This document shows, one piece after another, positions 1 through 64,000 of a stretch of 64,000 nt of DNA. The notes beneath the pieces are model-generated. The model did no database searches. It had not been told where the DNA came from and worked only from the letters and a program-made list of their open reading frames with translations. The translations under genes were made by a program, and so were the position numbers. Source of the DNA: Chiloscyllium plagiosum (lineage: Eukaryota). The DNA lies in the NCBI RefSeq assembly GCF_004010195.1, contig NC_057719.1, positions 22,345,174-22,409,173 of the forward strand, given 5' to 3'. Position 1 is the first letter of the stretch, and each line of letters starts with the position of its first letter.

Positions 1-229
1 CCACTGAGCCAATGTGCAGCCCCATAGCTTGATGTGAAAGTGAACAGAATGGTTTCAGCTGATGGAGTGTAAATAGTTATGATCCTGATGGACATTTAAG
101 CGCAGGAAAGGAAATAACTAGCAAAAGCACCCTTCACAGCATAGGCACCATTCCAAACATCTGGCACCATCCAAGAGGGTGGCCAGTGCCAAGCCAGAGA
201 CTTCACATCAGCTTTTTTCAACATAGAGG

Positions 230-338
230 GACATCGGCCAGGAGCAGGCAGGAGGGACTAGTTTAGTTTGGGATTATGTTCGCACAGATTGATTGGGTCA
301 AAAGGTCTGTTTCTGTGCTGTTTGACTCTATGACTCTA
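230..338 (+). mobile_element. CR1 LINE 3' end fragment
   Basis: GGGACTAG...GGTCTGTTTCTGTGCTG...GACTCTATGACTCTA tail, matching the other CR1 3' ends in the window (e.g. 14560-14645, 44320-44410). Confidence 0.75.
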
Positions 339-2684
339 TATATACACCAATGAACTGTAAGCTACAAAGTCATGGCTCTAACATAAGTTGATGACTAAGT
401 ACTGGCTTTCTGTCGAGAACAATACAGCTCCAGTGACTTCCTGTGCTAGCACATATCGAGCTTCTTGTTGTCCACGGTATAAATATCCTTCTCTACCCCT
501 GGATGACAGTGAACAAAGCACTTCCATCGACATAGCCTCACAAAAACAAAAACAAGCAACCACATAATTAATTACTGGAACACACTTCTGCAAACTGATG
601 ACAATCTCTTCTCTGGATCGGGCACCTCCCATTGGAAACATTGCAAACTGCAACCTAGGAACCAGGTGATCCCCCAGGGTTTGACCTTCATGAAAGTTTG
701 TAATCAACCAGGAAGTACAAAATCAAGAAGTGAGGCTATCATCAGTTTGTACGCTGTGCACTTCAACCCAGTATGGGGCTACAAGATATTAAATAAATGT
801 GTCCTCAACTGTGTGAGGACAGTCCAAGGTAGATGTGGCCTCTTGCTCCACAAGGTGAGCATGAGGATAAGCTCAAATTGTGACTGTAGCTATTCAAGTC
901 AGATCATCGCCCATTTATTGAACTTTAAACCCTCCCAAGTGATCCATCTCTCGTGGCTGCAGGACCACTGCTAATATTTAAACAGATGATTCCAACTCAC
1001 TACTGTCATGTGTGAACAATGACATTTTGCTTACATTAACTTTGGCAAGATGATTAATCAATCCCAAAAGTATTATTGTGCTGAATTAATCTGCTATAAT
1101 TTAGCAGTCCTTTGCTTTGAGGACATTTCCCAGCAGCATGCTATATCAGAAATACTCAGTAGCTGAGGGATTTTAAATGTGGGTTGGGACAACTCTAACA
1201 ACAAAACAACAGTTTTGTTTATTTATTGTCTACAACATAGAGAAAACATTCCGAAGCACTCCACAGAGATATGAGGAAGAATTAGATGCCAGCTGCAAAA
1301 AAGTAGATAGAAGGGCTGTAACTATAATATTGTCACTAATAAATTCAGTCTGGAGTTCAGAAGGAAGATCTCTATTGAAAAGAATGGTGCAAATATGGAA
1401 TTGATTATCACAAAGCATAGTCAAGGTGAACATTTAAAGGGACACTAGATACGCTTATGAGGGAGACAGAAATAAAATGTCATGCTACTAGAGTTAAGGG
1501 AAGTCACTGGGAGGATACTCAAACAGAGTATTCATGCCAGCACAGTGCAACTCGGCTAAATAATTTGTTTCAGCAGCATGCATTCTACATAATTCTACAC
1601 ATTATTAAGAAAGGTGACCAAAAGCTTGAGTTAAGATGTGAATTTTTAAGTGTCTTAAAGCAGGAAATTATGTGGGAGGCAGAGAGGTTAGGGAGCCAGA
1701 TTTTGAGTGTGGGGCCACAGTCTCTCAGTTACATAGCAGATAAAACATCTGCAGGAACCCTCTGACCATTCTGCCATTTACACCAATTTTCAGACAAAGT
1801 CACCATGTTTTAAATAACTTAAAGTAGGACATCTTGAATTTGCAACCAACAATAAAGGTGTTATGATTCTTAATAATCAAAAGTTATACAGTGGAGTTTC
1901 CGAATGGGGACATGCCTTGGCCTACTTATCTTCGCTGGTTTACATGTAAAATCCTTTTACATGATTAGTCAGATTCCTTCAGAGTGCAGTGCATGGATAC
2001 TACCAATGAAACACTTGAAATTGCCTGCACAGTGAATTCGTGTTTAAATACTTAATGTATTAATTTTGAATATTATCGACCATTTAAACAGAGTTGTCAA
2101 CCTATCATTTTAAATTAATTAGCTAACACCCCCACTAACATATCAGGTATAGAAATTATGTATGAAGATATAAATATTGATGCCCTAAAGCTTGGGCAGC
2201 ATACTTTCAAGACCAAAGAGTTTGCACTTGAGGTTTTGCCAAATCTAAAATAGCACCCTTGTGGGTTATAGATAGACACTACTATCATGAAAGCTCAACA
2301 GGCGTTTCCTTTCTGTCAAAGTAATAGAACATTGCCTGTTTCCTATTTAAGTTATTTTACAATAAATTTGGTGATTCTGGGATCGCTGTCTTTCTTATGC
2401 ATCCATGCCTGCCAGTTCTCTGTAAATTAATGGAATGATAAGATGGCTAGAATCGTTCATATGCTTTACTGACGTTTGAGGGATTTGGCTTTAGCCTGTC
2501 AGAATCACTTCACTGAATATATTTTTTAATCAAATGGCTCTTTTTTTCTCTCTCTCAGCTGTCCATGAAAACAGCAACTGAGATGTGCAATAACATTATG
2601 TTCAGCTCCCAGAGGAATGTGTTAGAGCACTTTTCTTCATTCTTTTTTGGAATGTGAGTATTCCTGCTCATCCCTAAGTGTCCT

Positions 2685-3050
2685 TTTCTGATGAAAGGTT
2701 TTTGCCTGAAACAAGGAGAAAGTGAGGACTGCAGATGCTGGAGATCAGAGCTGAAAAATATGGTGCTGGAAAAGCGTAGCAGGTCAGGCAGCATCCAAGG
2801 AGCAGGAGAATCGGCATTTCGGGCATAAGCCCTTCTTCAGGAAATCCCCATTTCCTGGAGAAGGGCTTATGGCCGAAACGTTGATTCTCCTGCTCCTTGG
2901 ATGTTTCCTGACCTGCTGCGCTTTTCCAGCACCACATTTTTCAGTTTTTGCCTGAAACATCAATTTTCCTGTTCCTCGGAAGCTGCCTGACCTGCTGTGC
3001 TTTTCCAGCACCACTCTAATCTTGACTCTAATCTCTAGCATCTGCAGTAC
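2685..3050 (+). mobile_element. Penelope-like terminal-repeat fragment interrupted by a second, palindromic Penelope-derived element (2714-2943)
   Basis: 16-bp direct repeat GTTTTTGCCTGAAACA at 2698-2713 and 2944-2959. Inner inverted arms at about 2751-2845 and 2850-2944. Sequence matches the 3' end of the GIY-YIG-bearing element at 19312-19824. Confidence 0.8.
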
Positions 3051-3340
3051 CCAATTCCATCCAAGTGCCCTTGAACTGAGTTATTGAAAAAAAAAATCAG
3101 AGGGGCTCTAGGAGCCAGCAACATTGTTATGGGTTGAGATTACAGACATTGGCCAGATCAGGTGAGGCTGGCAGATTTCCCTCCTTAAAAGACATTAGTG
3201 AACAGGATGGGTACAGGAGGAAAGTTTAGGAGTGATTGAATTTACAGTTGAAGGGAAGGCTGTTTAGGAAGATAATGGAGGCAGCGAGGCAAGAAAAATG
3301 GTGGTGCAATCAATATTATGGAACACCAACACCAACCATA

Positions 3341-3660
3341 GGGTGGCGCGATGGTTCAGTGGTTAACACTGCTGTCTCACAGCGCAAGCTACATGGATAT
3401 GATTCCACCCTCAGGTGACTGTCTGTGTGGAGTTCACACATTCTCCCCATGCCTACATGGGTTTCCTCTGGATGCTCTGGTTTCCTCCCACAGTCCAAAG
3501 ATAGGTGGACTGGCCATGTAAAATTGCCCATAGTATCCAGGGATGTGCCGACCAGGTGAATTAACCATGCAGAATGCAGGATGATAACGTTAGGGTAGTG
3601 GAGTGAGTCTGGATGGGAGGAATTTGATGATTTTATCATATGCTGGTAGGATTTTGCCAA
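3341..3660 (+). mobile_element. HE1/V-SINE-type tRNA-derived SINE (diverged)
   Basis: tRNA-like head (TGGTTCAGTGGTT A-box) followed by the V-domain TGTGTGGAGTT...CACATTCTCCCC...GGTTTCCTCCCACAGTCCAAAGA. Confidence 0.85.
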
Positions 3661-4202
3661 CTGCCATGTTCATTTAGCTGTGAATTGCTCTTTTGAAAAG
3701 TTATCAACATCAGTTTAAATTTTTCAGCGCACACTTGGCTTCAATGCATTTTATGGGAGATTGTTTTAGGTGATTGAACTGTGTGTGGGGTAAAGAGTTA
3801 ACTCCTCATTCAATCCAAGAATAATTGTTGATCAGTTTCATTAGGAGCTCTGTCGTGATGATGCCACCATGTGCTAGAACCTAAACTCGAGTGTGACAGT
3901 TCTTAGAAAATCTTCAGAGATGAATCAGAGAATCTCTTGCTGATATGCAGTATTTGTGGGCAGAAGGATGCCACTACCATTCCTCATTCCCTGACTGGAT
4001 CTAGTCATCTATTTAGTTTACAGTGGTAGGGGAACAACTGTTAGTGAGTCTTAAAAAGAAGCTCTTGTCTTCACAAGATTGCAGATTCACCAAATTGTTA
4101 TGGTGCGAAAGGAAGCCATTCGGCCCATGGCCTCTCCACTGAAAACATATTTTATTGTTTGATTGCAATCAAGTGGAAATTACATTAGTCAGAAAGACTT
4201 TA

Positions 4203-4870
4203 TAGAGTCAAAAAGTCATCGAGTCATGGAGTTGTATGGTACAGAAGAAGACACTTCGGTCCAACTTGTCCATGCTGACCAGATATTCTAAATTAATCCA
4301 GTCCCATTTGCCAGCATATGGCCCATATTCCTCTGAACCCTACCTATTTATATACCCATCCAGATGTCTTTTAAATATTGTAATTGTACCCAGTCTCCAC
4401 CACTTCCTCTGGCAGCTCATTCCATGCATACACCGCCCTCTGCATGAAAAAGTTACCCTTCAGGTCCTTTTTACATCTTGCCCCACTCACTTTAAACCTG
4501 TGCCCTCTATTTTTTGACTCCCCTAACCCGGGAAAAAGACATTAGCTATTCACCCAATCTATGTCCCTCAGGATTTTATAAAACTCTAAAAGGTCACCCC
4601 TCATCCTCTGATGCTCCAGGGAAAATAGCCCCAGCCTATTCAGCCTCTCCCTATAGCTCAATCCCTCCAACCCTTTCAACATCCTTGTAAATCTTTTCTG
4701 AGCTCTGTCAAGTTTAACAACATTTATCAGAAGACTAGAATTGAACGCAGTATTCCAAAAGTGGCCTCCAATATCTTGTACAGCCACGACATGACCTCCC
4801 AACTCCTATACTCAATGCACTAACCAATAAAGGCAAGTGTACCAAATGTTTTCTTCACTATCTTATCTTG
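4203..4870 (-). mobile_element. CR1 LINE 3' fragment (ORF2 C-terminus plus 3' UTR)
   Basis: Minus ORF 4542-4802 reads KLDRAQKRFTRMLKGLEGLSYRERLNRLGLFSLEHQRMRGDL, the typical CR1 ORF2 C-terminus. The tail lies near 4203. Confidence 0.9.
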
Positions 4871-5107
4871 ACTCCTCCTTTAAGGGACAATGTTACAAAG
4901 AAAATGAGGGGAGCTGTATATAGATTTGTATTCCAAAAGTGGCCTCCAATATCCTGTACAGCCATGACATGACCTCCCAACTCCTATACTCAATGCACTG
5001 ACCAATAAAGGCAAGTGTACCAAATGTTTTCTTCACTATCTTATCTTGACTCCTCCTTTAAGGGACAATGTTACAAAGAAAATGAGGGGAGCTGTATATA
5101 GATTTGT
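4750..5107. repeat. 178-bp tandem duplication (2 copies)
   Basis: 4750-4927 is repeated at 4928-5105, with three substitutions seen by eye. Confidence 0.95.
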
Positions 5108-5164
5108 CATCCATGACCTTCTAAGATGTTCTGCCTTATCTCCACCCAAGCCAATATGACATTA

Positions 5165-5455
5165 TAGATTAGATTACTTACAGTGTGGAAACAGGCCCTT
5201 CGGCCCAACAAGTCCACAACAACCCGCAACCCACCCATTCCCCTACACCTAAGACTACGGCAATTTAGCATGGCCAATTCACCTGGCCTGCACATGTTAG
5301 GACTGTGGGAGGAAACCGGAGCACCTGGAGAAAACCCACACAGACACGGGGAGAGTGTGCAAACTCCACACAGTCAGTCGCCTGAGTCGGGAATTGAACC
5401 CGGGTCTCTGGCGCTGTGATGCAGTAGTGCTAACCACTGTGCCACCGTGCCACCC
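5165..5455 (-). mobile_element. HE1/V-SINE-type SINE (young)
   Basis: Reverse complement gives GGCACGGTGGCACAGTGGTTAGCAC...GGGTTCAATTCCC (A/B boxes), the V-domain, a CR1-like tail and a TCTAA repeat end. Confidence 0.92.
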
Positions 5456-5584
5456 AGCTTAACGTACAGCTTAATGCATACTTCAGCATTAACTCTTCAG
5501 AACCAGTATCTTCAACAACACTACACTCTTTGATATGAATGTTATGTTTAATAGAACCTATTCTTGTTGGCTTATCTGAGTGCA

Positions 5585-5724
5585 GTGACAAAGTGAGGAC
5601 TGCAGATGCTGGAGATCAGAGTCGAAAAGTGTCGTGCTGGAAAAGCACAGCAGGTCAAGTAGCGTCCGAGGAACAGGAGAGTTGACATTTTGGGCATAAG
5701 CCCTTCATCAGACATGAATACTGT
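5585..5724 (-). mobile_element. Short Penelope-derived terminal-repeat element with TSD
   Basis: 14-bp TSD CTTATCTGAGTGCA at 5571-5584 and 5725-5738. Minus strand carries CTGATGAAGGGCTTATGCCC. Confidence 0.8.
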
Positions 5725-7990
5725 CTTATCTGAGTGCATACCTGATCTTACTAAGTAGGTGCCAGAAGGTTATGGACCCAGGACACCCTGGAAGCAGTCA
5801 GCAGTGCAGTTTATAAAAACACTATAAAACCCCCTGGAAGGCAGGAGGCATCATTGCAGTCAGGTCCAAATGTCTTCAGCAGCCCAGACAGAAATGTTCA
5901 AATCCAGCCACCAGTGAATGTAAAAAAAAACACAAACAAGAAGCCAGTACCAGGGAATGTGGCAAACTGCTGACTCATTCAACTAAACAATAAGTGCTGG
6001 ATTACTACAGATCAGGGATTGTTATAGCGGTGGGGTATCGAAGGATGTACAGAAAGTCCTCCAGGTAGAAATGAGAAGTAGTTGATACCATCAAAGGATC
6101 ACATTGATGGGAGCTTTGACCAACCATTAAATCAATGGATCAAATGTGCTCATAGAGCGGTCATTTCAAAATAGGATCAGCAGTGTAAAAAAACAGGTCA
6201 CAATAATTTGTAGGCACCCAGGATACATTGAAGAACAAGATATTTTTCTCTTTGAGGATGTTATAGACAATATCTGGTGTGCAGGTTGCCGTGTAAATAC
6301 TTAATTACACCTTTAACCTAAAATAGTTATTGAGCATCTGCAAAAAGAGCTACATCGTAGTGATGCTAGATCACATGGGTCTGTCAGGTTCCAGAATAAA
6401 TTCTCACCAATTATTCCTTTTTTATAAGTACATCTAATAAAGCTTGTTCATATTTATTCACTGGAGTGTAGATATCATCCTGCTGAGTTCATATCATTTT
6501 CAATGGCTAGAACACCAACTTACCAAAGAATTTCCTTTCTGGGGAGAACAATATCGATACTGTGGGTGCACCTGCCTTCAGAAAGGGCTGAAAATATGAT
6601 TGGAGGCTGATGCTGTAACTGCAAGAGACTTTGAGGTTAGGATGAGATGTGGGATGCAAGGGCTGGATAAAATTGAAAATGGATGATGAGATTAACAGTT
6701 TGTGGGAACTTGGCAGATCCTGTTAATGTTCAATTCCCTGAGTGTAGGCTTGATCTTCCTGTGCCAGAGTCAGCACTGCTCAGCTTTCTGCCAAGTCTTT
6801 AGTCAGCCAGCATCTTGAGCCAACACTTGCAATCAAATAAGTGAAGGAAAAGCGGAAGTTTGAATGCTATCCACCTGCAGGGCACCAGGTACAGACTGGT
6901 CACCACTTATGATGCTTATGCTTGAAAAATGGCGTGGACTAATACTCAGCCATTTGACAATAGGCTTGCAAAGGTAAACAAAGTACTTCACAGGAAAAAG
7001 AACCTGACAGTGACAATAGAATTTCTTTCCTTCAATTCACCAACTTTATTTTCATTGGCAAGCCTGATTCACTGTTTATTTGCTGATCTCACTGAAAACA
7101 TAAATCTTTCCTATGCTGATTTAATTCCTCAAATATAGTACCCTGAAAAGAGGAATAAAGTAACTTTGAAGAATATCATGGCCTATCTGCACTTAAGCAG
7201 ATTTGTCTGTACTGTAACTTTATTGGAACTGGTTGAAATTTGGCAGCCCCCAACCAGAGTCACATGGTGGAGATCACATGACTAAGGCAAGACAGGAGGC
7301 ATATTGATGCAGATTCTATTCCTATCCCAAACAGATTGGCTGGCCTTATTCGAACCGATTACTACTTTCTTAAGTTGTCAAGTGGCAATACTGGTGTAAG
7401 AAGCCATTTCAGGGTTTCTTAACTCAGAAATCAGTCCATTGCATTTGATCCAATAAATGCCTCACACAAGTGAAAATAAAGTTTGATCGCAAGGAAATTG
7501 GATGACTTTTTTTTGGCTCAGATTGCATAGATCAGATTAGTCACCTCCAATTTAAATTTCAATATTATACCTGAATCTCATTTTAAATCATCCATTGTTT
7601 ACAGAGAATTTTTATCAAGAATTATAAGGAAACACAAATTATATTCAATGGCTCAGATGGTTCAGTCATGTTTGCTGATGCTTGATGCTGAAAGTGCAAT
7701 TTAATGTCATGTTTTGAGATGACTTTGGATGCAAGGTGACAAGGGGAGGTGAGCTGAGCACCATGTCTCATTTCCGCATCTGGTCGTATTAACAATTTGG
7801 CTCCATTAAATTCATGGTATGTTCATCATTTTTTTTTCAAAAAGTGACATGCACATTTAAAGTGATATGAAAACAAAGGTTTACACATAAATGATAAATA
7901 ATTCGTTTTGTTCCCTTTGGCTGAGATCGTCAAGGATCATGCTGACAAAACTAGTGGAGTCTTGATAGTGACAAGGTAAACTCTTTTGTA

Positions 7991-8206
7991 GGAACAAATT
8001 ATTGCAGATGCCTGGAATCTGTACTGAAAACAACTGCTGGAGATCACAGTGAGTCAGCCAGCATCCATGGAGAGAGAGCAAGCTAACGTCTCGAGTCCAG
8101 ATTACTCTTCATCTGATGAAGAGTCATTTAGACTTGAAATGTCAGCTTGCTCTCTGTCTATGGATGCTGTCTGACCCACTGTGATATCCAGCATTTGTAA
8201 TTTTCA
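7991..8206. mobile_element. Palindromic Penelope-derived element with TSD
   Basis: 15-bp TSD GTAAACTCTTTTGTA at 7976-7990 and 8207-8221. Inverted arms at about 8022-8113 and 8115-8209, centred on CTCTTCATC-T-GATGAAGAG. Confidence 0.8.
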
Positions 8207-8479
8207 GTAAACTCTTTTGTATCTGTTTCAGCTGGTTTTTTTAATGTCCTTGCTTCACCAAATTTCCGACTGTTTTGTATTTCACCTCCACACCACAATA
8301 GCGGGTATCACCTCCATGATTTCAAAACCATACACAATAATTATAGCGGCACTTGGCAAGCAATTGCTGTGGTTTTCTATCAGCAAACCATCTTAAATAT
8401 TGCCTCTTCATATATAGGTGCTTAGGGCTTTCTGAGTACATGCTGCAACAGTTCTCTTTTGCCATGCTAATTTGCTCCT

Positions 8480-9255
8480 TCAACTATCTCAAAAAAGATC
8501 TTTGACTTGTTTGCATTATGCTGATAAGCGGGAAATAACTTGCATGCCACACAAATTCCAGGCAATGACCATTTCCAAAAAGAAAGAACCTAACCACCAC
8601 CCTTGACATTCCATGGTATTACCTTTGTCGAAGGCTCCTCCAAAACACATCAAACCATTGAATCAGGCATCAGAGTTCAAGGACTCAGAATTTTGATGTG
8701 AGTAAATCACCTCTTACTCCATAAAAGATTACAGTCATATTCAAGCACAAGTCAGAAATGACATGGCAGACTATCCACTTTTCTGGATGAGTGCAACTCC
8801 TGCAACATTTAAGAAGCTTAATGCTATTCAGGACAAAGTAATGCATTTGATTGAGACTTACTCACTACCTTCAACATTCGCTGCCTCCGCAATTGATGCA
8901 CGGGGTAATAGTGAATATCATCGACCAGATGAGCTGCAGCAACTTACCAAGTTTCCTTTGATAGAACCTCTACCATCCAACAGGACAAGGAGAACAGATG
9001 CATGGATACCACGATCTGCACTTCCCCTCTCAGCCACACCATCTTGATGTGGAATTATATCATTATTCCTTCACTGTTGTGAGGTCAAAATCCTAGAATT
9101 CTCTTCTCAATGGCATTGCAGGCATACATAACTCCCATGAACTGCAGCAGTTCAAGATGGCAGCTGAGCATCATTTTCTCAAGGTTGGTTAAGAATGGGT
9201 AACAAATAGTGGCCAATTCAGCAAAGTGCACATCCCATGAACAAATAAAAAGAAA
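8480..9255 (+). mobile_element. Decayed non-LTR retrotransposon 3' part (second CR1/L2-group family)
   Basis: Remnant KAQVR..DYPLFWMSATPATFKKLNAIQDK (ORF 8763-9047). The 3' UTR recurs at about 26745-27200, 36870-37250, 51270-51580 (-) and 60480-60890. Confidence 0.7.
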
Positions 9256-10446
9256 CCGATGAATAATTATGGTCTGCATCTGCCATATCTACCACCAAGC
9301 CATTGGATTTCCTGCTTCCTGTCTGCATCCATCATGCTTTTGTTTTATAATTGCTCTTCCATCTATCCTTTCATGATCATTAAACTTATCTTTTTTTATA
9401 ATAGCCACCATACATGATTTTTGGAAGGCAGAATATTTCCCTTGACTCTGAGCTGAGTTTTCTCGTCCCTTTCCCAACTCCCTCCATCCCCAGCCTGCCA
9501 GATGCTTTTTCTTTTACATCTCTAGCATTGCTTGCCTTCATCTTTATCTGTCTCCATAAGTTGCCATCTCTCTTTAACAACCTTATCAGATTAAGGATGA
9601 GCTTCCCTGAGGCTCTTCTTGCCAGCTTTTGCATATCCGTCATGCATGAATTGCAAATCATCAAGAATGCTACCACTTGTAATTGCTCCAGTTCATGAGC
9701 ATGTCCAAGCACTAAGCTTTATAGGATCAAAAAACAAGCAGAATGATTCAAGATCCAGGTCAGCCATTACCCAGTGGAGTGCTGGAATAGGCTTGAGGAG
9801 CTGAACGGCTATGCACTATATTTTTGGTTCTTCTCCATCTATTGATTTTAAAATTAGTATGAATTTGAACCCATGCCTGTTTTGGTGGAGCAAAGAATAC
9901 ATTTTCCCCAAAACCATTGACAAGTCAATATATTGGTAACAATGTTTAATTCTGGTGAACATTGCTTTATCTCACATTTTAGAAGTGAATTGACCAATTA
10001 TTCTTCAATTCATGTGTTCAATCTTCAACAGTTTTTCTGGTTGGACAATGACATCATTTGGTGGTGGTGGTCATCATGGAAACAATCAGAATAGTCCAAA
10101 ATATTGAAGGACAAAACAGGTGGAAATTTCATCAATCAGTGCAGCAGAAAGAAACATCATGTTTGAAGGTCTTCCAACAGAACACTGTAAGAAATAAAGG
10201 CAAGAATAGGTGATTTAATCACTCCCGTCTGCTCTGCCATTCTATAAGATCATGGCCTATGTCTGCTTCTAACTCCTATGTTCATATATCCACATCAAGT
10301 GCATCAACCCCACACTATCACCATTCCCTCTGATTTTCTTCATATTCTAGGCTAAAATCCTGCAATTCCCTCCCTAACAACACTGTGGGTGGACCTATAC
10401 CAGATGGACTGCAGTGCTTAAAGAAGGCAGCTCACCACCACCACCT

Positions 10447-10715
10447 CATGTCAGGTTTAATGTAAGAGGAAGAAGCTTTAAAAGAGGTCTAAGGGGCAGC
10501 TTTTTCACACAGACGGTGGTGCGTCTATAGAATGAGCTGCCAGAGGAAGTAGTAGAGACAAGTACAATCACAACATTTAAAAGGCATTTGAACAGGTAAA
10601 TCGATAGGAAAGGCTTAGAGGGATATGTGCCAAATGTAGGCAAATGAGACTGGTTCAGTTCAGGGAATCTGGTCGGCATCGGGTCCATTTTCATGCTTAT
10701 GAGTCTACAACTCTG
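10447..10715 (+). mobile_element. CR1 LINE 3' fragment
   Basis: CTAAGGGGCAGCTTTTTCACACAG...AATGAGCTGCCAGAGGAAGT...CATTTAAAAGGCATTTG. Confidence 0.85.
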
Positions 10716-10719
10716 ATTA

Positions 10720-11450
10720 TGTAGATTCCACAGCCAAAGGAACCATTATCTCAACATGTTAGTTTTAATATCCTTCTGCTCAAACTATCTCCAGAGGGCA
10801 ATTTCCTTATTCCAAAAGTTAGTTTTGCAAGTCTTTGTTGCAATTCTTCAGAACCAAACTGCATACAGGTATTGTTTCACCAGGAAGTTATATAATTGCA
10901 GTAAGCTTTCTTTTTTGTAATATGATCCCATACACTATTTGCTCATCTGATTGCTGTTGTACTTGTGATTCATTAACAAGGCCACCCAGGTGCCTCAAAT
11001 GTCAGCATTCCTAAATCTCTTCATTTCAAAAGTATTTTCCTATTTACAATGCTTTTCCCACTAAGATGTATATATTACATTCCACATGATTAAATTCCAT
11101 TTGCCATCTTCTTGCCCAAGCATAAAGGTGTCTTTAGAGCTCTGCAGCCTCTTTGCATCCACCGCAAGGCAGATTACTTTCGCACCTAATCAAAAGTGAA
11201 TTTGGAAAAGTTACACTAGGACTCCTCCTTTAAGCACTGAGGGAATGTCGTATCCCAATAGGAACAGACCATCAGTCCAAAAATGATGTCTTTATTCCGA
11301 AAGTGTTGTCTGTCAGCTAAGCAATCCTGAATCCACTTTAATATGTTACCTCAGTTCCAAAAGCTATAATGTTGTGGAGTAAACTGTTGAGTGGCACATT
11401 GTTACATGATTTTTGGAAATGTAAATGCACTTTATGTTATTGCTTCCTCC
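10720..11450 (-). mobile_element. Old CR1 RT-region fragment
   Basis: Degenerate similarity to the minus-strand CR1 copies at 23960-25020 and 58595-59250. Confidence 0.55.
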
Positions 11451-12361
11451 TTCATTACGATCCCCATAGGGATCATAAACAAAAAATAACATCAACTGCA
11501 GAAGTTGCATTTTTATGTAACTTTTACTTTAACATGAATCAGAAATCACATAAATTAGACCAGCTAACAGGCCAATCACAGATGGTACTGTTGTATAGGC
11601 AGGCTAGCTCACTACAATGTATGTGTTGCTATAGTTTTGCATGATGAAGATTGCTATATTCCCCCTGTTAACTAGAGGGGAACTTGGTCTGGTTAGGTAA
11701 AGGAAACCACTTCCAACTTTCACTATAAGTATTAAAAAGACACAGTTTATCACTAAGTACAGGTTACATTGAAATGACAGACATTGCTATAATGACTTTG
11801 AGGAGTTAAGTCTTAATTCTTTGAGATTCTAAACTGTTCTGCCCACAAGAGCATATGACATCATAGTGGGTTGTGTTTTTGGCACTCCTCGTATAAACTC
11901 TGTTATTACAAAGATAATTACATTTACCACTACCTCATATCCATCCAAGTCTCTGTCTTACAAATTCAGGCAAGCTGGAAGTTTTGTGCAAAATTGATTT
12001 CCTTTGGTTTGGAAGATTGATAATTTGCTGAATGGAAGATCGTTGTTTTTGATTCTCTTTCTGATTTTCCTATGTTTTGTAGGTTCCTGTAAACGGGAGG
12101 ACTTTTAATCACATTGGTTTCCCTTGGGCTGGATGTCTTTATTACTGAAACAGGCAAAATCTTCCTCGCACTAACTTGAGTCAGTGGACACTTAATCATC
12201 ATTTCTAAGTGTTGGCTTCTGTGGAGTTGTATACTTCACATCCTCAATTTGTGTCAGCGGATTTTTATTCTCAATCCATCTGGAGCATGTTGTTTGGTTT
12301 GGTCTCTTGTTTACCCTCAACAATTGTATTGCAAATGAAACCAATATTTTCACTTCCTCAA

Positions 12362-13554
12362 AAAAAACAAAGAACTGCGGATGCTGGAAGTCAGAAACAA
12401 GACAGAATTGCTGGAAAAATTGAGCAGGTCTGGCAGCATTTTTGGAGCGAAAGCAGAGTTAATGTTTTGGGTCCGATGATCCATCTTCAGAACTGATTTT
12501 AACTCGTAAAGGGGTGATACATATGCTACAGATGGGATGGGGGAGAGAGGAGGAGTAAATGATAAATGGAGATTGAGCCCAGAGAGACAGAGAAACAGTT
12601 GGGCAGATAAAAGAATGGATAATAGTCAGACTGGGAGTAGCAATAGTTGCTTTTGGGGTCTATTAGTGGTTGACAATGTTTGTGGTAGCAACCCGTATAA
12701 TGGCAAGGTCTGGTGTGTGGGGTTTGGGGTAAGCACACGGAAGGAGGTGTTCAGGCCCTAAAATTATTGAATTCAATATTGAATCCAGAAGGCTAGAGGG
12801 AATACAATTGGAAATGGGATGTTGTTCTTTCAGCTTGCACTGAGCTTCACTGGAACATTGCAGCAATTCTGGGACAGAGATGTTGACCAGGGAGCACAGT
12901 GGTGTGTTGAAATGGCAGGTAACAGGAAGCTCAGGGTCATTTTTGTAGACAGAACGTGAGTGCTCTGTAAAGCAACTGCCCAGTCTGCTTTTTGTCTCCC
13001 CAGTATAGAGGAGACCACATTGTGAGCATGGAAAATGGAAGGCTAGATTGAGTGAAGTACAGGTAAATCGCTGCTTCACCTGGAAGGTGTGTCTGTGGCA
13101 TTGGATAGCGAAGAGGGAGGAAGTAAGTGGGCAAATGCATGGGAAGGTGTCGTTAGTGTTTGGGGAGGAGTTGGGAGTGGAGAAGGAGCAGACCAAGGTG
13201 TTCCAAAGGGAACAGTACCTGTGGAAGGCTGACAAGGGAGGGGAGGGAAATATGTATCTGATGAAAGCATCCTGCTTGAGGTGGTAGAAATGGCAGCTAA
13301 TGATCCTTTGGATGCTGATGTTGGATGCTGATGCCTATGTTGTTACATGAGAACCAGAGCGGCCTGTCACTATTGTGGGAGGGAAGAGAAGGGGGTGAGG
13401 GTTGAAGCATGGGAAATGGATCGAATACAACTGAGGTCCTTATCAGCCATGGTGTGGGGAATCCTTGATTGAGGAGGAAGATGGACATTTCTGAGGACCC
13501 CTTGTAGAAGCTGGTATCAATGAAACGTATGCGGCAGAGATGAAGAAACTTCCA
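12362..13554 (-). mobile_element. Penelope-like element 3' part with GIY-YIG endonuclease remnant
   Basis: ORF 12663-13235 contains QRFTCTSLNLAFHFPCSQCGLLYTGETKSRLGSCFTEH...PVTCHFN. Imperfect 13-bp TSD TTCACTTC(C/A)TCAA at 12349-12361 and 13555-13567. Confidence 0.9.
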
Positions 13555-13716
13555 TTCACTTCATCAATTCTGCCATTTGAGGCTTGCTTCTGGCTTGACT
13601 TGATTTCTGTCACAGTTACTGAGGACTTTTTTCCTGGGAAAATAAAGAAGTCAAATATTGTAATGATACTGTCTCTATTCAATCACTTCAGCATCTAGGA
13701 TCAGACTTAAAACTGT

Positions 13717-13756
13717 TTATTCCTGATGAAGGGCTTTTGCCCGAAACGTCGATTTT
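13717..13756 (+). ncRNA. Minimal type-I hammerhead ribozyme motif (Penelope-associated)
   Basis: CTGATGA (13723-13729), extra A, GGGC-TTTT-GCCC, GAAAC, GTC. Stem II is perfect, stem III is the palindrome ACGT, stem I is weak. It sits within a roughly 95-bp Penelope-derived insert (13717-13807). Confidence 0.65.
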
Positions 13757-14254
13757 GCTGCTTGTGGAAGGTGCCTGAATTGCTGTGCTCTTCCAGCACC
13801 ACTGATCCTTAAATCTGTCACTGCTTGTTATTCACCAAGCTGTGTTGCTCTCTAAGTTACATCTGTTGTAAATTGATTAATTTTGTCAAATAGTGTATAT
13901 TGTTCATTGGTTATCTTATTCACGGATTTCCTCCTGACTCATGCAACTTGAGCACTTTTCAGTGTTAATAGCAGTGCAAATCATTTGTGCCAATCCACTA
14001 TAGTCAAAGGTTCCCATCTTGTTCACAGTATGAAACAAATTTCTTATGCTGACACAACTAATCTCAATGGATTCTTTGATTTGTTTAAATTCCTACACGA
14101 GTCTAGGGAACCTTATGCAATCTTGGAGATTGTCTATAGACCAGTTGTTACACAGCTAAGTGTTCTCTGACTGAATGTGCCTTGACTGGTTTTTCCTTAC
14201 CTTTACATTATTTAAATCTTCTGCCATTTGAAGAAGTTGGTAGCGTCGGATGCT

Positions 14255-14645
14255 GATGGGTGACCTTATGGAGGTTTATAAATCATGAGTGGCTTGGATA
14301 AGGTAAATAGACAAGGCTTTTTTCCCTGGGGTGAGGGAGTCCAAACCTAGAAGGTGTAGGTTTAGAGTGAGAGGGGAAAGATTTAAAAGAGACCTAAGGG
14401 TCAACGTTTTCACACTGAGGGTGGGATGTGTATGAAATGAACTGGCAGAGGAAGTGGTGGAGGCTGGTACAATTGCAGCATTTAAAAGGCACCTGGATGT
14501 GTATATGAATAGGAAAGGTTTAGAGGGATATGGGCCAAGTGCTGGCAAATGGAACTGGATTAGGTTGGGATATCTGGTCGGCATGGACGAGCTGGACCAA
14601 AAGATCTGTTTCCGTGCTGTACATCTCTATGACTGTATGACTGTA
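14255..14645 (+). mobile_element. CR1 LINE 3' fragment
   Basis: GGGTGACCTTATGGAGGTTTATAAAATCATG through the CTCTATGACTGTATGACT tail. Encodes VEAGTIAAFKRHLDVYM. Confidence 0.92.
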
Positions 14646-16432
14646 AGATATGCCATCCTATTTAAGAGTGCAAATTCTTGAATGTGAAGTATGTTTTCTG
14701 CTGTTTAGCACTCCCTGTATAGGAAACTTTCTTTTAGCATAGCTCTTACGTTAAGGCTAAACCTCCTAGACAATTTTTGCATTGATGGCTCTTGCTGTGT
14801 TTCCTTAAATATGACTCACTTTATGATAATATAACCACAACCCCTTTGGTGTCTAAATTTAGCTTTGTGAGATGAACATTCATAAATATTAGCTCGTCAA
14901 AATATGAGCTCTAGGAACACTTTCCTCTGTTGTGGGTCTTCTACCTCATTTCCCTTTGTGTGGGTAGATGTTGGATTTGTTGCTTTTCTGAAATTCTCTC
15001 CCACTTCTAAGCATTTTCTGAAAGTGATATACCACAGATGAAGCATGAATCTTTAATAGCTGAATACTGTCTATACCTCTGAGGTTTCTTTGATCCATAT
15101 TGCTGACAGTTTCTGGTACCTGTCCTGCACACTGCAATCATTTCTCATATGAGACATTTGTTGTTTTGTCCATGAGGAATTGATTGGATTCTGGAGATCT
15201 CTTGTGCTAATGTTGATCTTCTCCTCATAGGACTGGTTTATGTTGCTTCTGAAGTTATGCTTCATTCAACACCCAAATGGCTTTCTTTAGAGTCAAGTCT
15301 TCATTGGACCCTAATAAATCTGACAAAAAGTCTTGTCAGCAAGTTCAATGGTAACTCTGTTTCTTATTCTGACTTGAACATTAGCTTCTATATTAGCATT
15401 TTTCCACTAACCTGGAAAAGGCTTTCAATACCTCTTCATAAATATATGTTTTTTCTTTTACCCCTTGGTGAGCTTTAACATCATCATATACATTCCCAGT
15501 TGTGTATTTACTTATTCAGTTTCTGATTTTATATCTATTTTGAAAGCTGTTCTGTATGTCACAAACTATTTTCTCCAAGATGTCCAATTCCATGACTTTT
15601 AGTCCATCTTTAAAATTAGGTCTGCCAGTCAATTTTTATTTCTCATGGAGAGCAGTTTTGCAGTTACAATGGATGATTCCCACATTCTTGCAGCTAAACT
15701 GGAAGATTTCAACTTTTCACAGGTTCGGATGGAACAATCATACTTTTTCACATTTTCACTGCATGAATCCCATTGTTTGGAGCTTTGATAAATTGTTTCT
15801 GCTTTAATAAAGGTTTTGCTGAATGATCCCCACTTCTTCCAGATTACAATAATGTCCCAGTTTTATTGTGGATCTGGATGATTTCCTGTGTATTCTATGC
15901 CTAAGTAAAGTTTCCCAAATGTTCTATACTCCTTTGACCAGACTTGTATAGGTTTTTAATCTGCTGAATGTTATTGTTCCAATTATTGGCATTACAAAGT
16001 GCCCAAGACTATAATCTTAATTAATATTTCTTTTGCATGAATTTATTCCACTTCTGTATCTAGGACTCATGGTGCATGCTTGTTTTAACTGTGACATACA
16101 AACTGATCTGTAAGTTTTTCTTTTAACTTTTGCTTTTCCAGTGTGGATTATGGTGCTATTTTAAAGTTTCCAATGATGTACCATTGCACCTTTTATTTTA
16201 ACCTGAACTCTATATTCCTGCATATACATAATAATCTTTCATCCCCTTGGTTATCAAGAAACGGTCTATCTCTGCTTTAAATTGGATAGTGCAATTATCT
16301 TTGTTGACTTCCAGTCCAGAGGGACCAACCTAAAGTTCTAAAAGTAGCACCAATGCATCCATGACCTCTGCAGCCACATCTTCAGAAATGGCAGGATGTA
16401 GAACATCAGGTCTAGATTTTCTGTCAACATTT

Positions 16433-16767
16433 ATAGAATCCCTACAGTATGGAAGCAAACCATTTGGCCCATCCAATACGCTTCAACCCTCTGAAGAGCA
16501 TCCCACCCAGATCCATCCTATTCCTGTAGCCATCCATTTCCTATAGTTCATCCACCCTAGCCTACACATTGCTGACACCATGGGCAATTTAGCATGGCCA
16601 ATCCACCTAACCTACACATCTTTGGGCTATGGGAGGAAAAGAGAGCAAACCCACATAGAAACAGAGAGAATATATAAACTCCATATAGTTGCCTGAGGCT
16701 GGAATTGAACCCAGGGTGCTGGTACTGTGAAGCAGCAGTGCTAACCAATGAGTCATCATGCCATCCC
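16433..16767 (-). mobile_element. HE1/V-SINE-type SINE (diverged)
   Basis: Same head, V-domain and tail as the copy at 5165-5455. Confidence 0.85.
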
Positions 16768-16775
16768 AAAACTGT

Positions 16776-17095
16776 CAATCAGTCACAACTCATATCTCAC
16801 AATCTCACCTCTGAACCAGACTATTCAAGATTCAGATTTAAGTTCAGGAACTTGAACACAAAAGCTGGACTGAAACCAATTTAGTGCTCTGGGAATCCAA
16901 AGCCCCATTCAAACATTTGAAATATTCTATGGCAACTTCTTAAAGAAACCTAAGGATATTTTCCCTGGACTCTTCATCAATAATTATCATTTACTCAAAG
17001 AAACACACTATCTACATGTTGCTGATTATGTGATTTACTGTGTGCAAATTGTTTTCTGACATATTATTCAATAAATAATGTCCATTTTTAAAGAT
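16776..17095 (+). mobile_element. Degenerate Deu-domain SINE, copy 1 of a local duplication
   Basis: Colinear with 17783-18170. Deu-like blocks (AGCCCCAT...TATGGCAAC...TTCCCTGG...AATAATTATC...GTGCAAATTG). Confidence 0.55.
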
Positions 17096-17782
17096 CCTTA
17101 ACTTGTTTTGTTCTTTGAATTTGCACTATTTCCAGAAATATCTATGCATTCTAACTTGAAAACACATGTCAGTATTTATTCAATATCTCTGGCAAATCTT
17201 TAGTGCCCACTATAATATTTTCTATTACTGCTTTTAAGAGACTTTTGTTTACTTTCACTACTTTCTCTCCTTTCACTTATCCTCAGAAACTTTAATAATC
17301 TGTTTCATACCTCTCGCTATTCTCTCTCGATCAATTTTGTTGTGAATCTTTGTCGAATTCTAAAATCCTCCCAACATTTCAGGATTACCATTCCATTTGG
17401 TATAACTAAAAGTCTCTTCCTTCACCACTTACATTACAATCTTTGACATTAGCTGTTAGCTTTGGTTTGTCCACTTTATTACAAGGTTTTTGTTTTAGTG
17501 TTGCATACATTTGTTGTGAATTATATCTTTAAATGTTTGCCAAAAGTTATCCATCACTATAACTTTCCAGTTAGTTTCCCAATTGCCAATTCATACTCAC
17601 TTACGTAGTTTGTTTTGTTCTGACTTAAGAGACTTGTTTTAGAATTAAGCAATAAATTTCTCATTTGAAATTTGTGATGTAACTTGTTCACTGAAAAAGT
17701 GACAGATTTCTGGAACACTTTATTAAGGGAAGGCCAGTGAAGCTTTAATGGATAAAGCGAAAACCGCAACAAAATAAACTTC

Positions 17783-18170
17783 CAATCAATCACAACTTAT
17801 GTCTCACAATCACACCTCAAAACCAGAATATTGAAGATTTAGGTTAAAGTTCAGTAACTTGAACATAGAATCTGGACTGAAACTAATGCAGTGTTATGGG
17901 AAACCGAAGCCCCATCCAACCATATGAAATATCCCATGACAACATCTTAAAGAAGTCTGAGGATATTTTCCCTGGCTTCTTAGTCAATAATTATCCATTT
18001 GTCTCAGAAATAAAATATGTACATGTTGCTGATTGTGTGACTCACTGTGTGCTAATTGTTTGCCACATTCCATCTGTAACAAGACTAAGCCCATTTTAAA
18101 ACATACTTTGTAAATCGGACAGTGCTTTGGGATAAGCTGCAGTTATGAAACGTATGAAATGAACTCAAAT
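17783..18170 (+). mobile_element. Degenerate Deu-domain SINE, copy 2
   Basis: Same blocks as copy 1, plus the GTGCTTTGGGA...GTTATGAAA L2-like tail. Confidence 0.6.
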
Positions 18171-19311
18171 TTTTTTATTGCTCTTTTCTTTGAGCAGTGA
18201 AGGTAAAAGATATTGATTCTTCAGGTGCAAATCTTCATCAGAACGGAAAACTGAAGGATAAGCAAATTTCTTTATAAATTTGAAGTAAATGGAAGGATGA
18301 AATAAAAGAAATTCCATTCCAGTGAGAAAGTAAATGGGTTGGATCTGTTAGATGACATTAAAGATTATCACAAGGCAAAGAAAAGACATTTTAAAAATGG
18401 CAAAACAACATGAAATTTGCTAACATGCTGTAAAATCGAGGAAGATGCCGAACAGAAGGAATTGACCCCATTGTCACTGAAGCATTAGTTGAGCCTGGTT
18501 AAAGTAGTGGACGGAATCATGGAGGGTTAAGATAAGAACGGCAGAGGGATTAAGTAGTAAGGCAAAGACAGTGTAAGATTCACAAATAATTACTTTCGTT
18601 TATTGAAAGGCAAATTATTGAGAATATAATAAAGTAGGTCAGTAGATTTGAGTCATTATAAAACAAATTAAATGAGTAATAACTAACTCAACTCTTAAGT
18701 ATTTTCTGTAGAGTAACTTAGATTTCCATAGAGACGTAATCCGAATTACCTAATTCTAGCTGGTATAGGTATACAAGGCCTTTGGCTTGACAACCCATGT
18801 AAAAAACAAGTTGCAGGATTCTTGCTCCTGATTGTGCATGTGTTAGGTTTCTTGATAGTTGTAAACTAGGCCTGTTTTAGGAGTCCTCTGCTAAATTGGC
18901 AAATGCTAAATGGAACAGAAACTTTTAGCAGCCACAATGATATGTTGATGTGAAATCAAAAGAAATTAGTGATCTCTTCTAGGCTCCACACCAGGTCTGG
19001 AATCTGCTATTAACTCATGATCCACCCTTCTATTGCACTTCCTAAGATTTAACTAATAGTTGCTACTGGCAAGAGACAGAGCCTGAAATTTATCCTTCTC
19101 AAATAGACATGTGGCCTCTGGAGATGCAACAGGCACACAGCAACTTGTCCAAATTGATACAGGTGGACTGAGGGTTAATCTCAGCTGTGCCTCAGGCCTC
19201 CAGACTCATCCGTGAGTCTTTAACCATTTCAAAACCAATGCCTCATATGACAATGTAGAACAGAATTTGGAGATATTAGTGGTCTGATAGCTACTAGGCA
19301 ATCTTAACCCA

Positions 19312-19824
19312 ACCACCCCGTGGCTCAACACTTCAACTCCCCCTCCCACTCCAACGACATGCAGGTCCTTGGACTCCTCCATCGCCAGACCATAGCAACA
19401 CGACAGTTGGAGGAAGAGCACCTCATCTTCTGCCTAGGAACCCTCCAACCACAAGGGATGAACTCAGATTTCTCCAGTTTCTTCATTTCCCCTCCCCCCA
19501 CCTTGTCTCAGTCCCAACCCTCGAACTCAGCACCGCCTTCCTAACCTGCAATCTTCTTCCTGACCTCTCCGCCCCCACCCCCACTCCGGCCTATCACCCT
19601 CACCTTAACCTCCTTCCACCTATCGCATTTCCAACGCCCCTCCCCCAAGTCCCTCCTCCCTACCTTTTATCTTAGCCTGCTTGGCACACTTTCCTCATTC
19701 CTGATGAAGGGCTCATACCCGAAACGTCGATTCTCCTGCTCCTTGGATGCTGCCTGACCTGCTGCGCTTTTCCAGCAACACATGTTCAGCTCTGATCTCC
19801 AGCATCTGCAGTCCTCACTTTCTC
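19312..19824 (+). mobile_element. Young 5'-truncated Penelope-like element (GIY-YIG C-terminus plus 3' repeat)
   Basis: ORF 19320-19544 reads AQHFNSPSHSNDMQVLGL...RQLEEEHLIFCLGTLQPQGMN. Perfect 13-bp TSD CAATCTTAACCCA at 19299-19311 and 19825-19837. Confidence 0.92.
19695..19734 (+). ncRNA. Minimal hammerhead ribozyme motif in the Penelope 3' repeat
   Basis: CTGATGA (19701-19707), extra A, GGG-CTCATA-CCC, GAAAC (19721-19725), GTC. Confidence 0.65.
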
Positions 19825-20369
19825 CAATCTTAACCCAGCTGACAACCACCATCTACAAAGGCTGAATTGATAAAGGAAAGAAAATTGGCAACAATGTAAT
19901 GAGAATCCAGAAAATTCTAGAAATCCAAAAAGAAGGTCAAATTAAGTATACCCATCTGTATTGTTTGTCGAGCTCTTTCATTCTTTAGATATTCTTAGAT
20001 ATTTCTTCATTTCAGATTCACTCCTCACTTTCTTCCAGTTTCACAAGGTTTTCCCATGTTCTTCGTTTGCATAAAACATTGAATGATGTACAATGAACAA
20101 ACAAAATCTGTTACTTTTGTCACTGGTTATAGAAAATTTAAATCAACCATTCCTATGTGTTGCTGCACTCTAGAGTAGATGGATGTTTAACCAGTATCTT
20201 CCAGCAAAGAAATAGGGACAATGCCACTGCACCATTACAGCTCACCAAATGCCTGTTATATGCTTTATCTCAATGTGATGCTTCTTGGTTTCAGCACTAC
20301 ATTCAGCCTCATTTCATGATTAATTTTAACCATGTTGTATTAGAACAAAAATATGCAGCAATGGCTAAA

Positions 20370-20421
20370 TATATATAGTCTATATATGCTCACATGTATA
20401 TATAGATATATATATATATAT
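20370..20421. repeat. Imperfect (TA)n microsatellite
   Basis: ATATATAG...TATATATAGATATATATATATATA. Confidence 0.8.
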
Positions 20422-20869
20422 TTCATTTAAAAGGAATATTTAAGGTATAAAAATTAAATTAAAAATAAGAAAATAGCTGTCAAGCCTGCTCAGCCATTCA
20501 ATATGATCATGACTGATGCTGGGAAATAAATCCACATCCCTTTTGATTCCCATATCCCTTGATTTCCCCAAGAGACAAAAATTCTGTCCTTCTCAGTCTT
20601 AAATTTATACAGTGGTGGCCAGGCAACTTTCTCTCTCTCTCCAAAATGTTGCAATATCTGACATTCAGACTCCAGCTTATTAATCCTGAGTTGAGTTTCC
20701 TCAATCTGCAGAGAGTTCCTGCAAATGTTGTTATCAAGCATGGTGTGGGTGTCTATATGATCCCACATGTTTTAGCTAATGACATATCTCAAATATGTAT
20801 GTCTCATATCTTCATTGTGCTTTAGTTAACTAATTATGTTTCAAGTATAGAAATATAACTCATCAAGTA

Positions 20870-22560
20870 GTTGTATTGAGTAGTTTGAATCTCCCTGAAA
20901 AGATACATTTGTCAAGGCTTTCCACCTGCAATCATCAGGAAAAGAGGATTGTAATTGGGAGAGATATTGACATGGAGAATGTACCAGTTAGATGATGGCT
21001 GACAGTTAATGTCCAGTATGTGCATGTTGTAACGATGCTGCCCCTTGAACAAGGTTATTTTGTCCTTGACATTTTTTAAAGAGAGGTTGTAAAGGCAGAG
21101 GTGCTGAAATGTCTGACAATAAGCCTAGTTTAACAATGGCAGCGGAGTGGCCAGTTCTCCCAGTTCAGTGTTTTTCTAGTTTCTTTTAATTGTAACAGTG
21201 AGAAGTTGCTGCCATCCAGAGAAAGATTCCAAGCTTCAGCAGATGATTCCGACTGGCTTCTCTCTCTGGAATCTCTTCTGCCTGTAAGAACCTGTGTTTG
21301 AATTTACTTTTTGCCAAGCGGTGTGTTTAAGGGATATTGTGGGAATTGGAAAGCTCTTTAGTTGAGTTGCTCTATTAAATTGGTTTGGTTTTCAAATAAT
21401 TAAATTATTCAAAATTCTGTTTTCTATTGTTTGTGTTTCAATTGTAGTGTTTAAATAAATAATGTTTTGCTTCAAGCTGAGTGGTTTGTCCAGCTGCATC
21501 ACTTCTTGGCTATCCACTCTACATCTGCCTTTAAAATAAGAAAAAGTTAGGATCTGGGCTACCTTCTGAAATATTTTGACAGAGTCTTGCTTGCACGACA
21601 TTGTGCACTAAATTGCAAGCTAAACAGACAATTGTAAACAGGCTGTCAGCATAATTCTTGGTGCAATCAGTATAATTTAGTAAATGTTATCCAATCTTGG
21701 AATCATAGCTAACATTAGATCATTTTTCGTTGTATATTGTGCAGTTTCATGCACAGGCCTAAGGCCCTTGGTTTTGGGCCAGAATAATATCCAGGCTGTC
21801 TCAGATTACTGTGTAAGGACAAAGTATGTCAAAATTATGAGCAATGGCTGAAGCTAGCTATTTTACATTGCTACAATCCAGTTGCAACAGAAAAGGTATT
21901 CATAATGAATAGGTGCTTCTGTCAGGCTAGGAAGATGTTCTGCCTATCACATAAGTCAGTTATGATGTTAGGTACATAGGCCCAATGACTGATGGGTAGT
22001 TTTCAAACAGAACATCCTCAAAGCAGTTTGCAACAAGCAAGATACTAGCTGTACCCAACCTGTCCATAGTATTAAATTCAAAGCACAGTGTCCAACATTA
22101 AATGTGATTCAGTTATTGGCTAATGTTATTAAATAACTTTGGGCATGGTCTGAATTACATTGCCAAACAATTTTGGAATGTCAGTTGGACTTACAATGTG
22201 GTGCACTTGCACATACTGGAAGCTACTGACAAACAAAAAGAACATGTGACCATGATGCACCTGTTTCAACCGAGCAGAACAAGTCACAGCCATTCTCTGA
22301 TCCATTTCTCAGAGCAATCAGAGTCAACAGCAGCTGGTTTAAAATTTCAACAAAACGTGGAAGTTAGCTGTCTGCCATCATCTAACTGGTGCATTCTCCA
22401 TTGCAAAAGCTCACCAAATAGAGTCGACATGTAAACCGATCAGTGCTTTCTTCTCATACGATATAAACATTATGTATGCATTTTTTGGAAATTGTCCTGA
22501 TAAGTGCAAGATGAAAAACGTCCACAAAATGTGTTTTTTGTCTCAATAGTCAAGTTCTGT
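20870..22560 (+). mobile_element. Old Penelope-like element of a second family, with an inverted terminal-repeat copy upstream and interrupted by a solo LTR
   Basis: ORF 22123-22434 remnant LLNN...VVHLHILEATDKQKEHVTMMHLF resembles the PLE GIY-YIG C-terminus. Degenerate hammerhead core at 22492-22527 (+) and an inverted counterpart at about 20905-20945. Confidence 0.6.
21028..21600 (+). mobile_element. Probable solo LTR (573 bp)
   Basis: TGT...ACA termini, near-TSD ATGT/TTGT and AATAAA at about 21454. A related 3'-end sequence occurs inverted at 59397-59543. Confidence 0.6.
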
Positions 22561-23959
22561 ATTGCCAAATGACTATTAACTATTTCCTTTGACTAATAAA
22601 TTAAATCCAACACTAATACTTCTCCAGTATTATTTCAAATTCTGATATAGAGGGTTGAAATCTTAGAAAACGCCAAGCATTCATTCACCTGCTCACTTAA
22701 TTAATGCCTTTAATAAATCATTAGTGACTGGAGGGTGAGTAACGGTCCAAAAAGCAGCACGAGCTTCCTTCTCTGCACCAAATTTCCAAGTAGCACTTCT
22801 GCTTCTCACACCCAATCTGCATTGTTTCTACTTTGCTCTTACTCTATGCATTCATAAAACCTATCTACATGTTTGTCCCAAACATGATTGGAAATAATTA
22901 GTTTGAAGTGTTGGTATTAATTTTATTTTTCATTAAAGATGATTCACTGCCACCCACTCAATGCTATCAACCAAGATAAATTTGTACGGTCACACAACAG
23001 TATTTAAATTAATGGTTTGAAACATCATTATAAATTTTTAAATTGAACAGACAGTGTAGAAAAGTGCTTTAGAGAAAGAAATCTGCCATCCTTACCTGGT
23101 CTAGCCTAGATGTGATTTGAGCCCATTAGCAATATGGTTGTCCTGCACAATTAGAGATGGACAATAAATGATAAGCATAACTAGCAAATCCCACATCCTA
23201 AGAATGAATAAAAGAAAAATAAACTTAGCACAGCATTTCTAGGATTTCAGGTGAAGTCTTCACTCCATTTTCCACTTTGAGAAGCCAATAGCCAGTTAAA
23301 ATATCAGAGACAAATATTTCATCTATGGCCCCGACTTCACTTGAATGGCTTGACTCTTCTCTTTCATGTTTTGTGTTCTTTCATGTTTATTTTCATTTTC
23401 CACCGATTGTATTTATTTCTCTTCTTTGAGGAAAATATCACTGTCTTCTCATATAGTTTTCCAAAGCAAGAATATCCAAATGACAGCAAGTTGTCCCAGA
23501 TTTTTGACAACAGAGCTGTTGCAATTCAATCACAATCCTTACTTGCTGATGAGTGTTTGAATTTTTCAGGTTTGGAGGTTTGTGAAGCCCTGGTCTTATT
23601 GTCATTATTTAAATAAATTGTAAATTCAATAAACACTTGAATAACAGTAACCTGAGATATACAAAATAAATAACTTGTGGAGCAATAGTAATGTCCTTAC
23701 CTCAGAGCCAGAAGATTTCTGAAGTGTGTAAGAACTATTTTGAATAACTTGATTTGGAAGTATCACTATAAGTTAATAAGATAATTGATTTAATGTTTAA
23801 ATGTTCTGACAACAATCACCTGCCTCCAATCCTGTTAACTCCTATTGACTGGTGTTCTTCCTTCTCTCATTTGCCTCTAACCTAAGAATATCAACAGGTC
23901 TCCTCAATGTCTAAACTGATAAAACCAAAAGGGCCTGCTTCTCAAAAGGCAACTAAGAG

Positions 23960-25020
23960 ACCATAAGATGTAGGAGCAGATTTAGGCTATTCAATTCAAC
24001 AATTCTGCTCTCCCATTCAATCATGGCTGATATGTTCTTCAATCTCATTGTCTTCTCTTCTCCCTGTCACCCTTGATCCCTTTTCTAATCTAAAGCCTAC
24101 CTATCTCTGGCTTAAATACACTTCAATGACTTGGCCTTCACAGCCATCTGCCACACTAAGTTCTACAAAACCATTACCCTCTGGGCTGAAGATATTCATC
24201 CCTTCACACTGAGGTTGTGTCCTCAGGTTGTCATCTCTTCTACTAGCAGAAAAATCTTCTCCACGTCCACTCTATCCAGGCCTCTCAGTATCCTGCAAAC
24301 TTCAGTGAGATCCCCCACCTCCACCTGCCCCGTCGCCAGCCTTCTAAACTGTGTCAAGTAGAAACACAGAGTCCTCGGCTGTTCCTCATACAGCAAATCT
24401 TTCATCCTCAGGATCAATATGTAAACCTCCTCTGGACCCCCTCCAATGCCAGCACATCGTTCCTTTGATACAGGGCTCAAAACTGCTCACAAAATTCCAA
24501 ATGCAGTCTGACCAGAATCTTGTACAGAGGCTTATGGAGCTTCAGCAGTACATCTCTGCTCTTGTTTTCTAACCATCTTAAAATTAATGCCATTTTGTCT
24601 TTCTAACCACCAACTGAGCCTGCATGTTAGCCTTAAAAGAATTCTGAACTGGGACTGCCAAGTCCCTTTGTGCTTCAGATTTCTGAAGTCTTTCCTCATT
24701 TAGAAATAGCCTCTGCCTCTATTCTTCCTACCAAAGTGCAAAGCCTCATACTTTCCCACAATGTATTCCATCTGCCACTTATTTGACCACTCCCCTAGCA
24801 TGTCCATATACTTCTGCAGCTTCCCTACCTCCTTAACACTACCTGAAAGTCCACTTCTCTTTGTGTAATCTGCAAATTTAGCAACACTGCCCTCATTTCC
24901 TTTATGCAGGTCATTAATGTATAGCATGAATAGTTGTGGTCCCAATACTGAACCCTGTGGAACTCCATTACTCACTGGCTGTCATCCTGAAAAAGACCCC
25001 TTTTGTCGTTCCTCTCTGCT
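23960..25020 (-). mobile_element. CR1 LINE fragment (RT C-terminal half plus 3' UTR)
   Basis: ORF 24700-24975 reads GVPQGSVLGPQLFMLYINDL...AKFADYTK...WSNKWQM. Confidence 0.92.
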
Positions 25021-25379
25021 ACTCCCAACCTACACACTAGATTTAGTCCACTGAAGCCTAGGCCTATCATGATTCTTGATGCATTGCCTTTCAGCAAACT
25101 CTGTCAGATTCTGATCCCATAATGTCTGTTTCTGCCTTTCTCTACCTCTTACACATTAAGTATGAGCAAATTAATGAACATTGAAATGGTCATCTATAAA
25201 AGTCTTCCACGGGTATCATTTCCTACTCCATGTCCCTGGTAAGTACGAATGATACTGATTCAGGTTGATCTGAAATTGTCTGACTTTCCAGTGTTCAGAA
25301 AATATTGGCAATGAATAACACATCAAAGCAGTTAGATGTTATCCCTCTGTGAAAACTGAGCAAAAGTCAACAGGAGACC

Positions 25380-25800
25380 AAAATTAGAAATTACAGTACC
25401 ATCTGCAGATGAAATCAATCGTTCTTGTTTTATTATTTTTGCTGACTCAAATTTCCCTTGACGAAAACAGAGAAACCTTTCCCCTTTGATGGCTTCCTGC
25501 CTCAGCAAAAACATGCCCCTCTGCACGGTCACTGTCACAACAGCAGCACTGGTAATCTAATCTGGCTGCTGCTGATTGTCCCTTTGAAATCTCCATTATT
25601 AAGCTGCTAGAATCTAATTACTAGACAATTTGCCCTCTCACAGTCCTGTGACAGCAGGAGGCTGTGTATTGAAGCTAATGCTTTGTTCAGAAGCCACGTG
25701 AATTCTTCATTCTTTCTCGCTGTACACACGCTGCTCTGTCAGAATTTAAAGCATCCTTGTCCTTGCACAAATGTTCCACCTTGATATCTTTCTAAGACTG
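25380..25800. promoter_or_regulatory. Candidate enhancer / conserved non-coding element
   Basis: Non-repetitive stretch with clustered TCF/LEF (25483, 25581), TAATCT x2 (25553), TAATTA (25615), TGACAG/CTGTCA (25649/25532), SOX-like, CACGTG (25695) and TGACTCA (25443) motifs. Confidence 0.3.
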
Positions 25801-25974
25801 TTTCTTCCCAATGCTTTTTATTGAAACTCCCTCCAAATTACATTGCTGTTGAAAGCAGCAACTTGTGATGAGACCCAATTCCACTGCCGCAGGCTTCCTT
25901 CTGGTACCTTGCCAAACAACCAGTCCTCACAAGTGAGAGTCAAAGTAAGTTCTGGCACAGTAAGGAAAGTTGGC

Positions 25975-26325
25975 TAGACTTCAGGAGCTTCCAAACTACT
26001 TTACAGCCCATCACGAATGTCTGAAATCCAGTCACTGTTAAAGTAGAGCAAACACAGAATCCAAATCGTACATACCAATGTTGTTCCAACAGCAGTGAAA
26101 TAAAATATAATACTTACTGCATATTTTCACAGATCTTGTCACCAGGGAGAGCTCTACTGCCTTTCATGAAATGGTGCCTTGCAATCCCTTACATCCGGTT
26201 GAGAAGCCTTTGTGTAATCTCATGCCAAAGACAGAATCTCTAACTGTGCAGCATCCCATCTGTATTGTACTGGAGTGTTAGTCCAGATCAAGCGTCTAAA
26301 GTAAGATTTGAAATCACATCCTTTG
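25975..26325 (-). mobile_element. Old Deu-domain SINE
   Basis: Degenerate match to the clearer copy at 41625-42010. Confidence 0.55.
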
Positions 26326-26744
26326 GAAAGGTCCACCATTGGTCCACAAATAATTCATTAAAGACTATTTCAAAACTAATGTTGTTCATATTAACAACAT
26401 TAAAGTGAATATTAGGGTATCAGGACAAGCCCAGGCACCTCTATAATGAAGGTTGGGGATGGGTGTGTGGAGGGTCGGAGTGGTGGTTGGGGTTTTTCTA
26501 AGCATTACAGGAATGCCCAGTCCTAAACTGTCTGCTACCAGATGTTGGATTCAGGTAGCTATCACGCATCTGCCTGTAGGGACCAGGGACCAAATGGACA
26601 GTCCCAGTCAACGTCTGGCCATTGGTTTTAGGCAGCCATTAACTGGGTCAGTTAGCTACATAGGTAGTGGGTGGCTAGCCTTGCTGAAGCCAAAGCTCAC
26701 CTCCACCTGAGGAACGGGATGGAGCCAGGGAACCTCCACTTGCC

Positions 26745-27200
26745 TAGATGAGTGCAGCTGCAATACTCAAAAGGTTCACCGTCATCCAGGACAAAAGATC
26801 CCAGAGTGGCACCTCACTCACGACTTTAAAAATTCATGTGAAAACAATAAATCATACTCAGACTCACTACTTTCACCATTGATGCACAGTGGCAGCAGTA
26901 TATTCCATCTACAAGATGCACTGCAGCAAGGCTCCTCTGATAGCACCTTCCAAGATTACAAACTCACAGAACCTCACAGAACCGGACACATTCCACAAAC
27001 TTGGAACAATATGGCTGCCACTTCACTATCTCCAGAGCTGAATCCTGTAGCTCTTTTCCAAACAGCACTGTGTGAGTATACATATACCCCAAATATTGCA
27101 GCAGTTCAAGAAAGCAGTTCACTGCTACCTTCCCTAGGGCAAATAATGATGGGCAATAAATGCTGGCCTAGTCAATGAATCTCAAATCTCATGAATGAAT
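26745..27200 (+). mobile_element. Non-LTR retrotransposon 3' fragment (same family as 8480-9255)
   Basis: GATGAGTGCAGCTGCAATACTCAA...CATCCAGGACAAA...GGGCAATAAATGCTGGCC. Confidence 0.7.
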
Positions 27201-28049
27201 ACAAAACACTAGCAAGTCAGCCAGTAGTGCGAGAAATAATGCCTGCTCACCTCTGCTCTTGCCCCACCAGTACCTCATTGTTATTCCCCAAAACAACTTC
27301 AAATCAGAAGGATGCAGCCTGTAAAACACGATCGCAGTCAATGGTGTGTATTTCAGAGTTCAGGCTACCATATATTTCATCCTTCTGTTGGAAGTGAACA
27401 CTATTGTTCCCATTGCATTAGGATTTCAGAAGATGTCATGGCATAGTTCAATTCAGCAGACAGGAAGAAAACTGACTTGATGAGTACTTGTGAAAATAAA
27501 CATTTAACAGTTCACCAAACATTACGCAAATACAGTTTTTACGAGTGTATATACTTTGCCAATACTGGTTAGGAGATATTGCAAACATAAGGTGCTCCAC
27601 CTTAAGGTGATAATACATTAAAGTAGAATTAAGACATGCTGAAAGGGAAAGTAGATTTATTTTAGTCAATGAAACAACTTTAACAAAATAATCAATATTG
27701 CTAAATGTAAATGACTGCATGTATCATGTCACTGCACTGTTGTGTGTGGTCCATCAGTGCAAGTAAATCTAAATGAAACATTCTGTCACAGTTATTTTGT
27801 TGGCTAGAAATCAGGAGCTTCAGTTTTAGATAATACAGAGAGAACAATATTATCTCTAACTGATTTAGGAGGGCTCATTCTAAGCTATGCTTTTATCCAA
27901 ACAGCATCTATCTTTTTTTTTCTTTATCAAACCCCATGTCTTTCATTATCAAAAACAATCTGAAAAATTTAAAATCAAAGTGTCATACACATATTATTCT
28001 TTCCCCAGGGGAGTGAGTAATGCACTGAGTTGGAATGTTATCCTTTCAA

Positions 28050-28450
28050 GCCTCAGTTTAGCTCAAATGGCAACAACACTTATCTGAGTCAGGCGACTAT
28101 AAATTCAAACCTCACTCTGGCAGTTGCTAACCAGACTAACGCCTTTTATGCAGTGCAGAGAAAAGTGTCACCTTTCAATTGCACTATTAGCCCCATTTGT
28201 TCATTCAGGTGAATTTAAATTATTTCCTGGTATCATTTGAACATGTTCATAGAAGTGCTGACCTGTATTCCTCACATAAGCATCATCACCAGAGATAAGC
28301 TATCAGGCTTTTTCTAATCATGTGCTGCTTGTTGGATCTCAAACTTCACAATCAGGCTGATAAATTCTCCAAAAACATGACAGTGATGGGACTTACCTGA
28401 TTTTGGAATTTGTGAGAATATGGTAAGATGCTATGTAAAGGTAAGTTTAC
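28050..28450 (+). mobile_element. Old tRNA-headed Deu-domain-like SINE
   Basis: TAGCTCAAATGG A-box, TTCAAACC B-box-like motif, GCCCCATTTG...CAGGTG block and GATGCTATGTAAA tail. Confidence 0.5.
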
Positions 28451-28514
28451 TCTTTTTGCTGCTTCCAAAAAGATCAAACCCTTCAGTTTAGTAGATCAAC
28501 AATAAGCAAGCAGT

Positions 28515-29170
28515 AAGTCACTCATACAGCATGTTTAACATGATAAAACATCCCTGGACATTTTGGGATCCTCATGAAGCATAAGACATAGAAGGAGATA
28601 TCAGGTCAGGTCATCAAAAATTTAGTTAGAGAGGTAGGATTTGAAGGAGTGTCTGAAAGGAGGAAAGTAAGTTGGGGAAGAAGAAATAGAACAGGAGATG
28701 AAAAGAGGGAGAATTAATGAAATAAAGAGATCTCGGAGAGTTGTGGGACTGGAGGAAATTACAGAGGTAAACAGGGGTGAAGCTATGGAGAGATTTGAAA
28801 ACAAGGATTAGAGAATTAACATTGAGCTGTTCCTTGACTGAGAGCTCGTGGTTGATAAGGAATGGGACTTGGTGTAGTTTAAGACACAGGCAGCCAATAT
28901 TGGATGACCTCAAGTTTAGGTCAGGGAGAATTTAGGAGAATAGCCAGGAATATGTTGGAGTACTTAAGTCCAGAGGTAACAAAGACAGGCATGAATAAGA
29001 GTTTCAGAAGTCAATGAAATATGATAGGATGAAGTTGGGCAATGTTATGGATTCGGAAATAGACAGTCACATTAATGCTGTGAATATGTGGTCAGAACTG
29101 ATCTCTTGTGGTAAAATCTGATGTTAATTTGCAACTAAACTAATTTAGGCTCAAACTTTAGCCAGGGCAG
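28515..29170 (-). mobile_element. L2-clade LINE 3' fragment
   Basis: Minus ORF remnant LILVFKSLHSFTPVYLCNFLQ resembles the L2 ORF2 C-terminal motif. Confidence 0.7.
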
Positions 29171-29607
29171 GACATGGAATTGATAGCCAAGGAATAGGGG
29201 GATAAAAAACTGATTGCACACTTGGGACTTGGCAACTGGAAGTTTATTGATATCTACTCTTCTTACTCTACTATAGTCTGGTGTCATCTTTCTGACGATA
29301 CATATTGCACAGGCAGATACAAGTGCACGATCACATTGTAGATAGCATTGAATGGGAATAGCTGCATCATTTGTATCTTTGTTATAACGTGAAAGGACTT
29401 CTACATTTGGATGTCAGAATGATGTGCTTTTTTTTAAGTGTGCATGCCATCAGTGGATGTAATACCAAAACACTATGCATATGCTGTCACATAGGAATTC
29501 TGCCTGCAATTGAATAGTTCTTGTTCTGGAATTGTTAATATTCCTGCCTTTCCAGTGATTGAAGAGTCAATGCAAATAACACCCGGCTCATCAATGCTCA
29601 GTTTCTT

Positions 29608-29910
29608 GGGGCAGCATGGTGGCTAAGTAGTTAGCACTGCTATCTCACAGCACGAGAGTCCCAGGTTTGATTCCAGCCTCAGGTGACTGTCTGCGTGGAG
29701 TTTGCACATTCTCCCCATGTCTGCGTGGGTTTACTCCGGTTTCCTCCCACACTGCAAAGATGTGCAGGTCAGGTGAATTGGCCATGCTAAATTGCCCATA
29801 GTGTTAGGTGCATTAGTCAGAGAGTAATGGGTCCGCGTGGGTTACTCTTCGGAGGGTTGGTGTGGGTTGGCTGGGCCAAAGGGCCTGTTTCCACACTGTA
29901 GGGAATCTAA
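29608..29910 (+). mobile_element. HE1/V-SINE-type SINE
   Basis: tRNA head, V-domain and CR1-type tail GGGCCTGTTTCCACACTGTAGGGAATCTAA. Confidence 0.92.
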
Positions 29911-31675
29911 CCCAGCTATGTTCATGTTTACTAACAGCTGAAAAATTAATAAAAGCTGGGAGAAATACCATAATTGAGACAAATGATGAAAACCATGATA
30001 GAAATGCAAGGAATAATGATGAAAATAAAATGAGTAGGTTTTTTTGTAAAATAAGGGGCAGTGTGGCTCTGAGAAAAACAGAATGGGACCACAAAGAGAT
30101 TGAGATCATGAGAAAAATTAAAGAAAGAAAGTCTTCAAAATAAATAAAGACACTGGGAAAATAAAAGGAAATTCTGTAGGAAAAGTGAGTGGAACAATTT
30201 GGGGAAAAAATCGGAAAAATCAGTGTATTATGTTTGGAGATTAATAATTCAGAAATATGCAACTGCAAAAGAACAGGAAGAGAAAAAATGTCAGATTATG
30301 GTATTTTACACCAACTGAGACACTTATACTGCAGCTTTGTACTTTACTCATTATTTCCCATTTTATTTACTGCATTTTTGTCTCTGTCTGACTAGATTAT
30401 TTTTAATTTCCATCTCTTCTCTGTCTTCCTCACCTTCCCTGTTGTTTCCCTCATATGTCAACAATGTCCTTGGCACTCATGGTTAAAATGATTGGCAGCA
30501 TTCAGCAAGATGTGAGCTGCAGAGAGAAGAAAGAAAACATTGCATAAGGAAGGTCCAGGAGATGAAAGGAAGAAAGGGAGAAAAATCAAACAAGCCGGGC
30601 AATGAAGCAGGAATGATCCAAGCAGCACAAGCAAGGGCTGACCCGAGCAATCAGAAAAAAAATACAAATGGAGGCATGTTGGAACAGAGAAAGACTCTTA
30701 AAAAAAATCTAACAGCCTGGAACGTAGGTGGGACAGATTGCTCATTGAAGAGAAAAGAGATTACACAGGTTAGGAACAGTGTACGGGGGTGGGGGGGTGG
30801 GGGGAGCGCTGTTATAGGCAATATTCCAATAAGAGTGTTCACTGCCGAAGGAATCCAATCACCACCTGTGGAGTAAATGGGGCTGGCGGGTCTTCCCTCT
30901 GTGTTTCATAGCAGTGAAATAGCAGAACATTCATATCTTCACTTCCAGCAGGAATGCAGTCAAACAGAAGGGGAAGCTTATATGGGGCCAAGTATTCTTT
31001 GGAAATGTACAGTGCTGGCTGACAGTCAGAGCACAAGCAAGTCAAATTCAATTGTACTCTGTTTGAGGGAATTTCTCATGCACTATTTATTCTGAAGCTA
31101 CTTGATGCAATGAACCTACCGGGTACTTGGCCAATAAACAGTGCCACTGCAGCACTCCAGTTCACACCAGTTATAGAATGATACCCAAACATTAACCATT
31201 ATAGTCTTGCACAGAGACAGAAAATCTTGCTTATCATTTAAGATTGTTGAAAGTATATTGGGCCACTGAGGTTTATTTTATGAGTTCTTAAGGAATCATG
31301 AAGCTTTATAATTATGAACGACAACAGCTTTCAGTAAGATAATCTTCAAATAAGGAAAGTCAAGCTCACCAAGGCAACAAATAATAAACTAATCAATCAG
31401 ATCTTCACCACTTGTATGGTAGATTTTGCATTTAACTGAAAGTAAGTATCACGATGCACTAACTAGAATGAGCATTGATTTGTTTTAGCCTTAGCACAGT
31501 GCACAAACTGATTAAATGTTCCACATTGCACAATATTTTCTAATCAACTCTTACTGAACTAATATTTTGCACCTTATAAACGGGAAATTCGGGATACATG
31601 TAACCAGGGTGCTACAGTAATCATGAAAGACTTTAATCTACACATAGACTGGATAGACAACATATGCAATAATAT

Positions 31676-32985
31676 GTGCAGATTACTGTTATTTTTCCCA
31701 AAGTGAATCACCTCACATTTATTGGCTTTGAACTCCATTTGCCACCTCTCAGCCCAATCCTGCAGTTTAATCAAGTCCCCTGCAACCTGCAACATTCTTC
31801 CACACTGTCCACTATTCCATCAACTTTTGTGTCATCTGCAAACCTACTAACCCATCCATCTATGCCTGCACTAAGTCATTTCTAAAAATGACAAGCAGCA
31901 GTGGTCCCAAAACATATCCTTGTGGCACATCACTAGTAACCAGACTCCAAGCTGAATATTTTCCATTAACCACCACGTGTTGCCTTCTTACAGAAAGCCA
32001 ATTTCTAATCCAAACTGCTAAATCACCCTCAATCCCATGCCTCTGCATTTTCTCCAATTGCCTACCATGTGGAACCTTATCAAAGGCTTTACTGAAATCC
32101 ATGTCCACCACATCAACTGCCCTACCCTCATCTACACGCTTGGTCATGTTCTCAAAAAATTCAAAGATGTTTGTGAGACATGACCTGCCCTTGACAAAAT
32201 CATGTTGACTATCTCCCATCAAGTTGTTGCTTGCTAGCTGATTATAAATCCAATCTCTTATAAAAATTTCCAAAACTTTTCCTACAACACATGTAAGGCT
32301 CACTGGTCTATAATTACCTGGATCATCTCTGCTGCCCTTCTTGAACAAGGCATGACATTTGCAATCCTCCAGTCCTCTGGTACTAAATCTGTAGATAATG
32401 ACAACTCAAAGATCAAGGCCAAAGGCTCCACCATCTCCTCCCTAGCTTCCCAGAGAATCCTCAGATAAATTCCATCCAGCCCAGGGGATTTATCTGGTTT
32501 CACACATTCTAGAATTGATAACACTTCCTCCTTACTGACCTCAATCCTTTCAAGTCTAATAGTCCCTATCTCAGTCTTTTCCTCTAAATTATTCTCCTTT
32601 CTTTGTGTGAAAACAGATGAGAAATATTTGTTTAGCACCTCTCCGATCTCCACAGGGTCCGCATACAACTTCCCACTTCTGTCTTTGACTGGACCTATTC
32701 CTAACTTCGTAATCTTTTTATTCCTCACATACCCATAGAAAGCTTTAGGGTTCTCCTTTACTCTAACTGCTAAAGACTGCTCATGTTCCCTCTTTGCTCT
32801 TCTTAAGTGTCTCTTTAAATCCTTCCTAGCTAATCTGTACCTCTCCATCGCCTGAACCATCTTGTCTCAACGTCACATAAGCCTCCCTCTTCTGTTGAAC
32901 AAGCGATACAATTTATTTAGTAAACCACGGTTCCCTTACCTTATCACTTCCTCCCTGCCTGACAGGGACATACCAACCAAGGACA
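31676..32985 (-). mobile_element. CR1 LINE ORF2 internal fragment (RT), frameshifted
   Basis: ORFs 32300-32860 and 31860-32348 contain KSPGLDGI, VPEDWRIANV, PGNYRPVSLT, QHDFVKGRSCLTN, DFSKAFDKVPH and VPQGYVLGP. Confidence 0.95.
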
Positions 32986-32989
32986 TGCA

Positions 32990-34735
32990 ACAGACCCAGA
33001 AATGTTAGAGAAGCAGAGACAATTAGGAAGGAGGAATTGAAGGAAATTAGTCATAACAATAAAAACGGTGAGAGAAGTGTGTGGGACTGAAAGCTAATAA
33101 ATCCCCAGGTCCTGATTGTATAACTCATAGAATAGTAAAATAATGTATTGGTTGTCATCTTCTCAAAGTCTGATGAAGTTGAAATTGTCCTGGCAGATTG
33201 GAGAGTGGCAAATATTTAAACATTAAAATGTTTAAACTGATCAAATAAGAGGGAAGGAAAAAACAAAGAATTGCAGACCCTCTGAGGTTGATAGGAGGAA
33301 AAATTCTACAATCTATTACACCAGAGGAAATAACAGGATGCTTAGACATGATCAGCAAGGTTAGACAAAGTCAAGACATGCCAAAGAAATATTAATAACT
33401 TGAAATATTGACTCTGTTTTCTCTTCATAGATGCTACTAGACCTGTTAAATATCTCTAGCAATTTTGTTTTTGTTTGCCTCAACATCCACAGTTCTTTCT
33501 TTCATTTTAGACCAAGTCAACATGGATTAATGAGAAGGCAATCATATTTGACTTGCCCACTGGTGTTTCTTTGAGGATTTAACCAGTAGGATAGACAAGG
33601 GAGAAAAATAGTAGACGTAGTGTATTTGGATTTTCAGAATTTTATTCTTACATAAGAAGGTAAAGGCTAATGTTTGGCATGAGTTTATAAATGGTTATAC
33701 ACAGAAAAGAGAGAGTAGGAATAAATGTATTTTCAGAGTGAAAGACAGTGACTAGTTGGTACCACAGGAATCAGCATTTGGGTGCAAGCTAGTCACTATA
33801 CATATGTATATATATATATGATTTGGATGAGTGCAATATTTCCAGATTTGGCAACAACACAAGATTAAGTATAATTGTGAGTTGTGAGGAGGAGATAAAG
33901 AGGCTTAAGAGAGATTTAGACAAGTTGAGTGAATGGGGAAATATATAGCAGATGTCTATAATGTAGGCAAGTTATCCCTTAGATTTGAAGAACAAAATGG
34001 CAGAATATTATTTTAACTGTTTTATTTTGGGAAATACTGATGTACAAAGGGACCCAGTCACTATGGCAAGCGTGCAGGTGCAAGAAGGATTTAGGAAGGC
34101 AAATATTATGTTAACCTTCATTGGAAGAGGATTTAAGCCTAGGAGTAAGGAAGCCGTGCTGCAGTTCCACAGGGTCTTGGTGAGTATTTTGTGCAGTTTT
34201 CGTCTCCATACCTAAAACAAGATATGTATACCATAGAAGGGTTTTAACAAAGGTTAACCAGACTGATTCCTGGGACAGCAGGATTTTTGTATGAGGAGAG
34301 ATTAGTTCGACTCGGCCTCTATGCACTGGGGTTTGGAAGGATGAGCAGGAATCTCATTGAAACATATAAATACTGACAGGGCTGGACAGATTGGATGCAG
34401 GGATGATGTTCCCCTGACTGGGGAATCTAGAGCAAGAAATCATGGTTTTGAGATTCAGGGTAGACCATTTAAGATTGAGATGAGGAAAAGTCTCTTTACT
34501 CAGAGGGTGGTGACCCTAGGCATGTCTTTACCACATTAGGTGGCAGAGGCCAAGTTACTTAATACAAGCAAAAAGAAGTAGATAGATTTCTAGACACAAA
34601 AGACATCAAGGAGAATGGGGTGGGGGTGCAGGACAGTGTAAGCATGAGTTAGAGGATCAGCCGTAGATAAATTTAACAGTGGAGCAGGCTTGCTGGGTTG
34701 GAAGGCCTCCTCCAGCTCCTATTGTCTACATTTCT
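32990..34735 (+). mobile_element. Older CR1 LINE (RT to 3' UTR) containing a Penelope-derived insert at 33375-33506
   Basis: Degenerate RT motifs and a CR1 3' end. The insert is flanked by TTAGAC(A/C)AAGTCAA at 33361-33374 and 33507-33520. A probable upstream piece of the same LINE lies at 31577-31670. Confidence 0.8.
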
Positions 34736-35352
34736 GAAAATGTTGAGTCATCCTGAGAGATGGATTTAATGAAATCAGTAGCCATTGCCTGATTATCACG
34801 CATTCAAACAGTGAACCAGCAGGAGATTTGCCTATGAAACACAAAAGCTGAATTTGATCCTTTGCTCAACCAATGTTCACATATGTGCTGCTTTCAGCAA
34901 GAGAGATGGTAAAATGACAAGGGATAAATGAGAACTTGTGTGTTACCCATCCTGATCAAGGGTCTCTGAGATCATATGCAGCCCACAGTAACTTGTGACA
35001 TCAAGCAATATGGGAATAGTATGGGAATATGGTATGGAGGTAGATGGTCAGCCCTATTCTAGAATAGTAGGGTAGTCTGCAGGACTAATCACCTGCTCCT
35101 GCTCCTGCTACTGCTAATATGTTCTTTTGTTTCTCTTACTGCAATCCCAATTGATCCTGCAACTGAGCATAACAAAGGAATAAGCATAGTCTTTCCTAAT
35201 GTTTATTGCTCAGAATTGCTATGGACATATATCTACCCATTGAGTCATCACATAACCTTGCATAGGCTAAAGTATAAGTGCAATATTTGAATTTATCATT
35301 CAGCAAATTTAGTGTGTATGCTGTTCACATGTTTCGTGAAATACACGTATTT

Positions 35353-35654
35353 TAGATTAGATGAGATTCCCTACAGCGTGGAAACAGGCCCTTTAGCCCA
35401 ACAAGTCCACACCGACCCTCCGAAGAGTAACCCACCCAGGCCCATTTCCCTCTGATGAATGCACCTAACACAATGGGCAATTTACTATGGTCAATCCACC
35501 TGACCTGCACACCTTTGGACTGTGGGGAGGAAACCGACACAGACAAGGGGAAAATGTGCAAACTCCACACAGACAGTCACCCGAGGCTGGAATCGAACCC
35601 GGGTTCCTGGCATTGTGAGGCTGCAGTGCTAACCACTGAGCCACCATGCCAGCC
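35353..35654 (-). mobile_element. HE1/V-SINE-type SINE
   Basis: Reverse complement has GGTGGCTCAGTGGTTAGCAC and GGGTTCGATTCC boxes, the V-domain and the tail. Confidence 0.92.
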
Positions 35655-36527
35655 ATATGCATTTTAATGCAAGAGAAACGTCAAATACCAACGCTTAAAT
35701 CTAAAGACATAAGAACTTTTGGGAACAGGAAAAGCCTAATTAATATAATAAACCATTCCTTCTTAATTGATCATCATCCATCTAGCCAACTTCACATCAG
35801 GAGGTAAATATTCTTCTGTTCATTAGGTGTAAAATGTTGCAAAAGATGTATTCATCATAAAGTCAAATGGGAACAATTTTATGATCTAATTTAAATTGCT
35901 TTTACACACAAGCACCAGAGAAATATTAATCACATCCTCCTCAAACATGTCTCTGTCCAAAAAACAGGAACAAAACAATTAGTCTTTCCACTTCAGTGAT
36001 CATCCTTGGTAAAATTGTGCACAAATCTATTACAAAGAAATGAGAAAGAAAGGTATATATACATGCATGTGTATGTGTGTATCATCATTCACACCCTCCT
36101 GATAAATGTTTTGGTGAGCACCAATTGTTTGAGCAACAGTGAGAACTGCTGGGCTTTGGCATCATTACTTGGAAAAGGAGGTTGATGCCTGGTGGACTGT
36201 TGTATTTGGAAATGTGAAATGTTTGGGAATGCACCTGCAATCTGCTGCTGACAAGTGAGTAATAAGTGCCACAACCTGAACTGCATTAGGTCTGGGTGTC
36301 GATATCACTGAACAGATTGTGCCATCTCATGATTATCAGGTCATGCTGGTAACAATGGCCCTTCAGAGTGATGTCAGGATATCTTATATTAATGTCTGCC
36401 CAAAAAGGTGTTTGTGATGGAGCATTCATTTAGCATGTCCTTGTACAGCTGTGAAATGTGGATGTCATATAGTTGCCAAGAGAAGATGTTCAACAGTTTC
36501 CATCTTCATTGTCTCTGATTACCAGTA

Positions 36528-36737
36528 GTCATGATTTGGAGATGCTGGTGTTGGACTGGGGTGCACAAAGTTAAAAATCACACAACACCAGGTTATAGGC
36601 CAACAGGTTTAATTGGAAGCACTCTAGCTTTCGGAGCAACGCTCCTCACACAATCACCTGATGAAGGAGCAGCACTCCAAAAGCTAGTGTGCTTCCAATT
36701 AAACCTGTTGGACTATAACCTGGTGTGTGATTTTTAA
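36528..36737. mobile_element. Palindromic hammerhead-bearing element with TSD (third family)
   Basis: 13-bp TSD CTGATTACCAGTA at 36515-36527 and 36738-36750. Inverted arms span about 36569-36739. Core reads CAC-CTGATGA-A-GGAG..CTCC-AAAAGCTA-GTG. Confidence 0.8.
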
Positions 36738-38224
36738 CTGATTACCAGTAAATTGAGAAAACCTAAACTGGATTACAAGTGTACATGCACAGGGCAAAAA
36801 CACACTGGCAGTTATCTACTTAAAGGCAGAGCTCCCATGCTTCTTAAATACTCTTCAAACAGATGCTGCTACCTTTGCATCTTCCACAAAATAGAAGATG
36901 GTCCCCTACAAGTTTCCTTGCAAGTCACACGCTATCCCGATTTGGATTTGTCTAACACGTCTTTTACTGTCACTGGGTCTAAATCACAGAAGAACAGAAT
37001 TAATATGCCATTGATGGAGGCTGTTTGGCATATTGTGTCTGGACTAGCTCGCTAATAAGTATCATGATATAGTGCCATGCACCTGCTTTTCCTCATGCCA
37101 TTGCTGAAATTTCCTTCCTAACAACACTGTCCCTATAGCCTAGAAACAGCAGTGCTTCAAGTAGTCAGCTCACCGTCACCTTCTCCAGGGCCATTAGGAG
37201 TGGAAATGTATGCTGGTCGAGCCAGTAATGTCCTTATCCCATGAGCAAATTTTAAAAGGTCACATACCCGAGGACTTTCTGTAGAGAAAGTTATTTGGAA
37301 CCAGATGGCTGGTGGAAGACCTAAAGTTCCACTTCAAGAATCCTTGGTAGTGTTATATGATGGCCCTAAACATTGATTATCCTACTTAGAAGTCACTCGA
37401 GAAAAATAATAACCTGTCCTGTGGGCTAGCATGCACTGCCGTGAGAACATGTGGCCAGCAATGTCATAATAAATTAATAAATTCCTTTGTCAGAAAAAAA
37501 ACAACTGACAACAGCACATGGACTAGAATTATATAGGGGCCTGAATGACAAGGGCTCTAGTGAAAAATGTGGCAGAATCATGTGACAGGTCCAATAAAGA
37601 GGAATAACTCACTGTGTCTTTTAACCAAGTTCTGGGTATTGAGATGAGATTCTCACTGGGCAGCCCTGAGTTGCCTATTATGGGGGATTATTCCTTGTTA
37701 ACTATTTTATTAACTCTTAGTCTCACTTCAGTAACATGCAGCTTTATATCGTACAACCCACAATGAACAAACTGAATGCGGAGAATACTCAGCATTAAAG
37801 TCAGAGTGAGTACCTGGTGAATTCAGCTTGTCACTTGCTCTAAATGACTTGCCTGTTGGACATTGAGTACCAGCATCTAAGGGGCACTAGCGATTAATAG
37901 CTCCTGTCCATATCCATTGGCATCCAACATGTGTCAGCCTCTACAAACTCTTTTGGCACATCTCCGATCCACTTACAGTGCATTTCTGCACTTCAGTGCT
38001 GCAAATCAGGGTTCAATTGCAACTATCATTGCAATGCTGCTGCAAGAATACTTTGCACTTTGGGATGTATACCCAGTTCATGGATTAGACCACGCTGCAT
38101 CTTGGGCCTGTGCACTCAATCTTAATACTCACTCATTCTTGAGTCAACCTGGAAGCTCAGAGCATCCCTGCCTTGCATTGTATTATTTGCTTTATGTCCC
38201 ATCGGCCAGAGATATCAAACTCAC

Positions 38225-38600
38225 AATACTTAGAATGAAAGAACTAGGAGCAGGAGTAGGCTATCTGGCCTTTCCAGCCTGCTCCACCATTCAATAAGAT
38301 CATGGCAGATCTTTTCATAACCTCAGCACTACTTACCTGCCCTCTCATTATAACCCTTAATTCATTTACTGTTCAAAAAATTATCTATCCTAGCTTTGAA
38401 AGCATTTACTGGGGAAGCCTCAACCACTTCACTGGGCAGGGAATTCGATAGATTCACAACTCTCTGGGTGAAGAAGTTCCTTCTCAATTCAGTCCTAAAT
38501 CTACTCCCCCTAATTTTGAGACTATGTCGTCTTGTTCTCTTTTCACTCGCCAGTGGAAACATCCTCTCTACTTCTATCTTATCTATTCCTTTCATTATTT
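38225..38600 (-). mobile_element. CR1 LINE 3' fragment
   Basis: Encodes RTRRHSLKIRGSRFRTELRRNFFTQRVVNLSNSLP...FKARID. Confidence 0.92.
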
Positions 38601-38714
38601 TATTTTTCGATAACATCACCCCCCACACCCACCCCCCCCCATTTGAAAATATCCAATCTGATATGGATTTGTTTATTGCATGTTCCATCATTTTTAGTAG
38701 CTACTTGGGAGAGG

Positions 38715-38960
38715 AAAAAAACTACTCCTGAGGACATCCCAAAATCCCTTACAGCGAATTAAATATGTTCTGAAATGCAGGTACTGTTGCGATATAAGAA
38801 TGACAGTAGGCAGTTTGTTTGTGCACAGCAAATTTCCCCAATTTGCACAATCATAATGATCAGATAATTTGTTTTTTGTGATGTCTGAGGGGTAAGTATT
38901 TTCCATGGGATTTTTCTTTAGGTACATGAAAGAGGACTTTGGGTTCAAGTTAACTTCTTA
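38715..38960 (-). mobile_element. Deu-domain SINE 3' fragment
   Basis: GGACATCCCAAA...GCACAGCAA...CAGATAATTTGTTTTTTGTGATGTCTGAGGG. Confidence 0.6.
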
Positions 38961-39845
38961 CATTTGGCTTCAACTTGTATTCTTGAATGTTGATATTCAA
39001 TATTTTTTTCCTTCTTTTCATTTAAGTTTTCAGATCTTATTCATTTTTTTGCCTTTCCTCCAAAATAATTCCAGTTACTTGCAATTCTGTGCGATTCCGT
39101 GTAACATTAATGCCTATACCATGTGAACACACTGAGCACGTTTCATAAACATTTCAGTTGTCTAACAACATTAAGAATAAGTCAAGCGCAAAATAAAACA
39201 AGGCACTTCATCTTTTTTTTATGTGCAGACATAGCTGGCAGAGTTTCTTCCTAAGAGCATTTTCTAGCAATGCACTTACCAATTTCCCAAACCCAACTTT
39301 TTGGATAGGCTGACGTTAAATTGTAGCTTTCCTCTGCCTATTTGCCGCTTCTTCCATTTCATGCGTTGCACTTTTGCTTTTTATCATTACACCTCCCTCT
39401 GATTAGTAAATTCCCAATCATTTCCAGATCTCACATTAGGTCTGACATTCAGGAATATAACACCCACCTTTCAGTTGATCAATAAAATTCTTAGTCTGTC
39501 AGGCATTTTTGACTTTGGCCGATAATGCACTACAGATAATATTGATTCAGCCATCCATTAAACTAAATGGAAACAAACATATTGTCAATGCTGAATCAAT
39601 ATTTTCTACTTTAAACTATCACTAACTGTCAAAATACACCCAGGTCCCCATTATGTGGGATAGAGCACAAAATTAACCAAACCTGTTGTTGGAATCTATT
39701 GTGGTCTTTCATGAGACAGTATTTTCAGGTTATAACATCATGGGTTGTAAATGCTGATATTTTTGCTCTTTAATATCTTTATTCTACCATTGTATAATAG
39801 AATCTGTACAAATTCAGTACTAATTTGTTTGGATAATATCACTGC

Positions 39846-40320
39846 AATTGAATTGAATTGAATTGAATTTATTGTCACGTTTATTGAGACACAGTGAAAG
39901 CTTTGTCTTGCGAGCAATACAGGGAGATCACAGAGTTAAGTAGCATAGACAGTAAATAATAGGTAAACAGTGGCAAAAATAAAAATGATTTGTGAGTCCA
40001 TAAACACATATTCTAACAACAGTAGCGTAGAAACTGTTTTGAAACCAGCTAGTGCGTGTGTTCAGGCTTCTGTACATTCTCCCTGATGGTAGAGGTTGTA
40101 GAGAAACATTGCCAGGGTGGGATGGATCTTTGAGAATGCTGGCACTCTTTCCTTGACAGCGGGTCTGGTAGATGAATTCTATAGATGGGAGGTTGGCCTT
40201 TGTAATTGTCCAGGCCGAATTCACCACTCTCTGTAACCGTCTCCGATCTTGAATGGTACAGTTGCCATACCAGGTAGTGATACATCCAGACAGAACGCGC
40301 TCGATGGCGCACTTATAAAA
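39846..40320 (-). mobile_element. Rex1/Babar-clade LINE 3' fragment
   Basis: Encodes FYKCAIERVLSGCITTWYGNCT...LQRVV...ILKDPSHP...LPSGRMYRS...NSFY, the Rex1 C-terminus. (CAATT)n tail at 39846-39868. Confidence 0.9.
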
Positions 40321-41183
40321 GTTGTTGTTACTGTTCTTTAAAGTAAAATGTTTTTTAGGATATAGCTTCCCAGCTAGAGCCTCAGGGAGGCATTCATATT
40401 GCATTGATGGAACAATAACAATATATCAGTACGTAGCATATGTCCTGAGATCACAAAGGAAATTTGCAGACAGTAATTGATTTTGAGGTGAGAGAACAGG
40501 ATATTTTCTGATCACAGGGTAATGAAAAATAATATTCTCTGTGAATCAATGCAAACATGTAATTATTCACTGTAATAGCTGAATGGGAATATTGTGAAAG
40601 TGTATCCCAAATTTCTGTGATGATACAAATTTAGCATGTAATAGTACAGAAGGGTGCAAACATTTAAAAAATATGCATTGAATGACTGGGCAGACAAGTA
40701 GTGGTTGTAATCTAATGCATGAAGTAGTTGACTTTGAACATATGAATGCAGTCTGGATCTTTTAAATAGGAGAAGTTAAACTTAAGATGTCAAGTGCAGA
40801 AGTCATGAAAAACAATATGATGGATCCTGGCCTTCATCATAAATGGTATGGAAGAGAAAAGTAGGGAAGTATATAGAATGACATATGCAGTTTTGAGCAG
40901 GAAATCATAGAAAGCAGAAACTTACAAAAACAAGCAATATCATAATTCATCAGAATGATGCACAGGATACAGAATTGAATGGATAGGATGAATTTGAGTT
41001 CCAGTCCATGGAGCTGAGAAGATTGGGGGTAAGTTGGATTGTGGTGTAAAAACTGGAATCGAATTGTAAATATGAAAATGTTTATGCTCTTAGTAGGAGA
41101 GTTCAAACCTAATTTGAGCTAAACTGGCTACAAGCCAATTTAAGGTTTGGGACAATTTGGATTCCATTGACAATTTAAGTGCT

Positions 41184-41217
41184 TTTCCTCAATAATAATT
41201 GATTATTATTGAGGAAA
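41184..41217. repeat. Perfect 16-bp inverted repeat with 2-nt spacer
   Basis: TTTCCTCAATAATAAT-TG-ATTATTATTGAGGAAA. Confidence 0.95.
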
Positions 41218-41624
41218 CAATTGTAATTATTAGAGGTGGAGAAATTTGGATAATTAGGATAAAAATGGCAGGTGATATGCTGCTATGAGTAAGAAAAAGG
41301 TTGAATCAAGTGGCCCACTCCAGTCTGTATTCACAAAAATGTGTCTCATTTCTCCAAAGTCCATGCTAAGTATTAATTTATAAATACATTTAACCTCGAT
41401 ATTTTTACATTATTCATACAGTGTGGATATTGTAAATACTATAGCAGCATGATAGTTCTTGATGAAATATTTAATTAAAATATTCTTTTCACAAAAACAA
41501 ATCGAGGAAAAAAATTACTTAACCTACCTAACCCAATTTCCCCATTGCATCTACAATCTGACCTGTCAGGGCCTCAGTTTAACCCATTTGACTTCACAAA
41601 TCTTATCTGAAAGTAAAAGAAACA

Positions 41625-42010
41625 ATCTTCCATTTATTTAGAAATTTTCATAACCATAGACACCTCAAAGAAATTTACAATTAAGTACTTTTGAAATGTT
41701 GCAATGAAGGGAACAAAGCAGCCAATTTGCTCACAGTAAACTGTGTAATAAAGAACAGATAATCTGGTTTTGTGATGTTGACTGAGGGATAAAATGTTGT
41801 TCAGGACCTGAAGGGTACGTTTCCTGCTCTTCTTTCAAACATTTCCATGGGGTCCTTTACATCCACCTGAGAGGCAGACTGAGCTTTGCTTTAACACCTC
41901 ATCTGAAGGATGGCATTTCCTTTAGTCCTACACTGGAGCGTCAATCATGATTTATGTGCAAACGCATTCTGAACTAAAGTGCAGAATAACAATCTGACCT
42001 TCAGAGTCTG
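41625..42010 (-). mobile_element. Deu-domain SINE (SacSINE1/AmnSINE1-like)
   Basis: Reverse complement contains TCTGCCTCTCAGGTGGATGTAAAGGACCCCATGG...GAAGAGCAGG...TATCCCTCAGTCAACATCACAAAACCAGATTATCTG...CAAATTGGCTGC. Confidence 0.8.
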
Positions 42011-43639
42011 GTCTATGTACTGTCATTTTGTGTATAATCAGGAGAGACTCCGTCAAGACCAATAATAGACAACAGAACAGAGAAGAATGTAAAACAGAAA
42101 CCAACAATAGAATAAGAGACTTTCAATGATAGGTAAAGGGTTCAAAAGTTTAAAGATTGATTAATGTGAAGAAGTTGTTAAAGCAGGTACCATTCCAATA
42201 AAGTATTATAATGAAGAGAAATTCAGAATGGCTTTGGAGGTCAAATAGGAGAGAGTGATGTCTGCCCAATATGTGCATGAGATTGCCACATTAGTTGCAC
42301 TCCCTTCTTGAAGCTGGCATCAGGTATCTCAGACCATTTGTAGATGCTGGAGAGCTGCTGGCAACAGTGGATGCTCACCTACAGCAAGGTAGCTGAGGAG
42401 GGCAGAAAATAATCTGGCTGCCAAATCAGGCCTTGACTGGAGATTGGATGTGATCCTAGATGGGGGAGGTTTGGTCTTTGTCAGACTGACAGTGGGATAT
42501 GTTTTGTCAGATCCCAGGACAGATTTGGTCATCCTGACCCTGCAAATTTTAAAAGTATTCAATTTTTGAGCATTCTCTGGTGGACCCAATGACTATGTCA
42601 CTCAATGCCTGGTAAAGTAGAAGTGTGAATGGTGACTGCATATTTTGTTCTCTTCATGTCTGAACATTGAAATGATGCTCCTAAAAAGGCATGGAATAAG
42701 GATTCCATATTTAAGCAGCATCATACCTGAATCAGACTGAAATTCTTAACACTCATTTATGTGACCTGCCTGAAATCCAATAAATTCAATGTCAATGATG
42801 TGGCAAATATGTTTTCAATCCATCATGTTTTTTATCGACGTTTGGGGTATTATCAGACAGTGTAAATCATGATGATGCAACCGATAATATGATAATACAA
42901 CACTCTGACATCTGTAGAGTGAAAACACCAGCCTAGAATGAGCCTGTGACAAGAGAGGTCTGAGATAATACATCAGGGAGTTGTATTTGCTAACTATGTA
43001 CCAATCTAAATAGAGGAGTGTTACAGTAAAGAAAGAGTTAATGTTAAGGAGCAAGCAGCCTCAGGGAAAGTATATGCGCAGATACAACTTGAGACACAGA
43101 CTCATATCTGAAGAAAGGTCAGAGACTCAAAACACTAATTCAGTTTTTGTACCACAGATGTTGCCAAACCTGCTGAGTTTCTCCAGCAAGTTCTGTGTTT
43201 GTTTCAGATGTCGAGCATCCACAGTTCTTTGTTTAATTTAGTCCCTTAATGCGCATGTAGAAGTATTGGCTTGAAACACAAATAAAATAGGGCAGAAAGG
43301 CCTATGTTGTGCTTATGCAGAAGTCTAAGTTTGGCTTAAAGTTCATTGGAGTTTGTCCATCTCTAGTAGTGGCTGGATTGCCTTGTCACTGAAAACTTCC
43401 CTGAGTATAGGTAAATGCAATTATTCACCTGAAGAATTTAAATGGACTCACAGATGATGAGAAAGACATGTAGAGGTATCATGTTGACTTTGCCAGGAAA
43501 GGAATTTAAAGTAATGGTATCACAAAGTGCTGGAGAAACTCAGCAGATCTGGCAGCATCTGTGGAGAGAGAAGGTTTGGTTCAGTGTGATTTTTCAACTT
43601 GAAACATTATCTTTTCTTCTGTCCCCACAGATGCCCTCT

Positions 43640-44412
43640 ACTTTTTTGTCATTTACATAAATGATTTGGATGCGAGCATAAGAGGTACAGTTAGTAAGTT
43701 TGCAGATGACACCAAAATTGGAGGTGTAGTGGACAACGAAGAGGGTTACCTCAGATTACAACAGGGTCTGGACCAGATGGGCCAATGGGCTGAGAAGTGG
43801 CAGATGGAGTTTAATCTGGATAAANNNNNNNNNNNNNNNNNNNNNNNNNNNNNNNNNNNNNNNNNNNNNNNNNNNNNNNNNNNNNNNNNNNNNNNNNNNN
43901 NNNNNNNNNNNNNNNNNNNNNNNNNNNNNNNNNNNNNNNNNNNNNNNNNNNNNNNNNNNNNNNNNNNNNNNNNNNNNNNNNNNNNNNNNNNNNNNNNNNN
44001 NNNNNNNNNNNNNNNNNNNNNNNNNNNNNNNNNNNNNNNNNNNNNNNNNNNNNNNNNNNNNNNNNNNNNNNNNNNNNNNNNNNNNNNNNNNNNNNNNNNN
44101 NNNNNNNNNNNNNNNNNNNNNNNNNNNNNNNNNNNNNNNNNNNNNNNNNNNNNNNNNNNNNNNNNNNNNNNNNNNNNNNNNNNNNNNNNNNNNNNNNNNN
44201 NNNNNNNNNNNNNNNNNNNNNNNNNNNNNNGGCTGGTACAATTGCAACATTTAAGAGGCATTTGGATGGGTATATGAATAGGAAGGGTTTGGAGGGATAT
44301 GGGCCGGGCGCTGGCAGGTGGGACTAGATTGGGTTGGGATATCTGGTCGGCATGGACGGGTTGGACTGAAGGGTCTGTTTCCATGCTGTACATCACTATG
44401 ACTCTTTGACTC
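43640..44412 (+). mobile_element. Young CR1 LINE 3' part spanning an assembly gap, inserted in a Penelope-derived repeat (43520-43635 and 44415-44495)
   Basis: SKFADDTKIGG...WAEKWQMEFN before the gap and the CR1 3' UTR after it. Confidence 0.9.
43825..44230. other. Assembly gap (N run)
   Basis: Run of N. Confidence 1.
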
Positions 44413-44807
44413 TTTGTTGCCAGGCCTGCTGAGTTTCTTCAGCATGTTTGGTTTTCATTTCAGATTTCCAGCATCCGCAGTATTTTGATTTTGTTGTAAG
44501 AGATTTAAATGAAGATATTGTTGAGTTGGATGAAGAGAGATCACGTAAAAACAGTAGGAGAAAGAAGTGATCATGGATCAGATCGATGTGACAGATCTTC
44601 TTGAAAGTAGGTTGGGAACAAGAATTTTCTTTTTTGCTTTCGTAGTGCTTTACCATTGATGCAATGTAATGTACTTTTTCACAGTAGGTATTTGAAGACA
44701 AATTTTAAAATGAGTTTCCAATAAATCACCTATATAGTGACTTGGGGTTTTTGACTACACTAGCTGGGTTAGTAGCATTGGCATAACTAGTTGTTTCCTG
44801 TGAACAA

Positions 44808-44984
44808 CAGAGCAGGCCCAGCAGCATCACAGGAGCAGGACAGATGATGCTTTGGGTCCTGATGAAGGGTCGCAACCAGAAACATCGACTCTCTTGTTCC
44901 TCTGATGCTGCTTGACCTGGTCTGCTTCTTCCAGCTCCACGCTTTTTCAACTCTCACTTTCCAGCCTCTGCAGTCCTCACTAAC
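44808..44984 (+). mobile_element. Penelope-derived, partly palindromic element with TSD and hammerhead-like core
   Basis: 12-bp TSD TCCTGTGAACAA at 44796-44807 and 44985-44996. Core reads GGGTC-CTGATGA...GAAAC-ATC-GACTC. Confidence 0.75.
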
Positions 44985-45094
44985 TCCTGTGAACAATACA
45001 CTTGTTTGCAACTATGTGGTTCAATACCATGTCATTTTTGGAAGGTACCTTTCCTGATTCTAAATTGATTTATAAATTGAAAAAAAATTAAAAA

Positions 45095-45440
45095 ATCATG
45101 AGGGGCATGGATAGGGTAAATCGACAAGGTCTTTCCCCTGGGTTGGGTGAGTCCAGAACTGGAGGGCATGGGCTTAAGGTGAGAGGGGAAAGATTTTAAA
45201 GGAACCTAAGGTGTAACTTTTTCACACATAGCATTATGCATGTATGGAATGGGCTGCTGGAGGCTGATACAATTACAACATTTCAAAGGCATCTGGATGG
45301 GTATATGAATAGGAAGGGTTTGGAAGGATATGGGCCAAGTGCTGGCAAATGGGACCAGATTAATTTAGGATATCTGGTCAGCATGGATGAGTTGGGCCAA
45401 ACCGTCTGTTTCTGTGTCGTACATCTCTATGACTCCATGA
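45095..45440 (+). mobile_element. CR1 LINE 3' fragment
   Basis: AAAATCATGAGGGGCATGGATAGG...CATCTCTATGACTCCATGA. Confidence 0.9.
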
Positions 45441-45453
45441 GTGTAATAATTTC

Positions 45454-45945
45454 ATAGAGTCATTAAACATGGAAACAGACCCTTCAGTCCAACCAGTCCA
45501 TGCCAATCACAATCCCAAACTAAACTACTGTAGTCCCATCTGCCTGTGCTTTGCCCATATCCTTCCAAGCCTTTGTTATTCACGTACTAATCCAAATATC
45601 TTTTAAACGTAACTGTACCCGCAACTACCACTTCCTCTGGCAGTTCATTCCATACACGAACCACTCTCTGTGTAAAAATGTTGCCCCTCATGTCCTTTTT
45701 AAATTTTTCTCACTTTAAAATATGCCCAGTGGTCTTGAAATCCCCCACTCTAGGTAAAAGACACCTGCCATTCACCTTACCCATGCCTCTCATGATTTGA
45801 AACAAACTTCTCTAAGGCTATCCCTCAATCTCCTACTGTGAATTCAGCCCTAGCCTCTCCCTATACATAACTCAAACCTTCCAATCCTGGTAACGTCCTG
45901 GTAAATCTTTTTGGAACCCTTTCTTGATAATATCCTTCCTTTCAG
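45454..45945 (-). mobile_element. CR1 LINE 3' fragment, tail-to-tail with the previous copy
   Basis: CATAGAGTCA...GGAAACAGACCCTTCAGTCCAAC is the reverse complement of the CR1 tail. Confidence 0.9.
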
Positions 45946-46710
45946 TTAAAGTTAGTGCTGAGTTTTAATAACGGAGACAAGACGTTGCTTTTTTTTTCTT
46001 GTCTTGAAATCTAACAATAAAAATGTTTGTATCCAATGGATGAATGTGAGCAGGCACAGAGCGAAGAGTGGGGGCGAATGCGAGAAAGGGAGAATGAGAA
46101 TGAACGAGGGAGAAAGGTAAAGAGAGAGAGAAAAAAATCACGAACATGTAGCACCTGCCGCAAGTCACGGTATTTAACATTACAATCCAACAGAACGGGC
46201 GTGCTCAATTGTACTCCTATCATCTGAGGTGTAACTGTTACCAGTCCTGAATAAACAAAGCGGAGTTGAACGGGGCTGAAGCCCTTTCCCCGTTCTGTTT
46301 GCTGACAGAGCTAATTTCACCCACTCCCCTCTATTTACTATTTCAATAACAATGCTCATTGCCTGCTGGTGCACTGGCGGCCCGAGAGGTTAAGTACAAG
46401 GGAAGCTGAGTCCGGAACACGAGTGCACTTGTGGCGAACGGAGAGATATGGGGCCACTTTGTCAGAGTTGTTCCACACTTAGCCAAGGTGACTGCGCGGA
46501 GGAGAGGCACAATGGGGCTGCTCGGTTACCGAGCTTGTAACATCCCTCTCCACAGCATGGCACCGTGTAACTTGACTCCACCTGTGAGCTCATTGGAGAC
46601 AGCCCTGGCGAATCCCCCAAGCATGCAGGAGGGCCCGGAGAGTGGGCTGCAAGAGTTGAGTTACATTCGTGGGTTAGTGAGATCAGCAAGTGGGCGTTTT
46701 CCCGTTTCAG

Positions 46711-46827
46711 ACTGAGCGAGTGCGAGGGTGCTTCAACTTCATTCCGTTCCCAAGAACTCAACAGGTTTCCCCTGTTGTCGGACGGGTAAAGAGCTGCAGT
46801 TCTCAGGAATCCGTGTCACCGTTAACG
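46711..46827 (+). other. Candidate 5' exon (probably non-coding) or 3' part of a first exon
   Basis: Acceptor-like TTTTCCCGTTTCAG ending at 46710 and donor ACG/GTAAGC at 46828. The 117-nt segment is open in one frame, but I do not recognise the peptide. Confidence 0.35.
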
Positions 46828-49084
46828 GTAAGCGCTCATCCTCGTCCTGAGTCGGAGCTCTAGATTGGCGCAAGCGAGGCAGGGGGACATGCTCCTGGGA
46901 GAACCAGGCACTATCCCCGGTCATGCAGCGTCAAGTCCAGTGGCTTCAAAGTCAGGGGAAGGAATAATCGTCAGATGCAAACAACTTTGACGCGCAGGGT
47001 GGAAGTTGTGAAGAAGTCACGCACCCTGTACACACTTTTGCTAAGTTGGCACTAAGCGATCTCAGAACCAGTAAATCTCAGGGGAATTATGGGAAGTGGG
47101 TAGGGAGGGGGCTCTTAGTGTGACAATTTAGGGACTCTTGCTAAAAAGTCTTGGATGAACAAACTCCACCGCCCCAGTTTCCTGAGGCACTGTCTCCCTC
47201 ATTCGCGTCTTCTCTAGGGTTCTCTCTCTCTCTCTCTTTCCGACATACACACCCACACCTTCCACGCCGATCCCTTCACGCTCAGAAGATCATCAATTCT
47301 TCCAGGCTCCAGATTTCTCGTCCAATAGCCGCATTTTGCAGACTGGAATGTGGCTGAATCGCTCAGTGAAATCGCACAACTTGGAGTTACCAGTTCAGGT
47401 GCAAGTTGTTCTGTACTTACATTACACAGGGCAGGTCGAGCCGATTGACTGCACATTATATACCTTTCAAAGGTTACCTGGCTGACTGTCTCTCTCTCTC
47501 TCTTCAACAGTCCTCCTCATTCTTACTTCACACTTTTAAAAGATGATATTTTCTTTCCCCGTCTTCTGAATCCTTGCATGTTAAATTGCACTGTCAACGC
47601 TACTTCTGTCTTCGCTTGGAAGTAGATGAGTTAATCGGCGCAATAATGTGTAAAATAGAAATGAGAGAGGTGCGTCTAACCTCTGTTTTATATATAAAAA
47701 ATTACCCGGTCAGAAGTTTAAACTGTGTCAATGGTTATATATTTGCATCAATGCCTGTTTAAACTCTTCATGTGTCGCCCTCTGTCCTTGCCATTTACTA
47801 ATGCAATCCGCCAAATGAGCCAATATATCAGAAATGAAGAAACAAATGTTTCAGATTTTAGAAGAAGTTTTTTTTTAAATCTAGCATTTTTGTTTAAGAG
47901 GATGGTTTTCACTTTGCCAATATCTCCGCCTTTCAGACTCAGTGAGTAAACTCTTTCATTACTGGTCCCAACTGACCTGTAGAGTCAGGATATGAGCCAC
48001 TGACTTCAGTTGCGCTTTTTTTTTAACGTTTCCTTATTAATGTGACCTTTCATCTCCAGTCTATCTCTTCACCCGCTATTAAAAGAACATTGTCTATGAA
48101 GGGAATCAATCTTTCAGTGTGCTCTCGTGCGGAACGAGATGAGCTTTGGCAACTGCAGTTATCATTGCTCATTGAACAACTGAACTGGCTGTGAGCTTTC
48201 GAGTTTTGCTGATTTTTAAAATCCCCAGGAGAAAGGGTAATCTGATAGAGCTCTTTAAAATTGCGAAGGTTCGGTAAGGTTGACATCAAAATAAATGTTT
48301 CCAAAGTTGGGGGTCAAAAATGTGCAACGTAGTCGCAAATTAATCCAATAAGGAGCTGAGGGGAAATCTCTTTGAGGGAAATGGAGGTTTTGAGAGAGCA
48401 GTTTGGATTCCTGTAAGAGGAAACAAGATAAGGAAGAAAAATGTATCTGTTGTTGGGATGCCTGTGTGAGAGCAAAACTAGCAGCATCGCTCTGTTGGAC
48501 CCAAAGCCCTGAGGTTCTGTGTAAGTTAATGGTCGATAATTTAGTGTGTATTACAGCCAGCAAAACACGCGTTAACCTGACGCAAAGAAAGGGAATAACC
48601 CGCACAGAAAATGACTTCAGGAGAACAAGACACCAACTCCCCGGTGAGGGAAAGCAAATAAATTGACTCAGTGTAACCCAAAAAGGAAACCACATTTACG
48701 AAATAAATCCAGTCTAATAAATATTAACACGAGACAGAGCAGAAAGTCTTGGAGTAAGAGAAACGTAATGTCTCCTCGGAGAATTAACTTTATTTACACC
48801 AAGTTCAGATATAACCCCCCCCAAAAAAAAAATTCAAATCTAAAATTTCAAGGCCTGATTTGGTAGGATTTGCTGTTCATTTTGTATTCACTGTTTATTA
48901 ATGGGTTTGAATCAATTAATACTTTGCAAACTAAATATCCATAATGATTCATTGTGGCAATTATAGATTAAATGCAAAACACTTCATCATTTGGGGTGAC
49001 ATTTTGATTTATTTTTTCAATGTCGATCCTAGACACATTTAAAAGCGCTAGGCTATTCAAAGTTTGTTTTATTAAAGCGTTTTG

Positions 49085-49270
49085 ATTGTGCACGTGGACA
49101 GGAGGCCATGATTGGTGAGAGGCAAAATCCATCCTTGCCTCAGCTTTTCTTGAATCAGTGATTTCAAGTTTCCAGTACTCCACCCACCCCACAAATCTCC
49201 CGTTTGCAGCAGCTTGGCTCAGTCCGGCCTGTGTATAAAATTATAGGAGTCAAGAACGCAGATTGAGACT
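49085..49270 (+). promoter_or_regulatory. Candidate TATA-containing core promoter
   Basis: CACGTG at 49091, GATTGG at 49110, CACCC boxes near 49181 and TATAAAA at 49234-49240. Confidence 0.35.
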
Positions 49271-50050
49271 GTGTGCTGGGATGAGATTGAATGACGTTGG
49301 GATTTTGAGAAGCTGCTTGGGAAATATATCATCACCTGTCGTGTGCTGTAATTTTGCTGTTTTGTTTTCGTGTGACTCATTATGTGTGGGGCCTACTAGA
49401 CAAGTTAATGACTACAGAATTCCTCCTGTGTACATTGCTCGATGATCACTGTGCTGAAATGTTGCTGTTTCCCTTCCCACTATTCACCCGTTGTTGACTT
49501 GTTTATTCATGTGCCTAACAGAAGGGACACGTTCCAAAAGCAATATGGGGCGCTGCTTTCTTCAAACTACTTTTGGAATCTCACCAGAATATTCCCCGCC
49601 CCTATTCTTTCTCTGTCTCACACGCGCATTTCTTTTAGAGACTTGTTCATTTTAGGAGCCCGTGTCGCTTTCTCCTTGGCACATTAAGCTGCAATCCACG
49701 CTCAACTGTAACATTTCCTATTGATCCGCATTCTCAGCGGTTCGCCTTGTCAAACGCTGATCTCACTCCGAGAGTTGGCGGCAGCGAGAACTGATGTATT
49801 CAAGCCATTTGTCTGGCCATGGAGCTGGGACTGGCTGTGAAATTCACGAATCCTGGGCTAAAGATAGTGAAAGGCATCAGGGAGAGCTCTTTTGTGTGTG
49901 TGTGTTTCTTCAACAGGCACTGGTCACGTTTAAGAGTTCCTGTTAGTCTCTGGCAGAGGGTTCACTTAAAGATGTGCACTGCATCCCGCTAAGGCCTTAT
50001 CGAATATTTTCTACATTCAGCAGAAACCAGAGTGAATATCTCCTGCAGCT

Positions 50051-50147
50051 ACAAAGTTAAAAATCACACCACACCAGGTTATAGTCCAACAGGTTTAATT
50101 GGAAGCTCACTAGCTTTCGGAGCGACGCTCCTTCATTAGGTGATAGT
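50051..50147 (-). mobile_element. Single-arm copy of the 36528-36737 family
   Basis: Near-identical to the left arm of that element. Minus strand reads TCAC-CTAATGA-A-GGAGC-GTC-GCTCC-GAAAGCTA-GTGA. Confidence 0.85.
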
Positions 50148-50724
50148 GCTACATCACTGTAACACGAGACAACAATCTAGGTCCCTCAGTTTGTTCATTC
50201 AACAATAGTTGGATTGTTGAGCAAAATAAATATCACATGCACAAGCGTTTTGTTTCTTATTTTGCCCTATTCATTCAAAAGGTAGGGCTCTGAAATTGTA
50301 CGTTAAACTTTCAAAGGCATATTACTTTTATAAAACAGTTGCCATAAATGTAACATTAATTCTGTTCACTGGCACGAGCCTTTGTTTAACATCAGAAGCT
50401 TTATGCTTGTATAGTCAGAATACCGTTTGAGATATGTACGACATGCAGACGGCTGCTGTCATCCATCTCAAATGTTACACATTGCTCCACTGCCAACACA
50501 GCCTGTTCCAACTCTCCGATATCAACACTTTTGCTATTATGAGCATACCGTTTACCGAGATGATAGCGTTGCATGTGTAGGAGTTGAAAATGAGACATAA
50601 ATTAATCATATATCATGACAGATGGGAATTGTTCAGGTATACCTGATGCACAAGACAAGTTGAACCACCTATGGCATTACAAATGAGATTGGTTCATGTA
50701 CAGATCCGCTTGGCATTCATTTAA

Positions 50725-52325
50725 CAATACAGTCACGGGGAGTTAGATTTCCATGGAAAGGGGCCATTCGGCCCACATTGTACATGCTGGTCATTAACAT
50801 ACATCTATTCTAATCTTATTTTCCAGCACTTGACCTGTAGCATTGTGTGTTATGGGTTTTCAAATCCTCTTCTAAACACTTCCTGCTTTCAGTCAGTGAG
50901 TTTGAGATATTCACAATTCTCCGGTTGAAAACAACTCTGAGCACTCCTCTAAGCCACCTACTCCTTACTGTGAAACTATGACACTTTGTTATTGATTCCT
51001 CTACTAAAGGGAAATGTTTCTCCTATGTACCTGTTCTATGCCCCTCAGGTCTTTGTACACATCAATCAAACCTCCCTCAGTCTTCAAGAACAACTTCAAA
51101 CATTGAGAAACATCAATAAATTCACCAACTTCAAACACGGAAAGACACAAACATTGTGTTGTACAACACCACCACGAAGGAAAACAACCCTAGCCTATCT
51201 AATCTCTGATCATAGTTGAATCAGTCCAGGTCAGACTACATCCTGGTGAATCTCTTCTGCATCCTCTCTCTTTTTTACTCACTTGTGGAATGTGGGCATC
51301 ACTGGCTGGGCCAGTATTTATTGACTGTCCCTAGTTGCCCTTGAGAAAGTGGTAGTGAGCTGCCTTCTTCAACCACTGCAGTCCCCCTGCTGTAGGTTGA
51401 CCCACAATGCCATTAGGAAGGGAATTCCAGGATTTTGATCCAGCCACAGTGAAGGAATGGCGATATATTTCCATATCAGAATGGTGAATGGCTTAGAGGG
51501 GAACTTGAAGATGGTGTTTTTTTCTTATATCTGATGTTCTTATCCTTCAAGATAGAAGTGATTGTGGTTTTGGAAGAAGTGCAATCTTTAGTACATTCAC
51601 ATCCTTGCTATAGTGCAGCAACCAGAACTGCACACAGTACTCTGGCTGTGGTTTTATGAACATTTTATACAGCTCCTTCTTCATTTCCTTGCTCTTGCAT
51701 TCAATATCTTGACTAATAAAAGGCAAGTATCACATATGCCTTGTTAACTGCCTTATCTATCCATCCAACTGCCATCAAGGGTCTATGAACATGCACACCA
51801 AGGTCTTTCTGTTACAAAAATAGAAATTGCTCGAGAAACTTATGATCTGACCTTCCAAGATTCTGATCTTCAGTACTTCCTAGATTCTCACCATTCAACA
51901 TTTACTCCCTTACCTATCTATTTCATCCTGTAATCTAAGGCTTTCCTACACCATTAATTTTCAAGTCACCTCTGAAATTAATGGTCTTGTTCATGTCTAG
52001 ATTATTAATATACACAACAACAACAAGAGAGTCAGCACTGAACCATCTGGTTTGCCACAGGATACAGGTTTCCAGTCACAAAAATTGCCTTCAAACATCA
52101 CACTCTGTTTCCTGTCACCAAGAAAATTTCAATTCCAAGTTGCCAAATTGCCCTGGATCACGTGGCCTCTTAGCTCCTTAATCAGTCTGCCATGTGAGAC
52201 CTTATCAAAAGTTTAATGAAGTCCATGCAAACTACATCAACTGCATTAGTCTCATCTACACACCTACTACTTCTTTGAAAATTTCAATCATATTTGTTTG
52301 ACTCAACTCCCCCTGACAAAACCAT
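50725..52325 (-). mobile_element. Old CR1 LINE (3' UTR to RT) with nested inserts, including the second non-LTR family at 51270-51580
   Basis: CR1 tail GGCCATTCGGCCCA at 50762. The RT region at 51960-52325 parallels 31860-32220. Confidence 0.75.
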
Positions 52326-55300
52326 AGTTTTGCTTTCAACTCATTCATGGCCAGAATGGTTTAATTTTGATTCCGAATAGGTTAGTTTGTTTCCAAAGTT
52401 TGGAATCTGCAGTTTAAAAATAAAACTTATTCTCTCATGTTTATGATTATAGAGCATTAAAGTCATGCATTAGCTTGCATTTCTGGTAATTCCATTTCTT
52501 TGCCATGATCCAACAAGACCCACTGAGACTGAATGCAAACAATGTGCCTTTAAAGTTCCATGAGGATCACAATTGGATTCTCACCCATAAAAACAGTAGG
52601 AGCCTCACACGGAATTCAGTTACACTCCATCGATGCCATTTCTGAGAGTTTCTGGTTTGCTTCCTAAAGACTGGAAAGCTGAACTGCATTTTAGTTGGCA
52701 TGGGATGGGAAATGCTTCTCAGCTCCTGATACTAAGGCAGATCAGACTCACTGGTTGTACCGAAGCTTCATGACTGATCTGAATCCTCCAATGAAGGGAA
52801 TCAAATCATTTCAATTTTCTGGTCTTCTCACACCAGGGATAAATTTGAACAGCATTGGGGTTTTTAAGGAAGGAGGCTAAAGTATTGCCTCCTCCACAGG
52901 TATGTATTCAAAAAAGGTTTGCATTTTCTGTAGTGTCAAGAAGGTGTCCCTAGGACAAGCTCCATGCAAGTAAAGGGCCTTCCCAGTAACCCAGTAATCC
53001 TACATGAGGATGAAGACTGGAAATCACTGACTGTCATGACCTGCATCTAATATCTGAATATATACCTGTAACATTTCAAAATATGTGCCCCTCCATTGGA
53101 TTATTAGGGGACAATGTAGGAGATTGTGTTATATCTTGATTTCAGTTCTAAGGAAAAACATGCTTACTGCATCAAGAGCAATTCTTTTGCTACTGTTCAC
53201 ATCTTGTCACTTCACCCTATTCCCCCTTGCATCCAGATGTGAGGGCACAGTTTTTCTATTCCTGGGTCCCTTGGCATGCTAGATTCTCTAGACAGCAACC
53301 AAATGAGCATTTAGAAGGCAATTGCCCTTTTTACCCCCATGTGGTCTATGCATTCAAGGACAGGAACAGCAAAGATCTATTGATGTGATCACAAGGAATT
53401 CACCATAATTTACAAACTTTCTTCAGAAAAAAAGTAGTTTTATTTTGTTAATTGAGGTATGGGAATTTTATACTGAGCAATAAAACACATTTTGCTGTGC
53501 TTCCCAGGACAGATTAGACTGAGTAAAACTTCATTATTTCTGCACAATGTTTCTCAATCTTGCAGAGGAGCTGTAAGGTATTATGGTGATCCTTTTTGTG
53601 CATTGTCCCTGCTAACTTTTTCTGTGAATACTGATTTTGTGTCAATTAATGCCTAGTTATCCCACAGGCCTCATGCAACTGACTGAGACAAATAAAGGCC
53701 ATTTCATGTTAAAAGTGCTTTAAGCAGGTGAACAGATCATCAGTAAATTATGAAAGGCCAATGTCTGTTTTACTGCATCACACAATCTTATTACTTTTCT
53801 ATTCCCTGATTCGGAGTGGCGTTTCTGACTTCCCAAGATGTTCTCCCATTTGACGAGACTTTCTTATGTTTGCTGACTTTCTTACGCACCACTTCATCCC
53901 AGAAGTAATTCTTGTTGCTCACTTGCTCTCTGTTGTCACATCTATCCTGAGCCCTCGCTCACATTGAATATTAGGAAGAAGTGAGTGGGAGAGTCAAACA
54001 GTCAAGCAGTAACAGGGGGAAGAGTTAGAATATAGGAATTAAGTAGATTTAGTGTATTGCTTTTTTGCATTGAGTATATTTTTAAAAGTTATTTCATTAC
54101 TGACATTGGAATGTACAATACTTTGAAATGCAAGGCATGTTTTTATGATTTTTTATGAAAAATGTCCTATTAAAGGTAACTACAGCTTTTATATTGTTGA
54201 TCATTGTAATTAGCAGATTCATTTAATGTTGTTTTACTTAAAACTCCATCGTTAAGGAGCACAACTGCATCTTTAAGCAAGGGCTTACTGAAGTATGTAT
54301 CATATGCAGTGTAAGGCTTCCTTTATATTTTTTAATAGTCTTTGCACCAGAAAATCACCCTATAACTCAATCAGATATCTTTGTTTCTGCTTGCCATACA
54401 ACAGTCACCCTTGAGGAGTCTATGAATGAAATTACCAATGAGCTGTTTCTAGTTACCTATTATCAACTTAGAGAAGAAGCTTTCATCTAACCAACTTGAG
54501 GTGGATTTTGACCAGAGATGAAAGATTCTTAACATAGAATGTTAACTCTGGACCACCCAATCTCCACAATGTTCTATTTCTGAAATATATAAAGTTCTGT
54601 GTTGTATTTTAAACAGTACAGAATTTTAAATGTTAATCAAATGTGAATTCAATTCTAGAATTGCTAACATTCTCTACTCGTTTTTACTTGAAGTTTTCTT
54701 TTCAATTGTAACATTATAACTATGATATATGCTCACATTTAACAAACATATTTATATTCAACCTTTTAATTTCTTTGAGATCTTGTATTATATCTAATTG
54801 ATCCTTGTAAAGACTCCACATAATTAACCAAAAAAATGTGGAAAGGTTTCTCCAAATAAATTTTTCAAGGTGAAATGTAATTCAAAATGTTGGTCAACTA
54901 AAGCTGAATGAGTCCCACTGACAACAATTAGGCTTCTTTAAGCTTCCCACAGTCCTCCGTTAACTCAGCTGTAGTTACTAACAGGAAGAAATGAGCTTTA
55001 TTGTTCAATTAGTTTGGGGGAATAAACAGACAAGTAATAGGGAGTTTCTCAGGCAACAAACAAACAGTGTTCTGAAACTGCTTCTGTTGAACCTCAATAT
55101 TACTCACAACCTCATTAGTTTCCAACTTTTCCATTAACAGATAAAGAGAAAAGCTCAATGATTTAACAAACACTCCTGAGTAATGTACAAGAGTAGGTTG
55201 CTGTCTGACAGCCAATTCCTTATTCATCACTAGCCTTCAATTGCTTGCTTATCTTGATATCGTTGCCTGTTTTACTGATAATTCTATTATCAGTGATGGT

Positions 55301-55359
55301 CTGAGCATTCCACTTTCATTCCTTCCAAATCACTTCCATACTCCATTCTTCCCTGCATT

Positions 55360-55750
55360 CATAAGAAACAGGAGCAGGAGAAGGACATTTGGCCCCTTGA
55401 GCCTGCTTCGCTATTCAACAAGATTTTGGCTGATCTGTCCTCGGCCTCAACTCCTCTCTCATGCCAGCCAGTAGCAATGAGCTCCCTGATATTTCAAATA
55501 CCTATCTACTTCCTCTTTAAATACTTCCAGTGATTTAATCTCTAGACTCTCAGGAGTAGAGAATGACAAACATTCACTATCCTCTGGCAGAAGAAATTCC
55601 TTTGCATCTCAGTTTAAAACGTGTGATATCTTATTCTGTAACTATGTTTCCAACTTAGAGATTTCCACACGAGTAGAAAAATCTGCTCAACATTTACTTA
55701 TCAAAGACCTTTTTAAGCCTACTCAGAACCTTAATTCTCATTCTTGTATG
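55360..55750 (-). mobile_element. CR1 LINE 3' fragment
   Basis: CATAAGAAACAGGAGCAGGA...GGCCCCTTGAGCCTGCT...AAGAAATTCC. Confidence 0.8.
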
Positions 55751-55894
55751 TTAAAATTCATTCCCTTATCTGATTACTCTCACTCTTTCTTTCCCAGGAC
55801 CATAAACTGTCAATGTTCTTACTTTGCCTTGTTGCTTTCCATTTACAATGTGAGGGTCTTTAAGATAGCTCTCTCTATCTCTCATTTAACAGTG

Positions 55895-56215
55895 TGTCAA
55901 AATAGAATTCCAGAGACTTGAGTACATAACTTGAGCTATACTGGCAGATTTATTGATTTTTGGATACATTATTAACCAAACATCATCCTTTTGAGTGGAT
56001 GTAAAAAGCAGTATTTAAAGAACAGCAGGGAGTTATCAGTATCCTGGTTAATATTTGTTTGTCAACCAACAATGCTAAAACAGATTATTTGGCCATTATC
56101 TCATTGCTGCTTACGGAACATTTCTGCATACAAATTGCCTGTTGCATTTCTTATATCACAGGAGTGACAGTACTTCAAAAAATACTTAATTGGCTGTAAA
56201 TGCTTGCAATGTCTG
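55895..56215 (+). mobile_element. Deu-domain SINE
   Basis: GTGGATGTAAAA...CAGCAGGGAGTT...TCAACCAACAATGCTAAAACAGATTATTTGGCCATTATCTCATTGCTG...GTGACAGTACTTCAAAA...TTGGCTGTAAA. Confidence 0.8.
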
Positions 56216-57454
56216 TCTTATTTTAGATAAATATTGACAGTGTTGTGGTTTGAGCAATTTTCTTTAAATATTTCAGCAGTTTCAAATATTTCTGTTCTAA
56301 AGAGACCATTAGACAAAAAAAAGCTTAAAGAGGCAGACAATCTAAATAATTGTGAAATAATTATCAAAAGACAAAAGTTTATCCTCTCCCTGAGTGACAT
56401 AATGTTTATGGAGCAGCAAATCCAGGTTTGGTTAAATTGCATTCTCCCTTTGGTTGATGTTGTGAAATGGCTCAGATTAATTTCTAGGATATGTACCTAT
56501 TGTATTTGATACAGTCTCTCAAATATATTGTACGTACATTGAAAGACAAAAACTTAAATTAAAAAAAACTAGGATAAAGAGCCCATGGCATTCCGTTGTG
56601 TTAAAATTCCCTTTCCCTTCTTATTATTATTGACCTGTCCCATTCTCATGTTACTTTGCTGTGTTTTCCTTCACCCATACATGTAATCTTTTATAATCTT
56701 GAATGATAAAGTTTCTGTTTATGTTCTATTTTCTAGTTTATCATATCCTGCTCTTCAACAATCTGTCAATGTTTTCAGTCAAGCTATGGTCCTTCACTGA
56801 ATTCTTTTCATTACGGGTGAACAGTTTATTTGCTGGTTTTGGATTCTTCTCAGCTTGAAACAAAACTCTCTCTATATGAATTGGAAGATTCAAATATCTG
56901 GACTGTATTAAGTTTAGAACTGTGTCTACTTGATAGGTGTGAGGAAAGTTAGTGAAGTTTCTTTGGGATCAAGCTAGTTTCAGAACGACTTGCCTGGAAC
57001 TGAGTTGATCTGCTGTGGAATTTCAGCAATCCAGTATTGGAGAGTTATAGGAATGCTGGATACCAACATGTTGCTGATGATTCATCTGCAAGACAGATTT
57101 ACTCATGAGGCACAAAATAGGTGGCTCTTTCATTGGGAGACGAGCATTCTTCCTATGCAGATCCACAAAACCCTGTCAGCAAAGGCCCCAGCATTTCTAA
57201 GGAGATAGACCGACAGCAGGAACATTACCAATGTTCTGAATACCTTTCACTTTGAGGCAATTACAAGCCAGTGGAACCCCTGTGTCAACTCAAGTCTTCA
57301 ACCATTTATTATGACCACTGGAGGAGATCCATGTTGGCTCAGCTTAGCTAAGTGAGATGTTTCCAGTTATGAAGACAGTAGGCAAACCACAAAATAAATT
57401 GCAACAGTATAATTCAATTTTGTTAAACTAATCGTGCGCATCGATGTAATATAT

Positions 57455-57650
57455 GACTGTGGAGGCCAAGTCATTGAGTATCTCTAAAATAGAGATATAT
57501 AGGTTTTTGATTAATAAATGGGATCAAGGATTATGGGGAATAAGGCAAGAGAATGGGATTGAGAAACCTATCAGCCATGATTGAGTGGCAGAGCTTACCT
57601 GATGGGGCTGAGTGGCCTAACTCTACTCTATATCTTATGGTCTTATATGT
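57455..57650 (+). mobile_element. CR1 LINE 3' end
   Basis: GTGGAGGCCAAGTCATTGAG...GATGGGGCTGAGTGGCCTA...TCTTATGGTCTTAT. Confidence 0.8.
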
Positions 57651-58110
57651 AATGGCTGACCTTCAGTGCCTCCTGGTATCCAAAAGTCTAATTTTTAAAA
57701 CCATTAATGGTCTCAGTCCCTCCATAGCTTGCTATTTTTCTCCAGCCATATACCCTCTAAGAACCTGTGTTCTTGTTTCAAGTTTGACCTTATCTGAGAA
57801 AGAGTTAGAGTTAAGGTTAGGGCTTGGGGTTGGGATAAACCTAACCAAACCCATTTCTGTTGCCACATGATTTACGTAAGTACTTTCAACCATCAAAATC
57901 CCAAACTTTAGAATTCTGTTCTGCCCTTCTCAAACATTTTCTCAACCATTTAAGACATGCTTAAAATCTATTTCTTTGATCATGCTTTCAGTTGCTCCTC
58001 TTTTTCTGCTGTACAATACCCATTTTTGTTTAATTATGGTTGTGTGAAGTGCTTTGTGATGGTTTTCTACATTAAAGGCACTATATAAATGGAAGTTGTC
58101 ACTGTTATTT
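57650..58110 (+). mobile_element. L2-clade LINE 3' end
   Basis: LIFKTINGLSP remnant and the tail GTGAAGTGCTTTG...TACATTAAAGGCACTATATAAAT. Confidence 0.65.
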
Positions 58111-58594
58111 ATATAATCAATTGATTCAGATATTGATTTCCACATGATGTTCCCTTACAGGTCTTGAAACTACTGAAAGAAAATTAGCTCACAAACTTTC
58201 AAAGACCAGTTTCATTTCCAGTGCTGTTTTTACTGTTGTAAAAGCATCCCATAGTACTTCATACAGGGGAGGACTGGCACTGATTAGTGATAGGTTGAGG
58301 CTTATTGACAGAAATCATGGCCAAAAAGATAGCTTTTCAAAATACATTTGAAAGTAGAGAAAAGGATAACAAAGGAAGGGATTTGCAGAGAGTGTTCCAA
58401 ATATAGGATCTAGCCTTTGAAAGATAGACCGAGTGGCTAGTGAATGTAAAGGAGCCAGAGTCAGAAGACTGGAAGGTGCAGACTGACACCTAGTACTGGA
58501 GAATACTGAGTATGTAGGATTGGACAAGGTCTGGGAAGAATTTACAAATGAGGGCAAGGATTCTGAACTACCTGTGTGACTGGCTAAAGAGCCA

Positions 58595-59250
58595 TTAGAC
58601 CATAACAATGTAAGATTTAGGAGCAGAGTAGGCCATACATAATGCTACGTATGCTCCACCATTCAATGAGATCATGGCTAGTTTGTGAATCCTCAACCCT
58701 AAGTTCTTGCTTTTCCCCCATATCCTTTGACTCCCTTAGTAATTAAACAAAAGTCTATCTTAGCCTTGAATATACTCAACAATGCAGCCTCAGCAAGCTT
58801 CTATAAGATAATATTCTACAGATTTGCTACAATCTGAGAAAAGAAATTTCTCCTCAACTTTGTTTTAAATGAGCCACCCCTTACTTTGAGATTGTATTCT
58901 CTGGTCCCAGACTCTCCCACAACCTTTCTGTATCTAGCCTGCCAATCTCTTCTAAATCTGGTGTGGACAAGCCCAATCAACTCAATCTCTCATCAAAAGA
59001 AAATTCCTCTATACCTAGATGCAAAGTACTGGACATCCTTTGGACTGTTGCCAATGCCAGTACATCTTTCCTGAGATAAGTGGACCAAAACTGTTCACAG
59101 CATTCCAGGAATGCGCTGAGTATTACATTGTATAATTTTAGTAATACCTCCTTTATTTTAATTCTTCATTCCCTTTGAAATATAGGCCTTAGTCCGTTTA
59201 TCTTCCATATTACCTGATGAACTTGTATTTTAGGTTTTTGCTGTGCAATC
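58595..59250 (-). mobile_element. CR1 LINE 3' fragment
   Basis: GACCATAA...AGGAGCAGAGTAGGCCAT...CTCCACCATTCAATGAGATCATGGCT, colinear with 23960-24650. Confidence 0.8.
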
Positions 59251-59396
59251 ATTCAATGAATGTTGGTTAGAACAAAATAGTTGGTAAATGTGAAGAGAGC
59301 TACAGAGGCTCAGGTGGTGGTGGTTGTAATAGTATACCCTGAAGTGTGGCTCTGTGGTCACATGGGCAAACATCTCCAAGAGGAATGTCACTCTGT

Positions 59397-59543
59397 TGTT
59401 ATGGACCAGACCAAACCCCCTTCAAATATATCAAGAAAGCCTAGACCTAAGTCTTTTTTAAATTTAATGGCAAGTGTAAGGTGATATGTTCCAGATGTAA
59501 TTTGATTGGTTACACTACTCAGCTTTAAGAAAGCATACTTTAT
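59397..59543 (-). mobile_element. LTR end fragment related to 21028-21600
   Basis: Colinear with the reverse complement of 21455-21600 and begins with TGTTA. Confidence 0.5.
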
Positions 59544-59549
59544 CCTTAC

Positions 59550-59645
59550 TTGGACTAGATTGGGTTGGGATATCTGGTCAGCATGGACAGATTGAACCGA
59601 AGGGTCTGTTTCCATGCTGTACATCTTTATGACTCTATGACTCTA
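59550..59645 (+). mobile_element. CR1 3' tail
   Basis: GGACTAGATTGGGTTGGGATATCTGGTC...ATGACTCTATGACTCTA. Confidence 0.9.
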
Positions 59646-59794
59646 AGTGTGACTTAGTCAGTCATAGGTTGTGGATGGAGGAGCCTGAGGTGAGTTGACT
59701 TCAGTGTAGTTTGGAGCTTGATCAGCTATGCTCCATTCATCATAACAGTGGCACAAATTTAATCTGAGAAATCACCAACTCATCAATCTAATTT

Positions 59795-60378
59795 CAGTGT
59801 GTTGCTGGAAAAGTGCAGCAGGTCAGGCCGCATCAAANNNNNNNNNNNNNNNNNNNNNNNNNNNNNNNNNNNNNNNNNNNNNNNNNNNNNNNNNNNNNNN
59901 NNNNNNNNNNNNNNNNNNNNNNNNNNNNNNNNNNNNNNNNNNNNNNNNNNNNNNNNNNNNNNNNNNNNNNNNNNNNNNNNNNNNNNNNNNNNNNNNNNNN
60001 NNNNNNNNNNNNNNNNNNNNNNNNNNNNNNNNNNNNNNNNNNNNNNNNNNNNNNNNNNNNNNNNNNNNNNNNNNNNNNNNNNNNNNNNNNNNNNNNNNNN
60101 NNNNNNNNNNNNNNNNNNNNNNNNNNNNNNNNNNNNNNNNNNNNNNNNNNNNNNNNNNNNNNNNNNNNNNGGCCTTGGAGGGAAGTGAGGGGGGGAGGTG
60201 TGGGCGCAGGTTTTGCATTTCTTGCGGTTGCAGGGGAAGGTGCCGGGAGTGGAGGTTGGGTTGGTGGGGGGTATGGACCTGACGAGGGAGTCACGGAGGG
60301 AGTGGTATTTTCGGAACGCTGATAGAGGAGGGGAGGGAAATATATCCCTGGTGGTGGGGCCTGTTTGGAGGTGGCGGT
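59795..60378 (-). mobile_element. Young Penelope-like element spanning an assembly gap
   Basis: Terminal-repeat sequence before the gap. After the gap the sequence is CpG-retaining and colinear with 13100-13295. Confidence 0.85.
59838..60170. other. Assembly gap (N run)
   Basis: Run of N. Confidence 1.
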
Positions 60379-62094
60379 TCCTTCGTCATTTCCTCCACCT
60401 CCATTCCCCTCACTTCCCTCCTTTCTGACTCCTTAAAAACAAATGTTAGGTGTGTAAGGGAGGATTTTCCATTTATACGTATGAGTGCAACTCCAACAAT
60501 ATGCCAGAAGTGCATCTTGATTGGCATCTAATTCACCACCTTACACATTCACTCCCACCACCACCAGCTCATTGGCTGCAGTATGTGCCATCCATAAGAT
60601 GCAGTGTAGAAACCCACTCAGACATCTTTGACATGCTCTAAACTCATTACCTTTACCATATAGAAGGATGAGAGGTGAAGGTGCACGCAAACACTGCTAA
60701 CTGTAAGTTCTCTGATCAAGTGGCCTGGAAATACGTTCCTCTCTTCTTCATCAGTGGATCACAATCCTGGGCCTTTCACCTTAACAGTGTTTTCATCTTA
60801 TAGGCTGAAGCCATCTCAAGGGCAGCTTAGGATAATTAATAAATGTTTGGCTTGCCATTGATGCACTTGTGCCCATTAGTGAAGCAAATAAACTTGGAAG
60901 GCCAGTAAAAAGAGAATTGAAGGAGTTGAAGCTGGAGGTGATAAAGTTAGACTGACAGTTTGACTACTGGCGGAGGAGAGCTTAGGTTCATGAACAGACA
61001 TACGATACGGATGAATAAATAGGAAATCTTGTTGATAGGTTCAAAAAGTAAAGCTGAAACTCAATTGAGGGTAAAATAAGGACATCAAAATTGTTCTGAG
61101 TGAGCAACGGGGGAGAGATTTTAAAAGAAACTCCACAAGATAGCTTTATACTTACCAATGTATTTGCATACAAGTGCTCTTTCTGCTGTTTTACTGAATT
61201 CAGTAACCATCTCTAAATAACTGGATTCACCACTGCATTAAAACTTTAACAAAGGAACAATGTGCTAATTTCTGTACAACTTTTTATAGAACATGGAATT
61301 TTGCAGAAAAGCGTTTAATGCCTATGTGCAATCTGTAAACAAAGTACGTTTTAAACATTTTATTAAGGTAACTTGCAAGTATTTACTGTTTCAGAACGCA
61401 TGGTCAAATGGCAAGTATATTTAAAAATTCCAAATTCAACAAAATAAGCTGATGCCATTCATATGTTAAAATTTAGTGTGAATCTGCAGTAAATGTGAAA
61501 ATAGGGTACAAGATGCTTTTCTAAAAGAGTGGGAACAGCTGTTCGCACTACAAAGCAAATCCACTTGTGAAAAATATCAAGCATGTTAATTACTATGACA
61601 GTAATTTCCCCTTTATCCATCTTTTCCAGCACAAAATCAATCCATTTGCACTTATTTTATCATATAAAGATAATCTATTGTTCTGCCACCCTCATTTTAC
61701 TGGTGCGATTATGTCCTGATAGCAGTTACAGTGAAGTATCGTCGTAAACAATCTGAATGATAAGTCAAATGGAGTAGCTGTACCTTTCACTAGCAATATC
61801 AAGTTCTGTATTCAATGTCAAGGTTTTTCATCATTTTGATCTGCAGAAGATTAATACCAATTTTCATTTCTGATTTCCTTTTACCTTAGGAACAACAACT
61901 TGTCTCAAATAATATTGTGTCTGTAGTAACTAATCATAGTTAAAAAGTAGAAGTTTACACTTAATGGTTTTGAATAAAGGGACATTTTGGGATGGTTTAT
62001 AGAAGTGTAAGAAATTGGATCAAAGCCAAGAATGCAATGAAACATGTGTAATGAGGATTCATCAAATGAATTTTCTTTTTAACCTAGTTTTCCA

Positions 62095-62300
62095 ATCAAC
62101 CTGTTCACGGATGTTATTATACACCTCTGGATCAGGTGGGACTTGAACATGGACCTCCTGATCCATGGCTAGGGACACTGCCACTGCACCAACCCCAAAG
62201 CTATTTGAATTTAAGCTTCACCAGCTGCTGTGATAGGATTTGATTTTGTTGTTTCCACAGCATTTAGAATCCAAATCCAATGACATTACCACATCACCAC
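62095..62300 (-). mobile_element. Short tRNA-derived SINE fragments
   Basis: Reverse complement GGTGCAGTGGCAGTGTCCCT...GTTCAAGTCCCACC contains A/B boxes. Confidence 0.55.
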
Positions 62301-62380
62301 AGGATAAATCTTGAAATACAATGCAAATGGAATGATGTAGAATTTCAGAGTGGCTTCAAGGCACAGCTACTCTGCTGATA

Positions 62381-63395
62381 GTCAGAATGACAGCAATGGA
62401 AAGTGTGGGAGTTAGAATGAACATTCATTTGCTTTTATACTAGATTGTCTTTATTCAGGTGGACTGAACTTGCTCAGTACCTGATTCAAATGGAGTTAGT
62501 GTGCATTGCCTTCTGCAGATGCTAACTAAGATGTGAAGGGATCCTGGAGAGATTTAAATGGAAGGGTGAGAAACATAAATTTGGAGTGTTTGACATTCTA
62601 AATCAGGGCAAATATTTGAATAAGCTGATATTTATGAAGTCAAAAAGGATGGCGCTGGAAAAGCACAGCAGGTCAGATAACATTTGGGGAGCAGGTCATG
62701 GAGAATGGAAAGAAAAGGGGGCGACTGGGTGCAGTGGAGCATAACAAAGCAAGGCTGAGATTTTCAGATGGGCAGAGGGAGGAGCAAAACATTTGCAACA
62801 GCAACTGAAAGGAAAATGTAGCAGAAAGTAGTGTTTGTGATGAGGAATATATGTCAACAGTTGGTCAGAACATGTTTATTCTGGTCAGAATGACAGCAAT
62901 GGAAAGTGTGGGAGTTAGAATGAACATTCATTTGCTTTTATACTAGATTATCTTTATTCAGGTGGACTGAACTTGCTCAGTACCTGATTCAAATGGAGTT
63001 AGTGTGCATTGCTTTCTGCAGATGCTAACTAAGATGTGAAGGGATCCTGGAGAGATTTAAAAGGAAGGGTGAGAAACATAAATTTGGAGTGTTTGACATT
63101 CTAAATCAGGGCAAATGTTTGAATAAGCTGATATTTATGAAGTCAAAAAGGATGGCGCTGGAAAAGCACAGCAGGTCAGATAACATTTGGGGAGCATGTC
63201 ATGGAGAATGGAAAGAAGAGGGGGCGACTGGGTGCAGTGGAGCATAACAAAGCAAGGCTGAGATTTTCAGATGGGCAGAGAGAGGAGCAAAACATTTGCA
63301 ACAGCAACTGAAAGGAAAATGTAGCAGAAAGGTGGAACTAGTGTTTGTGATGGGGAATATATGTCAACAGTTGCTCAGAACATGTTTATTCTGGT
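62381..63395. repeat. About 503-bp tandem duplication (2 copies)
   Basis: 62381-62883 is repeated at 62884-63393, with about nine substitutions and one 7-bp indel seen by eye. Confidence 0.95.
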
Positions 63396-63864
63396 ATGAA
63401 TAGATATGTTCAGTTTGCGCTGAGGTTGTGAATGAATGTGTTCAGCCTGTTACAATGGTCACAGTATGTAGTGATGAGTATGTGGAGCCTGTACTGCTTC
63501 CCAGAAGAAGTTTGGCAAAACAATGGAAACCCAGTAGCTGGTGATGTGGTTAAGCCAGATTTGATCATTACTTCAAGCAGGGTTAATGAAGCATAGGAAT
63601 ATAATCATTTTCACTTGAATCCCCAATCCTCTCCATTGAAAATCTGTCCAATTCTATCCTCATAACATCAGCAACCTCCATCCCACTCCATCATCTGTAC
63701 CATTGAAACAAAACCAACTCGAGGTTGCATTGACCATGCGCTTGCTATGTGTTAGTTCATTCATTTCAACAAGATGTGATCACTGCCCTAGTCAAGAATC
63801 TATCCAGCTCTATCTTGACAATGCTGCCAGTCAGCTCCCACTGCCTGGCTGGCAAGGCATTCCA

Positions 63865-63985
63865 GATGTTCTGATGAAATGTCGCATTGTTTTCTTCCCA
63901 TAGATGCTGCCAGACTTGCTGAATTTCACCAGCAATTTCTGTTTTTGTTTCAGATCTCCAGTATCTGCAGTTCGTTTGTCTTATT
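63865..63985 (+). mobile_element. Penelope-derived terminal-repeat fragment
   Basis: GTTCTGATGAAA...TAGATGCTGCCAGACTTGCTG...TTTCAGATCTCCAGTATCTGCAG. Confidence 0.7.
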
Positions 63986-64000
63986 ACTAAAGAGGTCTTT

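What the first reader, a model, noticed from the sequence alone, without database searches (positions are those of the whole stretch)
13717..13756. Minimal hammerhead-ribozyme motifs recur across several Penelope-derived families, with co-varying stems
Seen in sequence: the core CTGA(T/A)GA...GAAA recurs with different but self-complementary stem II sequences. Examples are GGGC-TTTT-GCCC (13723, +), GGG-CTCATA-CCC (19701, +), GAGTC-ATTTA-GACTT (8113, +), GGAGC-GTC-GCTCC (about 50107-50144, -; also 36658, +), GT-GCAAG-AT (22497, +) and GGATC-ATCG-GACCC (about 12455-12495, -). Stem III is reduced to a palindrome (ACGT or AGCT) before the NUH triplet. Stem I can form in some copies (GGGTC/GACTC at 44854-44891; TCAC/GTGA at 50.1 kb). 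Most copies have one extra nucleotide after the CUGANGA box. Established knowledge: Penelope-like retroelements carry minimal type-I hammerheads proposed to cleave as dimers. Inference: this window holds at least four such lineages. The 13.7 kb and 19.7 kb copies have the most intact cores, but their stem I is weak.
Basis: partly seen in the sequence, partly recalled or inferred. Interest (0 to 1): 0.7.

Follow-up and report, generated by a model that had tools for sequence, protein, structure and literature searches.

The report
Shark Penelope hammerheads at transcript start
These motifs are mostly decayed copies of the small, predicted self-cutting hammerhead RNA already known from Penelope-type jumping genes, here in about 190,000 intact cores; most short copies begin just before the motif rather than at its cut site, so they were likely copied from uncut RNA.

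Summary
The motifs are real and belong to a published class: minimal type-I hammerheads in the pseudo-LTRs of Penelope-like elements (Cervera and de la Pena 2014). The window holds at least six lineages. Of the seven listed copies only 13723, 19701 and 8113 keep both core boxes; the other four have a core mutation. Core patterns match 191,743 places in the 3.56 Gb shark-like genome (reversed controls 1,087). Across eight related lineages stem I pairs at 23 of 24 positions with compensatory changes; individual copies decay like dead DNA. Five of the six lineages were linked to RT/GIY-YIG remnants; the 22497 family was not. One family often has an extra G there; another does not. The template was therefore likely uncut RNA that begins at the ribozyme. 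Cleavage was not tested. The scan noted the same reading before on other DNA, this genome included.

The parts
13716..13809 (+). Solo 94-nt Penelope pLTR stub (family A, loop TTTT); begins 7 nt before C3, no tail; 11-bp target duplication with one mismatch at 13706-13716 and 13808-13818
   Evidence: its 30-mer has 15,996 exact copies in the genome
13719..13754 (+). Intact minimal hammerhead: stem I 5' strand 13719-22, CUGAUGA 13723-29, extra A, stem II 13731-42, GAAA 13743-46, palindrome ACGU 13746-49, predicted cut after C13750
   Evidence: sequence
19312..19825 (+). Family B copy: end of the GIY-YIG frame (19308-19460, 21 of 42 residues identical to a longer PLE frame), pyrimidine-rich pLTR, hammerhead 19697-19732 (core intact, one stem II mismatch), tail; 13-bp duplication at 19299 and 19825
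7991..8206 (.). Family D head-to-head pair with junction at 8113-8115; + arm core intact, - arm has two core changes; 15-bp duplication at 7976 and 8207
36528..36737 (.). Family C head-to-head pair; + arm hammerhead at 36658 has G12A; - arm starts inside the motif and carries the tail; 13-bp duplication at 36515 and 36738
50054..50147 (-). Family C solo stub, hammerhead C3 at 50139 with G5A; 6-bp duplication at 50048 and 50148
12367..13334 (-). Family F copy: RT-thumb/GIY-YIG remnant 13334-12663 (56% identical over 175 aa to a longer PLE frame), pLTR, decayed hammerhead C3 at 12490 with stem I AGTT/AACT
22492..22526 (+). Family E decayed hammerhead (G8A): 2-bp stem II, no extra nucleotide, 5-bp stem I in the family majority; link to a PLE frame not shown
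44808..44984 (.). Old head-to-head pair, + arm hammerhead 44854-44891 (both boxes intact, stems II and III damaged); 12-bp duplication at 44796 and 44985
2715..2940 (.). Family B head-to-head pair (hammerheads at 2840 - and 2855 +, each damaged) inserted into the hammerhead of an older copy (2688 and 2946-3064); 16-bp duplication at 2698 and 2944
5587..5717 (-). Family B solo stub with tail, hammerhead C3 at 5711 with G12A; 17-bp duplication with one mismatch at 5568 and 5722
59783..60385 (-). PLE remnant with the CxxxxCxxC linker (CNRKKCKTC); its hammerhead falls in an N gap

Best explanation
These are minimal hammerhead motifs in the pseudo-LTR ends of endonuclease-bearing Penelope-like retrotransposons, left as 90-130-nt decaying copies whose 5' ends pile up just before the motif, likely because reverse transcriptase started inside the RNA and ran to the start of an uncut transcript. 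Shown: the core, the stems, the copy number, the link to RT/GIY-YIG, the target duplications, the two 3' ends (about +90 and +125) and the 5' pile-up. Inferred: the structure is selected only in the source elements, where it would cut weakly and only as a dimer or with protein help (as reported for other PLEs); a TATA-like box at -33 to -40 would start the RNA at or near the first base of stem I; head-to-head pairs would arise when two such cDNAs, one primed from each cut strand, are joined at their ends. Genomic copies are mostly inert.
For: Core patterns: 140,845 and 50,898 matches against 911 and 176 for the reversed patterns. Stem I was not in the pattern, yet 23 of 24 positions pair in eight lineage majorities, with three to four pair types per position; 2 of 40,320 permutations reach this, slid registers give 2-6. 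PLE protein remnants upstream; the longer frame has RT and GIY-YIG relatives, best named ones from sharks and rays. 5' ends of 308 A/B/C copies found by their 3' part in 1.26 Mb: 141 of 229 end at -14..+5 (4.3-4.8 per 100 nt) against 0.3-0.6 per 100 nt in most other bins and 8 of 283 at +26..+30; repeated in DNA fetched later (44 of 70 against 4 of 93) and in copies at least 92% identical. Genome-wide, copies starting at the cut site (468) are no more common than two bases further on (552). Family B: base before the A at -4 is G in 59 of the first 100 matches, against 16 of 100 at the next position (hand counts). 150 of 168 inverted-arm records have the tail on exactly one arm. In the anole element cleavage needed protein and was not needed for insertion, and RT started internally at two sites (PMC11167929).
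Against: No cleavage and no transcript start was measured. The extra G is not general: family A shows 40 G to 60 A (hand count), near background; over all junction positions solo B copies show 19 G of 56 against 15.5 expected (p 0.19); of 22 fetched G cases 13 are inversions, and of 9 solo ones 2 are clearly untemplated and 3 lie in the target. Poseidon-like families have a TATA box at about -50 but no pile-up (0 of 11 at -24..+25). Old D/F/H copies show 5 of 54 ends at +26..+30. The eight lineages are related, so the permutation count is not a p-value. Rfam gives no hammerhead match.
Confidence: 0.8

Rival explanations
1. Same motifs, but the 5' pile-up comes from reverse transcriptase stalling or switching at the folded ribozyme, or from short palindromes there that favour end joining, not from the RNA's 5' end.
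For: 168 of 326 A/B/C copies have an adjacent inverted partner, with junctions at short overlaps; the bin +6..+15 is also raised (1.2 per 100 nt); the G signal is absent in family A.
Against: The enzyme meets the fold from its 3' side, yet ends gather after it has passed through, and drop sharply beyond -14 (3 of 87 at -15..-24); solo copies show the pile-up too; the spacing to the TATA-like box fits a start site.
Confidence: 0.25
2. The ribozymes cut efficiently in vivo and the cut RNA is a main template (unit-length or circular RNA, as proposed in PMC4209133).
For: Core and stems are conserved across lineages; single copies do start at +28; an earlier scan note reports clustering at the cut site in another genome.
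Against: 8 of 283 ends at +26..+30; 468 against 552 genome-wide; the active dimer is 5-15 kcal/mol above the best predicted dimer in all 7 sequences tried, and the 13723 monomer pairs its core with the 3' side (model ignores tertiary contacts).
Confidence: 0.1
3. The short units are a separate non-autonomous family (retrozyme or SINE) that is transcribed and copied on its own.
For: Near-uniform 90-130-nt length, target duplications and very high copy number; a master starting with G would also give the G at -5.
Against: The same sequences continue without a break into GIY-YIG frames in long copies; the window's copies are solo or head-to-head, not tandem arrays; the stubs lack the upstream TATA-like box.
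Confidence: 0.1
4. Chance matches to a short motif.
For: A loose core pattern alone hits unrelated DNA; 2 of the first 100 matches come from an unrelated repeat.
Against: Shuffle and reversed-pattern controls; unimposed stems.
Confidence: 0.01

Closest known systems
Minimal hammerheads (min-HHR) in pLTRs of metazoan Penelope-like elements (Cervera and de la Pena 2014, PMC4209133; parts 1-3 of 4 read, supplement file 2 searched, file 1 not searchable)
   Same: Type I, core boxes, unpaired nucleotide between 9 and 10.1, G10.1-C11.1, palindromic 15.2-16.2, short helix I, several families per genome, mostly single motifs from truncated elements, pairs on opposite strands.
   Different: About 190,000 core matches here against at most about 9,000 reported (different search patterns); no shark in the text read or in file 2; no mapping of copy ends reported there; family E has only a 2-bp helix II.
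Poseidon element of Anolis carolinensis, PAc (Frangieh et al. 2024, PMC11167929; parts 1-2 of 4 read)
   Same: Hammerhead at the pLTR-ORF junction; two 3' ends about 30-40 nt apart (tail); uncut RNA as template.
   Different: Most families here are Neptune-type by their linker; the paper does not map the transcript start.
Neptune-clade EN+ PLEs with inverted pLTR and tail (Craig 2021, PMC8557442; Arkhipova 2013, PMC3846280; passages read)
   Same: C-terminal GIY-YIG, Cys linker, 5' truncation, adjacent inverted copy, tail on one end, TATA plus initiator noted in a rotifer pLTR.
   Different: Here most insertions are reduced to the 90-130-nt end piece, and the truncation point is concentrated at the ribozyme's 5' edge.
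Non-LTR retrozymes (bioRxiv 10.64898/2026.07.22.740005; part 1 of 5 and passages read)
   Same: Type I hammerheads related to PLE pLTRs; found in the one chondrichthyan sampled.
   Different: Retrozymes are tandem arrays; these copies are solo or head-to-head.

Membership tests
PLE minimal hammerhead | CUGANGA and GAAA boxes with a following UH | tested here: met
   Intact in all 11 family majorities and in 3 of 7 listed copies
PLE minimal hammerhead | Helix II opened by G10.1-C11.1 with an unpaired base before it | tested here: met
   family E is the exception (no extra base, G-T or G-C, 2 bp)
PLE minimal hammerhead | Helix III reduced to a palindrome | tested here: met
   ACGT or AGCT in 9 of 11 majorities; D reads ATGT and E AAGATT, both consistent with decay
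PLE minimal hammerhead | Short helix I | tested here: met
   23 of 24 pairs at positions 1-3 in eight lineages
PLE minimal hammerhead | Lies in the pLTR of an RT/GIY-YIG element | tested here: met
   A, B, D, F, H, P1, P2; C by one copy plus shared upstream DNA; E not shown
PLE minimal hammerhead | Self-cleavage as a dimer or with protein help | not testable with these tools
   Needs a bench assay
Rfam hammerhead families | Match to a covariance model | tested here: not met
   No hammerhead family at E up to 10
Neptune clade of PLEs | Cys linker (CX2-5CxxC) between RT and C-terminal GIY-YIG | tested here: met
   CNRRRCNIC in L212, CNRKKCKTC at window 59.8-60.4 kb; feature from PMC8557442 passages
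Neptune clade of PLEs | Position in an RT tree with reference elements | not tested
   No reference elements were fetched
Non-LTR retrozymes | Head-to-tail tandem array of hammerhead-bearing units | tested here: not met
   Window copies are solo or head-to-head

The most novel reading that the evidence does not exclude
In shark Neptune-type Penelope elements the hammerhead is the first 36 or so bases of the capped transcript: stem I begins at the initiator A, so cutting would remove the cap and act as an off-switch for the element's mRNA, while several hundred thousand genomic stubs and hairpins are run-off cDNAs from the internal priming sites to the cap of uncut RNA. That would explain the tail, the inverted pLTR and the kept ribozyme in one scheme.
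Probability: 0.45. Interest if true: 0.6.

Novelty: new member of a known kind. Interest (0 to 1): 0.33.

Why it matters
The motif class is published, so the finding itself is ordinary. What adds value is scale and the record in the copy ends. The role of the PLE hammerhead is still called unclear (PMC8557442 passage). A genome with about 190,000 intact cores lets one read which RNA was copied, and it points to uncut RNA starting at the ribozyme, in line with the one in vitro study. It gives a base-level prediction (cap at -4 in family B, cut at +27/+28) that CAGE and cyclic-phosphate sequencing can test.

Tried and rejected
Rfam, whole window and 13600-13900: no hammerhead family; the microRNA hits are the inverted pairs. 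Pfam on the window's two PLE frames: no family; on longer frames only weak RVT_1 (E 0.054) and GIY-YIG (E 0.3), so identity rests on pairwise and homologue searches. Folding: none of 7 window copies stands out against shuffles (z -1.7 to +0.6). Core against flank within families: non-CpG mismatch 2.1, 3.5 and 4.0% in the core against 5.1, 4.8 and 4.8% in the flank (p 0.03, 0.17, 0.66); G12 sits in a CpG and is changed in 7 of 29, 11 of 67 and 10 of 33 copies; 50 of 131 motif-spanning copies keep an intact core. Sequencing runs: no RNA holder listed. Reads of one poly(A) single-cell run of a related organism lie on both strands, with no place where many molecules begin or end; its commonest loose end, and that of a contig set of unstated kind, is at -4, which reflects genomic copy ends and tests neither cleavage nor a start site; the second raw run laid 0 reads. 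Splicing as the cause of the 5' ends: AG acceptors lie at -2 to -24 in several families, but B ends at -4 where there is no AG and the flanks are unrelated; not supported. No intact pLTR-ORF-pLTR element turned up among 14 loci with long frames. Lunse et al. 2017 was not held; it is cited only through a review passage (PMC6765202). Paper searches: Penelope-like + Neptune + shark 0; Penelope + shark genome + hammerhead ribozyme 0; Penelope-like + hammerhead + TATA 1, unrelated; Penelope + Chiloscyllium 2, listing only. R-scape is not available.

Full report
Observation. The window lies in a 3.56 Gb genome whose PLE protein has its best named relatives in sharks and rays. Positions below count from C3 of CUGANGA = 0. 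A strict descriptor (both boxes, stem II of 3 bp or more, palindrome plus UH) finds 3 sites in the window (8113, 13723, 19701) against 0.05 in shuffles. The four other listed copies each carry a core change (50139 G5A, 36658 G12A, 22497 G8A, 12490 G12A). All are members of repeat families: the 13723 30-mer occurs 15,996 times, and the two core patterns 140,845 and 50,898 times against 911 and 176 for reversed patterns. These counts need no stems; 2 of the first 100 belong to an unrelated repeat.

Families. Clustering 669 core-like hits in the fetched DNA gave the lineages A/B (GGGC/GCCC), C (GGAGC/GCTCC), D (GAGTC/GACTC), F (GGGTC/GACCC), H (GGGT/ACCC), E (GT/AY) and two with a long stem II, P1 and P2. 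Six occur in the window. Upstream of the motif on the same strand lie the ends of RT/GIY-YIG frames for A, B, H, P1, P2, D, F and one C copy, and in the window at 19308-19460 and 13334-12663. A Cys linker marks the A/B/F-type proteins as Neptune-like (feature); 'Poseidon-like' for P1/P2 is my recalled label. For E no link was shown.

Covariation. Stem I was not part of any search pattern. In eight lineage majorities 23 of 24 positions pair (C-G, U-A or A-U at the first; U-A, C-G or A-U at the second; G-C, C-G, U-A or U.U at the third); 2 of 40,320 permutations reach that and slid registers give 2-6. The lineages are related and the majorities include a CpG correction, so this is a pattern, not a p-value. 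Within families the core is only slightly better kept than the flank, G12 decays as a CpG, and 50 of 131 motif-spanning copies are intact. Selection therefore likely acts on source elements only.

Known class. This is the min-HHR of PMC4209133, including the extra nucleotide and the palindrome; that paper found no cleavage for a monomer and low cleavage for dimers. In PMC11167929 the anole ribozyme cut only with protein, cutting was not needed for insertion, and RT began internally at two sites that define the tail. Here 3' ends also fall in two groups, near +90 and +120 to +126.

Copy ends. I found copies by sequence 3' of the cut site and aligned them to long references. In 1.26 Mb, leaving out the copies used to choose regions and counting N-bounded ends as censored, 308 A/B/C copies start at +45 or earlier: 141 of 229 end at -14..+5, 8 of 283 at +26..+30 and 3 of 87 at -15..-24 (first seen in 890 kb). 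Most of this DNA comes from two chromosomes. 168 of 326 copies have an adjacent inverted partner and 150 of those 168 records have the tail on one arm only (each pair is counted from both arms). Window copies carry 6-17-bp target duplications.

Why there. TATAAA lies at -33 (F), -35 (D) and -40 (C), and TTTAT at -35/-36 (H, B). A, B, D, F and H have a pyrimidine-pyrimidine-A ending at -4, and this A forms the outer pair of stem I. The TATA spacing of about 30 nt and the initiator consensus are recalled. In family B the base before this A is G in 59 of 100 matches against 16 of 100 one base on (hand counts), as expected if the cap is copied (recalled from LINE-1). Against: family A shows no excess, 13 of 22 fetched G cases are inversions, only 2 are clearly untemplated, and P1/P2 show no pile-up. 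The D. virilis element starts 46 nt before an intron (PMC2377424 passage) whose end meets helix I, so the geometry differs between clades.

Mechanism. Shown: motif, stems, PLE context, decay, end distribution. Inferred: transcription starts at or near stem I; the element's protein nicks the target and copies from +90 or +125 to the RNA's start, once (solo stub) or from both strands (hairpin); cleavage would be slow, since the predicted active dimer is never the best fold, and would remove the cap. In hairpin insertions the two motifs are on opposite strands and cannot form the dimer.

Verdict. Real; a new member of a known kind. I did not find the start-site reading in the papers searched, but Lunse et al. 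2017 and one supplement could not be read. I stated it before the look-up; earlier scan notes reach the same reading on other DNA and are not independent support.

Noticed in passing
window 2685-3064: A young head-to-head pair is inserted into the hammerhead of an older Penelope copy; the 16-bp duplication covers its stem II and GAAA.
   Followed up: yes
window 31860-32866 (-), 43603-44438, 45068-45721: LINE-type RT fragments (RVT_1, E 5e-21 at 31863-32405); 45068-45721 is an inverted pair that looks like two LINE 3' ends head to head.
   Followed up: no
window 22350-22578 and L172-L190: Family E has two CCAAT-like boxes and TATAAA about 45 nt before a hammerhead with a 2-bp stem II; old (about 80% identity), parent element not found.
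   Followed up: partly
window 19745-19825 and 13765-13809: A stretch shared by families A, B, D and F about 45-105 nt after C3 is predicted to form a hairpin that spans the two 3' end sites; a candidate protein-binding or priming signal.
   Followed up: no
L001-L030, window 59838-60170: Assembly gaps often abut the 5' side of these copies (17 of 166 A/B copies), so long and inverted copies are probably under-assembled.
   Followed up: no
L168:1692-1727: Contigs of one run show short head-to-tail duplications running from -4 to just past the predicted cut site.
   Followed up: no
L211:5547-7925 and L223:4952-6424: Tandem arrays of short units with open frames of 330-490 codons on both strands.
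   Followed up: no
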